In this document: piece after piece, positions 1 through 51,333 of the stretch
How positions within the stretch are numbered: the first letter of the stretch is position 1
Layout of the letters: each line of letters begins with the position of its first letter
Source of the DNA: Elusimicrobiaceae bacterium
GTDB lineage: Bacteria; Elusimicrobiota; Elusimicrobia; Elusimicrobiales; Elusimicrobiaceae
Reading direction: 5' to 3'
NCBI GenBank assembly: GCA_017417005.1
Contig: JAFQAA010000030.1
Coordinates: 1 to 51,333 of the forward strand
DNA: 51,333 nt
Notes under the pieces: generated by a model
What the model was told of the DNA's origin: nothing
Seen by the model: only the letters and a program-made list of their open reading frames with translations
The model's database searches: none
Made by a program: the position numbers and the translations under genes

Positions 1-243
1 ATCTATTGCTATTAAAAGTTCCATCAAGTTTTCGTTTACAGGGGTGCAAGTGGGCTGGATAATATAACAATCAGCGCCGCGCACGCTTTCCAAAACTTGA
101 ACATCCACTTCGCCATCGGCAAAGTGTTCAACTTTAATATCACCCAATTTAATTTTTAAGTGCTTTGCGATTTTTTCTGCCAAAGGGCGGTTGGCATTGC
201 AAGTAAAAACTTTTAAATCGCGGGAACACTGGCAACGAATCAT
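1..243 (-). CDS. prs: Ribose-phosphate pyrophosphokinase, N-terminal part (gene continues past the left edge)
   Basis: Reverse-complement translation from the ATG at 241-243 gives MIRCQCSRDLKVFTCNANRPLAEKIAKHLKIKLGDIKVEHFADGEVDVQVLESVRGADCYIIQPTCTPVNENLMELLIAID. This fits the conserved Prs N-terminus (F.DGE..V.i.EsVRG.D.yIiQ....P.N.nLMEL). It abuts the glmU stop with no spacer. It is absent from the ORF track because it is open at the window edge. Confidence 0.85.
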   Translation of the reverse strand, partial: MIRCQCSRDLKVFTCNANRPLAEKIAKHLKIKLGDIKVEHFADGEVDVQVLESVRGADCYIIQPTCTPVNENLMELLIAID

Positions 244-1626
244 TTATTTTTTTCCTTTTCTGTCTAAATTTACCTGTCTGTTGCGCGCTATTGCTAAAAC
301 GCCTTCAGGTATATCTTGCGTTATGGTGGATCCGGCTGCAATTTTTGCATTATCGGCCACCTTAACGGGTGCTACAAAATTGGTATTTGAACCGACAAAA
401 ACATTATCCCCTATAATAGTTTGATGTTTGTTTTTGCCGTCATAGTTGCAAGTGATTGACCCCGCACCGACATTAACATTTTTACCCATTTGGCAATCGC
501 CAATATAAGTTAAATGCGGCACTTTGGAGCCTTCCCCTATAACAGAGTTTTTAATTTCAATAAAATTGCCTGTTTTTACTTTTTCTTTTAAAACGCTTTT
601 CGGTCTTAAATGGGCATAAGGCCCGATTTGGCAGTTTGCGCCAAGTTGGGAATCTTCCACATAAGAGCCACTTTTTATGTGGCAATTATCTGAAATTGTG
701 CTATTTGTTATCCAGCAGGAAGGCTCTACTATACAATTTTGGCCGATAGTAGTGTTGCCTTCAATAAAAGTATTGGGATAAATTACGCTATCTTGCCCGA
801 TTTTTGCTTGAGCACAGATATAAGTGGCACTGGGGTTTATTATAATTACGCCGTTTTCAAGATGTTTTTTGTTAATGCGCTCTTGCATTAAGGCTTGGGC
901 CTGGGCCAGTTGTGCTTTAGAGTTAATACCCATAGCGCAAATATAATCTTGCTCGCTTAAAACTTCGGTTTTATCAAACATAGCAAGAGTATCGGTTAAA
1001 TAATATTCCTGTTTTGGCCCTTGCGGTGTTAATTTACCCAAGGCTTTTGTTAAGGGGGCTACTTCAAAAATATATATGCCGGAATTAACTTCTTTAATAG
1101 CGGAGGTTTTTTCGTCCGTATGGGCCTGTTCTACAATTTCTTTAAAAAGGCCTTTTTCGTTTTTAACTATACGGCCATAGCCAAAAGGGTTTGGCTGAAT
1201 AACGCTTAAAACACTGCAAGAGGCTTGTTTGGTTTTATGAAATTTAATAAGTTTTTTTAGAACTTCTGCCGTAATTAAAGGAGCATCGCCCGCTAAAATT
1301 AAAACTTGATCGTATTTTTTAATAGATGGTAAACTATCTTTAACCGCTGTGCCACTGCCGGTTAAGTTTTTTTGCACCATAAATTCAACAGGTGTTTTAA
1401 TACCCCAAGCAGAAAGATTTTCTTTTATAGTTTCCTTAACAAAAGCAGACTTATGCCCGGTCAAAATACCGATAGCTGCCGGTTTAAGTAAAGAAACTTC
1501 TCTTAAAATATGGGAAATAAGCGGTGCGCCGCAAACTTTATGCAGCACCTTTGGAAGAGCGGATTTCATTCTGGTTCCTTGCCCGCCTGCAAGTATTAGA
1601 ACACAGAGATTTTTTTTGGCTACCAT
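244..1626 (-). CDS. glmU: Bifunctional GlcNAc-1-phosphate uridyltransferase / GlcN-1-phosphate acetyltransferase
   Basis: 460 aa. N-terminal LILAGGQGTRMKS nucleotidyltransferase loop. The C-terminal half is rich in hexapeptide (left-handed beta-helix) repeats ending in NYDG..K..T.IGD. Sits in the glmU-prs arrangement. Confidence 0.95.
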   Translation of the reverse strand: MVAKKNLCVLILAGGQGTRMKSALPKVLHKVCGAPLISHILREVSLLKPAAIGILTGHKSAFVKETIKENLSAWGIKTPVEFMVQKNLTGSGTAVKDSLPSIKKYDQVLILAGDAPLITAEVLKKLIKFHKTKQASCSVLSVIQPNPFGYGRIVKNEKGLFKEIVEQAHTDEKTSAIKEVNSGIYIFEVAPLTKALGKLTPQGPKQEYYLTDTLAMFDKTEVLSEQDYICAMGINSKAQLAQAQALMQERINKKHLENGVIIINPSATYICAQAKIGQDSVIYPNTFIEGNTTIGQNCIVEPSCWITNSTISDNCHIKSGSYVEDSQLGANCQIGPYAHLRPKSVLKEKVKTGNFIEIKNSVIGEGSKVPHLTYIGDCQMGKNVNVGAGSITCNYDGKNKHQTIIGDNVFVGSNTNFVAPVKVADNAKIAAGSTITQDIPEGVLAIARNRQVNLDRKGKK

Positions 1627-1681
1627 TTTTTATTAACTCTTGCCGTAGAATCTTACTACTAAATATATTATAACAAATTTA

Positions 1682-2593
1682 TTACTTTTTTGCTTTCTGC
1701 TGAAGGGAATATGTTAGTTTCCTCTCATTAAAAGCATTTTCTTGCTCTTTTAAAGGAGCATCAAAATGTCTGTTTAAATTTTGCAAAACTTTATATTTTT
1801 TACCCTCTCCGTTAAAAGAGCTTTTAATACTTTCCCAATGGGAGTTTTCGCCTTGTTTAAAAACGACATAGCCACAAAAAGAGTGAAAGGTCTTTTCTTT
1901 TCCCATCCCCATATACAAAAGCGCAACAATTCCATCAGCATCATCACAGGTCAAATATTTTGAATTAACTAAAAATGTTTCTGTGGTATTAAAACCGAGT
2001 TTAGAATCGTTTAAATCTTGATTATATAAGACATCTCCTAAAGAAAGAGCGTGGCCAAATTCATGTAGTAAAGTAGCAACTATGTGCGGAGAATCAGCAG
2101 AAATAACAATGTTCTTTTCCGGCACATTTTCTTTTTGGCAAGAGCCCAAAGTATCACTTGCAGGGAAACATTCCTTCTGCGAACAAAAAGATATTCTTAA
2201 AATCGGCCTTTTTAAAGAAAAATTATAGCCCTTTTTTTGTGTAAGAAAATTTTTTGTTTCTTTAAAATCAAAAGGAGAACCGCAATTTTGTAAAAACATT
2301 TTGTTTTTGCGCTCTAAAATAGGCAAAATTTCTTTAAAAGTTTCGTCAAAATTAGGATAAACATTGCGGTAAGATAAAACATTATCAAACCACATTTGAA
2401 AAGTTTTTTCTATATCGGGAATAACCTGCGTTTGAGTGCCATCAATACAATAACTTATACGCCCTTTTGGTTGGATAAGTTCTTTTAAAATAAGATTAGC
2501 AGAAATATTCCCTTTCAAAATAGCCCAATTTTCCGCGCAAAAACCGGGTAAAGTTAAAAAAATAAGGCTAGATAAAACTAAAAATTTCCTCAT
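1682..2593 (-). CDS. Secreted zinc metalloprotease-like protein (HExxH, metzincin/snapalysin-like spacing)
   Basis: 303 aa. N-terminal signal peptide MRKFLVLSSLIFLTLPGFCA. The single motif LLHEFGHALSLGD gives HExxHxxxxxD. I recognised no other domain. Confidence 0.55.
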   Translation of the reverse strand: MRKFLVLSSLIFLTLPGFCAENWAILKGNISANLILKELIQPKGRISYCIDGTQTQVIPDIEKTFQMWFDNVLSYRNVYPNFDETFKEILPILERKNKMFLQNCGSPFDFKETKNFLTQKKGYNFSLKRPILRISFCSQKECFPASDTLGSCQKENVPEKNIVISADSPHIVATLLHEFGHALSLGDVLYNQDLNDSKLGFNTTETFLVNSKYLTCDDADGIVALLYMGMGKEKTFHSFCGYVVFKQGENSHWESIKSSFNGEGKKYKVLQNLNRHFDAPLKEQENAFNERKLTYSLQQKAKK

Positions 2594-2640
2594 AATTATA
2601 TTTTAGGAAATTGGGAAATACCCCACAAGGAACAAAAGAC

Positions 2641-3867
2641 CTATTTTAAAATAGGTCCAAAGGCCTCTTCGCCTTTAACTTCTTCTACAAGAACATTAAA
2701 TAAACCTTGCGGTTTTTTGTCGGTTTTTATTAAAACGCGTTGGAAGTTTGAAGCAGTTGCACGAAGATAAGAATCTTGGAAATCTTCACCTATCACTTGT
2801 AAAATTTGGCCTTTTAATGTGGCGGCGGCATTTGCACGCAATTCTTTATCAAGTGCGTGTAAAATTAAACTTCTTTCTTTGATTATCTGTGGTGCAAGTT
2901 GCGCTATTTTGGCAGCAGGCGTTCCCTCGCGCGCGCTATAACTAAAAACATGAAGACCGGCAAATTTTGCTTTTTTTAGAAACTCGGCACTTATTTTGAA
3001 ATCTTCTTCTGTTTCCGTCGGAAAACCGGCAATAATATCGGTATAAACAAATAAATCTTTTATTTTTGTTCTTATATAATTTAACCGCGCCAAAAATTCT
3101 TCTGATGTATAATGGCGGCGCATATCTTTTAAAACTTTTGTTGAGCCGCTTTGAAGTGGCAAATGCAAATAAGAGCAAAACTTTTCCCCCGCTTTGCTTA
3201 AAACATCAATTAAATCATCACTAATTGTGTTTAATTCTATTGAGGAAAAACGCACGCGAAAATTGCCGGGCAAAGCAAAAATTTCCGAACATAAATCCGC
3301 CAGATTTGCCTTTGTTTTAGGACAAGAATAATTGCCAATATTTATGCCTGTTAAAACAATTTCGCTATAATTATTTGCAAGTAAATTTTTTATTTCACTA
3401 AGCACAATTTCTTTTGGTTTTGAAGTTTTTATCGGTCTTGTATAAGGCACAATGCAATAGGAACAAGAGCAGTCGCAACCATCTTGTATTTTAATAAAAG
3501 CGCGGCTGTGCCCGGCGTGTTCTTTTACAGACCAATCAATTTCTTTATTAAAAAGTGCTTTGGAAAGATCTTCTTTAAAATAAATTTTTAAAGTGGGGTA
3601 TTTTTGTAAAAGATAATCTTTTTTAACTCTTGCAAAACAACCGCTTACAACTATTTGGGCAGAAGGGTTTTGCTTTAAAAGCGTGCGGATAAATTTTTCG
3701 GCCTCTTTATCGGCATTACTTGTGACGGAGCAGGTATTTATAAAACACAAAGAGGCATCTTTAAAATCTTGGGTTATTTCGTAGCCTTGGTTTAAAAATT
3801 CTTCTAAAAGGGCTTCGCTTTCCACCTGATTTACGCGACAGCCGTAAGTTTTAATAAAAATCTTCAT
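2641..3867 (-). CDS. mtaB: Radical-SAM methylthiotransferase of the MiaB/MtaB/RimO family (MtaB-like)
   Basis: 408 aa. N-terminal UPF0004 cysteines (YGCRVNQ, NTCSVT, SGCFA) and the radical-SAM cluster motif GCDCSCSYCIVPYTRP (CxxxCxxC). The GC+VNQxESE start is MtaB-like. The subfamily call is tentative. Confidence 0.8.
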   Translation of the reverse strand: MKIFIKTYGCRVNQVESEALLEEFLNQGYEITQDFKDASLCFINTCSVTSNADKEAEKFIRTLLKQNPSAQIVVSGCFARVKKDYLLQKYPTLKIYFKEDLSKALFNKEIDWSVKEHAGHSRAFIKIQDGCDCSCSYCIVPYTRPIKTSKPKEIVLSEIKNLLANNYSEIVLTGINIGNYSCPKTKANLADLCSEIFALPGNFRVRFSSIELNTISDDLIDVLSKAGEKFCSYLHLPLQSGSTKVLKDMRRHYTSEEFLARLNYIRTKIKDLFVYTDIIAGFPTETEEDFKISAEFLKKAKFAGLHVFSYSAREGTPAAKIAQLAPQIIKERSLILHALDKELRANAAATLKGQILQVIGEDFQDSYLRATASNFQRVLIKTDKKPQGLFNVLVEEVKGEEAFGPILK

Positions 3868-4556
3868 TGCATGGCACCCCAGACGGCAGCAAAAGCGGCA
3901 CTTTGCGCGCGCAAAATAAAATCACCAAGACTAACAGAAATAATTTTGTTTTGTTTGGCAAGAGTAATTTCCTCGGGCGCGTATCCCCCCTCAGGGCCAA
4001 TAAAAATTGTTAGGTTTTGGGGGTTTAGTTTGCTAATTTGTTCTAAGATTGGTAAAGTGTGCTCATCTTCATAGCAAATTAAGGCCGGTTCTTTTATTGC
4101 TTTAACGGCATCAGCAAAGTTTTGCGGCTCAAGTATTTGTGGTAAATAGGGCGTGCCACATTGTTTTGCGGCCGATAAAATTATTTGTTCCCAGCGTTCT
4201 TGCTTGGTTTGCCATTTTTTAATTAAATCTTTTTCGCACCTTTTGGAAATTATGGGTTTTATAGCAAAAACACCTGCCTGCGTGCAAAGGTTTAAAAGTT
4301 CCTCTGTTGCAGGGCGAGATATGACGGAAAAACATAAAGTTATTTTGCGTTTTGGAGTGAAAGGTTTTAGAGTCTTTAAAATACTTCCGCTTGCAGATTT
4401 ATCTGTAAGGGTTTCAATTTTGCCAAGCCAAAGCCCGCCCTTGCCGTCAAATAAATTGATAGTATCGCCAACTTTAAAGCGGACGACTTTTAAATGGCTT
4501 GCTTCTTCTTGGTCCAAAACCCAAGTATTATTATTAACTTTTGCTATAAACTGCAT
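3864..4556 (-). CDS. rsmE: 16S rRNA (uracil1498-N3)-methyltransferase
   Basis: 230 aa. N-terminal PUA-like region (HLKVVRFKVGD) and C-terminal SPOUT knot motifs (IFIGPEGGYAPEE, SLGDFILRAQSAA). Overlaps the mtaB-like gene by 4 nt. Confidence 0.85.
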   Translation of the reverse strand: MQFIAKVNNNTWVLDQEEASHLKVVRFKVGDTINLFDGKGGLWLGKIETLTDKSASGSILKTLKPFTPKRKITLCFSVISRPATEELLNLCTQAGVFAIKPIISKRCEKDLIKKWQTKQERWEQIILSAAKQCGTPYLPQILEPQNFADAVKAIKEPALICYEDEHTLPILEQISKLNPQNLTIFIGPEGGYAPEEITLAKQNKIISVSLGDFILRAQSAAFAAVWGAMQ

Positions 4557-4600
4557 ACTTATATTTTACTTTTTTATAAGAGAGTTTTATAGAGAAAATT

Positions 4601-4638
4601 ACCCCCGTATATTTTTTGATATACGGGGGTTCTTTTTT
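4601..4638 (-). terminator. Intrinsic terminator downstream of gyrA
   Basis: Perfect 12-bp stem ACCCCCGTATAT / ATATACGGGGGT (4601-4612 and 4619-4630) flanked by A/T runs, immediately 3' of the gyrA stop. Confidence 0.7.
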
Positions 4639-4666
4639 ACTTAAACAACTAGGTTGCGATAAAAAC

Positions 4667-7156
4667 CTATTTTGTTAATTCTTCTTCTGTGCGTTCTTCC
4701 TCTTTGACGACAGGGGCAACACGGGCGATTTTGTCTTTTTCTTCAAGTTTGACTAGACGCACGCCTTGTGCGTTTCTGCCGACAGAGCGGATTTCTTCGC
4801 ATCTGATTCTGATAGCCATACCTTTTTCGGTAATAACCATTAAATCTTTAGATTCGTCAACAAGTTTAATACCTACCACTTGGCCGTTGCGTTCGGTCGT
4901 TTTAATGGTAATAACGCCGCTGCCGCCGCGGTTTTGGGTGCGGTATTCGCTAAACTCGGTGCGTTTGCCGTATCCGTTTTCGCAGACGGAAAGGACATCG
5001 GGTTGGGCGCCTTCTCTAGGTGCTTGTTCCATACCAACGACACTATCGCCTGAAGCAAGGCGGATACCTCGGACACCTTTAGCTGTTCTACCCATAGCGC
5101 GAACTTGGGTTTCGTCAAATCTAATAGATTTACCTTGTTTGGTGGCAATTAAGATATCGCTGTTGCCATGGGTTTCTTGAACGGAGATTAAGATATCGCC
5201 TTCTTCTAGACCAATAGCAATAATGCCTGTTCTTCTGATGTGGGCAAATTCGCTTAGTTCAACTCTCTTAATTGTGCCCATGCGGGTGCACATTGTAAGG
5301 TAAGTTTCGCCGCTGTTTTGTGGGTCAAAGTTTCTAAATGCAACGGCGGAGGTTACCTTTTCTTCGCCGGAAATTTGCAAGAGATTGACTATTGCTTTAC
5401 CTTTGCTTTGGCGGTTGCCTTCCGGTATTTCAAAAGCCTTTAAGGCAAACACTCTGCCGCGGGTTGTAAACATTAAGATTGTAGAGTGGCTGGAAGTTAC
5501 AAATAAGTGTTCAATAAAGTCTTCTTCTTTGGTTCTTCCGCCGATAATGCCTTTACCGCCGCGGTTTTGTGATTTATAAGTATCAAGCGGAATGCGTTTT
5601 GCATAACCATCGTTTGATAAAGTAATAACCACATCTTCTTCTTCAATTAAATCTTCAATAGAGAAGTCTGTTAACTCATTGGCAATTTCGGTTTTTCTTT
5701 CATCGCCGTATTTATTAATAACTTCGGCTAATTCTTCAACGATGATATCCAAAATTCTCTGTGGGTTAGCCAAAATATCCTGCAAGTCCTTAATTGCTTG
5801 GGCAAGTTCTTTTTGTTCTTGCTCAATAGCAATAGCGCTAAGTTGGGTAAGTTGATGTAAGCGCATATCTAAAATTGCTTGGGTTTGGGCTTCGCTTAAT
5901 TTAAAGCGGTTCATTAAAGCAATTTTAGCAGCCGGAGCATCTTTAGAACCGCGGATAATTGCCACAACTTCATCCATATTTGCAATAGCAACAAGTAAGC
6001 CGTCTAAAATATGGGCGCGTTTAAGGGCTTTATTTAAGTCAAAGCGGGTTCTGTTGGTGATAACTTCCTGGCGGTGATGGATATACTGGCGCATAACTTC
6101 TTTTACGCTTAAAATGCGCGGTTTGCCATCAACAATAGCAAGCATATTGACGCCAAAAGAAGTTTGCAGTTGCGTATGCTTAAATAATTGGTTTAAAACT
6201 ACTTGGCCGGTTGCATCTCTCTTTAATTCAATAACAAGGCGCATACCTCTTCTGTCAGATTCATCGCGGATGTCGGAAATTTCGGTAATCTTTTTATCTT
6301 TAACAAGGCCGGCAATAGTTTCAATTAAAGAGGTTTTATTGACTTGGTAAGGAATTTCGGTAATAATAATTGCTTCCCTGCCGCCTTTCATTTCCTCAAT
6401 TTCGGCTTTGGCTTGGATGCGCACAGAGCCGCGGCCTGTTTCAAAATAATCATAAATACCTTTTGTTCCGCGGATAATGCCACCCGTCGGGAAATCCGGG
6501 CCTTTTACAATTTGCATCATTTCTTTTGTGGTAATTGCCGGGTTTTTAATTAAGGCAATAATACCATTACAGACTTCTGCTAAATTGTGGGTTGGAATAT
6601 TTGTTGCCATACCTACCGCAATACCGCTTGAGCCGTTAACTAAAAGTTGCGGTATTTTTGCGGGCAAAACTGCCGGTTCCATTAAAGAGCCGTCATAGTT
6701 AGGCACAAATTTAACGGTATCTTTATCTAAATCGTTTAATAACTCATCTGCTATTGCTTGAAGGCGGACTTCAGTATAACGCATAGCAGCCGGGCTATCG
6801 CCGTCAATAGAACCGAAGTTCCCCTGTCCGTTGACAAGGGTGTTTCTCATAGAGAAAGTTTGAGCCATACGCACTAAAGCATCATAAACGGAAGTATCGC
6901 CGTGCGGGTGATATTTACCAAGCACATCACCGACTACACGGGCAGATTTCTTGAAGGGTTTATTATATTTTAAACCCATTTCCTGCATAGCATATAAGAT
7001 TCTTCTATGAACAGGCTTTAAGCCGTCGCGCACATCAGGCAAAGCACGGCCAATAATAACACTCATAGCATAATCTATGTAGGAGTTTTTCATCTCCGTG
7101 CCGATATCTCTTTCTTTAATATTGCCAAATAAATCAGTTGTTTTTTGTTCTTCCAT
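4667..7156 (-). CDS. gyrA: DNA gyrase subunit A
   Basis: 829 aa. QRDR-like [18 protein letters not shown], active-site AAMRYTE, and C-terminal beta-pinwheel repeats (QNRGGKG, QNRGGSG). Confidence 0.98.
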
Positions 7157-7172
7157 AAAATCCTCTTATAAA

Positions 7173-9641
<2,469 letters not shown>

Positions 9642-9644
9642 TTA

Positions 9645-9947
9645 TTACTCCTTAAAAATAGAAATCTCTTTTATCCAGGCCCGCTGGAAATGTTTATTTA
9701 ATTCTTTTATTATTGTTTCCTTATTTAGTAAAAGTTCCTGCCTGGCCGAAACTACTTTAACTTTTACAAAAATCGTGTTTTTTTGCACGGCATAAAGTTG
9801 CCAAAATTTAGCTTTTGAACCAAGGGTTTTATTCCAAATATTTTCCAGTAAAACAAGCCTGTTTATCTGAGAACTAAAACGATTAAAGCTGTTTTTAAGT
9901 TCACTTGGTTCATGCCAAACTTCAGGCGGTTTTTGCCCTAACTTCAT
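9645..9947 (-). CDS. DUF721-type small protein (the dnaN/gyrB-linked family)
   Basis: 100 aa. Lies between dnaN and gyrB where DUF721 genes typically sit. Pattern W..tlG....F.......k...L.V.V.S....EL. 4-nt overlap with dnaN. Confidence 0.6.
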   Translation of the reverse strand: MKLGQKPPEVWHEPSELKNSFNRFSSQINRLVLLENIWNKTLGSKAKFWQLYAVQKNTIFVKVKVVSARQELLLNKETIIKELNKHFQRAWIKEISIFKE

Positions 9948-11047
9948 GCCCGCACCGGCATTATTACATATTTATATTGTGTTTTTCCTTCTTCTTCCAC
10001 CAAAACTGGTTGAGCAGCATTGTTAAAGGAAAATACTGCTTTACCAGAAATTAACTTTAAAACATCAATTAAATATTCCGGATTAAAAGAAGTTGAAAAA
10101 TCTTCTTTATCATAATCAATTTTTAATTCCTCTGAAAAATCCATTTTTGCGGAAGTTGAAGTAATTTTTATTTTATTTTCACTTAAAGAATATTTAACCG
10201 TTCCCCCTAAATCGCCAGCGCATAATGCCGCGCGTTTTGTGGAAGATAAAAGTTCCCCTACCTCTAAAGATAAAGAAAATTCTTTTTTGGAAGGTATAAC
10301 TTGTTCATAACTGGGGAAATTACCCTCAATTAAACGAGAGATAAAAATTGTTTCTTTAAAACTAAAGCTAACTTGGTTTTTAGAAACATTTACATCTATA
10401 AAATCATCCTCTGTCGGTTTATTAATACCAAGCAATTTAACAAGTTCATTTAAAATTTTACTTGGTATAATAACCCTAAAATCTTTAACCCCTTGTAAAG
10501 CGGTGTTTGTAGATAAAGCAAGGCGTCTGCCATCTGTTGCCACAACTTCAAATTTTTCCGGTGTGGAAACCCAAAGTAAGCCGTTTAAAACATATCTTGT
10601 TTCCTGGGTAGAAGCGGAAAAAATTGTGTGTTCTATAATATCTTTTAAATCTTTACATTTAAGGGTAAAAGTTTCCTCTTTTTCTATTGAGGGAATAATA
10701 GGATATTCTTCTTTTGGGGTTCCAATAACCCAAAATTTACTTCTGCCGCTTTTAATATGAAGTTTATTTTCTTCATCTGTTTCTAAACTAATTTCTTTAC
10801 CAGAAGGCAGATTTTTTAAAATATCAGAAAACTCTTTTAAAGGTATAGTAATAGCACCTTCTTCTATAACTTCGGCATTAATATTATGTATTGTTGCCAT
10901 TTCCATATCAGTTCTGGTAAGTTTAACTTTACCGGAAGAGGCTTCCATAAGAAAATTATAAAGTATAGGTAAAGTTGCTCTACCTGATACACCTGAAATA
11001 ATTTGGATACCTTCCAAAAAACTTTCTTTAGTAATATTTATTTTCAT
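9944..11047 (-). CDS. dnaN: DNA polymerase III beta sliding clamp
   Basis: 367 aa with a three-domain clamp-like pattern (TRTDMEMA, ATDGRRLA, YKYVIMPVR C-terminus). Immediately downstream of dnaA. Confidence 0.95.
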   Translation of the reverse strand: MKINITKESFLEGIQIISGVSGRATLPILYNFLMEASSGKVKLTRTDMEMATIHNINAEVIEEGAITIPLKEFSDILKNLPSGKEISLETDEENKLHIKSGRSKFWVIGTPKEEYPIIPSIEKEETFTLKCKDLKDIIEHTIFSASTQETRYVLNGLLWVSTPEKFEVVATDGRRLALSTNTALQGVKDFRVIIPSKILNELVKLLGINKPTEDDFIDVNVSKNQVSFSFKETIFISRLIEGNFPSYEQVIPSKKEFSLSLEVGELLSSTKRAALCAGDLGGTVKYSLSENKIKITSTSAKMDFSEELKIDYDKEDFSTSFNPEYLIDVLKLISGKAVFSFNNAAQPVLVEEEGKTQYKYVIMPVRA

Positions 11048-11068
11048 ATTATTATCCTTATTATTATA

Positions 11069-11081
11069 TTTTGTTAATTGT
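11069..11081. repeat. 13-nt perfect direct repeat TTTTGTTAATTGT, copy 1 (dnaA-dnaN spacer)
   Basis: Identical 13-mer at 11069-11081 and 11180-11192. A third TGTTAATT lies at 11081-11088, and two AATGTTAA (reverse orientation) copies lie within about 11149-11166. Confidence 0.9.
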
Positions 11082-11089
11082 GTTAATTT

Positions 11090-11232
11090 TGTTGATACAG
11101 CTATACAAATTTTATATTTGTTATGTTTATAACTTTACACATTTTATTAACATTATTAACATTGTAAAGCATTTTTTTGTTTTGTTAATTGTTATCAACA
11201 GATTTAACATCACTTATCAACTGGTTGATAAC
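11090..11232. promoter_or_regulatory. Cluster of DnaA-box-like 9-mers with core TATCAAC
   Basis: TTATCAACA at 11192-11200 (1 mismatch to TTATCCACA). TTATCAACT at 11214-11222. TTATCAACC on the opposite strand at 11224-11232. GTATCAACA on the opposite strand at 11090-11098. Three of the four lie in the last 16 codons of dnaA. Confidence 0.35.
11180..11192. repeat. 13-nt perfect direct repeat TTTTGTTAATTGT, copy 2 (overlaps the dnaA stop codon)
   Basis: See copy 1. The two copies bracket the 137-bp dnaA-dnaN spacer. Confidence 0.9.
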
Positions 11233-12546
11233 AGGAACAAAAAACGGGTTATTTTCAATTTCCTCTTTAACTTTTTGTTTAGCGTGTAAGATAGTTGTAT
11301 GATCTCTGTTAAATTCTCTGCCTATTTCTGTAACAGGTAGGGTTGTAAGTTCGCTTGCTATATACATAGCCACTTGGCGTGGCCAGGCAATAGAATTGCT
11401 TTTCTTTTTAGAGTTAATATCTTCAACGCTAACTTTAAAATATTTACAAACTACTTTTTTGATTTGACTAATACTTATACTATACTTTTCCTGTTCGGAA
11501 GTTATAATATCTGCTAAAACTTCTTTTGCTATAGAGACAGAAGCCTGCACCCCATGAATACTGCAATAAGTTGTAAGTCTAAATAAACAGCCTTCAAGTT
11601 CTCTAATATTTGCCTGAACGCCGCTTGCAATAAAAGCTAAAACATCATCACCTATATCAAAGTGATTAAAATCTCTTTTTTGTCTTAAAATAGCAAGGCG
11701 GGTTTCAAGATCGGGCCTTTTAATTTCGGTAACTAAACAACTAAGTAAACGCGAAGCAAGACGCTCGCTTAAACCAAGCTGGTTAGGTGTTCTATCAGAT
11801 GTTAAAACAATCTGTTTTTTATTATCAAATAAACTATTAAAGGTATAGAAAAATTCCTGTTCGGAACTTTCTTTACCAACTACAAATTGTATATCGTCAA
11901 GTAAAAGACAATCTAAATGACGATACTTTTTTCTAAAAGCATCTGCTTTTTTATTTTGCAGAGATTCTATATATTCAGAGACAAAACCTTCCCCGGACAT
12001 ATATAAAACTTTAGCATAAGGATTATCTTTTAAAACTTGATTTCCTATAGCGTGTAAAAGATGGGTTTTGCCAAGACCCGGTGCACTAAAAATAACAAAA
12101 GGGTTATTTACTCTATCTCCTAATTTTTTTGCGACTGCTCTAGCCGCATTATAAGCAAACCTATTTGAAGGCCCTTCAATAAAACCATCAAAAGTAAAAT
12201 AGGAATTTAAGTGGCTTTCAAAAGTATTTATTACTTTTGGTTTTTCTTCGTAAGTTTCAGGTTCAATAAATTTGGGAATAGCTGGTTTAACTAAAACAGG
12301 CACACTATATTCTAAAGTTAAAGGTTCATTTATTAATTGGTTTAAACCTTGTAAAATTTGTGTTTCGTATCTTTCTTTTATTTTTCGGAGCCAAACCTCA
12401 TTTGGTAATTCTATTTTAAAAATACCATTATCAAAAGAAAGTGGCTTCATGGGTTTTATCCACATTTCACAAATATCTTTACTAAGTTTATTTTCCAGAA
12501 AAATTAAGAGATTTGCCCAAATTTCGTTTATATTAAAGTTTTCCAC
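11185..12546 (-). CDS. dnaA: Chromosomal replication initiator protein DnaA (GTG start)
   Basis: 453 aa. AAA+ Walker [17 protein letters not shown], Walker B LLLDDIQF, and C-terminal DNA-binding helix region [27 protein letters not shown]. The start codon reads CAC on the plus strand (GTG). Confidence 0.98.
12456..12464 (+). promoter_or_regulatory. Perfect consensus DnaA box TTATCCACA inside the 5' end of dnaA
   Basis: Exact TTATCCACA read at 12456-12464, about 85 nt inside the dnaA ORF. Confidence 0.5.
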
Positions 12547-12754
12547 CGCAGCACCTTAACCCTGCTTAAAAAATAAAAAATGTTTTATATGTAAATTTTA
12601 GCAGTTTTGCGCTAAAATAGCAAGAAAATAAACTCCTTGCTTATTTATTTTAAAAAAAGATGCTTTTAAAAGCAATAACCTATAATGTTTATTTTTTCTT
12701 TTTATATGGAAAAATCTATATTTTTTTATATTTTTTGTAAAATAGAGTGTCTTT

Positions 12755-12769
12755 TTTATATACTATAAA
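12755..12769. promoter_or_regulatory. AT-rich inverted repeat TTTATA-TAC-TATAAA upstream of rubrerythrin (Fur/PerR-box-like)
   Basis: 6-bp arms with a 3-nt spacer, 17 nt upstream of the rbr ATG and just 5' of the GGAGGA RBS. AT-rich context lowers its significance. Confidence 0.25.
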
Positions 12770-12785
12770 TGTATGGAGGAAATTT

Positions 12786-13361
12786 ATGAAATCATTAAAA
12801 GGAACTAAAACAGAAAAAAATATTTTAACAGCTTTTGCAGGCGAATCTCAAGCAAGAAACAGATATACTTTCTTTGCCAGTAAAGCTAAAAAAGAAGGTT
12901 ATGTTCAAATTTCAAGAATATTTGAAGAAACAGCAAATCAAGAAAAAGAGCATGCAAAAAGACTTTTTAAATTTTTAGAAGGCGGCGATGTTGAGATTAT
13001 GGCTGCTTTCCCTGCCGGCGTTATCGGTAACACAGAAGAAAACCTTTTAGCTTCTGCTAATGGCGAAGATCATGAATGGCAGGAAATGTATCCCGAATTT
13101 GCCCAAGTTGCAAACGAAGAAGGCTTTCCTGAAATTGCCGCAGTAATGTTAAATATTGCCGTTGCAGAAAAGCAACACTCAAAAAGATATAAAGCGTTAA
13201 GAGATAATATTTTAAATAAAAAGGTTTTCAAAAAAGACCAAAAAATAAGATGGGTTTGTGCAAACTGCGGTTTTGTTCACGAGGGTGATAAAGCCCCTGA
13301 AAAATGCCCTGCTTGCGCCCACGAACAAGCTTATTTTGAAGTTTTGGCGGAAAACTGGTAA
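12786..13361 (+). CDS. rbr: Rubrerythrin
   Basis: The track ORF starts at 12747, but ATG 12786 (MKSLKGTKTEKNILTAFAGESQARNRY) follows a GGAGGA RBS. Four-helix diiron ligand motifs (ESQARNRY, EKEHAKRL, EKQHSKRY). C-terminal rubredoxin-like CANCG...CPAC. Confidence 0.93.
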   Translation: MKSLKGTKTEKNILTAFAGESQARNRYTFFASKAKKEGYVQISRIFEETANQEKEHAKRLFKFLEGGDVEIMAAFPAGVIGNTEENLLASANGEDHEWQEMYPEFAQVANEEGFPEIAAVMLNIAVAEKQHSKRYKALRDNILNKKVFKKDQKIRWVCANCGFVHEGDKAPEKCPACAHEQAYFEVLAENW

Positions 13362-13385
13362 TTATTTAGTCAAAATATAACTAGG

Positions 13386-13435
13386 GGGTAGTTATACTTG
13401 GCTTATAAAAGGGACTAAAAACCCTGGGTAGTTAT
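13386..13435. repeat. Two direct copies of GGGTAGTTAT, 40 bp apart, between rbr and dfx
   Basis: GGGTAGTTAT at 13386-13395 and 13426-13435, read directly. Confidence 0.85.
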
Positions 13436-13437
13436 CT

Positions 13438-13480
13438 AATAATGTGTCCCCCAATAAAAAAAGGGACACATTATTTTATA
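13438..13480 (+). terminator. Intrinsic terminator after rbr
   Basis: Perfect 13-bp stem AATAATGTGTCCC / GGGACACATTATT (13438-13450 and 13463-13475) followed by TTTA-rich sequence. Confidence 0.75.
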
Positions 13481-13508
13481 TATAACAAGCATAAAAGGAG
13501 AAAAGATT

Positions 13509-13889
13509 ATGAAACTAAATGATTTATATAAATGTTCTGTATGTGGTAATGTCGTGGAAATTACCCATGTTGGCGGTGGGGAACTTGTTTGTTGTTCTAA
13601 ACCAATGCTGGCTCTTGTAGCAAATACAGAAGAAGCTTCTACCGAAAAGCATATTCCTGTTATTGAAAAGACGGAAAAAGGATATTTGATTAAAGTGGGT
13701 TCCGTTCCTCATCCTATGGAAGAAAAACATTATATTGAGTTTATTGAAGTTTTCTCCCAAGATGGCAAAGTGGGTCGTAAATATCTAAAACCTGGCGATA
13801 AACCCGAAGCGGAGTTTTTATCTACCGGGGTAGAAATTATTAAAGCAAGAATTTATTGTAATATCCACGGCGTGTGGGAGAGTAAATAA
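13509..13889 (+). CDS. dfx: Desulfoferrodoxin (2Fe superoxide reductase)
   Basis: 126 aa. N-terminal desulforedoxin-type CSVCGN...VCCSKPM and a C-terminal neelaredoxin-type centre ([24 protein letters not shown]). AAGGAG RBS. Confidence 0.93.
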
Positions 13890-13892
13890 GCT

Positions 13893-15083
13893 ATGCAAGC
13901 CCTAAAAATAACAGATAAAGTTTACTGGGTAGGTGCTATTGATTGGAATATCAGAGATTTCCATGGCTACACTACAAACGAAGGAACAACTTATAATGCT
14001 TTTCTCATAGTAGATGAGAAAATAGTTTTAGTTGACAGCGTTAAACACGGCTTTTTTGAAGAAATGTCTTCCCGTATAAAAAGCGTTATAGGGGATAAAA
14101 AAATTGATATTTTTATTTCAAACCATGCTGAAATGGACCATAGCGGCAGTATTAGGCAAACTATAGCCGAGTTTAAACCAAGCAAAATTTATGCTTCTTT
14201 AACCGGGGTTAAAACTTTGCAAGAGCATTTTGGCACAATAGAAAACTTAGAAGGCCTTGCCGATGGCACAGAAGTAAATATCGGCAAAGAAACTTTAGTT
14301 TTTATGGATTCAAAAATGCTTCATTGGCCGGAAAGTATGATTTGTTTAATGAAGAACGAAAACTTGCTTTTCTCTAATGATATTTTTGGTATGCACTATG
14401 CCTCAAGCAAACATTTTGACGATGAGCTTGCCCAAGATATTTGGTTTAGGGAAGCAAAAAAATATTATGCCAATATCATTTTGCCTTATAGCAATATTGT
14501 TAAAGCGTTCTTGGCTAAAGTTAAGGCAAAAGGTATTGAGCCAAAAATTATTTGCCCGGACCACGGCATAATTTGGCGCAAAAATCCGCAGCAAATTATA
14601 GATTTATATGCTAAATTTGCCGAGCAAAAAGCCACCAAAAAAGCCCTTGTTATTTATGATACTATGTGGGGCAGCACGGCCAAAATGGCCGCAAGTATTA
14701 CAGATGGCCTTGCAAGCAAGGGTATAGAAGTTAAGGAATATTCTTTGCGCGCCACAAACAGAAGCGAAGTTGCCACAGAAATTTTAGATAGTGCTGCCTT
14801 AATTGTGGGGACACCGGTTTTAAATCAGGAAATGTATCCCTCACTCGGGGATACTTTAACTTATTTAAAAGGGCTTAAAAAAACAAATCTTTTAGGTATG
14901 GTTTTTGGTTCTTATGGCTGGAGCCCTATGGCAATTACAAATTTACAAAAATTTGTTGAAACTATGGGTGTTAAAATAGTTAAAGAACCTATAACTAGCA
15001 AATTTGTGCCGACAGAAGAAAAACTAAAAGAATGTTTTGAGGCTGGCGTTTTTATGGCAGAGGAAATAAACAAAAATTTATGA
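13893..15083 (+). CDS. fprA: Flavodiiron protein (FprA/ROO type O2/NO reductase)
   Basis: 396 aa. Metallo-beta-lactamase-like diiron motif NHAEMDHSGS (HxExDH) plus a C-terminal flavodoxin-like domain (VIYDTMWGSTAKMA). Confidence 0.92.
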   Translation: MQALKITDKVYWVGAIDWNIRDFHGYTTNEGTTYNAFLIVDEKIVLVDSVKHGFFEEMSSRIKSVIGDKKIDIFISNHAEMDHSGSIRQTIAEFKPSKIYASLTGVKTLQEHFGTIENLEGLADGTEVNIGKETLVFMDSKMLHWPESMICLMKNENLLFSNDIFGMHYASSKHFDDELAQDIWFREAKKYYANIILPYSNIVKAFLAKVKAKGIEPKIICPDHGIIWRKNPQQIIDLYAKFAEQKATKKALVIYDTMWGSTAKMAASITDGLASKGIEVKEYSLRATNRSEVATEILDSAALIVGTPVLNQEMYPSLGDTLTYLKGLKKTNLLGMVFGSYGWSPMAITNLQKFVETMGVKIVKEPITSKFVPTEEKLKECFEAGVFMAEEINKNL

Positions 15084-15598
15084 TAGATACCCGCGCTTTA
15101 GCAGATATGTCTTATGGCTTATTTATCATTGGTGCAAGAAAAGGCGAAAAGTTTAATGCTATGATAGCAAACTCCGTCTTTCAGGTGACAGCCGAGCCAC
15201 CAAAAATTGCCATTGCCTTAAATAAAAACTCTTTGACGCACGATTATATTAAAGCAACAGGCCTTTTTTGCGTGCAGGCAATAGAGCAAGGCGCAGATAT
15301 GCTCTTTATTGGCAATTTTGGCTTTAGAACAGGCAAAGACTATGATAAATTTGCTAAAGTATCTTATAAGTTAAGCGCGCAAGGTTTGCCTATAGTTTTA
15401 GATAATACTTTATCTTGGATGTCGGTAAAAGTGAACCAAGTTATTGACCTTGGCACGCACACAATGTTTATTGGTCTTGTGGAAGATACCCAGGTTATCA
15501 AAGAGGGCAAACCTTTAACTTACGATTATTATCAATGCGTTTTACGCGGCAAAACACCGCGCGGTGCAACAACATTTAAAGAAAATAAGGAGAAATAA
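15080..15598 (+). CDS. Flavin reductase-like (PF01613-type) NAD(P)H:flavin/rubredoxin oxidoreductase
   Basis: 172 aa. Pattern [18 protein letters not shown]...[10 protein letters not shown] typical of the flavin reductase domain. 4-nt overlap with fprA, and 2 nt upstream of rubredoxin. Confidence 0.8.
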
Positions 15599-15600
15599 TT

Positions 15601-15759
15601 ATGAAATATGTATGTGAAGTTTGTGGTTATGTTTATGACGAGGCTATTGGTGATCCGGATAATGGAATCCCTGCCGGCACAAAATGGGCTGATGTCAAAG
15701 CAGATTGGGTTTGCCCCGTTTGCGGCGTAGATAAAACCCAATTTAAAGAAGAAAATTAA
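15601..15759 (+). CDS. rub: Rubredoxin (52 aa, below the ORF-track length cutoff)
   Basis: My translation is [52 protein letters not shown], with the two CxxCG knuckles and the G.P..GI..GT.W..lP.dW.CP.CG signature. The reading frame was checked codon by codon to the TAA at 15757-15759. Confidence 0.92.
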
Positions 15760-15780
15760 TTTTTTCTGTTTTCAGAAGTA

Positions 15781-15824
15781 AAAAAGAGCGCAGGTTTTAT
15801 CTCTAAAACTTGCGCTCTTTTATT
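15781..15824. terminator. Bidirectional intrinsic terminator between rubredoxin (+) and speB (-)
   Basis: Stem AGAGCGCAGG / ACTTGCGCTCT (15785-15794 and 15808-15818), flanked by an A-run 5' and a T-run 3'. Confidence 0.8.
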
Positions 15825-15837
15825 GTTAGAAAGAAAA

Positions 15838-16716
15838 TTATTTTTTCTTTGTTGCTAAATAACCCATTAAACGATATAAGAGTTTTGAAACATTAAACTC
15901 GGTTATATGCTGGCCTTTAATAGGTGCTGTTTCAACAATATCAACGGCGACAATGTTTTTCTTTTGGCAAACAGCTTTAAATAATTTCAATCCGTCATAC
16001 CAAGTAAAACCGCCCGGTTGCGGGGTGCCGGTGCCCGGCACTACGCTTGGGTCAAAGCCGTCAACATCTATCGTCATATAAACATCGTCGGTTAAATTCT
16101 TTAAAACCTGGGGTATTAGTTTATCAATATCCAAGTTTTCGTGCATAAAGAAAGTTTTAACATTACCGGTGTTTACATACTTTTTTTCTTCAAGGCCGAC
16201 GCTTCTGATACCAACTTGCACCACTTTAACTTTGCGGGAAGCAGGGTATAAGGCGCAAGCGTGGGAGCGCCTGTCGCCGAAATATTCTTCTCTTAAATCG
16301 GCATGGGCATCAAAATGTAAAACAGATAATTTTTTGCCGTATTTTTTGATATAAGGGTTAATTAAAGCTTGCGAAATAGAATGTTCCCCCCCCAAATAAA
16401 AGGGCAGGGCTGTTTGTTTGTCCATAAAGTTTTGGACATATTTTTCTATTCTCTTAAAAACGGCTTCCTCAGACCCTTTACAATCAATCGGTTTTAAGGT
16501 GTGTATGCCTTCTTTATAAGTTTCTGTTTTTGTTTCTTCGTCCCAAAGTTCAATTTGCGGGGAAGCATCAATAATTGCCTTTGGTCCTAATTTTGTGCCT
16601 CCGCCGTAAGAGACGGTTCTTTCATAAGGCACAGGTATCACAGCAAAACGGGAAGACTCTAAAGGAGTCTGTCCCGTTTCAACTTCAAGAAAATACTTCG
16701 CTTTTGGATGTATCAT
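15838..16716 (-). CDS. speB: Agmatinase (arginase/ureohydrolase family)
   Basis: 292 aa. Mn-binding motifs LGGEHSIS, LHFDAHADL and IDVDGFDPS. Lies 15 nt downstream of pdaD. Confidence 0.9.
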   Translation of the reverse strand: MIHPKAKYFLEVETGQTPLESSRFAVIPVPYERTVSYGGGTKLGPKAIIDASPQIELWDEETKTETYKEGIHTLKPIDCKGSEEAVFKRIEKYVQNFMDKQTALPFYLGGEHSISQALINPYIKKYGKKLSVLHFDAHADLREEYFGDRRSHACALYPASRKVKVVQVGIRSVGLEEKKYVNTGNVKTFFMHENLDIDKLIPQVLKNLTDDVYMTIDVDGFDPSVVPGTGTPQPGGFTWYDGLKLFKAVCQKKNIVAVDIVETAPIKGQHITEFNVSKLLYRLMGYLATKKK

Positions 16717-16731
16717 AAAAGAAGAAAAAAC

Positions 16732-17283
16732 TTACCTCACAAAAACGGCAGCAGCAACAACGGTTGTCCAAACGCCGTCAACACAGATGGCAGATTGGGT
16801 AATATTTGTTGTTTTAACAATTTTGCCGCTCATCTTCCAAATTTCTTCTTTTTGATTCCAGGTGGTATTGTTATCAAATTCAATACCAAGGGTGGTAGAT
16901 AACATCATAGCAGCCAAGTCTTCGGCGTAATCGCCGGCTTTTTGGTCTGCTTCGCCAAAACTATGGTGTTCGGAAATATAGCCGTGGGTGTTTCTATCTT
17001 TTGGGATAGCAAGGCCGACGGAGGCGGAAATTAAACGCCTGTTTTCATTGCTGGTATTGCGGCTGATAACGCAGTGCAATATTTGACCGGGATGTAATTT
17101 TTCAAGCCCTTTATTTACGGTTACAACCTTGCAGCGCGGCGGGAATATGCTTGATACCGGCACTAGATTGAATTTTGCAATTTTAGCATCTCTGAGGGCT
17201 TCCTCAAAGCTGGCTAATTTTTCTTTATGTCTGCCAACACCTTTTGTAAGGAAAATTTCCTTAGGAACAAACGCTTCGTACAT
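16732..17283 (-). CDS. pdaD: Pyruvoyl-dependent arginine decarboxylase
   Basis: 183 aa. LTKGVGRHKEKLASFEEAL and the self-processing VPVSSIFPP region typical of PdaD. Confidence 0.88.
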   Translation of the reverse strand: MYEAFVPKEIFLTKGVGRHKEKLASFEEALRDAKIAKFNLVPVSSIFPPRCKVVTVNKGLEKLHPGQILHCVISRNTSNENRRLISASVGLAIPKDRNTHGYISEHHSFGEADQKAGDYAEDLAAMMLSTTLGIEFDNNTTWNQKEEIWKMSGKIVKTTNITQSAICVDGVWTTVVAAAVFVR

Positions 17284-17312
17284 GTTTTTTTCGTCCTCTT
17301 TTTTATTATCTA

Positions 17313-17326
17313 CCCTTTTAAAAGGG
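17313..17326. promoter_or_regulatory. Perfect 14-bp palindrome CCCTTTTAAAAGGG in the divergent pdaD / M3-peptidase promoter region
   Basis: Read directly. The only GC-containing symmetric element in the 92-bp spacer. Confidence 0.3.
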
Positions 17327-17375
17327 ATAATTTATTTTATAAAATATTATAACAAAAATATAAGGAAGTTAAAAT

Positions 17376-19412
17376 ATGAAATTTTTAAAATTTATTTTAC
17401 CTTTGTTTTTTACCACTTTTTTACTAGCAGGAGAAAATGTTATGAATATGTATAATTCCGACGGAACTTTGCACTTTAATTATAAGGCTTCTGAGCTTGA
17501 ACCAAGCGAGCAAGCCGCAAGAAAAATTTTGGAAGCAGACCTCGCAAAAATTGTTGCCCTACCAAAAGAAAAGCGCACTTTTGAAAATACTTTGCTTGCT
17601 TACGACGAGGCCTTTGATAAATATGCAAAAGCCCTAGGACAAGCGGGCTTTCTTGCTTATGTCTCTACCGACGAGAAACTTAGAAACGCCGCCCTTGCTT
17701 TAGAAGAAAAAATCAGTAATTATATGGTAGAAGTAGCCACAAGAAAAGATATTTACCAAGCCTTCAAAGATTATGCGGATACTAACCCAAACTTACCTAA
17801 AATAGAAGCAAAAATGTTAAAAGATGCAATGATAGGTTTTAAAAAAAGCGGGTTAATGTTAGACGATAAAAACCTTGAAACTTTTAAAGATTTACAAAAA
17901 AAGAAATCAAAAAACGCTATAGAATTTTCCAAAAATATAAGGGAATATAAAGACACGCTTGCCGTGTCAAAAGAAGAGTTAAAAGGCCTTGGCCAAGATT
18001 ATATCAGTCGTCTTGAAAAAGATGAAAACGGCAAATATATCATAACTTTAAACTATCCCGATTATATACCCTTTATGTTAAATGCCGACGATGACGAAGC
18101 AAGAAGAAAGCTTGAAGAAAAATACTCCCGCCGCGGGGGCAAGCAAAATATTTCTTTACTGGAAGATAATTTGTTTTTGCGTTATCAGACGGCAAAATTG
18201 CTTGGCTATCCAACACACGCCCATAATCGCCTTGATACGCGTATGGCAAAAAACCCCAAAAATGTAATGAGTTTTTTACAAGATTTGGAAGCAAAATTAA
18301 AACCGCTTGCCAAAAAAGAACAAAAAGAACTTTTAAAATATAAGAACCAAAAAACCGGCCAGAAAACAAAAAAAATAGAAACTTGGCAAAGCGGCTATTG
18401 GTCCAACAAATATAAAAAAGAATATTATGATATTGATGCAGAAAAAATAAAAGAGTTTTTCCCCACCGACTATGTTATTAATAATATGCTGGAAATTTTT
18501 GGCAATTTATTTGACATTAAATTTGAAAAAGCAAATATTGATACCTGGCACAAAGAGGTAGTTGCCTACAAAGTTATTGATAAGGAAAAAAAGCAAATAA
18601 TTGCTTATGTTTATATGGATCTTTACCCGCGCGAAGGCAAATATAAACACGCCGCCTGTTTTGATTTAGTTAGCGGTAAGGAATTAAAAGACGGCTCTTA
18701 TCAAAAGCCGTTTACGGCGATTGTGGCAAATTTAAATCCCCCCTCTAAAGATACGCCTTCTCTTCTTAAACACGACGAGGTTGAAACCCTTTTCCACGAG
18801 TTTGGCCATGTTTTGCATAATGTTTTAACGGAAGCAAAATATTCTTCTATTTCCGGCACGGCAACAAGTATGGATTTTGTGGAAGTTCCCTCCCAAATGC
18901 TTGAAAATTGGGTTTGGCAACCACAAGTTTTAAAGAAAATTTCCAAGCATTATAAAACAGGCAAACCTTTAGACGATGAAACTATTAACAAAATGATTGC
19001 CGCAAAACAATATGCAACGGGCTCTTTTTATTTAAGGCAGAACTTTCTTGCGCAAATTGATATGCGCTATCATCTTGCTAAAAAGAAACTTGATTCAACA
19101 AAATATTGGTCTAAATATTCTAAAAAAATTAGAGGCGTGCCTTTAAGAGAAGGCGCTTATCCCCAGGCAAGTTTTGATCATATTATGGGCGGTTATGACG
19201 CCGGTTATTATGGCTATTTGTGGGCCGAAGTTATCGCCCAGGATTTCTTTAGTGAATTTGAAAAACACGGCATTTTTAATAAAGATATAGGCAAAAAATA
19301 CCGCAAAGAAATTTTAGCTGTCGGTGGCAGTTATGAGGAAGAGGAATTAGTCAAAAATTTCCTCGGCAGGAAAGTTTCTAACAAGCCCTTTTTAAAGGGT
19401 ATAGGTTTTTAG
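17376..19412 (+). CDS. Secreted M3-family oligopeptidase (thimet oligopeptidase / Dcp-like)
   Basis: 678 aa. Signal peptide MKFLKFILPLFFTTFLLAG, zinc motif LFHEFGHVLHN with a downstream E (VEVPSQMLENW), and C-terminal GGYDAGYYGYLW typical of M3. Confidence 0.9.
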   Translation: MKFLKFILPLFFTTFLLAGENVMNMYNSDGTLHFNYKASELEPSEQAARKILEADLAKIVALPKEKRTFENTLLAYDEAFDKYAKALGQAGFLAYVSTDEKLRNAALALEEKISNYMVEVATRKDIYQAFKDYADTNPNLPKIEAKMLKDAMIGFKKSGLMLDDKNLETFKDLQKKKSKNAIEFSKNIREYKDTLAVSKEELKGLGQDYISRLEKDENGKYIITLNYPDYIPFMLNADDDEARRKLEEKYSRRGGKQNISLLEDNLFLRYQTAKLLGYPTHAHNRLDTRMAKNPKNVMSFLQDLEAKLKPLAKKEQKELLKYKNQKTGQKTKKIETWQSGYWSNKYKKEYYDIDAEKIKEFFPTDYVINNMLEIFGNLFDIKFEKANIDTWHKEVVAYKVIDKEKKQIIAYVYMDLYPREGKYKHAACFDLVSGKELKDGSYQKPFTAIVANLNPPSKDTPSLLKHDEVETLFHEFGHVLHNVLTEAKYSSISGTATSMDFVEVPSQMLENWVWQPQVLKKISKHYKTGKPLDDETINKMIAAKQYATGSFYLRQNFLAQIDMRYHLAKKKLDSTKYWSKYSKKIRGVPLREGAYPQASFDHIMGGYDAGYYGYLWAEVIAQDFFSEFEKHGIFNKDIGKKYRKEILAVGGSYEEEELVKNFLGRKVSNKPFLKGIGF

Positions 19413-19535
19413 AGGCTTCGTCTTTTTGGGATTTTTTGTTTGCTTATTTTTTGCTAGAATGAGCTATCTTTGCGCTTGCTTTTTATCTCTTAAAGTGCTA
19501 TAACATTTTTAGAGATAAAAAAGGGGTCAAAAAAT

Positions 19536-21002
19536 ATGAGAACCAATCCTCATGTTTTAGAAGTTAATGCAAAACTTTGGTTTAATAAAATCAAAAGGGA
19601 TATTGGTCGTCAAATAACATTGTCCGATATTCCGGAAAGTTATATCGTCAAAATGAAAGCTGCCGGCTTTGATGCCCTTTGGCTAATGGGTATCTGGCAG
19701 GAAAGCCCAACTTCCCGCCAAATTGCCCGCACCGACGGCCCTATAAATAATTACCTAAAAAAAATTGTGCCCGATTATAATACCGAAGATATTTTTGGTT
19801 CGCCTTATTCCATTTGTTCCTATAAGGTTGATGATTATTTTGGCACAAAAGAAGACCTTTTAAAATTTAAAGCAAAACTGAACGAAAACGGCATTGCCTT
19901 GATTTTAGATTTCGTCGGCAATCACTTTTCTGTTGACCATCCTTTAACCTGGCAACAGCCGGAACTTTTTATTAACTCTAAAGAAAACCCCGGCGATAAG
20001 GAGCTTTTTTATCAAAATAGAAACGGCGTTTGGCTTGCCCACGGCAAAGACCCCTATTATGCCCCGTGGACAGATAGCGTGCAGCTTAACCTTTTTAACC
20101 CAAAAACAAGGCAAATGCTGGAAGAAACTTTAATGCAGGTTTGCCCCCTTTGCGATGGCCTTAGATGTGATATGGTTATGCTGATGCTTAATAAAATTCA
20201 CAAGGAAATTTGGGGCAAATACCTTAAATTTGATACCCCATACGAAGAATTTTGGCCCGGAGTTATAGAAAAAGTTAAGGAAAAATACCCTTCTTTTACC
20301 TTTATTGCCGAAGTTTACTGGGGTCTTGAATCAGAAGTTCAGGCCTTGGGTTTTGATTTTACCTATGATAAAATTTTGTATGATAGGCTTTTATTTTCCA
20401 ATGCTTCACAAATTGCCGCACATTTGGGGGCGGAGCATCTTTATCAAAAAAGAACCATAAGATTTATCGCAAATCACGACGAGGAAGCCCCCTTAACAGC
20501 TTTTGGCTCAACGGAAAAATCTTTTGCCGCAGCAGCCGTTGCTTATACTTTATCGGGGGCAAGGCTTTTTACTTCTTCGCAAATTTATGGCGATAAACAC
20601 CGCCTGCCTATTCAATATCAGCCGCAAACGATGCCTATTGATATAGAAGTTAAAACTTTCTATATGAAGTTTTTGGATACTATTAACCACCCTTGTTTCC
20701 ACGGCGGTCAATGGGCTTTAAAAGCAGCAAAACCTTGCGATGACACAAATATGTCCTATCAAAATATTTTAACTTGGACCTGGACGCAAAACACCACCTG
20801 TAAAGTTGTGGTTATTAATTATAGTGCGCAAAATTCTAAATTTAAAATTTGTATAGATAAGTTGCCTAAAACGGATAATATCCTTTTAAAAGATGAATTT
20901 TTAGATAATTTTATTTCGGCTTCTTATGAAGATTTAAAAAATAAAGGCCTTGAAATTGAACTTGCCCCTTATGAGTTTAAAATATATTCCGTTGATTTTT
21001 AA
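19536..21002 (+). CDS. Cytoplasmic GH13 (alpha-amylase family) enzyme
   Basis: 488 aa with no signal peptide. All four GH13 regions are visible: LDFVGNHFS, GLRCDMVML, FIAEVYW and FIANHDE. Confidence 0.85.
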   Translation: MRTNPHVLEVNAKLWFNKIKRDIGRQITLSDIPESYIVKMKAAGFDALWLMGIWQESPTSRQIARTDGPINNYLKKIVPDYNTEDIFGSPYSICSYKVDDYFGTKEDLLKFKAKLNENGIALILDFVGNHFSVDHPLTWQQPELFINSKENPGDKELFYQNRNGVWLAHGKDPYYAPWTDSVQLNLFNPKTRQMLEETLMQVCPLCDGLRCDMVMLMLNKIHKEIWGKYLKFDTPYEEFWPGVIEKVKEKYPSFTFIAEVYWGLESEVQALGFDFTYDKILYDRLLFSNASQIAAHLGAEHLYQKRTIRFIANHDEEAPLTAFGSTEKSFAAAAVAYTLSGARLFTSSQIYGDKHRLPIQYQPQTMPIDIEVKTFYMKFLDTINHPCFHGGQWALKAAKPCDDTNMSYQNILTWTWTQNTTCKVVVINYSAQNSKFKICIDKLPKTDNILLKDEFLDNFISASYEDLKNKGLEIELAPYEFKIYSVDF

Positions 21003-21091
21003 AAAATTTATAAAGAATAAAAAATGTCGGTTTTTCGGTGCTTTTTCTGAAAAAGACGGCTTATTTTTACTAAAATAAAACAGGAGAAATA

Positions 21092-22048
21092 ATGGAACAG
21101 ACTCTTTTTATAACAGGTATTTTTGCTTTTATTTTTGCAAAACTTTCCATATACTTAAATAAAAAAAATAAATTAGAAAATAAAAATATTTTTAAAATTT
21201 GGGCTTTTGGCGGCATTATTTTGGCAGGTATTTTAGCTTATTATATTTTTAATTTTATGGCTACAAATGGGGTAAGTGGCGGTCTTTCTTTAAAACATAC
21301 TTTATTTATTTTAGCAATAATTTTAGGGCTTATTTGGTGGGCAAGTAAAGAAATAAAAAAAGATTATAAAAAGGTTTATTTAACTATTTTAGATTGGGCG
21401 GAAACTATTTATTTTGCTGCCTTTTTTGCCGCTGTTGTGATGTTCTTTTTCATACAAGCTTTCAAAATACCTTCCGGCTCTATGCGGAATACTCTTTTGG
21501 AAGGGGATAATTTATTTGTAAATAAAATAGTCTATGGTTTTAGGCTACCTTTTATGAAAGATAAACTGGTTGAATTTAAACCAATAGAGAGGGGGGATAT
21601 TATTATTTTTAAATTTCCTGCCACAAGCAAACAACAAATAAATTGTGGGGAATCTCAATATGGCAGAGATTTTGTTAAAAGAGTAATTGGTTTGCCAGGG
21701 GATAAAGTTGAACTCCGCAATAAACAATTATATATCAACGATAAACTTATGCCCCCCCAAGATTATGAAGTTTATGATACTCATTTAAGAGAAGAGTATT
21801 TTATTAATATCCCTAAAGAAGATTATCAGAAAATGTGGGAAAATAGAACCTTGGAGCATACCCTTGGGTTATATTTAAGAGACTATTTCGGTCCTGTTAT
21901 TGTTCCTCAAGGGCAATATCTTGCTATGGGAGATAATAGAGATTTTTCCTGTGATTCTCGCTTTTGGGGACCGGTTCCTAAAGAAAATATTAAAGGCAAA
22001 GCCTGGTTTTTGCATTGGCCTTTAAATAGGATGAGATTTATTAAATAG
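21092..22048 (+). CDS. lepB: Signal peptidase I with an extended multi-TM N-terminus
   Basis: 318 aa. Catalytic boxes IPSGSMRNTLLEGDNLFVNK (Ser), FVKRVIGLPGD (Lys) and GDNRDFSCDSRFWGPV. About four hydrophobic segments precede the catalytic domain. Confidence 0.92.
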   Translation: MEQTLFITGIFAFIFAKLSIYLNKKNKLENKNIFKIWAFGGIILAGILAYYIFNFMATNGVSGGLSLKHTLFILAIILGLIWWASKEIKKDYKKVYLTILDWAETIYFAAFFAAVVMFFFIQAFKIPSGSMRNTLLEGDNLFVNKIVYGFRLPFMKDKLVEFKPIERGDIIIFKFPATSKQQINCGESQYGRDFVKRVIGLPGDKVELRNKQLYINDKLMPPQDYEVYDTHLREEYFINIPKEDYQKMWENRTLEHTLGLYLRDYFGPVIVPQGQYLAMGDNRDFSCDSRFWGPVPKENIKGKAWFLHWPLNRMRFIK

Positions 22049-22058
22049 TGTTTCTTTG

Positions 22059-22072
22059 TTTTCACGTGAAAA
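22059..22072. promoter_or_regulatory. parS-like site 1: perfect 14-bp palindrome TTTTCACGTGAAAA
   Basis: Its central 12 bp TTTCACGTGAAA matches the central 12 bp of the parS consensus tGTTtCACGTGAAAca. Lies 112 bp upstream of parA. Confidence 0.55.
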
Positions 22073-22096
22073 TTGTTTGCTTTTAAATAAAATATT

Positions 22097-22112
22097 GTTT
22101 TCACATGAAAAC
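22097..22112. promoter_or_regulatory. parS-like site 2: GTTTTCACATGAAAAC
   Basis: Same half-sites as site 1 with one central substitution (CACATG). Lies 38 bp downstream of site 1 (start-to-start, 22059 to 22097). Confidence 0.5.
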
Positions 22113-22183
22113 TTTTAATCCTTTTTAAAATAACGCTTGACAATAAGTATATTATTATGTTTTAATATTTATAAGGAGATATT

Positions 22184-23017
22184 ATGGCAGAAATAGTTTG
22201 TGTAGCAAATCAAAAAGGCGGTGTGGGAAAAACAACTACTTCCGTCAATCTTTCATATGCTCTTGCCTGTTTAGGCCAAGAGGTTTTACTTATTGATTTA
22301 GACCCGCAAAGCAATGCCAGTTCCGGCGTTGGTGTTGTGGTAAAAGAAGGGGAAAGGTCTGTTTATAATTTACTTACAAAAACAGCTCCTTTTAGAGAAG
22401 TTGTCCGCCAAACAAGTAATGAACTTTTAGATGTTTTGCCCGCCAGCAAAGATTTGGCTGGCGCAGAAGTGGAGTTTGTTAATATTCAAGGCAGAGAGAA
22501 AGTTTTAAAAGAAACTCTTAGCACTATAAGAAATATGTATAATTTTATTATTATAGATTGTCCGCCCTCTTTAAGTTTGCTTACAATAAATGCCTTGGTA
22601 GCGGCAGATAGCGTTATTACTCCTATACAATGTGAATATTACGCTATGGAGGGCCTTGCACATTTTATCAATACAACAGGTAAAGTTAAACAATTTTTAA
22701 GCCCAAATTTAAAAGTTGACGGCGGTATTTTGACTATGTATGATGCAAGAATGAACCTTGCTAATCAGGTTAAAGATGAGGTTTCTAAATTCTATGGTGA
22801 TAAAGTTTATAAAACCGCTATTCCCAGAAATGTCCGTCTGGCGGAAGCCCCCAGTTATGGCCAAAGTATTATAGAATATGACCCTTCCTGTAGAGGCACA
22901 AAAGCCTATATAGAACTGGCAAAGGAATTTTTAGTCCGCCGTGGCTTTAAAGAAGAAGACTTAAAAGAATACAATTTAGCAGCGGCTCAAAATGCCGGGT
23001 ATGATTTTGGAGGTTAA
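22184..23017 (+). CDS. parA: Chromosome partitioning ATPase ParA/Soj
   Basis: 277 aa. Deviant Walker A NQKGGVGKTTT, then IDLDPQ and IIIDCPPSL. AAGGAG RBS. Confidence 0.95.
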   Translation: MAEIVCVANQKGGVGKTTTSVNLSYALACLGQEVLLIDLDPQSNASSGVGVVVKEGERSVYNLLTKTAPFREVVRQTSNELLDVLPASKDLAGAEVEFVNIQGREKVLKETLSTIRNMYNFIIIDCPPSLSLLTINALVAADSVITPIQCEYYAMEGLAHFINTTGKVKQFLSPNLKVDGGILTMYDARMNLANQVKDEVSKFYGDKVYKTAIPRNVRLAEAPSYGQSIIEYDPSCRGTKAYIELAKEFLVRRGFKEEDLKEYNLAAAQNAGYDFGG

Positions 23018-23023
23018 TTTTTT

Positions 23024-23899
23024 ATGAGACAAGCTTTAGGCAAAGGCCTTGATGCTCTTTTAAACGGCTCAAATATTGAGAATACACAGGATAATGGTTC
23101 TAATACAAGAATACAAAAAATTCCTTTAGATAAAATTATTCCAAACCGCTTTCAACCCCGTAAAACTTTTAATGAGGAAAGTTTACAAGAACTAGCCCAA
23201 TCTTTAAAACAACATGGCTTAACCCAGCCGGTAGTTGTTGTTTATGACGGCGGCTTGGATAAATACGAAATTGTTGTAGGCGAAAGACGATATAGGGCCG
23301 CAAAAATTGCCGGCTTTACGGAAATAGATTGCGTCGTTCACACAAAACTTGATGATAAGCAAATGTGCGCTCTTGCGCTTATTGAAAATATACAAAGGGA
23401 AGACCTAAACCCAATAGAAACAGCTTTAGGCTATAAAAGCTTAATTCAAAAATTTATGGTTTCCCAAACAGAACTTGGCGAATATTGCGGCAAGTCTAAA
23501 GCGGCTGTTTCCAATTCTTTAAGACTTTTAAATTTAGAAGATAATATACAAGATGCCCTAAGGTCTGGTATTATTAGCGAAGGCCATGGCCGTGCTCTTT
23601 TAATGTTGCCTAGCGGTGCAAAAAGAGATGCTTTGTTTAACAAGATAGTATCTTCCAAAATATCCGTTCGCCAGGCTGAAGCTGCTGCTCAAAGCTCTCT
23701 TGAAGATAAACCCTCAAAAACAAACAAAAAAGATGCTAATGTTGTGGCTTTTGAACAAAGTTTGCAGGAATCTCTTGGAACAAAGGTGGAGCTAAAGGCT
23801 TCCGGCAAAAGTGGCAAAAAAGGTGTTTTGGTTATTCATTATGAAAATCTTGAACAGCTTGAAAATATTGCTGAAAAATTAAAAAGTAAACTTTTATAG
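23024..23899 (+). CDS. parB: Chromosome partitioning protein ParB/Spo0J
   Basis: 291 aa. ParB box NRFQPRK...GLTQPVVV...VVGERRYRAAK, and an HTH region QTELGEYCGKSKAAVSNSLRLL. Confidence 0.95.
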   Translation: MRQALGKGLDALLNGSNIENTQDNGSNTRIQKIPLDKIIPNRFQPRKTFNEESLQELAQSLKQHGLTQPVVVVYDGGLDKYEIVVGERRYRAAKIAGFTEIDCVVHTKLDDKQMCALALIENIQREDLNPIETALGYKSLIQKFMVSQTELGEYCGKSKAAVSNSLRLLNLEDNIQDALRSGIISEGHGRALLMLPSGAKRDALFNKIVSSKISVRQAEAAAQSSLEDKPSKTNKKDANVVAFEQSLQESLGTKVELKASGKSGKKGVLVIHYENLEQLENIAEKLKSKLL

Positions 23900-23924
23900 T
23901 TTTTAAAAGTTTATAAGTTTTTCT

Positions 23925-23962
23925 AAACCGCTTATTTTGTTTTAAGTAGGCGGTTTTTATTT
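23925..23962 (+). terminator. Intrinsic terminator after parB
   Basis: Stem AAACCGCTTA / TAGGCGGTTT (23925-23934 and 23947-23956, one G:U pair) followed by TTTTTATTTT. Confidence 0.7.
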
Positions 23963-24266
23963 TATAATTAAAAAGAGTTATAAAACTGCTAATAATCAAA
24001 AAATCTCAGTCGTAAAAAAACAAGAACTCATAAAATAGGCCTTATTTTTGATTTTTATTTTAAAAAGGTAAAACTACTTTAAATTTTATAAAAAATCAAA
24101 ATTCGGGCTATTTTTGGTTAAAATCGGCTAATTTTTAGCGTTTTTTACAAAAAAGGCACTTGTTTTAATAAAAAAGGAAGAAAAAATAAAAAAGTCAGAA
24201 TCTTTTTATAATAAGACCTATTGAACTTAAAAAATATAAAAACATATCAAATAGGACAAAAGACCC

Positions 24267-25505
24267 TTGTTTTATTTTAAAACATCAAAACGCCAAAAAA
24301 ACTATAATAATAGTATGGCAAGATTGGAAGAAATACAAGAAAAATTTGGGCTAGGAACCTCTGGTTTAAAAGAAGATTTTTCGTCATTAAAAGGCCTAAA
24401 ATTAACAATGATAACGGCCTCTTCTTATGGCAGTGGGGTTAGTGAAAGCGCAAAAACCTTGCAAGATTATTTTAGGGAACTTGGTTTAAAAGTTTCTTGG
24501 CAAACGATAGAAGCTCCGCAAGAATTTTTTGAAATATCAAAAAAGATATCAAATTCTTTAATAGGGCTTGTTGATCTTACTTCAGCAGAACTAAAAAAGT
24601 TTAAAGATTTATCTTCTCAAATTAAACTTGACACCGATTGCGATATTTTATATTTGCACGACCATCCGGCTTTAATTGCAGCAAGTTTTTTTACTCATAT
24701 TCCCAAAATTTATCGTTGTCATTTTGATATTTCGCGAGCTTCTTTAAACACTTGGCAATTTATAAAACCTTATATCAAAAAATGTGACGGCGCGATATTT
24801 ACTTTGCCAAATTTCCACCGCGAAATAGAAAAATTTAAAAACAAAATTGCTTATGTTTTGCCGTCAATAGATCCTCTTTCCGTAAAAAACACTTTTGCCA
24901 CAGAACAGGATGTAAAAGAAGTTTTTAACAAATATCAAATTACTTTAGATAAACCTGTTATCTTGCAAGTTTCGCGTTTTGATAGATTAAAAGATCCTTG
25001 TGGCTTAATTGAGGCTTTTAATCTTGTTCAAAAAGATTTTCCCTCAGCCCAACTTGTTATTGCCGGCGCCCTTGCGCCCGATGATACCAACGCAGAAGCA
25101 GTTTACCGCGAAGCCTTAGCAAAAGCGCAAGGAAATAAAAACATAAAAATCCTTTCCCTAAATAAACAAGATGCGCAAATTTCCGCTTTACAAAGTGGGG
25201 CAACAATTATAGTTCAAAAATCTCTTGCGGAAAGTTTTGGGCTAGCAATTACGGAGGCTCTTTGGAAAGCAAAACCTGTTGTTGCAAGCAAGGTGGGGGG
25301 AATACCTTTGCAAATTACCGATAGAAAAACAGGTCTTCTTTGCACAGATATTAAAACTTGCGCAGAGAATATTTTGCGTTTACTTAAAGATAAAGCCCTT
25401 GCCTTGCGTCTTGGCAAAAACGGCCATAATTTAGTAAAAGAAAAATTTCTTATCACGCGCGAACTGAAAGAGCATTTAAAAATCTTTAAAAAAATACTAC
25501 AATAA
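24267..25505 (+). CDS. GT4-family glycosyltransferase, TreT (trehalose glycosyltransferring synthase)-like
   Basis: 412 aa. The N-terminal pattern ITASSYGSGVSE...LGLKVSWQTIEAPQEFFEISKKISNSL parallels the TreT signature (vNST.fGGGVAE...G....W.vI.g..eFF.vTK..HN.L). C-terminal GT-B motif ESFGLAITEALWK.KPVV. The start is uncertain (TTG 24267 or ATG 24315), and neither has a clear RBS. Confidence 0.7.
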   Translation: MFYFKTSKRQKNYNNSMARLEEIQEKFGLGTSGLKEDFSSLKGLKLTMITASSYGSGVSESAKTLQDYFRELGLKVSWQTIEAPQEFFEISKKISNSLIGLVDLTSAELKKFKDLSSQIKLDTDCDILYLHDHPALIAASFFTHIPKIYRCHFDISRASLNTWQFIKPYIKKCDGAIFTLPNFHREIEKFKNKIAYVLPSIDPLSVKNTFATEQDVKEVFNKYQITLDKPVILQVSRFDRLKDPCGLIEAFNLVQKDFPSAQLVIAGALAPDDTNAEAVYREALAKAQGNKNIKILSLNKQDAQISALQSGATIIVQKSLAESFGLAITEALWKAKPVVASKVGGIPLQITDRKTGLLCTDIKTCAENILRLLKDKALALRLGKNGHNLVKEKFLITRELKEHLKIFKKILQ

Positions 25506-25512
25506 AATTAAG

Positions 25513-25752
25513 ATGGGAAAAAGTCGCTTTATCTCAAAAAAAGATTTTGCCCTTATTAGCACTTTAGGAATAGAGTTTGCTTTAATAATGTGTCTTGGCA
25601 CTTTTGGCGGTTTTTGGTTAGATAAAAAGTTAAGCACTTATCCCTGGTTTTTACTTTTAGGTGCGTTGCTTGGTTTTGCTTTTGCTTTATATGTTTTAAT
25701 TATGCATGCAAATTTAGCAACACGACTAGAAAAAACAGAAAATAAAAAATGA
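25513..25752 (+). CDS. atpZ: AtpZ/AtpI-type small membrane protein of the ATP synthase operon
   Basis: 79 aa with two TM helices. Pattern LG.EFA.....G.FGGFWLDKKL.T.PWF.LLGALLG. First gene of the atp cluster. Overlaps atpB by 4 nt. Confidence 0.7.
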   Translation: MGKSRFISKKDFALISTLGIEFALIMCLGTFGGFWLDKKLSTYPWFLLLGALLGFAFALYVLIMHANLATRLEKTENKK

Positions 25753-26495
25753 TACAGGAAATTTTAGAACATCATATTTTAGATCATATCGTAGATATCA
25801 AACTTTTCGGTTTAGATATAAGTTTAACCCAGCATACTTTATTTATGATGGGTATATCTGTAGCATTACTAATTTTGATACCTCTTTTTGCTAGTTTAAA
25901 ATCCGGTCGTTTTAAAACTTTTATAGAAATGTTTGTTGAATTTGTGCAAAATAATATTGTTTTGCCGAATATCGGTCCGCACGGAAAAAAATTTGTGCCT
26001 TTCTTTTGCACAATGCTTATATTTTTACTTTTTGCAAATTATCTTGGTATGATGCCCGAAGCCCGAACAATAACAAGTAATATTTCCGTTACCGCCGGTA
26101 TGGCAATAGCAAGTTTTCTCTTTATTGTTTTTTTGAGTGTAAAAGAAAATGGTTTTGGCGGTTTTATTAAATCTTTTGTGCCGGGTGGCGTGCCTATATG
26201 GCTTGTGCCGATGATGTTTTGTTTAGAAGTTTTTAGTTTACTTATAAAAACTTTTGTTTTGGCAATTCGTCTGTTTGCCAATATGACGGCAGGGCATATT
26301 ATTTTACTCGGCCTTTTTTCTTTTATATTTTTAATGGGCGGGGAATCTGTTTTAAAAGGATATATTTCCAGCATTCCCGTCTTATTTATGACCCTTTTTG
26401 TTAGTATTTTAGAGTTGCTTGTAGCCGCAATACAGGCCTATGTATTTACTTTACTTACGGCCATTTTTGCAGGTTTACAAAGCCACGCACATTAG
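25749..26495 (+). CDS. atpB: F-type ATP synthase Fo subunit a
   Basis: 248 aa, polytopic. Essential-Arg region LAIRLFANMTAGH. Confidence 0.93.
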   Translation: MIQEILEHHILDHIVDIKLFGLDISLTQHTLFMMGISVALLILIPLFASLKSGRFKTFIEMFVEFVQNNIVLPNIGPHGKKFVPFFCTMLIFLLFANYLGMMPEARTITSNISVTAGMAIASFLFIVFLSVKENGFGGFIKSFVPGGVPIWLVPMMFCLEVFSLLIKTFVLAIRLFANMTAGHIILLGLFSFIFLMGGESVLKGYISSIPVLFMTLFVSILELLVAAIQAYVFTLLTAIFAGLQSHAH

Positions 26496-26504
26496 GAGGA
26501 AGTT

Positions 26505-26729
26505 ATGGAACTTGAAGCATTAAAATATGTTGCAGCTGGTCTTGGGGCAGGTCTTGCCGTTATCGGTGCTGCTATTGGTATTGGTAAAATCGGGCAGGCT
26601 TCACTGGAAGCAACCGGTCGCCAACCGGCAGTAGCAGGTGATGCTAGAACAACAATGATTATCGCTGCTGCTTTAGTTGAAGGTGTTACTTTATTTGCTT
26701 TAGTTATTTGCCTTTTGATGACTTTATAG
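26505..26729 (+). CDS. atpE: F-type ATP synthase Fo subunit c
   Basis: 74 aa hairpin. Gly-rich helix 1, loop GRQP, and carboxylate in AAALVEGVTLFALV. Confidence 0.95.
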   Translation: MELEALKYVAAGLGAGLAVIGAAIGIGKIGQASLEATGRQPAVAGDARTTMIIAAALVEGVTLFALVICLLMTL

Positions 26730-26730
26730 T

Positions 26731-27234
26731 ATGAAGACTTTACTTGAACCTAATTTCGGTTTAGTTTTTTGGACGATAGTAAACTTTCTTATTTTAGTTT
26801 TTTTGCTTGCAAAGTTTGCTTGGAAGCCCATTATAAAAACTCTTGATGAAAGGGAGAAAAAGATTAAAGAGGATATTTCTTCCGCTCAGCTTGCACGCGA
26901 AGAGGCCCAAAAAATCAAACAGGAAATGGAAGCAAAACTTGAAGATATTTCTAGTCAAAGTATCCAAAAGTTAAAAGAAGCCCAAGCAATTGCCGATGGG
27001 GAAAAACAAAAAATTATAGATGAGGCAAACAGACAGGCCGGCGCTTTGATAGAACAAGCCAAGGCCGAAATTGATGCCCAAACCCAAAAAGCAATAGAAA
27101 CTTTAAAAGCGCAAATGGCAGATACAACACTTCTTGCTTTAAAAAAGATTATTACTAAACAAGAAGACGAAAAAACTTCCCGCGCACAAGTGCAGGAAGT
27201 TTTAAAAGAAATAGAAGAAAAAGCAAATAAATAA
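26731..27234 (+). CDS. atpF: F-type ATP synthase Fo subunit b
   Basis: 167 aa. A single N-terminal TM segment followed by a long charged coiled coil. Position in the operon fits. Confidence 0.9.
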   Translation: MKTLLEPNFGLVFWTIVNFLILVFLLAKFAWKPIIKTLDEREKKIKEDISSAQLAREEAQKIKQEMEAKLEDISSQSIQKLKEAQAIADGEKQKIIDEANRQAGALIEQAKAEIDAQTQKAIETLKAQMADTTLLALKKIITKQEDEKTSRAQVQEVLKEIEEKANK

Positions 27235-27235
27235 T

Positions 27236-27760
27236 ATGAAAGCCCAAAACCTTTATTTAGCGCAAAAATATGCAAAAGCTTTTGACTCTTGTGCCAAAAA
27301 TACACAAGAGGCTGCGTCTAATTTTTTGTGTTATCAAAAAGCCTTAAAAGGTCTTGAGCAAATAAAAGATATTATAGAAAATCCGGCTATTGCTTTTAAT
27401 GTCAAAAGACCTTTGCTGGATAAAGTTTTGGGGCAAGATATAGGCGCTCGTTTTATAAGTTTACTTGTGGAAGAAAAACGCTTTTCTTTAGCTTCTGCCA
27501 TAGAGCGGGAACTTCTTTCCCTTTTGGATAAAAGGCAAAATCTTGCCAGAGTAGAAATAACAAGTGTTTTGCCGCTTGATAATGCCGAGCAAAAGCAAAT
27601 AGGACAGGTATTAAGCAAATATTTTAAAACTTCTTTAAACCTTTCCTTTAAAGAAGATAAAAATATTCTAGGCGGTATAATTGTTAAAAAAGAAGATTTA
27701 TGTATAGACGGCAGTATTTTAGGCCGGTTAAAGAATTTAGAGCAAGCATTAAAGAGGTAA
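27236..27760 (+). CDS. atpH: F-type ATP synthase F1 subunit delta (OSCP)
   Basis: 174 aa. Lies between atpF and atpA, with a C-terminal LGGIIVK..D..IDGS pattern. Confidence 0.88.
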   Translation: MKAQNLYLAQKYAKAFDSCAKNTQEAASNFLCYQKALKGLEQIKDIIENPAIAFNVKRPLLDKVLGQDIGARFISLLVEEKRFSLASAIERELLSLLDKRQNLARVEITSVLPLDNAEQKQIGQVLSKYFKTSLNLSFKEDKNILGGIIVKKEDLCIDGSILGRLKNLEQALKR

Positions 27761-27766
27761 GTTAAA

Positions 27767-29284
27767 ATGGCAATCAGGCCTGATGAAATAACAGCAATAA
27801 TAAAAGAAAAAATAGAAAATTGGAACGCCACAACTAATATTAGGGAAGAGGGGCAAGTCATCAGCGTTGGCGATGGTATTGCCCGTATTTACGGCCTAGA
27901 AAAAGCCGTTGCCGGCGAATTACTGGAATTTGAAAGCGGTGTTAAAGGCTTAGTTTTAAACTTGGAATATGATAATATCGGTTGTGTTTTAATGGGTTCT
28001 GATACCCAAGTTAAAGAAGGCCAAAAAGTTTACCGAACAGGCAAAGTTATGAGTGTGCCTGTAGGGCAAGAACTTCTTGGCAGAGTAGTAAATCCTTTAG
28101 GGGCCGCGCTTGATGGTAAAGGTGCCATAAAAACAAAAGAAACAAGACCTCTTGAAATTATTGCTCCCGGCGTTGTGGAGCGCCAACCTGTTAACGAACC
28201 TTTGCAAACAGGTTTAAAGGCTATTGACGCTATGGTGCCGATAGGTAAAGGCCAAAGAGAACTTATTATCGGCGATAGACAAACCGGCAAAACCGCCATT
28301 GCTCTTGATACTATTATCAATCAAAAACAACAAGGCAAAGAAGTTATTTGTATTTACTGCGCTATCGGCCAAAAACAAAGCACTATTGCACAAGTAGTGC
28401 AAACCCTAAAAGATTTTGGTGCAATGGCTTACACTATTGTTGTTAGCGCAAGTGCTTCTGATCCGGCCTCGCTTTTATATGTTGCGCCTTATGCTGCTTG
28501 CGCTATGGGCGAATATTTTATGTGGCAAGGCAGAGATGTTTTAGTAATTTATGATGATTTATCAAAACACGCCCAGGCTTACCGCCAAATGAGTTTGCTT
28601 TTAAGAAGACCGCCCGGCAGGGAAGCTTACCCCGGGGATGTTTTTTATTTGCACTCTCGCTTGCTTGAGCGCGCTTGCCGTTTAAATAAAGAAAATGGGG
28701 GCGGTTCTTTAACTGCTTTACCGATAATTGAAACACAAGCAAATGATATTTCCGCTTATATCCCGACAAATGTTATTTCAATTACTGACGGCCAAATTTA
28801 TCTTGATGCAAATATCTTCCGCTCGGGTATAAAACCGGCTATTGATGTTGGTTTATCTGTTTCTCGTGTGGGGGGAAGCGCGCAAAAAAAAGCTATGCGT
28901 AAAGTGGCAGGCACTTTGCGTATTGACCTTGCACAATATCAGGAACTTGCAAGTTTTGCTCAGTTCGGCAGTGAACTGGATAAAGAATCGCAATTTCAAC
29001 TTGCGCGCGGTCAACGCCTAACAGAACTTTTAAAACAAGGGCAATATAAGCCAATGCTTGTGGAAGATCAAACCCTAGTTCTTTTTGCCGGCACAAAAGG
29101 CTATCTTGATGATATTGCCGTGAGTAAAGTTCTTGTTTATCAGGAAGAATTACTTAATTTTGCCCGTGCAAAACACGCTTCTTTACTTAAGGAAATTGCC
29201 CAGGCAAAAACACTTGATGAAAAGCTTGAAAACAAAATCAAAGTAGTTTTAGATGAATTTAAAACATTGTTTAAAGGAAAATAA
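27767..29284 (+). CDS. atpA: F-type ATP synthase F1 subunit alpha
   Basis: 505 aa. Walker [12 protein letters not shown], then [11 protein letters not shown]-type [35 protein letters not shown]. Confidence 0.98.
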
Positions 29285-29299
29285 AAAAGGAGAAATTTT

Positions 29300-30223
29300 A
29301 TGACAACACAAAAAAAATATTTAGTTACGGGCGGAGCCGGTTTTATCGGCAGTAATATTGCTTGGGAACTTATTCGCCAAGGTCATGCGGTAACCATTGT
29401 TGATGATTTTTCTTCCGGTCATTTTAAAAATTTGCTCGGTTTTAAAGGCGATATTATTACGGCAAATTTAGCCGAAACTTTGCCCCCGGCAGATTATTAT
29501 GATGCTATTTTCCATGAGGCCGCAATTACCGATACCGATATTCACGATCAAAAATTGATGATGCAGGTTAATGTAGAAGCTTTTAGAAATATTTTAAATT
29601 ATGCGGCCGATAATGAAGTTAAACGCGTTATTTATGCTTCTTCAGCGGCAACTTACGGAAATGGCGCTTGTCCTATGAGCGTAAACCAAACGCCCGCACC
29701 GGAAAATATTTACGGATTTTCTAAAGCCATTATGGATAATGTCGCGCGCGAATTTGCTAGCGATAACCAAGATATGAAAATAGTTGGTCTTCGCTATTTC
29801 AATGTCTATGGCCCGGGCGAATATTTTAAAGGCAAAACTTCAAGTATGATTTATCAGTTGTATAATCAAATGAAAAAAGGCCATAATCCAAAAATTTTCA
29901 AAATGGGCGAACAACAAAGAGATTTCGTTTATATCAAAGATATTGTTAAGGCAAATATGTGTGCTTTAACGGCAAAAGATAGTTGCGTTGTTAATGCCGG
30001 CACAGGAATACCTAGAAGTTTTAATGATATCGTTAAATGTTTAAACGAAGAGCTCGGCACAAAATTACCGGCAGAATATATTGATAATCCTTTTAGTTTT
30101 TATCAATTAAAAACCCAGGCCGATATTGCTTTAAGCAAAGAAAAAATAGGCTATACTCCGGATTGGACGCTGGAACTTGGCATAGAAGATTATGTAAAAG
30201 TTCTTGAAGCAAGGAATAAATAA
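29300..30223 (+). CDS. hldD: Extended-SDR NAD-dependent sugar-nucleotide epimerase, ADP-L-glycero-D-manno-heptose 6-epimerase (HldD)-like
   Basis: 307 aa. VTGGAGFIGSNI, AIFHEAA, YASSAATYG, N.YGFSK, VGLRYFNVYGPGE.FKG..SS, PKIF..GEQQRDFVYIKD, NAGTG..RSF and Y...TQAD all line up with my recollection of E. coli HldD. The SDR epimerase call is firm. The heptose specificity is tentative. Confidence 0.65.
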   Translation: MTTQKKYLVTGGAGFIGSNIAWELIRQGHAVTIVDDFSSGHFKNLLGFKGDIITANLAETLPPADYYDAIFHEAAITDTDIHDQKLMMQVNVEAFRNILNYAADNEVKRVIYASSAATYGNGACPMSVNQTPAPENIYGFSKAIMDNVAREFASDNQDMKIVGLRYFNVYGPGEYFKGKTSSMIYQLYNQMKKGHNPKIFKMGEQQRDFVYIKDIVKANMCALTAKDSCVVNAGTGIPRSFNDIVKCLNEELGTKLPAEYIDNPFSFYQLKTQADIALSKEKIGYTPDWTLELGIEDYVKVLEARNK

Positions 30224-32958
<2,735 letters not shown>

Positions 32959-33013
32959 TTTTTGCTTTGGCTTTTTTCCTCTTTTTTATTTTTTAAGATT
33001 TTCTATTATTTCC

Positions 33014-33038
33014 CTCCCTTCTTTTTTAAAGAGGGGAG
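33014..33038 (+). terminator. Hairpin downstream of the atp operon (possible terminator, no clean U-tail)
   Basis: 11-bp stem CTCCCTTCTTT / AAAGAGGGGAG with a TTT loop. The stem contains a G:U only when read on the plus strand. It is preceded, not followed, by T-runs. Confidence 0.35.
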
Positions 33039-33069
33039 TGCTAAAGGGTGGGGTATTGATAAAATTGTC

Positions 33070-33094
33070 ATACTGAGACGCTTTTTCTCAGTAT
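33070..33094 (-). terminator. Hairpin immediately 3' of the SNase-like gene
   Basis: Perfect 9-bp stem ATACTGAGA / TCTCAGTAT (33070-33078 and 33086-33094) starting 1 nt after the TAG stop. The tail GACAAUUUUAUC is only moderately U-rich. Confidence 0.45.
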
Positions 33095-33520
33095 CTATTC
33101 CTTATTGTTTTTACTCTTCCCCTTGTATTGAACGGCCAAACCAGATAGCAAAAGTTCTTCAGCTAAATTTATTTCTTCTTTTTCTTTTATTATGAAAACA
33201 TCACATAACAGGCGGAAATATTTATCTCTCTGGCAGTTTTCTAAAACAATTTTTCCGTTAACTAAATATTTTTCAGTAAAACTTTTTGCCTGTTTTGCTT
33301 TTTGTTTTTGGCAAGTATTTTTTGTTGTTATTTCCGGCGTATCAATACCTTTCACGCGGACTAAAATATTTTTACAAAAAATCTCTTTTTTACAAGGCAA
33401 ATTAACTTTAAAAGTATCCCCGTCGTAAACAGAAATAAGTTTTACTTTTCTAAAATTATCAGTGCTTGCGCAAGCCGCGCAAAAAAAACAAATAATAAAT
33501 AAAAAATAAATTTTACCCAT
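33095..33520 (-). CDS. Staphylococcal-nuclease (SNase/thermonuclease)-like secreted lipoprotein
   Basis: 141 aa. Signal/lipobox-like MGKIYFLFIICFFCAAC. SNase OB-fold motifs VYDGDTFKV and VRVKGIDTPE. Confidence 0.8.
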   Translation of the reverse strand: MGKIYFLFIICFFCAACASTDNFRKVKLISVYDGDTFKVNLPCKKEIFCKNILVRVKGIDTPEITTKNTCQKQKAKQAKSFTEKYLVNGKIVLENCQRDKYFRLLCDVFIIKEKEEINLAEELLLSGLAVQYKGKSKNNKE

Positions 33521-33573
33521 AAAAAACGGCTGCTATATTTGAATAGATAGACAGCATCCAAATATAACAGCCG
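33521..33573 (-). terminator. Strong intrinsic terminator abutting the start codon of the SNase-like gene
   Basis: On the minus strand: CGGCUGUUAUAUUUG - 17-nt loop - CAAAUAUAGCAGCCG (15 bp with one G:U), then UUUUUU (33521-33526), then the ATG (33518-33520). Confidence 0.75.
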
Positions 33574-33700
33574 TGGTTTGCCGTTCTTAAGAACGGCAAA
33601 CGCTCAACACACTTAGGTGGCCGCCCAAGTGTGTTTAAAACGACTGCTTTTGGTGTCTATCTATTGCTTTTGCAATACTCCGTATTTATACGGACCAAAA
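33521..33700 (-). ncRNA. Candidate structured cis-regulatory leader or small RNA of unknown class (5' end not defined)
   Basis: Five consecutive hairpins plus an 11-12-bp long-range complementarity (33542-33552 with 33655-33665) to the terminator loop. See the first finding. No match to any RNA family signature I can recall. Confidence 0.5.
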
Positions 33701-33762
33701 ACATTTCAAATTTTCATAAGTAAAAATACTTATAATTTTAGTATATCAAATTTATTTAAAGC

Positions 33763-33808
33763 AAAAAAATACGCCCTATCTTTCTTTGTTTATAGGGCGC
33801 GTTTTTTT
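33763..33808 (-). terminator. Intrinsic (bidirectional-looking) terminator 3' of the thioesterase gene
   Basis: Stem CGCCCTAT / ATAGGGCG (33772-33779 and 33792-33799), flanked by A7 on one side and T7 on the other. Confidence 0.7.
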
Positions 33809-33822
33809 ATTTTATCAACAAA

Positions 33823-34236
33823 TTATTTTCTTAGTGGTCTTTTAATTCTGCTTGGCTCAAGTTTAACAACATCTCTAAAATACTTAGGCCATTTGCCCAG
33901 GCGGCCTTCCTTGCTAACGCAAGCAAGCGAGGTTGTTCCTTCTGTCAAAAGTTTGCCGTCTTGGTTAAAAATCTGATATTCATAAACAAGTCTAACTGCG
34001 CTCATTTCTATTGGGTAGGCTTGCACATCAATTATGTCGCCATACATAGCGGGCGCGCGGTAAAAAATCTCTTGATGATTAACAACAAAATAGCAATTAT
34101 CTTGCATAAGTTGTTTTACGGTTAAACCCATTTTTTCCAGTTCTTCGGTTCTTGCTTCTTCAAAAAATCTTAAATAATTTGCGTGATAAACAACACCGCC
34201 ACAATCAGTATCGTAGTAATAAATATGTCTTTTCAT
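33823..34236 (-). CDS. 4HBT/YbgC-type acyl-CoA thioesterase
   Basis: The track ORF extends to 34278. The likely start is MKRHIYYYDTDCGGVVYHANYLRFFEEART (ATG complement at 34234-34236), which is the hotdog-fold YbgC signature (D.D..G.V.H..Y). Confidence 0.85.
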   Translation of the reverse strand: MKRHIYYYDTDCGGVVYHANYLRFFEEARTEELEKMGLTVKQLMQDNCYFVVNHQEIFYRAPAMYGDIIDVQAYPIEMSAVRLVYEYQIFNQDGKLLTEGTTSLACVSKEGRLGKWPKYFRDVVKLEPSRIKRPLRK

Positions 34237-34297
34237 AAACGCCCCCGGTAAAAAATACTTATAAAAATATAATATCATTTTATGCTAAAATAATGTT

Positions 34298-35056
34298 ATG
34301 AGTAAAGAAACATCAAACAATTTTTTAAATATTTTATTTCTCTTTTTTCTAGCTTTGGTAATAGCTTATCCTGTTAGTGTTTTTATCAAAAATAGGCGCG
34401 ATTTATCTAAGGCTATTACGCCCCAGCAGCGGCAGGCTTTTATTTCTGACGAGGTTTTTTCCCAAAATGCGCAAAGTAATTTAATAAACCTTGAACCCGG
34501 TGCAAGAATCGGCGAAGGCTATAAAAGCGTTTCTTATGCAAATGATGGCAGCGCAATTATCCGCGTTACCATAAACAATGTTGCAAATCTTACTAAAGAG
34601 GAATTTGCCCTAGTCGGCAGCACCCCTTTTAGTTTGCTTAACAGCGTGCGCGCAAATATTAAAACACCGCAAGTTTTAGATGTCGTTTTTAACGATGATA
34701 TTATTGTTAATGCTTTTTTTGCTAGAGAAACCACCCAAAATTTAATTAATAACCCACAAGTTCTTGTTGATATGGTAAGCCGCAATGATAAGGAAGTTTC
34801 CGATTTTATAAATCATCCCGCTGTGCAAGAAGCTCTAAACTCTAAAGAAGTTTTAAATGTTCTTGCCGGCAGTCAAATGTTTGCCAATCTTTTAGCCAGT
34901 CCCACAGGCAAGTTTTTCTTAACCAACCCTGATGAAGTTAAAAGATTAATTAACCAAAACCAAGATTTAAAAGCTTTATCTGAAAATGAAAATTTGCGCT
35001 ATCTTTTGCTTAATTTTGCACCGACAAAAACCCCTGCTCAAATAGCTTTAAATTAG
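34298..35056 (+). CDS. Hypothetical membrane-anchored protein
   Basis: 252 aa. One N-terminal TM segment (FLNILFLFFLALVIAYPVSVFI) followed by a soluble, Asn/Gln-rich region with no motif I recognise. Length and the lack of a competing ORF support coding. Confidence 0.6.
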   Translation: MSKETSNNFLNILFLFFLALVIAYPVSVFIKNRRDLSKAITPQQRQAFISDEVFSQNAQSNLINLEPGARIGEGYKSVSYANDGSAIIRVTINNVANLTKEEFALVGSTPFSLLNSVRANIKTPQVLDVVFNDDIIVNAFFARETTQNLINNPQVLVDMVSRNDKEVSDFINHPAVQEALNSKEVLNVLAGSQMFANLLASPTGKFFLTNPDEVKRLINQNQDLKALSENENLRYLLLNFAPTKTPAQIALN

Positions 35057-35110
35057 TATAAGGCTTTGCAAAGTTATAAAAATTTGTTATAATAAATATA
35101 TAAAGATTTT

Positions 35111-35184
35111 GCGGGCGTGGTTCAATGGTAGAACGCGACCTTGCCAAGGTTGAGACGAGAGTTCGATTCTCTTCGCCCGCTCCA
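35111..35184 (+). tRNA. tRNA-Gly (anticodon GCC), CCA encoded
   Basis: Acceptor stem GCGGGCG/CGCCCGC. D-arm GTTCAATGGTAGAAC. Anticodon stem-loop CGACC-TTGCCAA-GGTTG. T-arm GAGAGTTCGATTCTCTC. Discriminator T plus CCA. Confidence 0.95.
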
Positions 35185-35187
35185 TTT

Positions 35188-35222
35188 AAAAACCCTTTTC
35201 ATAAAGAAAAGGGTTTTTTGTT
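35188..35222 (+). terminator. Intrinsic terminator after tRNA-Gly
   Basis: Stem AAAAACCCTTTT / AAAAGGGTTTTT with loop CATAAAG, followed by a T-run. Confidence 0.8.
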
Positions 35223-35387
35223 TGTTTTACCTTTTGCATTTATAGTGCGTTATACCTCGCGCATATATACGGGGCTTGTGCCCACTCGGGATATGCTTCA
35301 CTCGGCAAGCATCAGCAAATGCAAAATTTTCGCAAAAATCTTTTGCTCTGTTTGGCGGGTTTTAAACACTTTTTATATAATTTATAT

Positions 35388-37403
35388 ATGGGAATATTTA
35401 AACTGGTTTCGCCTTTTAAAGCCGCAGCCGATCAACCTCGCGCAATAGAGCAAATTTCTAAAAACATTACTTCCGGTATAAAACAGCAAACTTTGCTTGG
35501 CGTTACGGGTTCTGGCAAAACTTTTACAATGGCAGGCGTTATTGAAAAGTTAGATAGGCCTGTTTTAATAATGTCGCCAAACAAAGTTTTAGCGGCGCAA
35601 CTTTACGGCGAATTTAAGCAATTTTTCCCCGAAAATGCGGTTGAGTATTTTATTTCTTATTATGATTATTATCAGCCGGAAGCCTATATTCCCCAAACAG
35701 ATTCTTATATAGAAAAAGACGCCTCAATAAATGAAAATATAGAAAAACTCCGTCTTAAAGCAACCCACTCTTTGCTTACAAGAAAAGATACTATTGTTGT
35801 TGCCTCGGTTTCTTCAATTTACAATATCGGTTCGCCCGAAAGTTTTGAAAAATTAAGAATTTTCCTTCAAAAAGGCGCAAGTTTAAACCGCACGGCACTA
35901 ACAAAACATTTAATTAAAATTTTGTATGAAAGAAGCGAAATGGAGTTTATACCGGGCACTTTCCGTTTGCGCGGCGCTTGTGTAGATATTTTTCCGCCGT
36001 ATAGCCAAACAGCCCTTAGGGTGGAAATTGAAAACAATATAATAAAATCTTTAAGCGAAATTCACGCAATTACAGGCCAGGTTATTCAAGAATTAAAAGA
36101 TGTTTGGCTATCTCCCGCCAAGCAATTTGTTTCCGAAGATGAAAAGTTAGCCCAAGCGCTTGAAAGTATCCGCGCCGAAGCTTTGGAAAGGGAAAAGTTT
36201 TTCCTTTCCCAAAACAAACCTGTTGAAGCTCACCGCATAAAGCAGCGCACTATGTATGACCTTGAACTTTTGGAGCAAACCGGCTTTTGCAGTGGGATAG
36301 AAAACTATTCGCGTCAACTTGAACTTCGCGAACCGGGCAGCCGCCCAAATTGTCTTTTAGATTATTTTAGAAATTACAAAGATTTTGTTGTTTTTGTTGA
36401 TGAATCCCATGTGGCAGTGCCACAAATACGCGGTATGTTTAACGGCGACAGAGCGCGCAAGCAAATGCTGGTTGATTTTGGCTTTCGCCTGCCAAGCGCA
36501 CTTGATAACCGCCCTTTAAAATTTGAAGAATGGGAAAGTCTTGTGCCAAGTGTCGTGTTTGTTTCGGCTACTCCCGGGCCTTATGAGTTAAGTGTAAGCA
36601 AAAACAATATTGTTGAGCAAATTATCCGCCCGACAGGCCTTGTTGACCCGCCTGTTAAAGTTTTAAAAGCAGAAGGCCAAATAGAAGATTTACTTGAAAG
36701 AATAAAAGCAAAAACGGCGGCAAAACAACGCAGTTTAGTGCTTGCTTTAACCAAAAAAACGGCGGAAGATTTATCTTCGTTTTTACTTGAAAAAGGCGTT
36801 AAAGCGCGCTATTTACACAGCAGTATTGAAGCCCTGGATAGAATAGAAATTTTAAGGCAGTTTTCCTCCGGGGAATTTGATGTTCTTGTCGGTATTAATT
36901 TGTTAAGAGAAGGCCTTGATATCCCGCAAGTGGGGCTGGTTGCAATTTTGGAAGCCGATAATGAAGGTTTTTTAAGAAATCAAACTACTCTAATACAAAT
37001 AGCAGGCCGCGCCGCAAGAAATGTGGAGGGGGAAGTTATTTTATACGCTCAGCGCACAACCCCCTCAATGAAGCAAGCCCTTTTAGAAATGGACCGCAGG
37101 CGCACCATCCAACAAGCCTATAACAAAGAACACCATATAACCCCGCGCACTATTGAAAAAGCGCAAGTTAAAATGGAAGAATTTGAAAATATTTCAAAAG
37201 GCAGTGCTTTAAATGCAATACATAGCGTGGAAGAAGCCCTGCCAAGTGCCAAAAACTTGCCTGCTTTTGTTAAAGATTTAGAAAATCAAATGAGAGAGGC
37301 CGCCGATAATCTTAACTTTGAACTTGCCGCCACTTTAAGAGATAAACTTTTTGAACTTAAAGAGATGATGGTAAAAAATAAAAAGAAAGGAAAAAGAAAA
37401 TGA
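35388..37403 (+). CDS. uvrB: Excinuclease ABC subunit B
   Basis: The track ORF starts at 35319, but the conserved N-terminus begins at MGIFKLVSPFKAAADQPRAIEQI (ATG 35388). Walker A GVTGSGKTFT. Helicase motifs DESH and GINLLREGLDIP. C-terminal UVR motif (LNFELAATLRDKLFELK). Confidence 0.97.
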   Translation: MGIFKLVSPFKAAADQPRAIEQISKNITSGIKQQTLLGVTGSGKTFTMAGVIEKLDRPVLIMSPNKVLAAQLYGEFKQFFPENAVEYFISYYDYYQPEAYIPQTDSYIEKDASINENIEKLRLKATHSLLTRKDTIVVASVSSIYNIGSPESFEKLRIFLQKGASLNRTALTKHLIKILYERSEMEFIPGTFRLRGACVDIFPPYSQTALRVEIENNIIKSLSEIHAITGQVIQELKDVWLSPAKQFVSEDEKLAQALESIRAEALEREKFFLSQNKPVEAHRIKQRTMYDLELLEQTGFCSGIENYSRQLELREPGSRPNCLLDYFRNYKDFVVFVDESHVAVPQIRGMFNGDRARKQMLVDFGFRLPSALDNRPLKFEEWESLVPSVVFVSATPGPYELSVSKNNIVEQIIRPTGLVDPPVKVLKAEGQIEDLLERIKAKTAAKQRSLVLALTKKTAEDLSSFLLEKGVKARYLHSSIEALDRIEILRQFSSGEFDVLVGINLLREGLDIPQVGLVAILEADNEGFLRNQTTLIQIAGRAARNVEGEVILYAQRTTPSMKQALLEMDRRRTIQQAYNKEHHITPRTIEKAQVKMEEFENISKGSALNAIHSVEEALPSAKNLPAFVKDLENQMREAADNLNFELAATLRDKLFELKEMMVKNKKKGKRK

Positions 37404-37966
37404 ATTTTAATTTTAACTTATCCCAAATAATAGAACTTGAGGAAGTTTCCTCCACCCAAGATTTAGCAAAAGAACTTGCCAAAAAATCTGCTTTAACGGA
37501 TAATCTTGCAATATGTGCGCAAAGCCAAACGGCCGGGCGCGGTCGTTTTGAACATACCTGGCAAAGCAATAAAGGCGGGCTTTATATAAGTTTGCTTTTA
37601 AAACCGGTTAAAACTAAGGCTTCTCTTTCTTCTTTAAGTATAAAAACCGGCCAAGCAGCGGCCCTTGCCCTAGAGGAAATGTTTTCTTTGAAAACCACCA
37701 TAAAACTGCCTAATGATGTTTTAGTTAAAACCAAAACCGGCAATAAAAAAATTTGCGGTGTTTTAATTGAAACGGCTTTAGCCAGCGATAAACTTGAATG
37801 GCTTATTGTCGGCGTTGGTGTTAATCTTAATAATAAAGTTGATAAAAATTTAAACGCCGCAAGTGTCAAAGAATTAACTAAAAAAGAAGTGGATATCTCT
37901 TGCTTTCGCGAAGTTTTTTTAAAACATTTTGCCAGTAAATATATTGAGTGGCAGTTGTCAAAATAA
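37400..37966 (+). CDS. birA: Biotin--[acetyl-CoA-carboxylase] ligase, short class-I form without the N-terminal HTH
   Basis: 188 aa. QTAGRGRFEHTWQS (GRGRxxRxW) and KICGVLIE. Overlaps uvrB by 4 nt. Confidence 0.85.
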   Translation: MNFNFNLSQIIELEEVSSTQDLAKELAKKSALTDNLAICAQSQTAGRGRFEHTWQSNKGGLYISLLLKPVKTKASLSSLSIKTGQAAALALEEMFSLKTTIKLPNDVLVKTKTGNKKICGVLIETALASDKLEWLIVGVGVNLNNKVDKNLNAASVKELTKKEVDISCFREVFLKHFASKYIEWQLSK

Positions 37967-37995
37967 AAAAACCCTCTTAAAAGAGGGCTTTTTAG
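37965..37995. terminator. Weak bidirectional hairpin between birA (+) and the receiver gene (-)
   Basis: A-run, then CCCTC / GAGGG stem (37972-37976 and 37983-37987), then T-run. The stem is short. Confidence 0.4.
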
Positions 37996-38009
37996 TGCGA
38001 AGTAAATTT

Positions 38010-38375
38010 TTAATCACCCATAATTTGTTTAACTTTATCAAGCAAGTTTTTGGGACTGAAAGGTTTAAAGCAAACCCCTTTTACCATAGGCTTACCAAGG
38101 AACATATGTCCTGCTGCTTCCAAGGCGGAAAGAATAAGGATGGAAGTTGTGTTAATTTCTTCATCTTTTTCCATTTCTTCTACAATGGTCTTCCCATCCA
38201 TACCAGGCAACATTAAATCAAGCAAAACAAGGTGTGGCCTAATTTCTTTAATTGCGGCTAAGGCATCTCTTCCGTTTTCACAAATTGTTACTTCATAACC
38301 GGCTCTTGTTAAAAGCATATTAACAAGCTCCATAATATCTCTGTCATCTTCTACTACTAAAATGCGTTTTTTCAT
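38010..38375 (-). CDS. Stand-alone response-regulator receiver domain (CheY-like), orphan
   Basis: 121 aa. MKKRILVVEDD, phospho-acceptor region LVLLDLMLPGMDG, and ILILSA. No output domain and no adjacent histidine kinase. Confidence 0.9.
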   Translation of the reverse strand: MKKRILVVEDDRDIMELVNMLLTRAGYEVTICENGRDALAAIKEIRPHLVLLDLMLPGMDGKTIVEEMEKDEEINTTSILILSALEAAGHMFLGKPMVKGVCFKPFSPKNLLDKVKQIMGD

Positions 38376-38427
38376 AAGTGTCTTCCCCTTGATAATCTTT
38401 TAATATTCTACTAAAATAAAAAGTAAT

Positions 38428-39156
38428 ATGAAAGACCCAAAATTCCAAGCAACTATATGGCAAACTTTAGTAAAATTTGCTAAAGAAAATAAATTTTTTA
38501 AACCGAAAGATAAAATTCTAGTCGGCCTTTCCGGCGGAGCAGATTCTGTAGCTTTGCTTCATTTTATCTGTCAGCTTGCAAAAAAGCAACAATTTTTTGT
38601 TTATGCTTGTCATGTAGATCATCAGTTAAGGCCAAATTCTAAAGAAGATGCCTCTTTTGCTAAAGAATATGCAAAAAGTTTGGGAGTTGATTGTTTTGTA
38701 AAAAAAGTTAATGTTAAAGCCTTAGCAAAAAAGGAAAAAAAGAGCACAGAACACGCCGCCAGAACTTTGCGCTATAAGGCTTTTGAAGAGGCCGCAAAAA
38801 AATTTAATTGTTCTAAAATTGCTCTTGCCCATCACGCCGATGATAATGCCGAAACTTTCTTTTTAAACCTTTTACGCGGTACAAAGGCCAAAGGTTTGTG
38901 TGGCATACCGGTTATGCGTTCTTTAGGCAAAAGGCAAATTATCCGCCCCTTTTTGTGTATCACGCGCGAACAGATTAAAACTTATCTAAAGCAATATAAT
39001 TTAAAAAATGTAGAAGACCAAACCAACCAAGAAGATATTTACCTTCGCAATTGGTTAAGGTTAAAAATAATTCCCTTAATGCTAGAAAAACAGCCCTTGT
39101 TAAAACAACATATTTTATCTATAACAAAGGAACTTTCTAAGCAAATAAGGAAATAA
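38428..39156 (+). CDS. tilS: tRNA(Ile)-lysidine synthetase, short form (PP-loop domain only)
   Basis: 242 aa. PP-loop VGLSGGADSVAL, then HVDHQLR and LAHHADDNAETFFLNLLRG. Confidence 0.88.
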   Translation: MKDPKFQATIWQTLVKFAKENKFFKPKDKILVGLSGGADSVALLHFICQLAKKQQFFVYACHVDHQLRPNSKEDASFAKEYAKSLGVDCFVKKVNVKALAKKEKKSTEHAARTLRYKAFEEAAKKFNCSKIALAHHADDNAETFFLNLLRGTKAKGLCGIPVMRSLGKRQIIRPFLCITREQIKTYLKQYNLKNVEDQTNQEDIYLRNWLRLKIIPLMLEKQPLLKQHILSITKELSKQIRK

Positions 39157-39694
39157 GCAAACCTACCATAAAAATAAAAAAGCAAAAACTTGCGACAAAA
39201 GGCAGGATAAAGGAAATTATAAAAGCTATCAAACTAGAGACGCTTGAAATTCCGTAAAGGTGTTTTATTGCTTGCAAAACAAAATATATTTGTAAAATAA
39301 TTATGCCTAAAACAGCAAGAGAAGTTAAAGGCATTATTTGCGGCAAGGCTCTAGCTATCATAAAGCAAGGAATTAGCAAAGTCCAAACAATTTGTGAAAG
39401 CCCTAGCAGTATAAAAATACCCACGGCAGAACTTTTGTTTCCGGTTATTTCAAGGAAAATATTGCAAAGTGCCGCTAAAACAAAATTAAGTATTACATTT
39501 GAAATAAACCAAAAGATAAAAGCAAAAAAGAAGCTGATAAAAGAAGCAGAATTTTGATTTCCCAGTTTAATTGCAAAGTATAAACTTATAATACCAAAAG
39601 CATAACCAAAGCAGGCATAAGAAAACTTTTGTTCCCTTATAATTTCTTTTAAACTTTCTTTTGGGGTTTGTATTAAGGCAGATAATGTTTTCAT
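39137..39694 (-). CDS. Polytopic membrane protein (possibly Yip1-like)
   Basis: 185 aa with about five hydrophobic helices. Its stop overlaps the tilS 3' end by 20 nt (convergent). 1-nt spacing to sppA. The family assignment is a guess. Confidence 0.55.
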   Translation of the reverse strand: MKTLSALIQTPKESLKEIIREQKFSYACFGYAFGIISLYFAIKLGNQNSASFISFFFAFIFWFISNVILNFVLAALCNIFLEITGNKSSAVGIFILLGLSQIVWTLLIPCFMIARALPQIMPLTSLAVLGIIILQIYFVLQAIKHLYGISSVSSLIAFIISFILPFVASFCFFIFMVGLLISLFA

Positions 39695-39695
39695 T

Positions 39696-40766
39696 TTAGT
39701 AAGTCCATAAATAAGAAACTTTCGGCGTGGAAAGCTCTTCTATCTTTGTGTTTAGTTTGCTTTGTGCTGCACCAAAGAGAAAACCTAAATCTGAAATCGC
39801 AGCGGAATTTGCATTTCTTATTTTAATATCTTTTTGCTTTGTCATTTGTTCAAGTAATTTTTTTGCTTCTTCCATACCGCCAAGTTCATCAATTAAGCCA
39901 AGGGCTTTTGCCTGGCTACCCGTCCACACGCGTCCATCGGCATAAAGGCGCAATTTTTCTTCCGGGATATTAGGGCGTGCTTTTTTTACGGCATTTAAAA
40001 ATTGGGAGTAAGTGTCATTTATCATATCTTGTAAAAGTTGCTGTTCTTCTTCTGTCATTTCTCTGTAAGGCGAGCCTATATCTTTATGCTTTGCCGATTT
40101 TATAGGTTTAAAAGAAACACCTATTTTTTCAAGCAAAGGGGCAAAATTTGCGCCTTGCATAATTACACCGATAGAACCGGTTATGGTGCCGGGCTGTGCC
40201 ACAATTTTATCAGCTGCCGTTGCAATATAATAACCGCCGCTTGCCGAAACATCCCTAAACAAAGCAACAACCGGTTTGTTTTTGCTTCTAAAGTAGTTAA
40301 GAGCATTATAAATATCCTGCACAGAAGCCACCGTTCCGCCTGGAGAGTTAATATCTAAAAGTAAGGAGTGCACATTTTTATCTTCGGCCAAATCTCTTAT
40401 TCTTGCGGCAATTTGGCTTGGTTTTTGACTTGAAGACCAAGGTTTAGAATCGGAACTTTCCTGTATAACCCCGCGTATTTTTATTAAAGCAGTTATGGGT
40501 GTATTGAAACTTTCTTTTTTAGAAAAAGTTTTTATAACTTCTGTTGATGTTTCCTCTTTCACCGGGGCTTGTTGCTTTGGATTAAAAATAATATAAGCGG
40601 CACTTATTATGGAAAGGCCAAAAATACAAATTAAGGCAGTTATTAAAGTATTTGTAATAAAGGAATTTCTAAAATAGTTAGGTTTTATATCAATTATTTC
40701 TTCGGATTTAATTTCATTTTGCATAGGTTTTTGTTCTTGATTATTTTGGTTATTAAAGTCTTGCAT
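39696..40766 (-). CDS. sppA: Signal peptide peptidase SppA (36K type, S49)
   Basis: 356 aa. N-terminal TM segment, then INSPGGTV, ASGGYYIATAADKIVAQPGTITGSIGV, and a Lys-containing KHKDIGSP region. Confidence 0.9.
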   Translation of the reverse strand: MQDFNNQNNQEQKPMQNEIKSEEIIDIKPNYFRNSFITNTLITALICIFGLSIISAAYIIFNPKQQAPVKEETSTEVIKTFSKKESFNTPITALIKIRGVIQESSDSKPWSSSQKPSQIAARIRDLAEDKNVHSLLLDINSPGGTVASVQDIYNALNYFRSKNKPVVALFRDVSASGGYYIATAADKIVAQPGTITGSIGVIMQGANFAPLLEKIGVSFKPIKSAKHKDIGSPYREMTEEEQQLLQDMINDTYSQFLNAVKKARPNIPEEKLRLYADGRVWTGSQAKALGLIDELGGMEEAKKLLEQMTKQKDIKIRNANSAAISDLGFLFGAAQSKLNTKIEELSTPKVSYLWTY

Positions 40767-40835
40767 AAAAATCCTCCTATCTTAATTATATCAATAAATG
40801 ATACAATTATCTTGTAGTAATGGGAGGCCTCATTT

Positions 40836-41717
40836 ATGTTTAAAGGTGTTTTAACGGCACTTATTACGCCGTTTAAAGATAATAAAATTGATTTTCGCGC
40901 TTTAGAAGTTTTAATTGAAAAACAACTTGCAGCCGGTGTCAGCGGTTTTGTTGTTTTAGGCACAACAGCAGAAACCCCTGCTTTAAACGAACAGGAAAAA
41001 CAGGATTTAATAAAATTTTGCACGGAAAAAATAAATAAGAGGGCAAAAATTATTATTGGCACAGGCAGCAATAATACCCAGGCGATGTTAAAGAATTGCG
41101 AGGCTGCCTCTAAATATAATCCCGATGCTCTTTTAATTGTTACTCCTTACTATAACAAACCCAATTTAAGCGGTATGATAGCGCATTATACTCTTGCTTC
41201 TCAGTTTAACACGCCGATAGTTTTATATCATATCCCCGGCAGAACAGGGCAAAAATTATCCCTAAAGTTTTTTGAAGAACTTTTAAATAATGTCCCGCAA
41301 ATTCAAGCAGTTAAAGAATCTTGCTATGATATTTCACATTTAACGGAAATGAGCGTAAAGTTTTCTTCCCGTATAGAATATCTTTGCGGCAATGATGATT
41401 TATGGCCTGTCTTTTTGGGTCTTGGCTCCCGCGCAATTATTAGTGCGGCGGCCAATACTATGGCTCCTTTATTTGTTAAGGTTTATACTTTATTTACCGG
41501 GGGCAAAACTCAGGAAGCGATGGCCCTTTTTAGCCAAGGGTATTCTTTGATAAAAGCCAGTTATACTGAGGTCAACCCGACCTGCATTAAATATCTTTTA
41601 TCTTTAATGAATTTAGCAAGCGATGAAGTCCGCCTTCCCCTTGGCACCATTAGCGATGAAAGTAAAAAAATGCTTAGTCAACTTTACTTACAAACTTCAA
41701 AGGAAATACTTTTATGA
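40836..41717 (+). CDS. dapA: 4-hydroxy-tetrahydrodipicolinate synthase
   Basis: 293 aa. GVLTALITPF, VVLGTTAETPAL, PYYNKP and LYHIPGRTG. Confidence 0.95.
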   Translation: MFKGVLTALITPFKDNKIDFRALEVLIEKQLAAGVSGFVVLGTTAETPALNEQEKQDLIKFCTEKINKRAKIIIGTGSNNTQAMLKNCEAASKYNPDALLIVTPYYNKPNLSGMIAHYTLASQFNTPIVLYHIPGRTGQKLSLKFFEELLNNVPQIQAVKESCYDISHLTEMSVKFSSRIEYLCGNDDLWPVFLGLGSRAIISAAANTMAPLFVKVYTLFTGGKTQEAMALFSQGYSLIKASYTEVNPTCIKYLLSLMNLASDEVRLPLGTISDESKKMLSQLYLQTSKEILL

Positions 41718-42445
41718 ACAAAAAAATTTCCGTTTTAAAATTTGGTGGCAATACCCTTGCTAATAAAGAAAAAATTTTACTAGCAGTTAAACTTATCAAG
41801 CAACGCTGGCAGGAAGGCTGTTTGCCTGTTATTGTAGCCTCAGCCAATGGCAATTTTACGGATATTCTTTTAGATAATGCTTACACTCTAAGCCCTGCGC
41901 CAAACAAACGCGAACTTGATATGCTTATAACTACCGGCGAAAGAATAAGCGTTGCCCTTTTATCTATTGCTTTAAACGAGGCAGGTTTGCCCTCTGTTTC
42001 TCTAACGGGTTCGCAAATTGGCCTTATAACAACTTCCACCCACGCAGGCGCGCAAATTGTGGAAATTAAAAGCGATCGCTTAAAACGCGAACTTGAACAA
42101 GGGCATATTCCCATAATTGCCGGTTTCCAAGGAATAGGACAAAACAAAGAAATTACCACTTTAAAACGGGGGGGTTCGGATGTTTCGGCGGTGTTTATAG
42201 CCTCTTTCCTTGGGGCCGATCATGTGGAAATGATTAAAGATGTTGACGGAGTTTATGATAAAGATCCCAATATTAATAAAGATGCAAAAAAGTTAAATCT
42301 TTTAGATTTTGATGTTATGTATAAACTTGCTCTTGAGGGGGCAAATGTGTTGCACCCCGATGCCATAACTTTGGCAAAAGAAAAGGGCATAGAAATTAGA
42401 ATAATTTACTATAAAACAGGTGTGGCAGGCACAATAATAAAATGA
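41714..42445 (+). CDS. lysC: Aspartate kinase, catalytic amino-acid-kinase domain only (no ACT domains)
   Basis: 243 aa. VLKFGGNTL, TTGERISVALLSIAL, LTGSQ.GLIT, IPIIAGFQG, TTLKRGGSDVSA, DVDGVYDKDP and GANVLHPDA. The ORF ends just after the ...GT.I. motif that normally precedes the ACT pair. Confidence 0.85.
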   Translation: MNKKISVLKFGGNTLANKEKILLAVKLIKQRWQEGCLPVIVASANGNFTDILLDNAYTLSPAPNKRELDMLITTGERISVALLSIALNEAGLPSVSLTGSQIGLITTSTHAGAQIVEIKSDRLKRELEQGHIPIIAGFQGIGQNKEITTLKRGGSDVSAVFIASFLGADHVEMIKDVDGVYDKDPNINKDAKKLNLLDFDVMYKLALEGANVLHPDAITLAKEKGIEIRIIYYKTGVAGTIIK

Positions 42446-43320
42446 TTAAAATAGCAATTTACGGCATTAACGGCCTTGTCGGTAGTTTGATGGAAGAACA
42501 ATTAAAACACTTAACAAAACCTTATGAACTTTTAAGGGTCGGCAGTCAGGATAAACCCGTTGAAAGCGATATCGCAATTTTATGTACGGATGATGAAATA
42601 AGTTTTAACTTGGCTAGAATTTTAAAAGATAAAGCAAAATTTATTGTTGATATGTCGGCCAAATTTAGAAATGAACCAAATATCCCTTTAGTTATACCGG
42701 AAATTAACCCCCACGCTATAACTTTTAAAACGCAACTTATTTCAAGTCCAAATTGCACAACAACAGGGCTTGTAATGGCGTTAAATCCTTTAAAAAAGAA
42801 ATATACTCTTGAAGAAGTTTTCTTTTCTTCTTATCAAGCCATTAGCGGTGGCGGCAAAAAACTTTTGGAAGATTTTAAGAACCCTTCTTCCTTATATCAA
42901 GCAAATTGTGTGCCTTTAATTGGTTCTATAAAAGAAAATTTATGGACGAGTGAAGAACTTAAAGGCTTAAATGAAACGCGCAAAATTTTGGAACTTCCCA
43001 AAATAAAAGTGCGCTGTCATTGTGTCAGAGTGCCGGTGGAAGTTTCGCATAGTTTATGTGTTTCTTTGCGCGCAAAAGAAGATTTTGATTTAGAATCTTT
43101 ACCTTCTTTATTTGCCACGCAAAAAGGCCTTGTTTATGATACCAAAATCCATACGCCTAAAGAAGTGTCCGGCAGGGATGAAGTTTTTATCAGCCGTCTT
43201 AGACTTGACCCGGAAGATAAAAACTATATTCACTTTTGGATAACATTTGATAATCTTTTAAAAGGGGCAGCTTTAAACGGCAGGCAAATAGTTGCTTACT
43301 TAATGGAGAAGTTTTTATGA
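42442..43320 (+). CDS. asd: Aspartate-semialdehyde dehydrogenase (short form)
   Basis: 292 aa. GINGLVG nucleotide loop, active-site SSPNCTTTG, QAISGGG and RVPVEVSHS. Confidence 0.88.
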   Translation: MIKIAIYGINGLVGSLMEEQLKHLTKPYELLRVGSQDKPVESDIAILCTDDEISFNLARILKDKAKFIVDMSAKFRNEPNIPLVIPEINPHAITFKTQLISSPNCTTTGLVMALNPLKKKYTLEEVFFSSYQAISGGGKKLLEDFKNPSSLYQANCVPLIGSIKENLWTSEELKGLNETRKILELPKIKVRCHCVRVPVEVSHSLCVSLRAKEDFDLESLPSLFATQKGLVYDTKIHTPKEVSGRDEVFISRLRLDPEDKNYIHFWITFDNLLKGAALNGRQIVAYLMEKFL

Positions 43321-43970
43321 TTAAAGTTTTTTTAAATGGCGCAAGCGGCCAAATGGGACAATTAATTACCAAAAATATTGATTTGTGTGAGGATATGCAA
43401 ATTGTTGGCAAAAAAGATAAAGATGTTTTTGAAAACGGCGAAAAATTTGATATTTTAATTGATTTTAGTTTACCCGAAGGCGCAAAAGAGGCTTTCCAAA
43501 TAGCAAAACAAAACAAGGCAGCTTTTTTGTGCGGCACAACAAATTTATCTGAAAGTTTTATAGCAATTTTAAAGCAGGAAAAAGAAATACCTGTTTTTTA
43601 TTCCCCCAATGTCAGTATAGGTGTTTATCTTTTTGGTTGCTTGCTTAAAGAAGCCGTGCAAAAATATCAAGATTATAAGTTTGCTTTACACGAAGAACAC
43701 CACGCCAAAAAGAAAGATGCGCCGAGCGGTACAGCCAAAGCCTTAGCTACTTTAATTAATTTCCCGCAAGAAAAAATTACTTACATCCGTAAAGGTCAGT
43801 TGCCCGGCACCCATAGTTTAACGATAACTTCTTTTGCCGGGGATGAAGAGATTTTGTTGCAACATAAAGCCTTAGATCGCAATTTATTTGCCTCTTCGGC
43901 AATCAAAATTGCCCGCTGGCTAGTTAGCCAAAAAGGCGGATTTTATACAATGGAGAATTTTGTAAAATGA
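43317..43970 (+). CDS. dapB: 4-hydroxy-tetrahydrodipicolinate reductase (short form)
   Basis: 217 aa. GASGQMG, IDFSLPE, SPNVSIGV and EEHHAKKKDAPSGTA (the DapB E.HH..K.DAPSGTA signature). Confidence 0.9.
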   Translation: MIKVFLNGASGQMGQLITKNIDLCEDMQIVGKKDKDVFENGEKFDILIDFSLPEGAKEAFQIAKQNKAAFLCGTTNLSESFIAILKQEKEIPVFYSPNVSIGVYLFGCLLKEAVQKYQDYKFALHEEHHAKKKDAPSGTAKALATLINFPQEKITYIRKGQLPGTHSLTITSFAGDEEILLQHKALDRNLFASSAIKIARWLVSQKGGFYTMENFVK

Positions 43971-45301
43971 AAATACATTTTGTTGGTATCGGTGGCGTGG
44001 GTATGAGCGCGCTTGCCCAACTTCACGCTATGAACGGCGATGAAGTTAGTGGTTCTGACCGCTTAATAAATAATGGTTTTACCCAGCTTCCTATTTGGCA
44101 AACTTTAATAAAACTTGGTGTAAAAGTTTTTCCCCAAAACGGCAGTGCAATTACCCCTGAAACAGATGCCGTTATTTTAACTTCCGCCATAGAACCGGAT
44201 AATATAGAAATTAAAAAAGCAAAAGAGTATGGCATACCTGTTTTGCACCGCTCGGAACTTTTGGCAAAACATGTCAAAGAACACCACACTATTGCAATTT
44301 CCGGCACAAGTGGTAAAAGCACCACAACAGCAATGCTTTTTGAGATTTTGCGCCAAGCCGGCAAGGAACCTTCTTTAATCACAGGCGGTTTTTTGCTTTC
44401 TTTACAAGGGGAAGGCTTTTTTGGCAATGTCTATAAAGGCAAAAGCGATATTTTAGTTATTGAGGCCGATGAGTCTGATGGAACTTTGGTTAACTATCAT
44501 CCTAAAATCGGGCTTATGCTTAATCTTGCCAAAGACCATAAAGAACTTGAAACTTTAAAAGGCTATTTTAAAAAGTTTAGAATTAATTGCGATAAATTTA
44601 TTTATAATGGCGATCAAACAGACTTAGAAGAAATTGGTAAAGGCTCTTTAACTTTTTCTTTAAAGGATGCAACAAATATTAAAATGGATGGTTTTTGTTC
44701 CACCTTTGAAATTGAAGGAGTGCCTTTTAAAATCAATTTACCGGGCGAGCATTATATAAAAGATGCTCTTGGGGCAATAGCAGCCGCCCGCCAGGAGGGC
44801 GTTAGCCTTGAAGACTGCGCTATCGCGCTTGAAAACTTTAAAGGTGTTTGGCGCCGTTTTAATTCTATTGGCACTAAAAATCAAATAGAAGTTATTGACG
44901 ATTTTGCCCATAACCCCCATAAACTTGCCGCCACTTTAAAAGCAGCGCACTTACGCGGCAAAAGGGTGCTAGCCTTTTTTCAACCGCATGCTTTTACAAG
45001 CGTGCAACTTTTACTTAAAGAATTTATTGACGAATTTAGCACAAATATCAAAGAGCAAGACCACCTTTGGCTTGGCGAAATTTATTATGCCGGTGGCACA
45101 ATTCCGCCTAATATTTCAAGCAAACTTATTTATGAGGGGCTTAAACATAAAGGCACACCGGTTAGTTTTTTAAGTGGCAGAGATGACACTGCTAAAGATA
45201 TTGCAGCTAGCGCAAAACCGGGCGATGTTATTTTGGTTATGGGCGCGCGCGATCCAACTTTAACCGACTATGCAAAGCAAATTTTTAATATGTTAAAATA
45301 A
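43967..45301 (+). CDS. murC: UDP-N-acetylmuramate--L-alanine ligase
   Basis: 444 aa. HFVGIGGVGMSALAQL...G..VSGSD (MurC-type N-terminus) and P-loop ISGTSGKSTTTAML. Overlaps dapB by 4 nt. Confidence 0.85.
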   Translation: MKIHFVGIGGVGMSALAQLHAMNGDEVSGSDRLINNGFTQLPIWQTLIKLGVKVFPQNGSAITPETDAVILTSAIEPDNIEIKKAKEYGIPVLHRSELLAKHVKEHHTIAISGTSGKSTTTAMLFEILRQAGKEPSLITGGFLLSLQGEGFFGNVYKGKSDILVIEADESDGTLVNYHPKIGLMLNLAKDHKELETLKGYFKKFRINCDKFIYNGDQTDLEEIGKGSLTFSLKDATNIKMDGFCSTFEIEGVPFKINLPGEHYIKDALGAIAAARQEGVSLEDCAIALENFKGVWRRFNSIGTKNQIEVIDDFAHNPHKLAATLKAAHLRGKRVLAFFQPHAFTSVQLLLKEFIDEFSTNIKEQDHLWLGEIYYAGGTIPPNISSKLIYEGLKHKGTPVSFLSGRDDTAKDIAASAKPGDVILVMGARDPTLTDYAKQIFNMLK

Positions 45302-45317
45302 GTTAGAGGTTTTTAAT

Positions 45318-47703
<2,386 letters not shown>

Positions 47704-47706
47704 ACT

Positions 47707-48825
47707 ATGCAAGATACCCCCGAAAAAGACTATTATGAAATTATAGATATAAAGAATCAGGCAAAATACAAAGTTTGGCAAGAAACATCAGATACAAAAA
47801 GATATAGTTCTGATTTAAGAAACCCGTATAACAATATAGATTTTTCTAATTTTGAAGCACAAAATTACGGCAAAGTTTTTAAAAGGACAATTTCCCCACA
47901 AGTAAAACAAAAAGAAAAATCAATGCTAGCTAAAATTATCGGCATACTTGCTATCGTTTATTTTATTATGTGGTTGATATTGTTGGCAGTGCTTTTTATG
48001 ATAGATTTATTTGGTCCTTCTGAAATTCATTATTCCTTGCAGGAAGACACCTCTGTTTTTGCTCCTTTTATTGGGCTTTTTGCCCTTGTGTTTTTTATAC
48101 TATCTTTATTCTTTTTATTTTTGCTACCAAAATTTTTCTCGGGTTTTCTTATACAAAAAGCTACACTGAAGGTCTCGGACGTTCTTTATAAAAGTCTTAG
48201 CAAACCGACACTTGCAGATTTAAAGAAAGCATTTTTTAATGCTTTAAAAATAGAATATTATCCTATTAATACGGTTTTATCCCAAGTGGATAATATAAGC
48301 GAACTTATGGCTAAAATAAACCCTGCTTACAAAAAATTTGTTAGAGCGGATGATTTTATTTCTCTTAATCATAAAAATTTACCTATTAGCATTGTGGAGT
48401 ATAGATCAGTCGGGCAAGAGGCCAGCAGTTGCATTTTTATAGCAACAAAAATAAATAAGCATATTACCAGAGAAACTTTTGTAAAAGCAAAAGATTCTTC
48501 TATACAAAGTGTTTCTTTCTCAGATAATTTTTTGGTGCAATCTTTTAACCCGGCGGAAGCACGCATCCTTTTAACCCCTGCTTTTAGGGCAAGATTGTTA
48601 AAGTATAGAAAAGAACATAATAATTGCCAAATTGATATTTTATTTAGCAATAAAGTATCTGATAAAGAAAATATTTTTATTTGTATTCCTTCTCAAAAGA
48701 ATTATTTTGAAATGCCCGAACAAGATTGGAAGGATGAAACAAAATCTTATCAGATTATCAGTGAAATAAGAGAAATTTTGCTTATCGTTGATGCCCTTAA
48801 ACTAGACCAAGATATAGAATTATAA
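47707..48825 (+). CDS. Hypothetical two-TM membrane protein (DUF3137-like by recollection)
   Basis: 372 aa. Cytoplasmic N-terminus, two long hydrophobic helices, and a C-terminal domain containing FSDNFLVQSFNPAEARILLTPAFRARLL, which resembles the DUF3137 signature as I remember it. Starts 3 nt after ligA. Confidence 0.55.
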   Translation: MQDTPEKDYYEIIDIKNQAKYKVWQETSDTKRYSSDLRNPYNNIDFSNFEAQNYGKVFKRTISPQVKQKEKSMLAKIIGILAIVYFIMWLILLAVLFMIDLFGPSEIHYSLQEDTSVFAPFIGLFALVFFILSLFFLFLLPKFFSGFLIQKATLKVSDVLYKSLSKPTLADLKKAFFNALKIEYYPINTVLSQVDNISELMAKINPAYKKFVRADDFISLNHKNLPISIVEYRSVGQEASSCIFIATKINKHITRETFVKAKDSSIQSVSFSDNFLVQSFNPAEARILLTPAFRARLLKYRKEHNNCQIDILFSNKVSDKENIFICIPSQKNYFEMPEQDWKDETKSYQIISEIREILLIVDALKLDQDIEL

Positions 48826-48828
48826 AAA

Positions 48829-49335
48829 TTATTTCATTTCCGCAAAAAGCATTTCATTAACTTTCTGCCAGGATTTCTTTAAATTAACTTTTTTATATTG
48901 TTTATAATTAAGATTATCGGAAACTATTTTAATTGATTTAATTTTTGGGAAAATCGTTGCCAAAATATATAATTCCATATCAAAAATGCCTTTATGTTTA
49001 GATTTTTCCACAAAATCAGTTGAGGTATAGCATTTAACTTTTGATTTTTTATCAAGGGTGTAAGTTCTATCTTTAGCAAAGTTTGAAGGTCTTTCCCTGC
49101 CTGATTTGCCGACGACTACAACCTCGCCCACATCAAAAGCATTAGCACCGCAGTAGCCGACATTAAAAAACTTATCGCCTTCTTTAAAAACCCCTTTTTT
49201 AAATAGTTTAATTATGGTTCTTAAGGTTGCATATTCGCCAAAACCGGTAATTATTATTTTTGCTTTACTTTCCAATTTTTTAGGTATTTTAACTTCCTTT
49301 GCTTCTAATTCTTCTGCTATAAAAATATAATTCAT
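48829..49335 (-). CDS. Miniature PNP_UDP_1-superfamily protein (MTA/SAH-nucleosidase-like fold)
   Basis: 168 aa. Colinear with E. coli Pfs as I recall it: IFIAEELEA ~ GIIGAMEEE; ITGFGEYA ~ KSGIGKVA; NVGYCGA ~ NTGSAGG; VGEVVVV ~ VGDIVVS; FDMELYILA ~ VEMEATAIA; IKIVSD ~ VRAISD. About 60 aa shorter than Pfs. Confidence 0.55.
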   Translation of the reverse strand: MNYIFIAEELEAKEVKIPKKLESKAKIIITGFGEYATLRTIIKLFKKGVFKEGDKFFNVGYCGANAFDVGEVVVVGKSGRERPSNFAKDRTYTLDKKSKVKCYTSTDFVEKSKHKGIFDMELYILATIFPKIKSIKIVSDNLNYKQYKKVNLKKSWQKVNEMLFAEMK

Positions 49336-49343
49336 TTTTGCTC

Positions 49344-50108
49344 CTAAAAATTCTCCTTAATATCTTTCTTTTTAAAATCGGGGTGTATGCCAAAACGCGT
49401 AATACAAAAATCGTATTTTATCGGGTCTTTTGGGCAGAACTTGGCAAGGGAAGCGGAAATTTCTAAAGCGGTTTTCATATCGGTTTGATTGCGTTTTGTT
49501 AAACCAAGCGCGCGTGCGTTTCTGTGCATATGAACATCAAGTGGCACAATAAGGCACGCCGTCGGTATTTTGGTCCATAAACCGCAGTCAACATTATCTT
49601 TACGCACGCACCAACGCAAAAACAAATTTATTCTTTTAAGGGCGCTTTTTTTATCCGGGTCCGGCACTAGAGATTTTACATCCCCAAAAGAACGCAAGGT
49701 TTTGCAAAAATTATTTAAAGCAAATAAAAAATCTCTTTTTCCTTGCGTGTAAAACTTATAAAAAAGATTTTCCAAAGATTTTTCTTTTTCCAAAATTGTT
49801 TTTATCGCAAATAAAAAATTAACAAGTTCTTCTTCGGTAGTAAAGCGATATTTAAAATTTTTAAAATCTTTTTTTAAATCTTGTTTTGTTTTGGTAAGAA
49901 GATATTTTTTGGGTTTTTCTCCCATAATGTCAAAAATCTTATTTAAATTTTTTATTATTTGTTTAACATTACCATAAGCAAAACACGCGCTGATAAGGGC
50001 TGCCACCTCTCTATCTTCGGTGTTTTTATATCGGTAAACAAACATTAAGGGGTCAGGTTCAATCAAATCAAAGCGGTTATATTTTTTATAAAGTATTTCC
50101 AAGTCCAT
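49344..50108 (-). CDS. DUF2400/TIGR02757-like protein with HhH-GPD-glycosylase-like features
   Basis: 254 aa. EDREVAALISACFAYGNVKQI and VPLDVHMHRNARALGLT resemble the helix-hairpin-helix base-excision superfamily (compare EndoIII ..LLSAQ..D..V and VDTH..RV..RLG). The family name is from memory. Confidence 0.5.
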   Translation of the reverse strand: MDLEILYKKYNRFDLIEPDPLMFVYRYKNTEDREVAALISACFAYGNVKQIIKNLNKIFDIMGEKPKKYLLTKTKQDLKKDFKNFKYRFTTEEELVNFLFAIKTILEKEKSLENLFYKFYTQGKRDFLFALNNFCKTLRSFGDVKSLVPDPDKKSALKRINLFLRWCVRKDNVDCGLWTKIPTACLIVPLDVHMHRNARALGLTKRNQTDMKTALEISASLAKFCPKDPIKYDFCITRFGIHPDFKKKDIKENF

Positions 50109-50133
50109 TAAATAAATGTTAGCATATATGTAT

Positions 50134-51333
50134 ATGAAATTAAATGACCTCTTTGAAGATTCTTCTTTGCCCGCAACGGAAATTGCGGGTCTTACTCAAA
50201 ATTCCGCCAAGGTAAAAAAAGGTTTTGTGTTTTTTGCCGTAAAAGGCTATACTATTGACGGCCATGCCTTTATTGATGATGCTATAAAAAAAGGTGCCGT
50301 TGCCGTTATAAGCGAGCAAAAATTATCTTTAAAAGAAGTCCCTTCAATTTTAGTTAAAAATATCACAATTTCTATGGCGCGTGCCGCCTGTAAATTTTAC
50401 AATTACCCGTCTGATAAATTAAAAGTTATCGGCCTTACCGGCACAAAAGGCAAAACAAGCACCGCCTATTTAACGGAAAGTATTTTATTTGCAGCAGGTT
50501 TAAAGCCGGCAGTTTTTGGCACAATAAATTACCGCGCAAACGGCCACCTTATCAGCCAAGCGCCAAACACCACGCCCGAGCCGCTTGTGTTAGAAGAAAT
50601 GATTAATTTTAGCCAAAAGCAAAATTGTGATACTCTTGTTATGGAAGTTTCTTCCCACGCTTTAGAATTACACCGCACCGAAGGCATAAATTTTGATATT
50701 GCACTTTTTGCCAATCTTCAAAGGGACCATTTAGATTTTCACTTAAATTTTGAAAATTATTTTGCCGCCAAAGTTAAACTTTTTGATAATCTACTTAGCG
50801 CGCAAAACACTAAAAAAGAAAAAACTGCCGTTATAAATATTGATGATGAATACGGCAAAAAACTTTATAATTATTTAAACGGCAAAGTTAAAATTATCAC
50901 TTATGGTATTAAAGAAAAAGCCGATTTACACGCTACTAATATTAACCCTTCTTTAGAAGGTGTTGATTTTGAAATTAACGGCAAAAAAGCACATATCAAT
51001 TTGCTTGGCGCGCATAATGTTTACAATGCGCTTGGCGCGGCGGCCTGCTCGCTTGCGCGCGGTATTTCTTGGGATGCGATTTTGGCAGGACTAAAAAATT
51101 TAAAAGGCGTGCCCGGTCGTATGCAAAGAGTTGACGAAGGCCAAAACTTTTATGTTTTTGTAGATTTTGCTTATACTAATGAGGCACTTTTAAGGGCTTA
51201 TGAAACTTTAAAACCCTATCAAAAAGGCCGCTTGATAACAATTTTTGGTTGCGGCGGCCAGCGCGATAGAACAAAACGCCCCTTAATGGGCGCAAGTGCC
51301 ACCGCAAACAGCGATTTAGTTTTTTTAACAAAC
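50134..51333 (+). CDS. murE: UDP-MurNAc-L-Ala-D-Glu--2,6-diaminopimelate ligase, N-terminal 400 codons (runs off the right edge)
   Basis: Open frame from ATG 50134 (MKLNDLFEDSSLPATEIAGLTQNSAKVKKGFVFFAVKGYTIDGHAFIDDAIKKGAVAV...) to the window end. P-loop GLTGTKGKTST and ...FGCGGQRDRTKRPLMG. In-frame ATGs also occur at 50116 and 50128. Absent from the ORF track because there is no stop. Confidence 0.9.
   Translation, partial: MKLNDLFEDSSLPATEIAGLTQNSAKVKKGFVFFAVKGYTIDGHAFIDDAIKKGAVAVISEQKLSLKEVPSILVKNITISMARAACKFYNYPSDKLKVIGLTGTKGKTSTAYLTESILFAAGLKPAVFGTINYRANGHLISQAPNTTPEPLVLEEMINFSQKQNCDTLVMEVSSHALELHRTEGINFDIALFANLQRDHLDFHLNFENYFAAKVKLFDNLLSAQNTKKEKTAVINIDDEYGKKLYNYLNGKVKIITYGIKEKADLHATNINPSLEGVDFEINGKKAHINLLGAHNVYNALGAAACSLARGISWDAILAGLKNLKGVPGRMQRVDEGQNFYVFVDFAYTNEALLRAYETLKPYQKGRLITIFGCGGQRDRTKRPLMGASATANSDLVFLTN

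Follow-up and report, generated by a model that had tools for sequence, protein, structure and literature searches.

A candidate terminator/antiterminator leader RNA family upstream of prepilin-type and nuclease genes in Elusimicrobiaceae

Transcription attenuators such as those of the trp, his, pheST, pyr (PyrR) and trp (TRAP) systems are located between a promoter and the first gene and combine mutually exclusive helices (1:2, 2:3 and 3:4) with a U-tract. In ON riboswitches, of which the pbuE adenine riboswitch is an example, the 3′ strand of the helix closing the aptamer is at the same time the 5′ strand of the terminator, and in the large (~200 nt), multi-hairpin T-box leaders a trans-acting partner stabilises the antiterminator over the terminator. 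A type IV pilin gene under leader-RNA control is already known from Clostridioides difficile, where a c-di-GMP-II riboswitch precedes pilA1. The Elusimicrobia, bacteria of the gut and the environment, have received little study and carry very large pilin-like gene families. Here we describe a spacer from an Elusimicrobiaceae genome that is a member of an undescribed leader RNA family of ~200 nt in that group, and we consider it probable (at roughly 0.7) that the spacer is a cis-acting, four-segment terminator/antiterminator transcription attenuator of ~210 nt that works without a leader peptide.

The Elusimicrobiaceae leader shares with the classical attenuators both the topology of three mutually exclusive helices ending in a U-tract and the position between promoter and first gene. 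It differs from the trp and his leaders in having no leader peptide, and from the PyrR and TRAP leaders in having neither a PyrR nor a TRAP motif and no match to an Rfam leader. Moreover, and in contrast to all of these, the loop of its antiterminator holds two long covarying hairpins, P2 and P3, the antiterminator contains a copy-specific block of 8-13 bp, and segment 1 can pair with segment 4, which makes the four-strand exchange complete. The size, the multi-hairpin architecture and possibly a trans-acting partner recall T-box leaders, but the T-box sequence and the specifier loop are both absent, RF00230 gives no match even at E <= 10, and the variable block finds its partner in its own RNA and not in a tRNA.

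The window, that is, the whole stretch of DNA analysed, is the 51,333-nt contig JAFQAA010000030.1 of assembly GCA_017417005.1 (Elusimicrobiaceae bacterium), and the leader, its promoter and the genes and terminators described with it are read on the minus strand. A preliminary description made from the sequence alone had recognised five consecutive minus-strand hairpins here, and all of their coordinates hold. The first two, P1a (33679..33694, UCCGUA/UACGGA) and P1b (33664..33675, UUGC/GCAA), are apparent both on reading the sequence and in its fold; a hairpin occupies the P1a position in all copies, with a sequence that differs among them. Both are enclosed, together with the upstream complementary block, by an outer helix, P1 (33703-33695 with 33653-33645), the 5′ strand of which is segment 1 (UGUUUUUGG, 33695..33703), a nearly invariant sequence and the putative anti-antiterminator strand. 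Segment 2 consists of a copy-specific 5′ block, VAR1 (AAUAGAUAGACA, 33654..33665), and a conserved part (CCAAAAGCAGUCGU, 33640..33653) that can provide P1 with its 3′ strand or the antiterminator with its 5′ strand, its partners being 33703-33695 in fold 1 and 33574-33558 in fold 2. The P2 (33606..33635) and P3 (33576..33601, 11 bp with a UUAA loop) hairpins separate it from segment 3, whose conserved part (ACGGCUGUUAUAUUUGGAUGC, 33554..33574) includes ACGGCUGU, invariant across all copies, and is either the 5′ strand of P4 or the 3′ strand of the antiterminator. The copy-specific block VAR2 (UGUCUAUCUAUU, 33542..33553), the complement of VAR1, makes up the P4 loop and upper stem. Segment 4 (33521..33541), a hairpin strand with a U-tract, is formed by the P4 3′ strand (33541-33527), in which CAGCCGUUUU is the same in all 16 copies, and by U6 (33526-33521).

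The P4 stem comprises 16 bp (33574-33559 with 33541-33526), with ACGGCUG/CAGCCGU at its base and U6 thereafter. As a G+C-rich hairpin directly before a U-tract it has the sequence features of an intrinsic (Rho-independent) terminator, although a simple terminator scanner missed it because its loop is longer than 8 nt. Being such a terminator, P4 would stop transcription 1 nt before the ATG of the nuclease gene (33520-33518), which U6 directly abuts, and there is no GGAG-type Shine-Dalgarno site between terminator and ATG; both of these features had been pointed out before and are confirmed on the sequence. The minus-strand fold of 33515-33720 has an energy of -88.5 kcal/mol (z = -10.5; none of 200 shuffles matches it), against -66.1 kcal/mol (z = -7.3) for the plus strand of the same region. 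The single wobble of P4 is indeed G.U on the minus strand, the observation from which a minus-strand RNA had originally been argued, and the family alignment contains ~50 G.U cells at which the opposite strand would have C.A mismatches.

Several elements of the transcription unit had escaped the preliminary description: the outer helix P1, the full length of the complementarity, the promoter with its adjoining hairpin P0, and the existence of a multi-copy family. Upstream, the unit is bounded by the intrinsic terminator of a thioesterase (4HBT) gene (GCGCCCUAU/AUAGGGCG followed by U7, 33763..33801). Box A, an extended -10 promoter (TTTGATATACT, 33740..33750), conforms to a conserved TTTG(n)TATA(A/C)T box found 14-70 nt 5′ of P1 in nearly all copies, and transcription probably starts near 33733. 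The transcript would then begin with P0, a 5′-terminal hairpin (AUAAGUA/UACUUAU, 33716..33733) that is found in most copies and covaries among those linked to SNase genes (UAAGUA/UACUUA in L244, GUAG/CUAC in L247 and AGGCAAA/UUUGCCU in L250). Between P0 and P1 lies Box B, an A/U-rich, TAnAAT-like linker (GAAAAUUUGA, 33706..33715) conserved in all copies, which may serve as a second -10 box or, in the RNA, pair with the U-tract through its A-run.

The family comprises 16 distinct intact copies from Elusimicrobiaceae genomes and metagenomes and one chimera, L001, that resembles a recombinant of two copies. A covariance-model search returned 17 matches at 98-176 bits, 16 of them distinct, with the L001 chimera in addition. 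At least five copies occur in one genome, whereas the leader occurs once in the 51-kb window, where no second copy was found. One leader copy is located among phage genes. Pattern searches were less discriminating: the metagenome pattern CAAAA..ACGGCUGU..CAGCCG proved too loose, yielding 120 stretches of which 5 are true copies by HMM and covariance model, and pattern scans of a viral collection returned 29 stretches and no true member. The absence of any signature of a known family, previously asserted from inspection, is borne out by Rfam 15 (4227 covariance models, among them T-box, c-di-GMP-I/II, purine, ZTP, cobalamin, 6S, SRP, tmRNA, PyrR and leader families). Over the whole window only tRNA-Gly passes the gathering threshold, and at E <= 10 the region 33300-34000 gives matches at chance level only (14-25 bits against thresholds of 43-195). 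No Rfam family overlaps any copy at the 12 loci that carry other copies, and the L115 copy gives nothing at E <= 1. Likewise, the motif was not found described in the full-text literature and motif-discovery papers of the collection searched.

The relatives provide the covariation that the preliminary description had called for. In fold 1, which consists of P1, P2, P3 and P4, 95.8% of alignment cells are paired compared with 82.8 +/- 0.8% in shuffles (none of 500 as high), compensated pairs number 26 compared with 14.9 in shuffles, and slid controls are only 34-56% paired. Compensatory changes affect 11 of the 12 pairs of P2 and 9 of the 10 pairs of P3; for P1 the figures are 96.9% paired and 2 compensated pairs. 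Covariation in the alignment thus supports all four helices, and the near invariance of P1 and of the P4 base is expected because the strands there have two partners. A loop-loop contact between P1a and P2 was considered by eye, and the complementarity is not consistent.

The preliminary description had also reported that the terminator loop is complementary to a stretch some distance upstream and had seen in this an alternative pairing or a pseudoknot. VAR1 (33665-33654) is a perfect 12-nt complement of 33553-33542; these two blocks are the only matches in the window, with 0.16 expected by chance. It extends past 12 nt into CCAAA:UUUGG and then CAGUCGU:ACGGCUG, giving a helix of ~25 bp that competes with P1 and P4. 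The corresponding segment 2:3 helix, of 21-27 bp and with the sequence ACGGCUGUU/AACAGYYGU in its conserved part, is possible in all 16 intact copies. All 16 intact copies retain the VAR1:VAR2 complementarity, while the sequences themselves are unrelated among copies. Cognate duplexes average -17.2 kcal/mol compared with -6.6 +/- 2.4 for non-cognate ones, the cognate partner is the best in both row and column for 16 of 16 copies, and in a 12-copy permutation test none of 100,000 permutations matches the observed total. In L005b a three-way covariation links the strands, a CCAA>UCAA change in segment 2 being answered by UUGG>UUGA in segment 1 and again in segment 3. The contrast between the two kinds of strand follows from their partners: VAR1:VAR2, with a single pairing partner, is free to covary, and those segments that serve two partners keep their sequence. 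The conserved portions of segments 2 and 3 hardly vary, which places their pairing beyond the reach of covariation.

Covariation of VAR1 with VAR2 proves, taken alone, only that the two blocks pair, and a static tertiary contact between loop and bulge would be consistent with it too. A structured 5′ UTR that does not switch, such as an mRNA-stabilising or processing element with a true pseudoknot, would account for this and for the conservation of P1 through P4, but we regard it as quite unlikely. VAR2 takes up the P4 loop and some of the upper stem, with linkers of 0-4 nt, a sequence geometry in which a VAR helix of 8-13 bp is incompatible with a full P4; the complementarity runs on into CCAAA:UUUGG and CAGYYGU:ACGGCUG, which are P1 and P4 strands; and a hairpin with a U-tract before a gene would halt transcription unless countered. 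The segment 2:3 helix is better read as an antiterminator, with the VAR1:VAR2 complementarity as part of it. The pairing originally noticed stands, as an alternative helix and not as a static pseudoknot.

The order in which these helices form was approximated by minimum-energy folds of truncated RNAs, a proxy for kinetics. P1 is predicted to form first in 16 of 16 intact copies and to be opened already by the first 9 nt of segment 3 in 14 of the 16. Once the RNA extends to the end of VAR2, and up to at least VAR2 + 10 nt, the segment 2:3 pairing is predicted to have the lowest energy, and P1 plus P4 are favoured only after segment 4 is complete, with an energy difference (fold 2 minus fold 1) of 0-10 kcal/mol. 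In the attenuator that we propose, a transcript started by its own extended -10 promoter would contain four segments that exchange partners: segment 1, UGUUUUUGG; segment 2, VAR1 followed by CCAAAAGCAGUCGU; segment 3, ACGGCUGUU..UUUGG..VAR2; and segment 4, CAAAUAUAGCAGCCG followed by U6. In fold 1, segments 1 and 2 would form P1 and segments 3 and 4 the P4 terminator. In fold 2, segments 2 and 3 would form the antiterminator of 21-27 bp, closing over P2 and P3, with segment 4 free or bound to segment 1, and RNA polymerase would enter the gene; in the nuclease copies the AUG region would then be unstructured. We infer that both termination and read-through occur and that their ratio is regulated. 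Single-stranded VAR1 and the VAR2 hairpin loop could nucleate pairing and branch-migrate, as in toehold strand displacement and in the CopA/CopT and RNA I/RNA II systems, except that both partners here reside in one molecule upstream of chromosomal genes; the likeness to toehold and kissing-loop systems would be mechanistic only.

The leader had been likened to an attenuator or riboswitch expression platform, and the layout is upheld insofar as the antiterminator is predicted to dominate in the nascent RNA, but the junction nucleotides are not invariant and no small-molecule ligand is indicated. A special case of the attenuator, with its input specified, would be an ON-type small-molecule riboswitch whose aptamer is the three-way junction of the antiterminator helix, P2 and P3 and in which bound ligand keeps the antiterminator closed, turning the pilin and nuclease genes on. 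The 3′ strand of the junction-closing helix does double as the terminator 5′ strand, as in pbuE, and the minimum-energy fold is the junction fold for the nascent RNA and the terminator fold at full length, again as in ON riboswitches. Junction conservation is partial (UUUA-GG, GAGUG and a covarying G-C/A-U pair between J2/3 and J3/4), and the coherent gene set of ComP_DUS-type pilins and SNase hints at a DNA- or nucleotide-related signal. We nevertheless hold such a riboswitch to be possible but improbable. The junction strands differ among copies in both length and sequence (J1/2 comprises 4-7 A/U-rich nt, and L250 has no GAGUG), which sets them apart from most riboswitch aptamers, the closing helix of 21-27 bp far exceeds those of known aptamers, and no aptamer or other riboswitch of Rfam 15 matches. 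That the only invariant stretches are the exchanging strands, with variable junctions, favours a trans-acting factor or kinetic control. As input to the attenuator we therefore slightly favour a trans-acting factor on the exchanging strands or P1 (e.g., an RNA-binding protein or a chaperone) or kinetic control over a small-molecule aptamer; given the great length of the antiterminator, a regulator would need to act before the antiterminator forms.

Ribosome-mediated attenuation of the trp/his type shares the 1:2, 2:3, 3:4 topology, and in L181 a 41-codon ORF led by a Shine-Dalgarno sequence runs across segment 1. This is, however, the only such case among the 13 copies examined; the segment-1 ORFs of the others range over 3-41 codons, are not conserved and lack a Shine-Dalgarno sequence. 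With no conserved peptide among these 13 copies, leader-peptide attenuation is rejected for practical purposes and is the least credible of the explanations considered.

The gene adjoining the leader in the window encodes an SNase-family lipoprotein (33095..33520; Pfam PF00565, E = 5e-13), the N-terminus of which, MGKIYFLFIICFFCAAC, looks like a lipoprotein signal peptide. Its homologues share 64-72% protein identity and are found at four different chromosomal sites. The leader precedes the SNase gene in 4 of the 4 homologues examined, the ATG in each case coming right after the U-tract (L244, L247 and L250 in addition to the window), which substantiates the proposal of a minus-strand leader or sRNA ending in an intrinsic terminator at the SNase ATG. 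These four copies precede SNase genes, but most family members precede prepilin-type genes: nine copies lie upstream of such genes on the same strand, one precedes a GT2 glycosyltransferase gene and one a gene of unknown type. The pilins downstream of the leader are ComP_DUS-type. The RNA is not a general attribute of pilin-like genes: it is missing before the prepilin genes of L206, L208, L211 and L213-L216. Where the upstream sequence was read (L206, L208 and L211), a different conserved promoter is present.

The gene begins 1-47 nt beyond the U-tract in 12 copies and 109-139 nt beyond it in three, and a separate promoter is unlikely in most copies because the gaps are too short; the leader thus sits between its promoter and a same-strand gene with no intervening promoter, the position of an attenuator. 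This arrangement bears on whether the ~210-nt terminated product is instead a stand-alone, trans-acting sRNA with the VAR2 loop as seed, the downstream gene being an accidental neighbour transcribed by leaky read-through. A conserved promoter of its own, a protective 5′ hairpin, a strong conserved terminator, several copies in one genome and the exposure of both VAR1 and VAR2 in fold 1 would all suit an sRNA. We consider it unlikely all the same: the RNA is always directly 5′ of a gene on the same strand, mostly without room for another promoter; each of the four nuclease homologues, at four different loci, has its ATG directly on the U-tract; within the 51-kb window no further match to the VAR sequence occurs at up to 1 mismatch; and a selected antiterminator would be purposeless in a pure sRNA. 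Within the attenuator reading, the terminated RNA may still have a function of its own.

The nuclease gene, the leader, the promoter and the thioesterase terminator together occupy an 847-bp block (32976..33822) that is missing at the corresponding site in L244, a related genome, where 23 nt lie between flanks ~85% identical to those in the window; the L244 nuclease and leader adjoin uvrB and tRNA-Gly instead. The spacer is not conserved by synteny: in L008, the closest Elusimicrobium genome in the collection (AtpD 87%), RNA and nuclease are missing at the site, and neither is present there at 8 other Elusimicrobia atp loci. The different chromosomal sites of the nuclease-leader block in relatives, the empty site in L244, the copy amid phage genes and the recombinant-like L001 might suggest an element acting in DNA, with the hairpins as inverted repeats at a mobile cassette's end or at a recombination site. 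This is very unlikely, and mobility of the cassette is in any case compatible with an RNA-level explanation. The helices tolerate G.U and not A.C and are therefore strand-specific and RNA-like; the element always keeps one orientation relative to its downstream gene, and it has a conserved promoter and U-tract. Moreover, linkage to a recombinase or transposase gene was not found, and the inverted repeats vary among copies, so that one recombinase could not recognise them.

Tentatively, and with considerably less confidence than we attach to the attenuator itself, the family can be pictured as an orphan RNA class that couples a signal (a metabolite or second messenger at the antiterminator-P2-P3 junction, or a dedicated RNA-binding protein) to DNA handling and uses orthogonal VAR1:VAR2 "address" helices. 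Such a class would control surface and extracellular DNA-handling functions in Elusimicrobiaceae, namely ComP-like pilins and a secreted nuclease, and the orthogonality of VAR1:VAR2 would stop cross-pairing in trans among the at least five paralogous switches of one cell.

The leader family is a well-supported candidate for a new class of cis-regulatory RNA in the phylum Elusimicrobia, and offers a compact, testable system and a ready orphan for a ligand or protein search. It would represent a clean natural four-strand exchange switch in which the two-partner strands are frozen and the single-partner helix is fully turned over among copies, a difference through which comparative analysis alone reveals both alternative folds. 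The nuclease copies indicate, in addition, that a start codon can directly adjoin a terminator U-tract in a conserved manner. For the biology of these bacteria, the family joins pilin-like genes and a secreted nuclease in one putative regulon, possibly one for the uptake or scavenging of extracellular DNA.

The 302 bp that separate the 4HBT thioesterase gene (33823-34278, minus strand; Pfam PF13279 and PF03061) from the SNase-family gene (33095-33520, minus strand; Pfam PF00565) form, on the minus strand, five consecutive hairpins, each of them where the preliminary description had placed it, and the one wobble of the last stem is, as described, a G.U pair on this strand. Six uridines (33526-33521) are followed directly by the nuclease ATG (33520-33518) and, as had also been claimed, no GGAG-type site lies in between. 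The fold energy of 33515-33720 on the minus strand is -88.5 kcal/mol, versus -46.2 +/- 4.0 kcal/mol for shuffles (z = -10.5), and that of the plus strand is -66.1 kcal/mol (z = -7.3). A terminator hairpin of its own (33801-33763, minus strand) closes off the thioesterase gene, which makes the structured RNA a separate unit. The complementarity reported between the loop of the last stem and an upstream stretch is exact over 12 nt, AAUAGAUAGACA (33665-33654) being the complement of 33553-33542, and these are the only two matches for this pairing across the window, with a chance expectation of 0.16. A further helix, P1, escaped the preliminary description; hairpins P1a and P1b lie inside it, together with the upstream complementary stretch, called VAR1.

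The window is placed in Elusimicrobiaceae by its AtpD, which is 80-87% identical to those of Elusimicrobium and Elusimicrobiaceae genomes. Searching fetched loci with the spacer (nhmmer) returned the same locus in variant form, together with three homologous elements that share a 13-kb stretch of one MAG, RGIG5124. A metagenome pattern scan with an HMM filter yielded at least five further copies, the covariance model R1, run over loci reached via pilin-like homologues, two more from RGIG5124 and one from GCA_054266335.1, and loci reached via SNase homologues another four. The family thus sampled, 16 copies out of a handful of genomes and metagenomes, totals at least 17 matches at 98-176 bits, 16 of them distinct and intact, plus one chimera. 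No family in Rfam 15 matches any copy, in keeping with the absence of known RNA signatures already remarked on, and full-text literature searches turned up no account of it.

Two folds can be drawn for the RNA. In the first, segment 1 (33703-33695) pairs with segment 2 (33665-33640) to form P1, and segment 3 (33574-33542) pairs with segment 4 (33541-33521, including the U-tract) to form the terminator, P4, with P2 (33635-33606) and P3 (33601-33576) between them. Counted on a model-guided alignment of the 16 distinct copies, fitted to the model's own structure, the four helices are 95.8% paired versus 82.8 +/- 0.8% in shuffles, none of 500 of which reaches the observed value, and slid controls are 34-56% paired. 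Covariation, which the preliminary description proposed seeking among spacers 5' of SNase-like genes, is present across the family: 26 of 45 pairs carry compensatory changes, versus 14.9 in shuffles. It is heavy in P2 (11 of 12 pairs) and P3 (9 of 10); P1 (UGUUUUUGG/CCAAAARCA) and the P4 base (ACGGCUG/CAGCCGU) are almost invariant. About 50 cells in the alignment are G.U and would turn into C.A mismatches if the other strand were the RNA, which identifies the window's minus strand as the RNA strand, as proposed. Outside the modelled helices, one further pair covaries between the J2/3 and J3/4 columns of alignment A3 (window 33603 and 33575); most copies read GAGUG...CC-ACGG there and four read AAAUG...CU-ACGG (G-C to A-U), and the pair lengthens P3 past a one-base bulge.

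The second fold is built on VAR1 (33665-33654) and VAR2 (33553-33542), which are complementary in all 16 intact copies, with 8-13 perfect pairs whose sequence is unrelated from copy to copy. Cognate duplexes average -17.2 kcal/mol versus -6.6 +/- 2.4 kcal/mol for non-cognate ones, in 16 of 16 copies no non-cognate block pairs better than the cognate one, along the row or along the column, and in a permutation test on a 12-copy version 0 of 100,000 permutations reach the observed total. Pairing continues beyond VAR into CCAAA:UUUGG and then AARCAGYYGU:ACGGCUGUU, sequences that in the first fold supply P1 with its 3' side and the terminator with its 5' side, and the resulting segment 2:3 helix of 21-27 bp closes over P2 and P3. 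VAR2 takes up the P4 loop and some of the upper stem, with linkers of 0-4 nt, so that a complete VAR helix is incompatible with a complete P4. The pairing, described earlier as an alternative fold or a pseudoknot, is therefore read as the former rather than as a static pseudoknot. In one copy, L005b, segment 2 has UCAA for CCAA while segments 1 and 3 both have UUGA for UUGG. Segment 2 of this copy also carries CAG>UAG, compensated in segment 1 by CUG>CUA and accommodated opposite segment 3 as G.U; these sequence changes lend independent support to segment 2 having both partners. The chimeric leader (L001, 161-347), at a contig end, represents the window's locus in another sample. Its 3' half is identical to the window from ACCACGGCUGUU onward, and its 5' half and promoter, bearing AAGGAG, come from a different paralogue. 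Its VAR1 no longer matches VAR2, so no antiterminator is possible, and the energies of the two folds differ by 18-22 kcal/mol. Either natural recombination or faulty assembly produced this chimera.

Minimum-energy folds computed for transcripts of increasing length, a thermodynamic proxy for folding order, predict that P1 is present once P3 is complete in all 16 intact copies, and that in 14 of the 16 segment 3 opens P1 as soon as its first 9 nt exist, by pairing with segment 2 over about 8 bp. Once VAR2 is complete, and for at least another 10 nt, the predicted minimum in every intact copy is the antiterminator of 21-27 bp. P1 and the terminator are predicted to become the minimum only at completion of segment 4, except in L212, a copy with a weaker terminator that is predicted to remain in the second fold. 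At full length this fold lies just 0-10 kcal/mol above the first and often pairs segment 1 with segment 4 too.

The anatomy is that of a four-segment attenuator, in which 1:2 plus 3:4 (terminator) is set against 2:3 (antiterminator). Leader-peptide attenuation is excluded, an SD-led ORF covering segment 1 in only 1 of 13 copies examined. The invariant nucleotides are the strands with two partners, and the junctions vary: J1/2 comprises 4-7 A/U-rich nt, copy L250 lacks GAGUG, and one junction pair covaries between G-C and A-U. Taken together, these features favor a cis-acting terminator/antiterminator switch, a reading to which we assign a probability of about 70%. Its input could be, in order of preference, a protein or chaperone that targets P1 or the exchanging strands, a small ligand at the three-way junction of the antiterminator helix, P2 and P3, or kinetic control alone. 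Six nucleotides separate P4 from the AUG in the nuclease copies, and the second fold is predicted to keep the AUG region single-stranded; there the same switch should gate translation as well.

All copies lie 5' of a gene on the same strand, one copy being cut off by the locus end. The downstream gene is prepilin-type (N_methyl, often ComP_DUS) in nine copies, an SNase lipoprotein in four, a GT2 glycosyltransferase in one and function-unassigned in one, and in 12 copies the start codon lies 1-47 nt past the U-tract. In all four nuclease homologues examined, the window's protein and three with 64-72% identity to it, the RNA ends exactly at the ATG and no Shine-Dalgarno site precedes it. The four nuclease genes with the leader occupy four different chromosomal positions.

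An extended -10 box, TTTG(n)TATA(A/C)T, is conserved 5' of nearly every copy (33750-33740, minus strand, in the window). A small 5' hairpin, P0 (33733-33716), comes next in most copies and covaries among the nuclease-linked ones; this arrangement would put the transcription start near 33733. Directly 5' of P1, at the same position in all copies (window 33706-33715), lies a conserved A/U-rich, TAnAAT-like box (AAAAUUU), which could be a second promoter or, as in the computed fold, an A-run pairing with the terminator U-tract. Copies L115, L125, L180 and L001 have AAGGAG between the promoter and P0, without a usable start codon. The sole copy with an SD-led upstream ORF is L181 (773-898), where 41 codons run through segment 1, P1a, P1b and VAR1 into P2. 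Prepilin-type genes without the RNA share another conserved promoter, which combines TTGACA, a 17-nt spacer consisting largely of a homopolymer (A11 or T11-12) and a TAnAAT box (locus L208, ~9830-9870, 4570-4610 and 15330-15370; L206, ~9000-9040 and 9945-9985; L211, ~10590-10630). A homopolymer within the promoter spacer is a classic arrangement for phase variation by slippage.

Judged from locus comparisons, the nuclease-plus-leader block (window 32976-33822, 847 bp) behaves like a movable cassette. At the same site in a related genome (L244, 5921-5959) there are only 23 nt, with flanks ~85% identical, and L244 has its own nuclease and leader between uvrB and tRNA-Gly (3681-4687). Further homologues lie after pnp, beside lplA/OAD genes or before rpmB, and no recombinase gene is linked at the loci compared. 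In L212 (3794-5013; GCA_054266335.1) an RNA-plus-prepilin cassette sits amid phage-type genes (head-tail connector PF12236, GP7, Bbp19 and terminase PF03237) and, by analogy, resembles a moron in a prophage. Elsewhere in the window, an NAD-dependent epimerase/dehydratase family gene (29300-30223) interrupts the ATP synthase operon, separating the genes of its alpha and gamma subunits, an order identical in L001. A conserved protein of 252 aa (34298-35056), hydrophobic in a segment near its N-terminus and without a significant family in a Pfam search, is encoded next to the thioesterase gene in the window, L002 and L244, and has a 254-aa counterpart in the L008 neighborhood.

In its predicted working the element resembles both the classical trp/pyr-type attenuators and ON-type transcriptional riboswitches, and it is outside every described family. 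It is distinguished by a copy-specific block in the antiterminator, a complete four-strand exchange, two long covarying hairpins within the antiterminator loop, a start codon conserved directly after the U-tract, and the presence of several orthogonal copies per genome.
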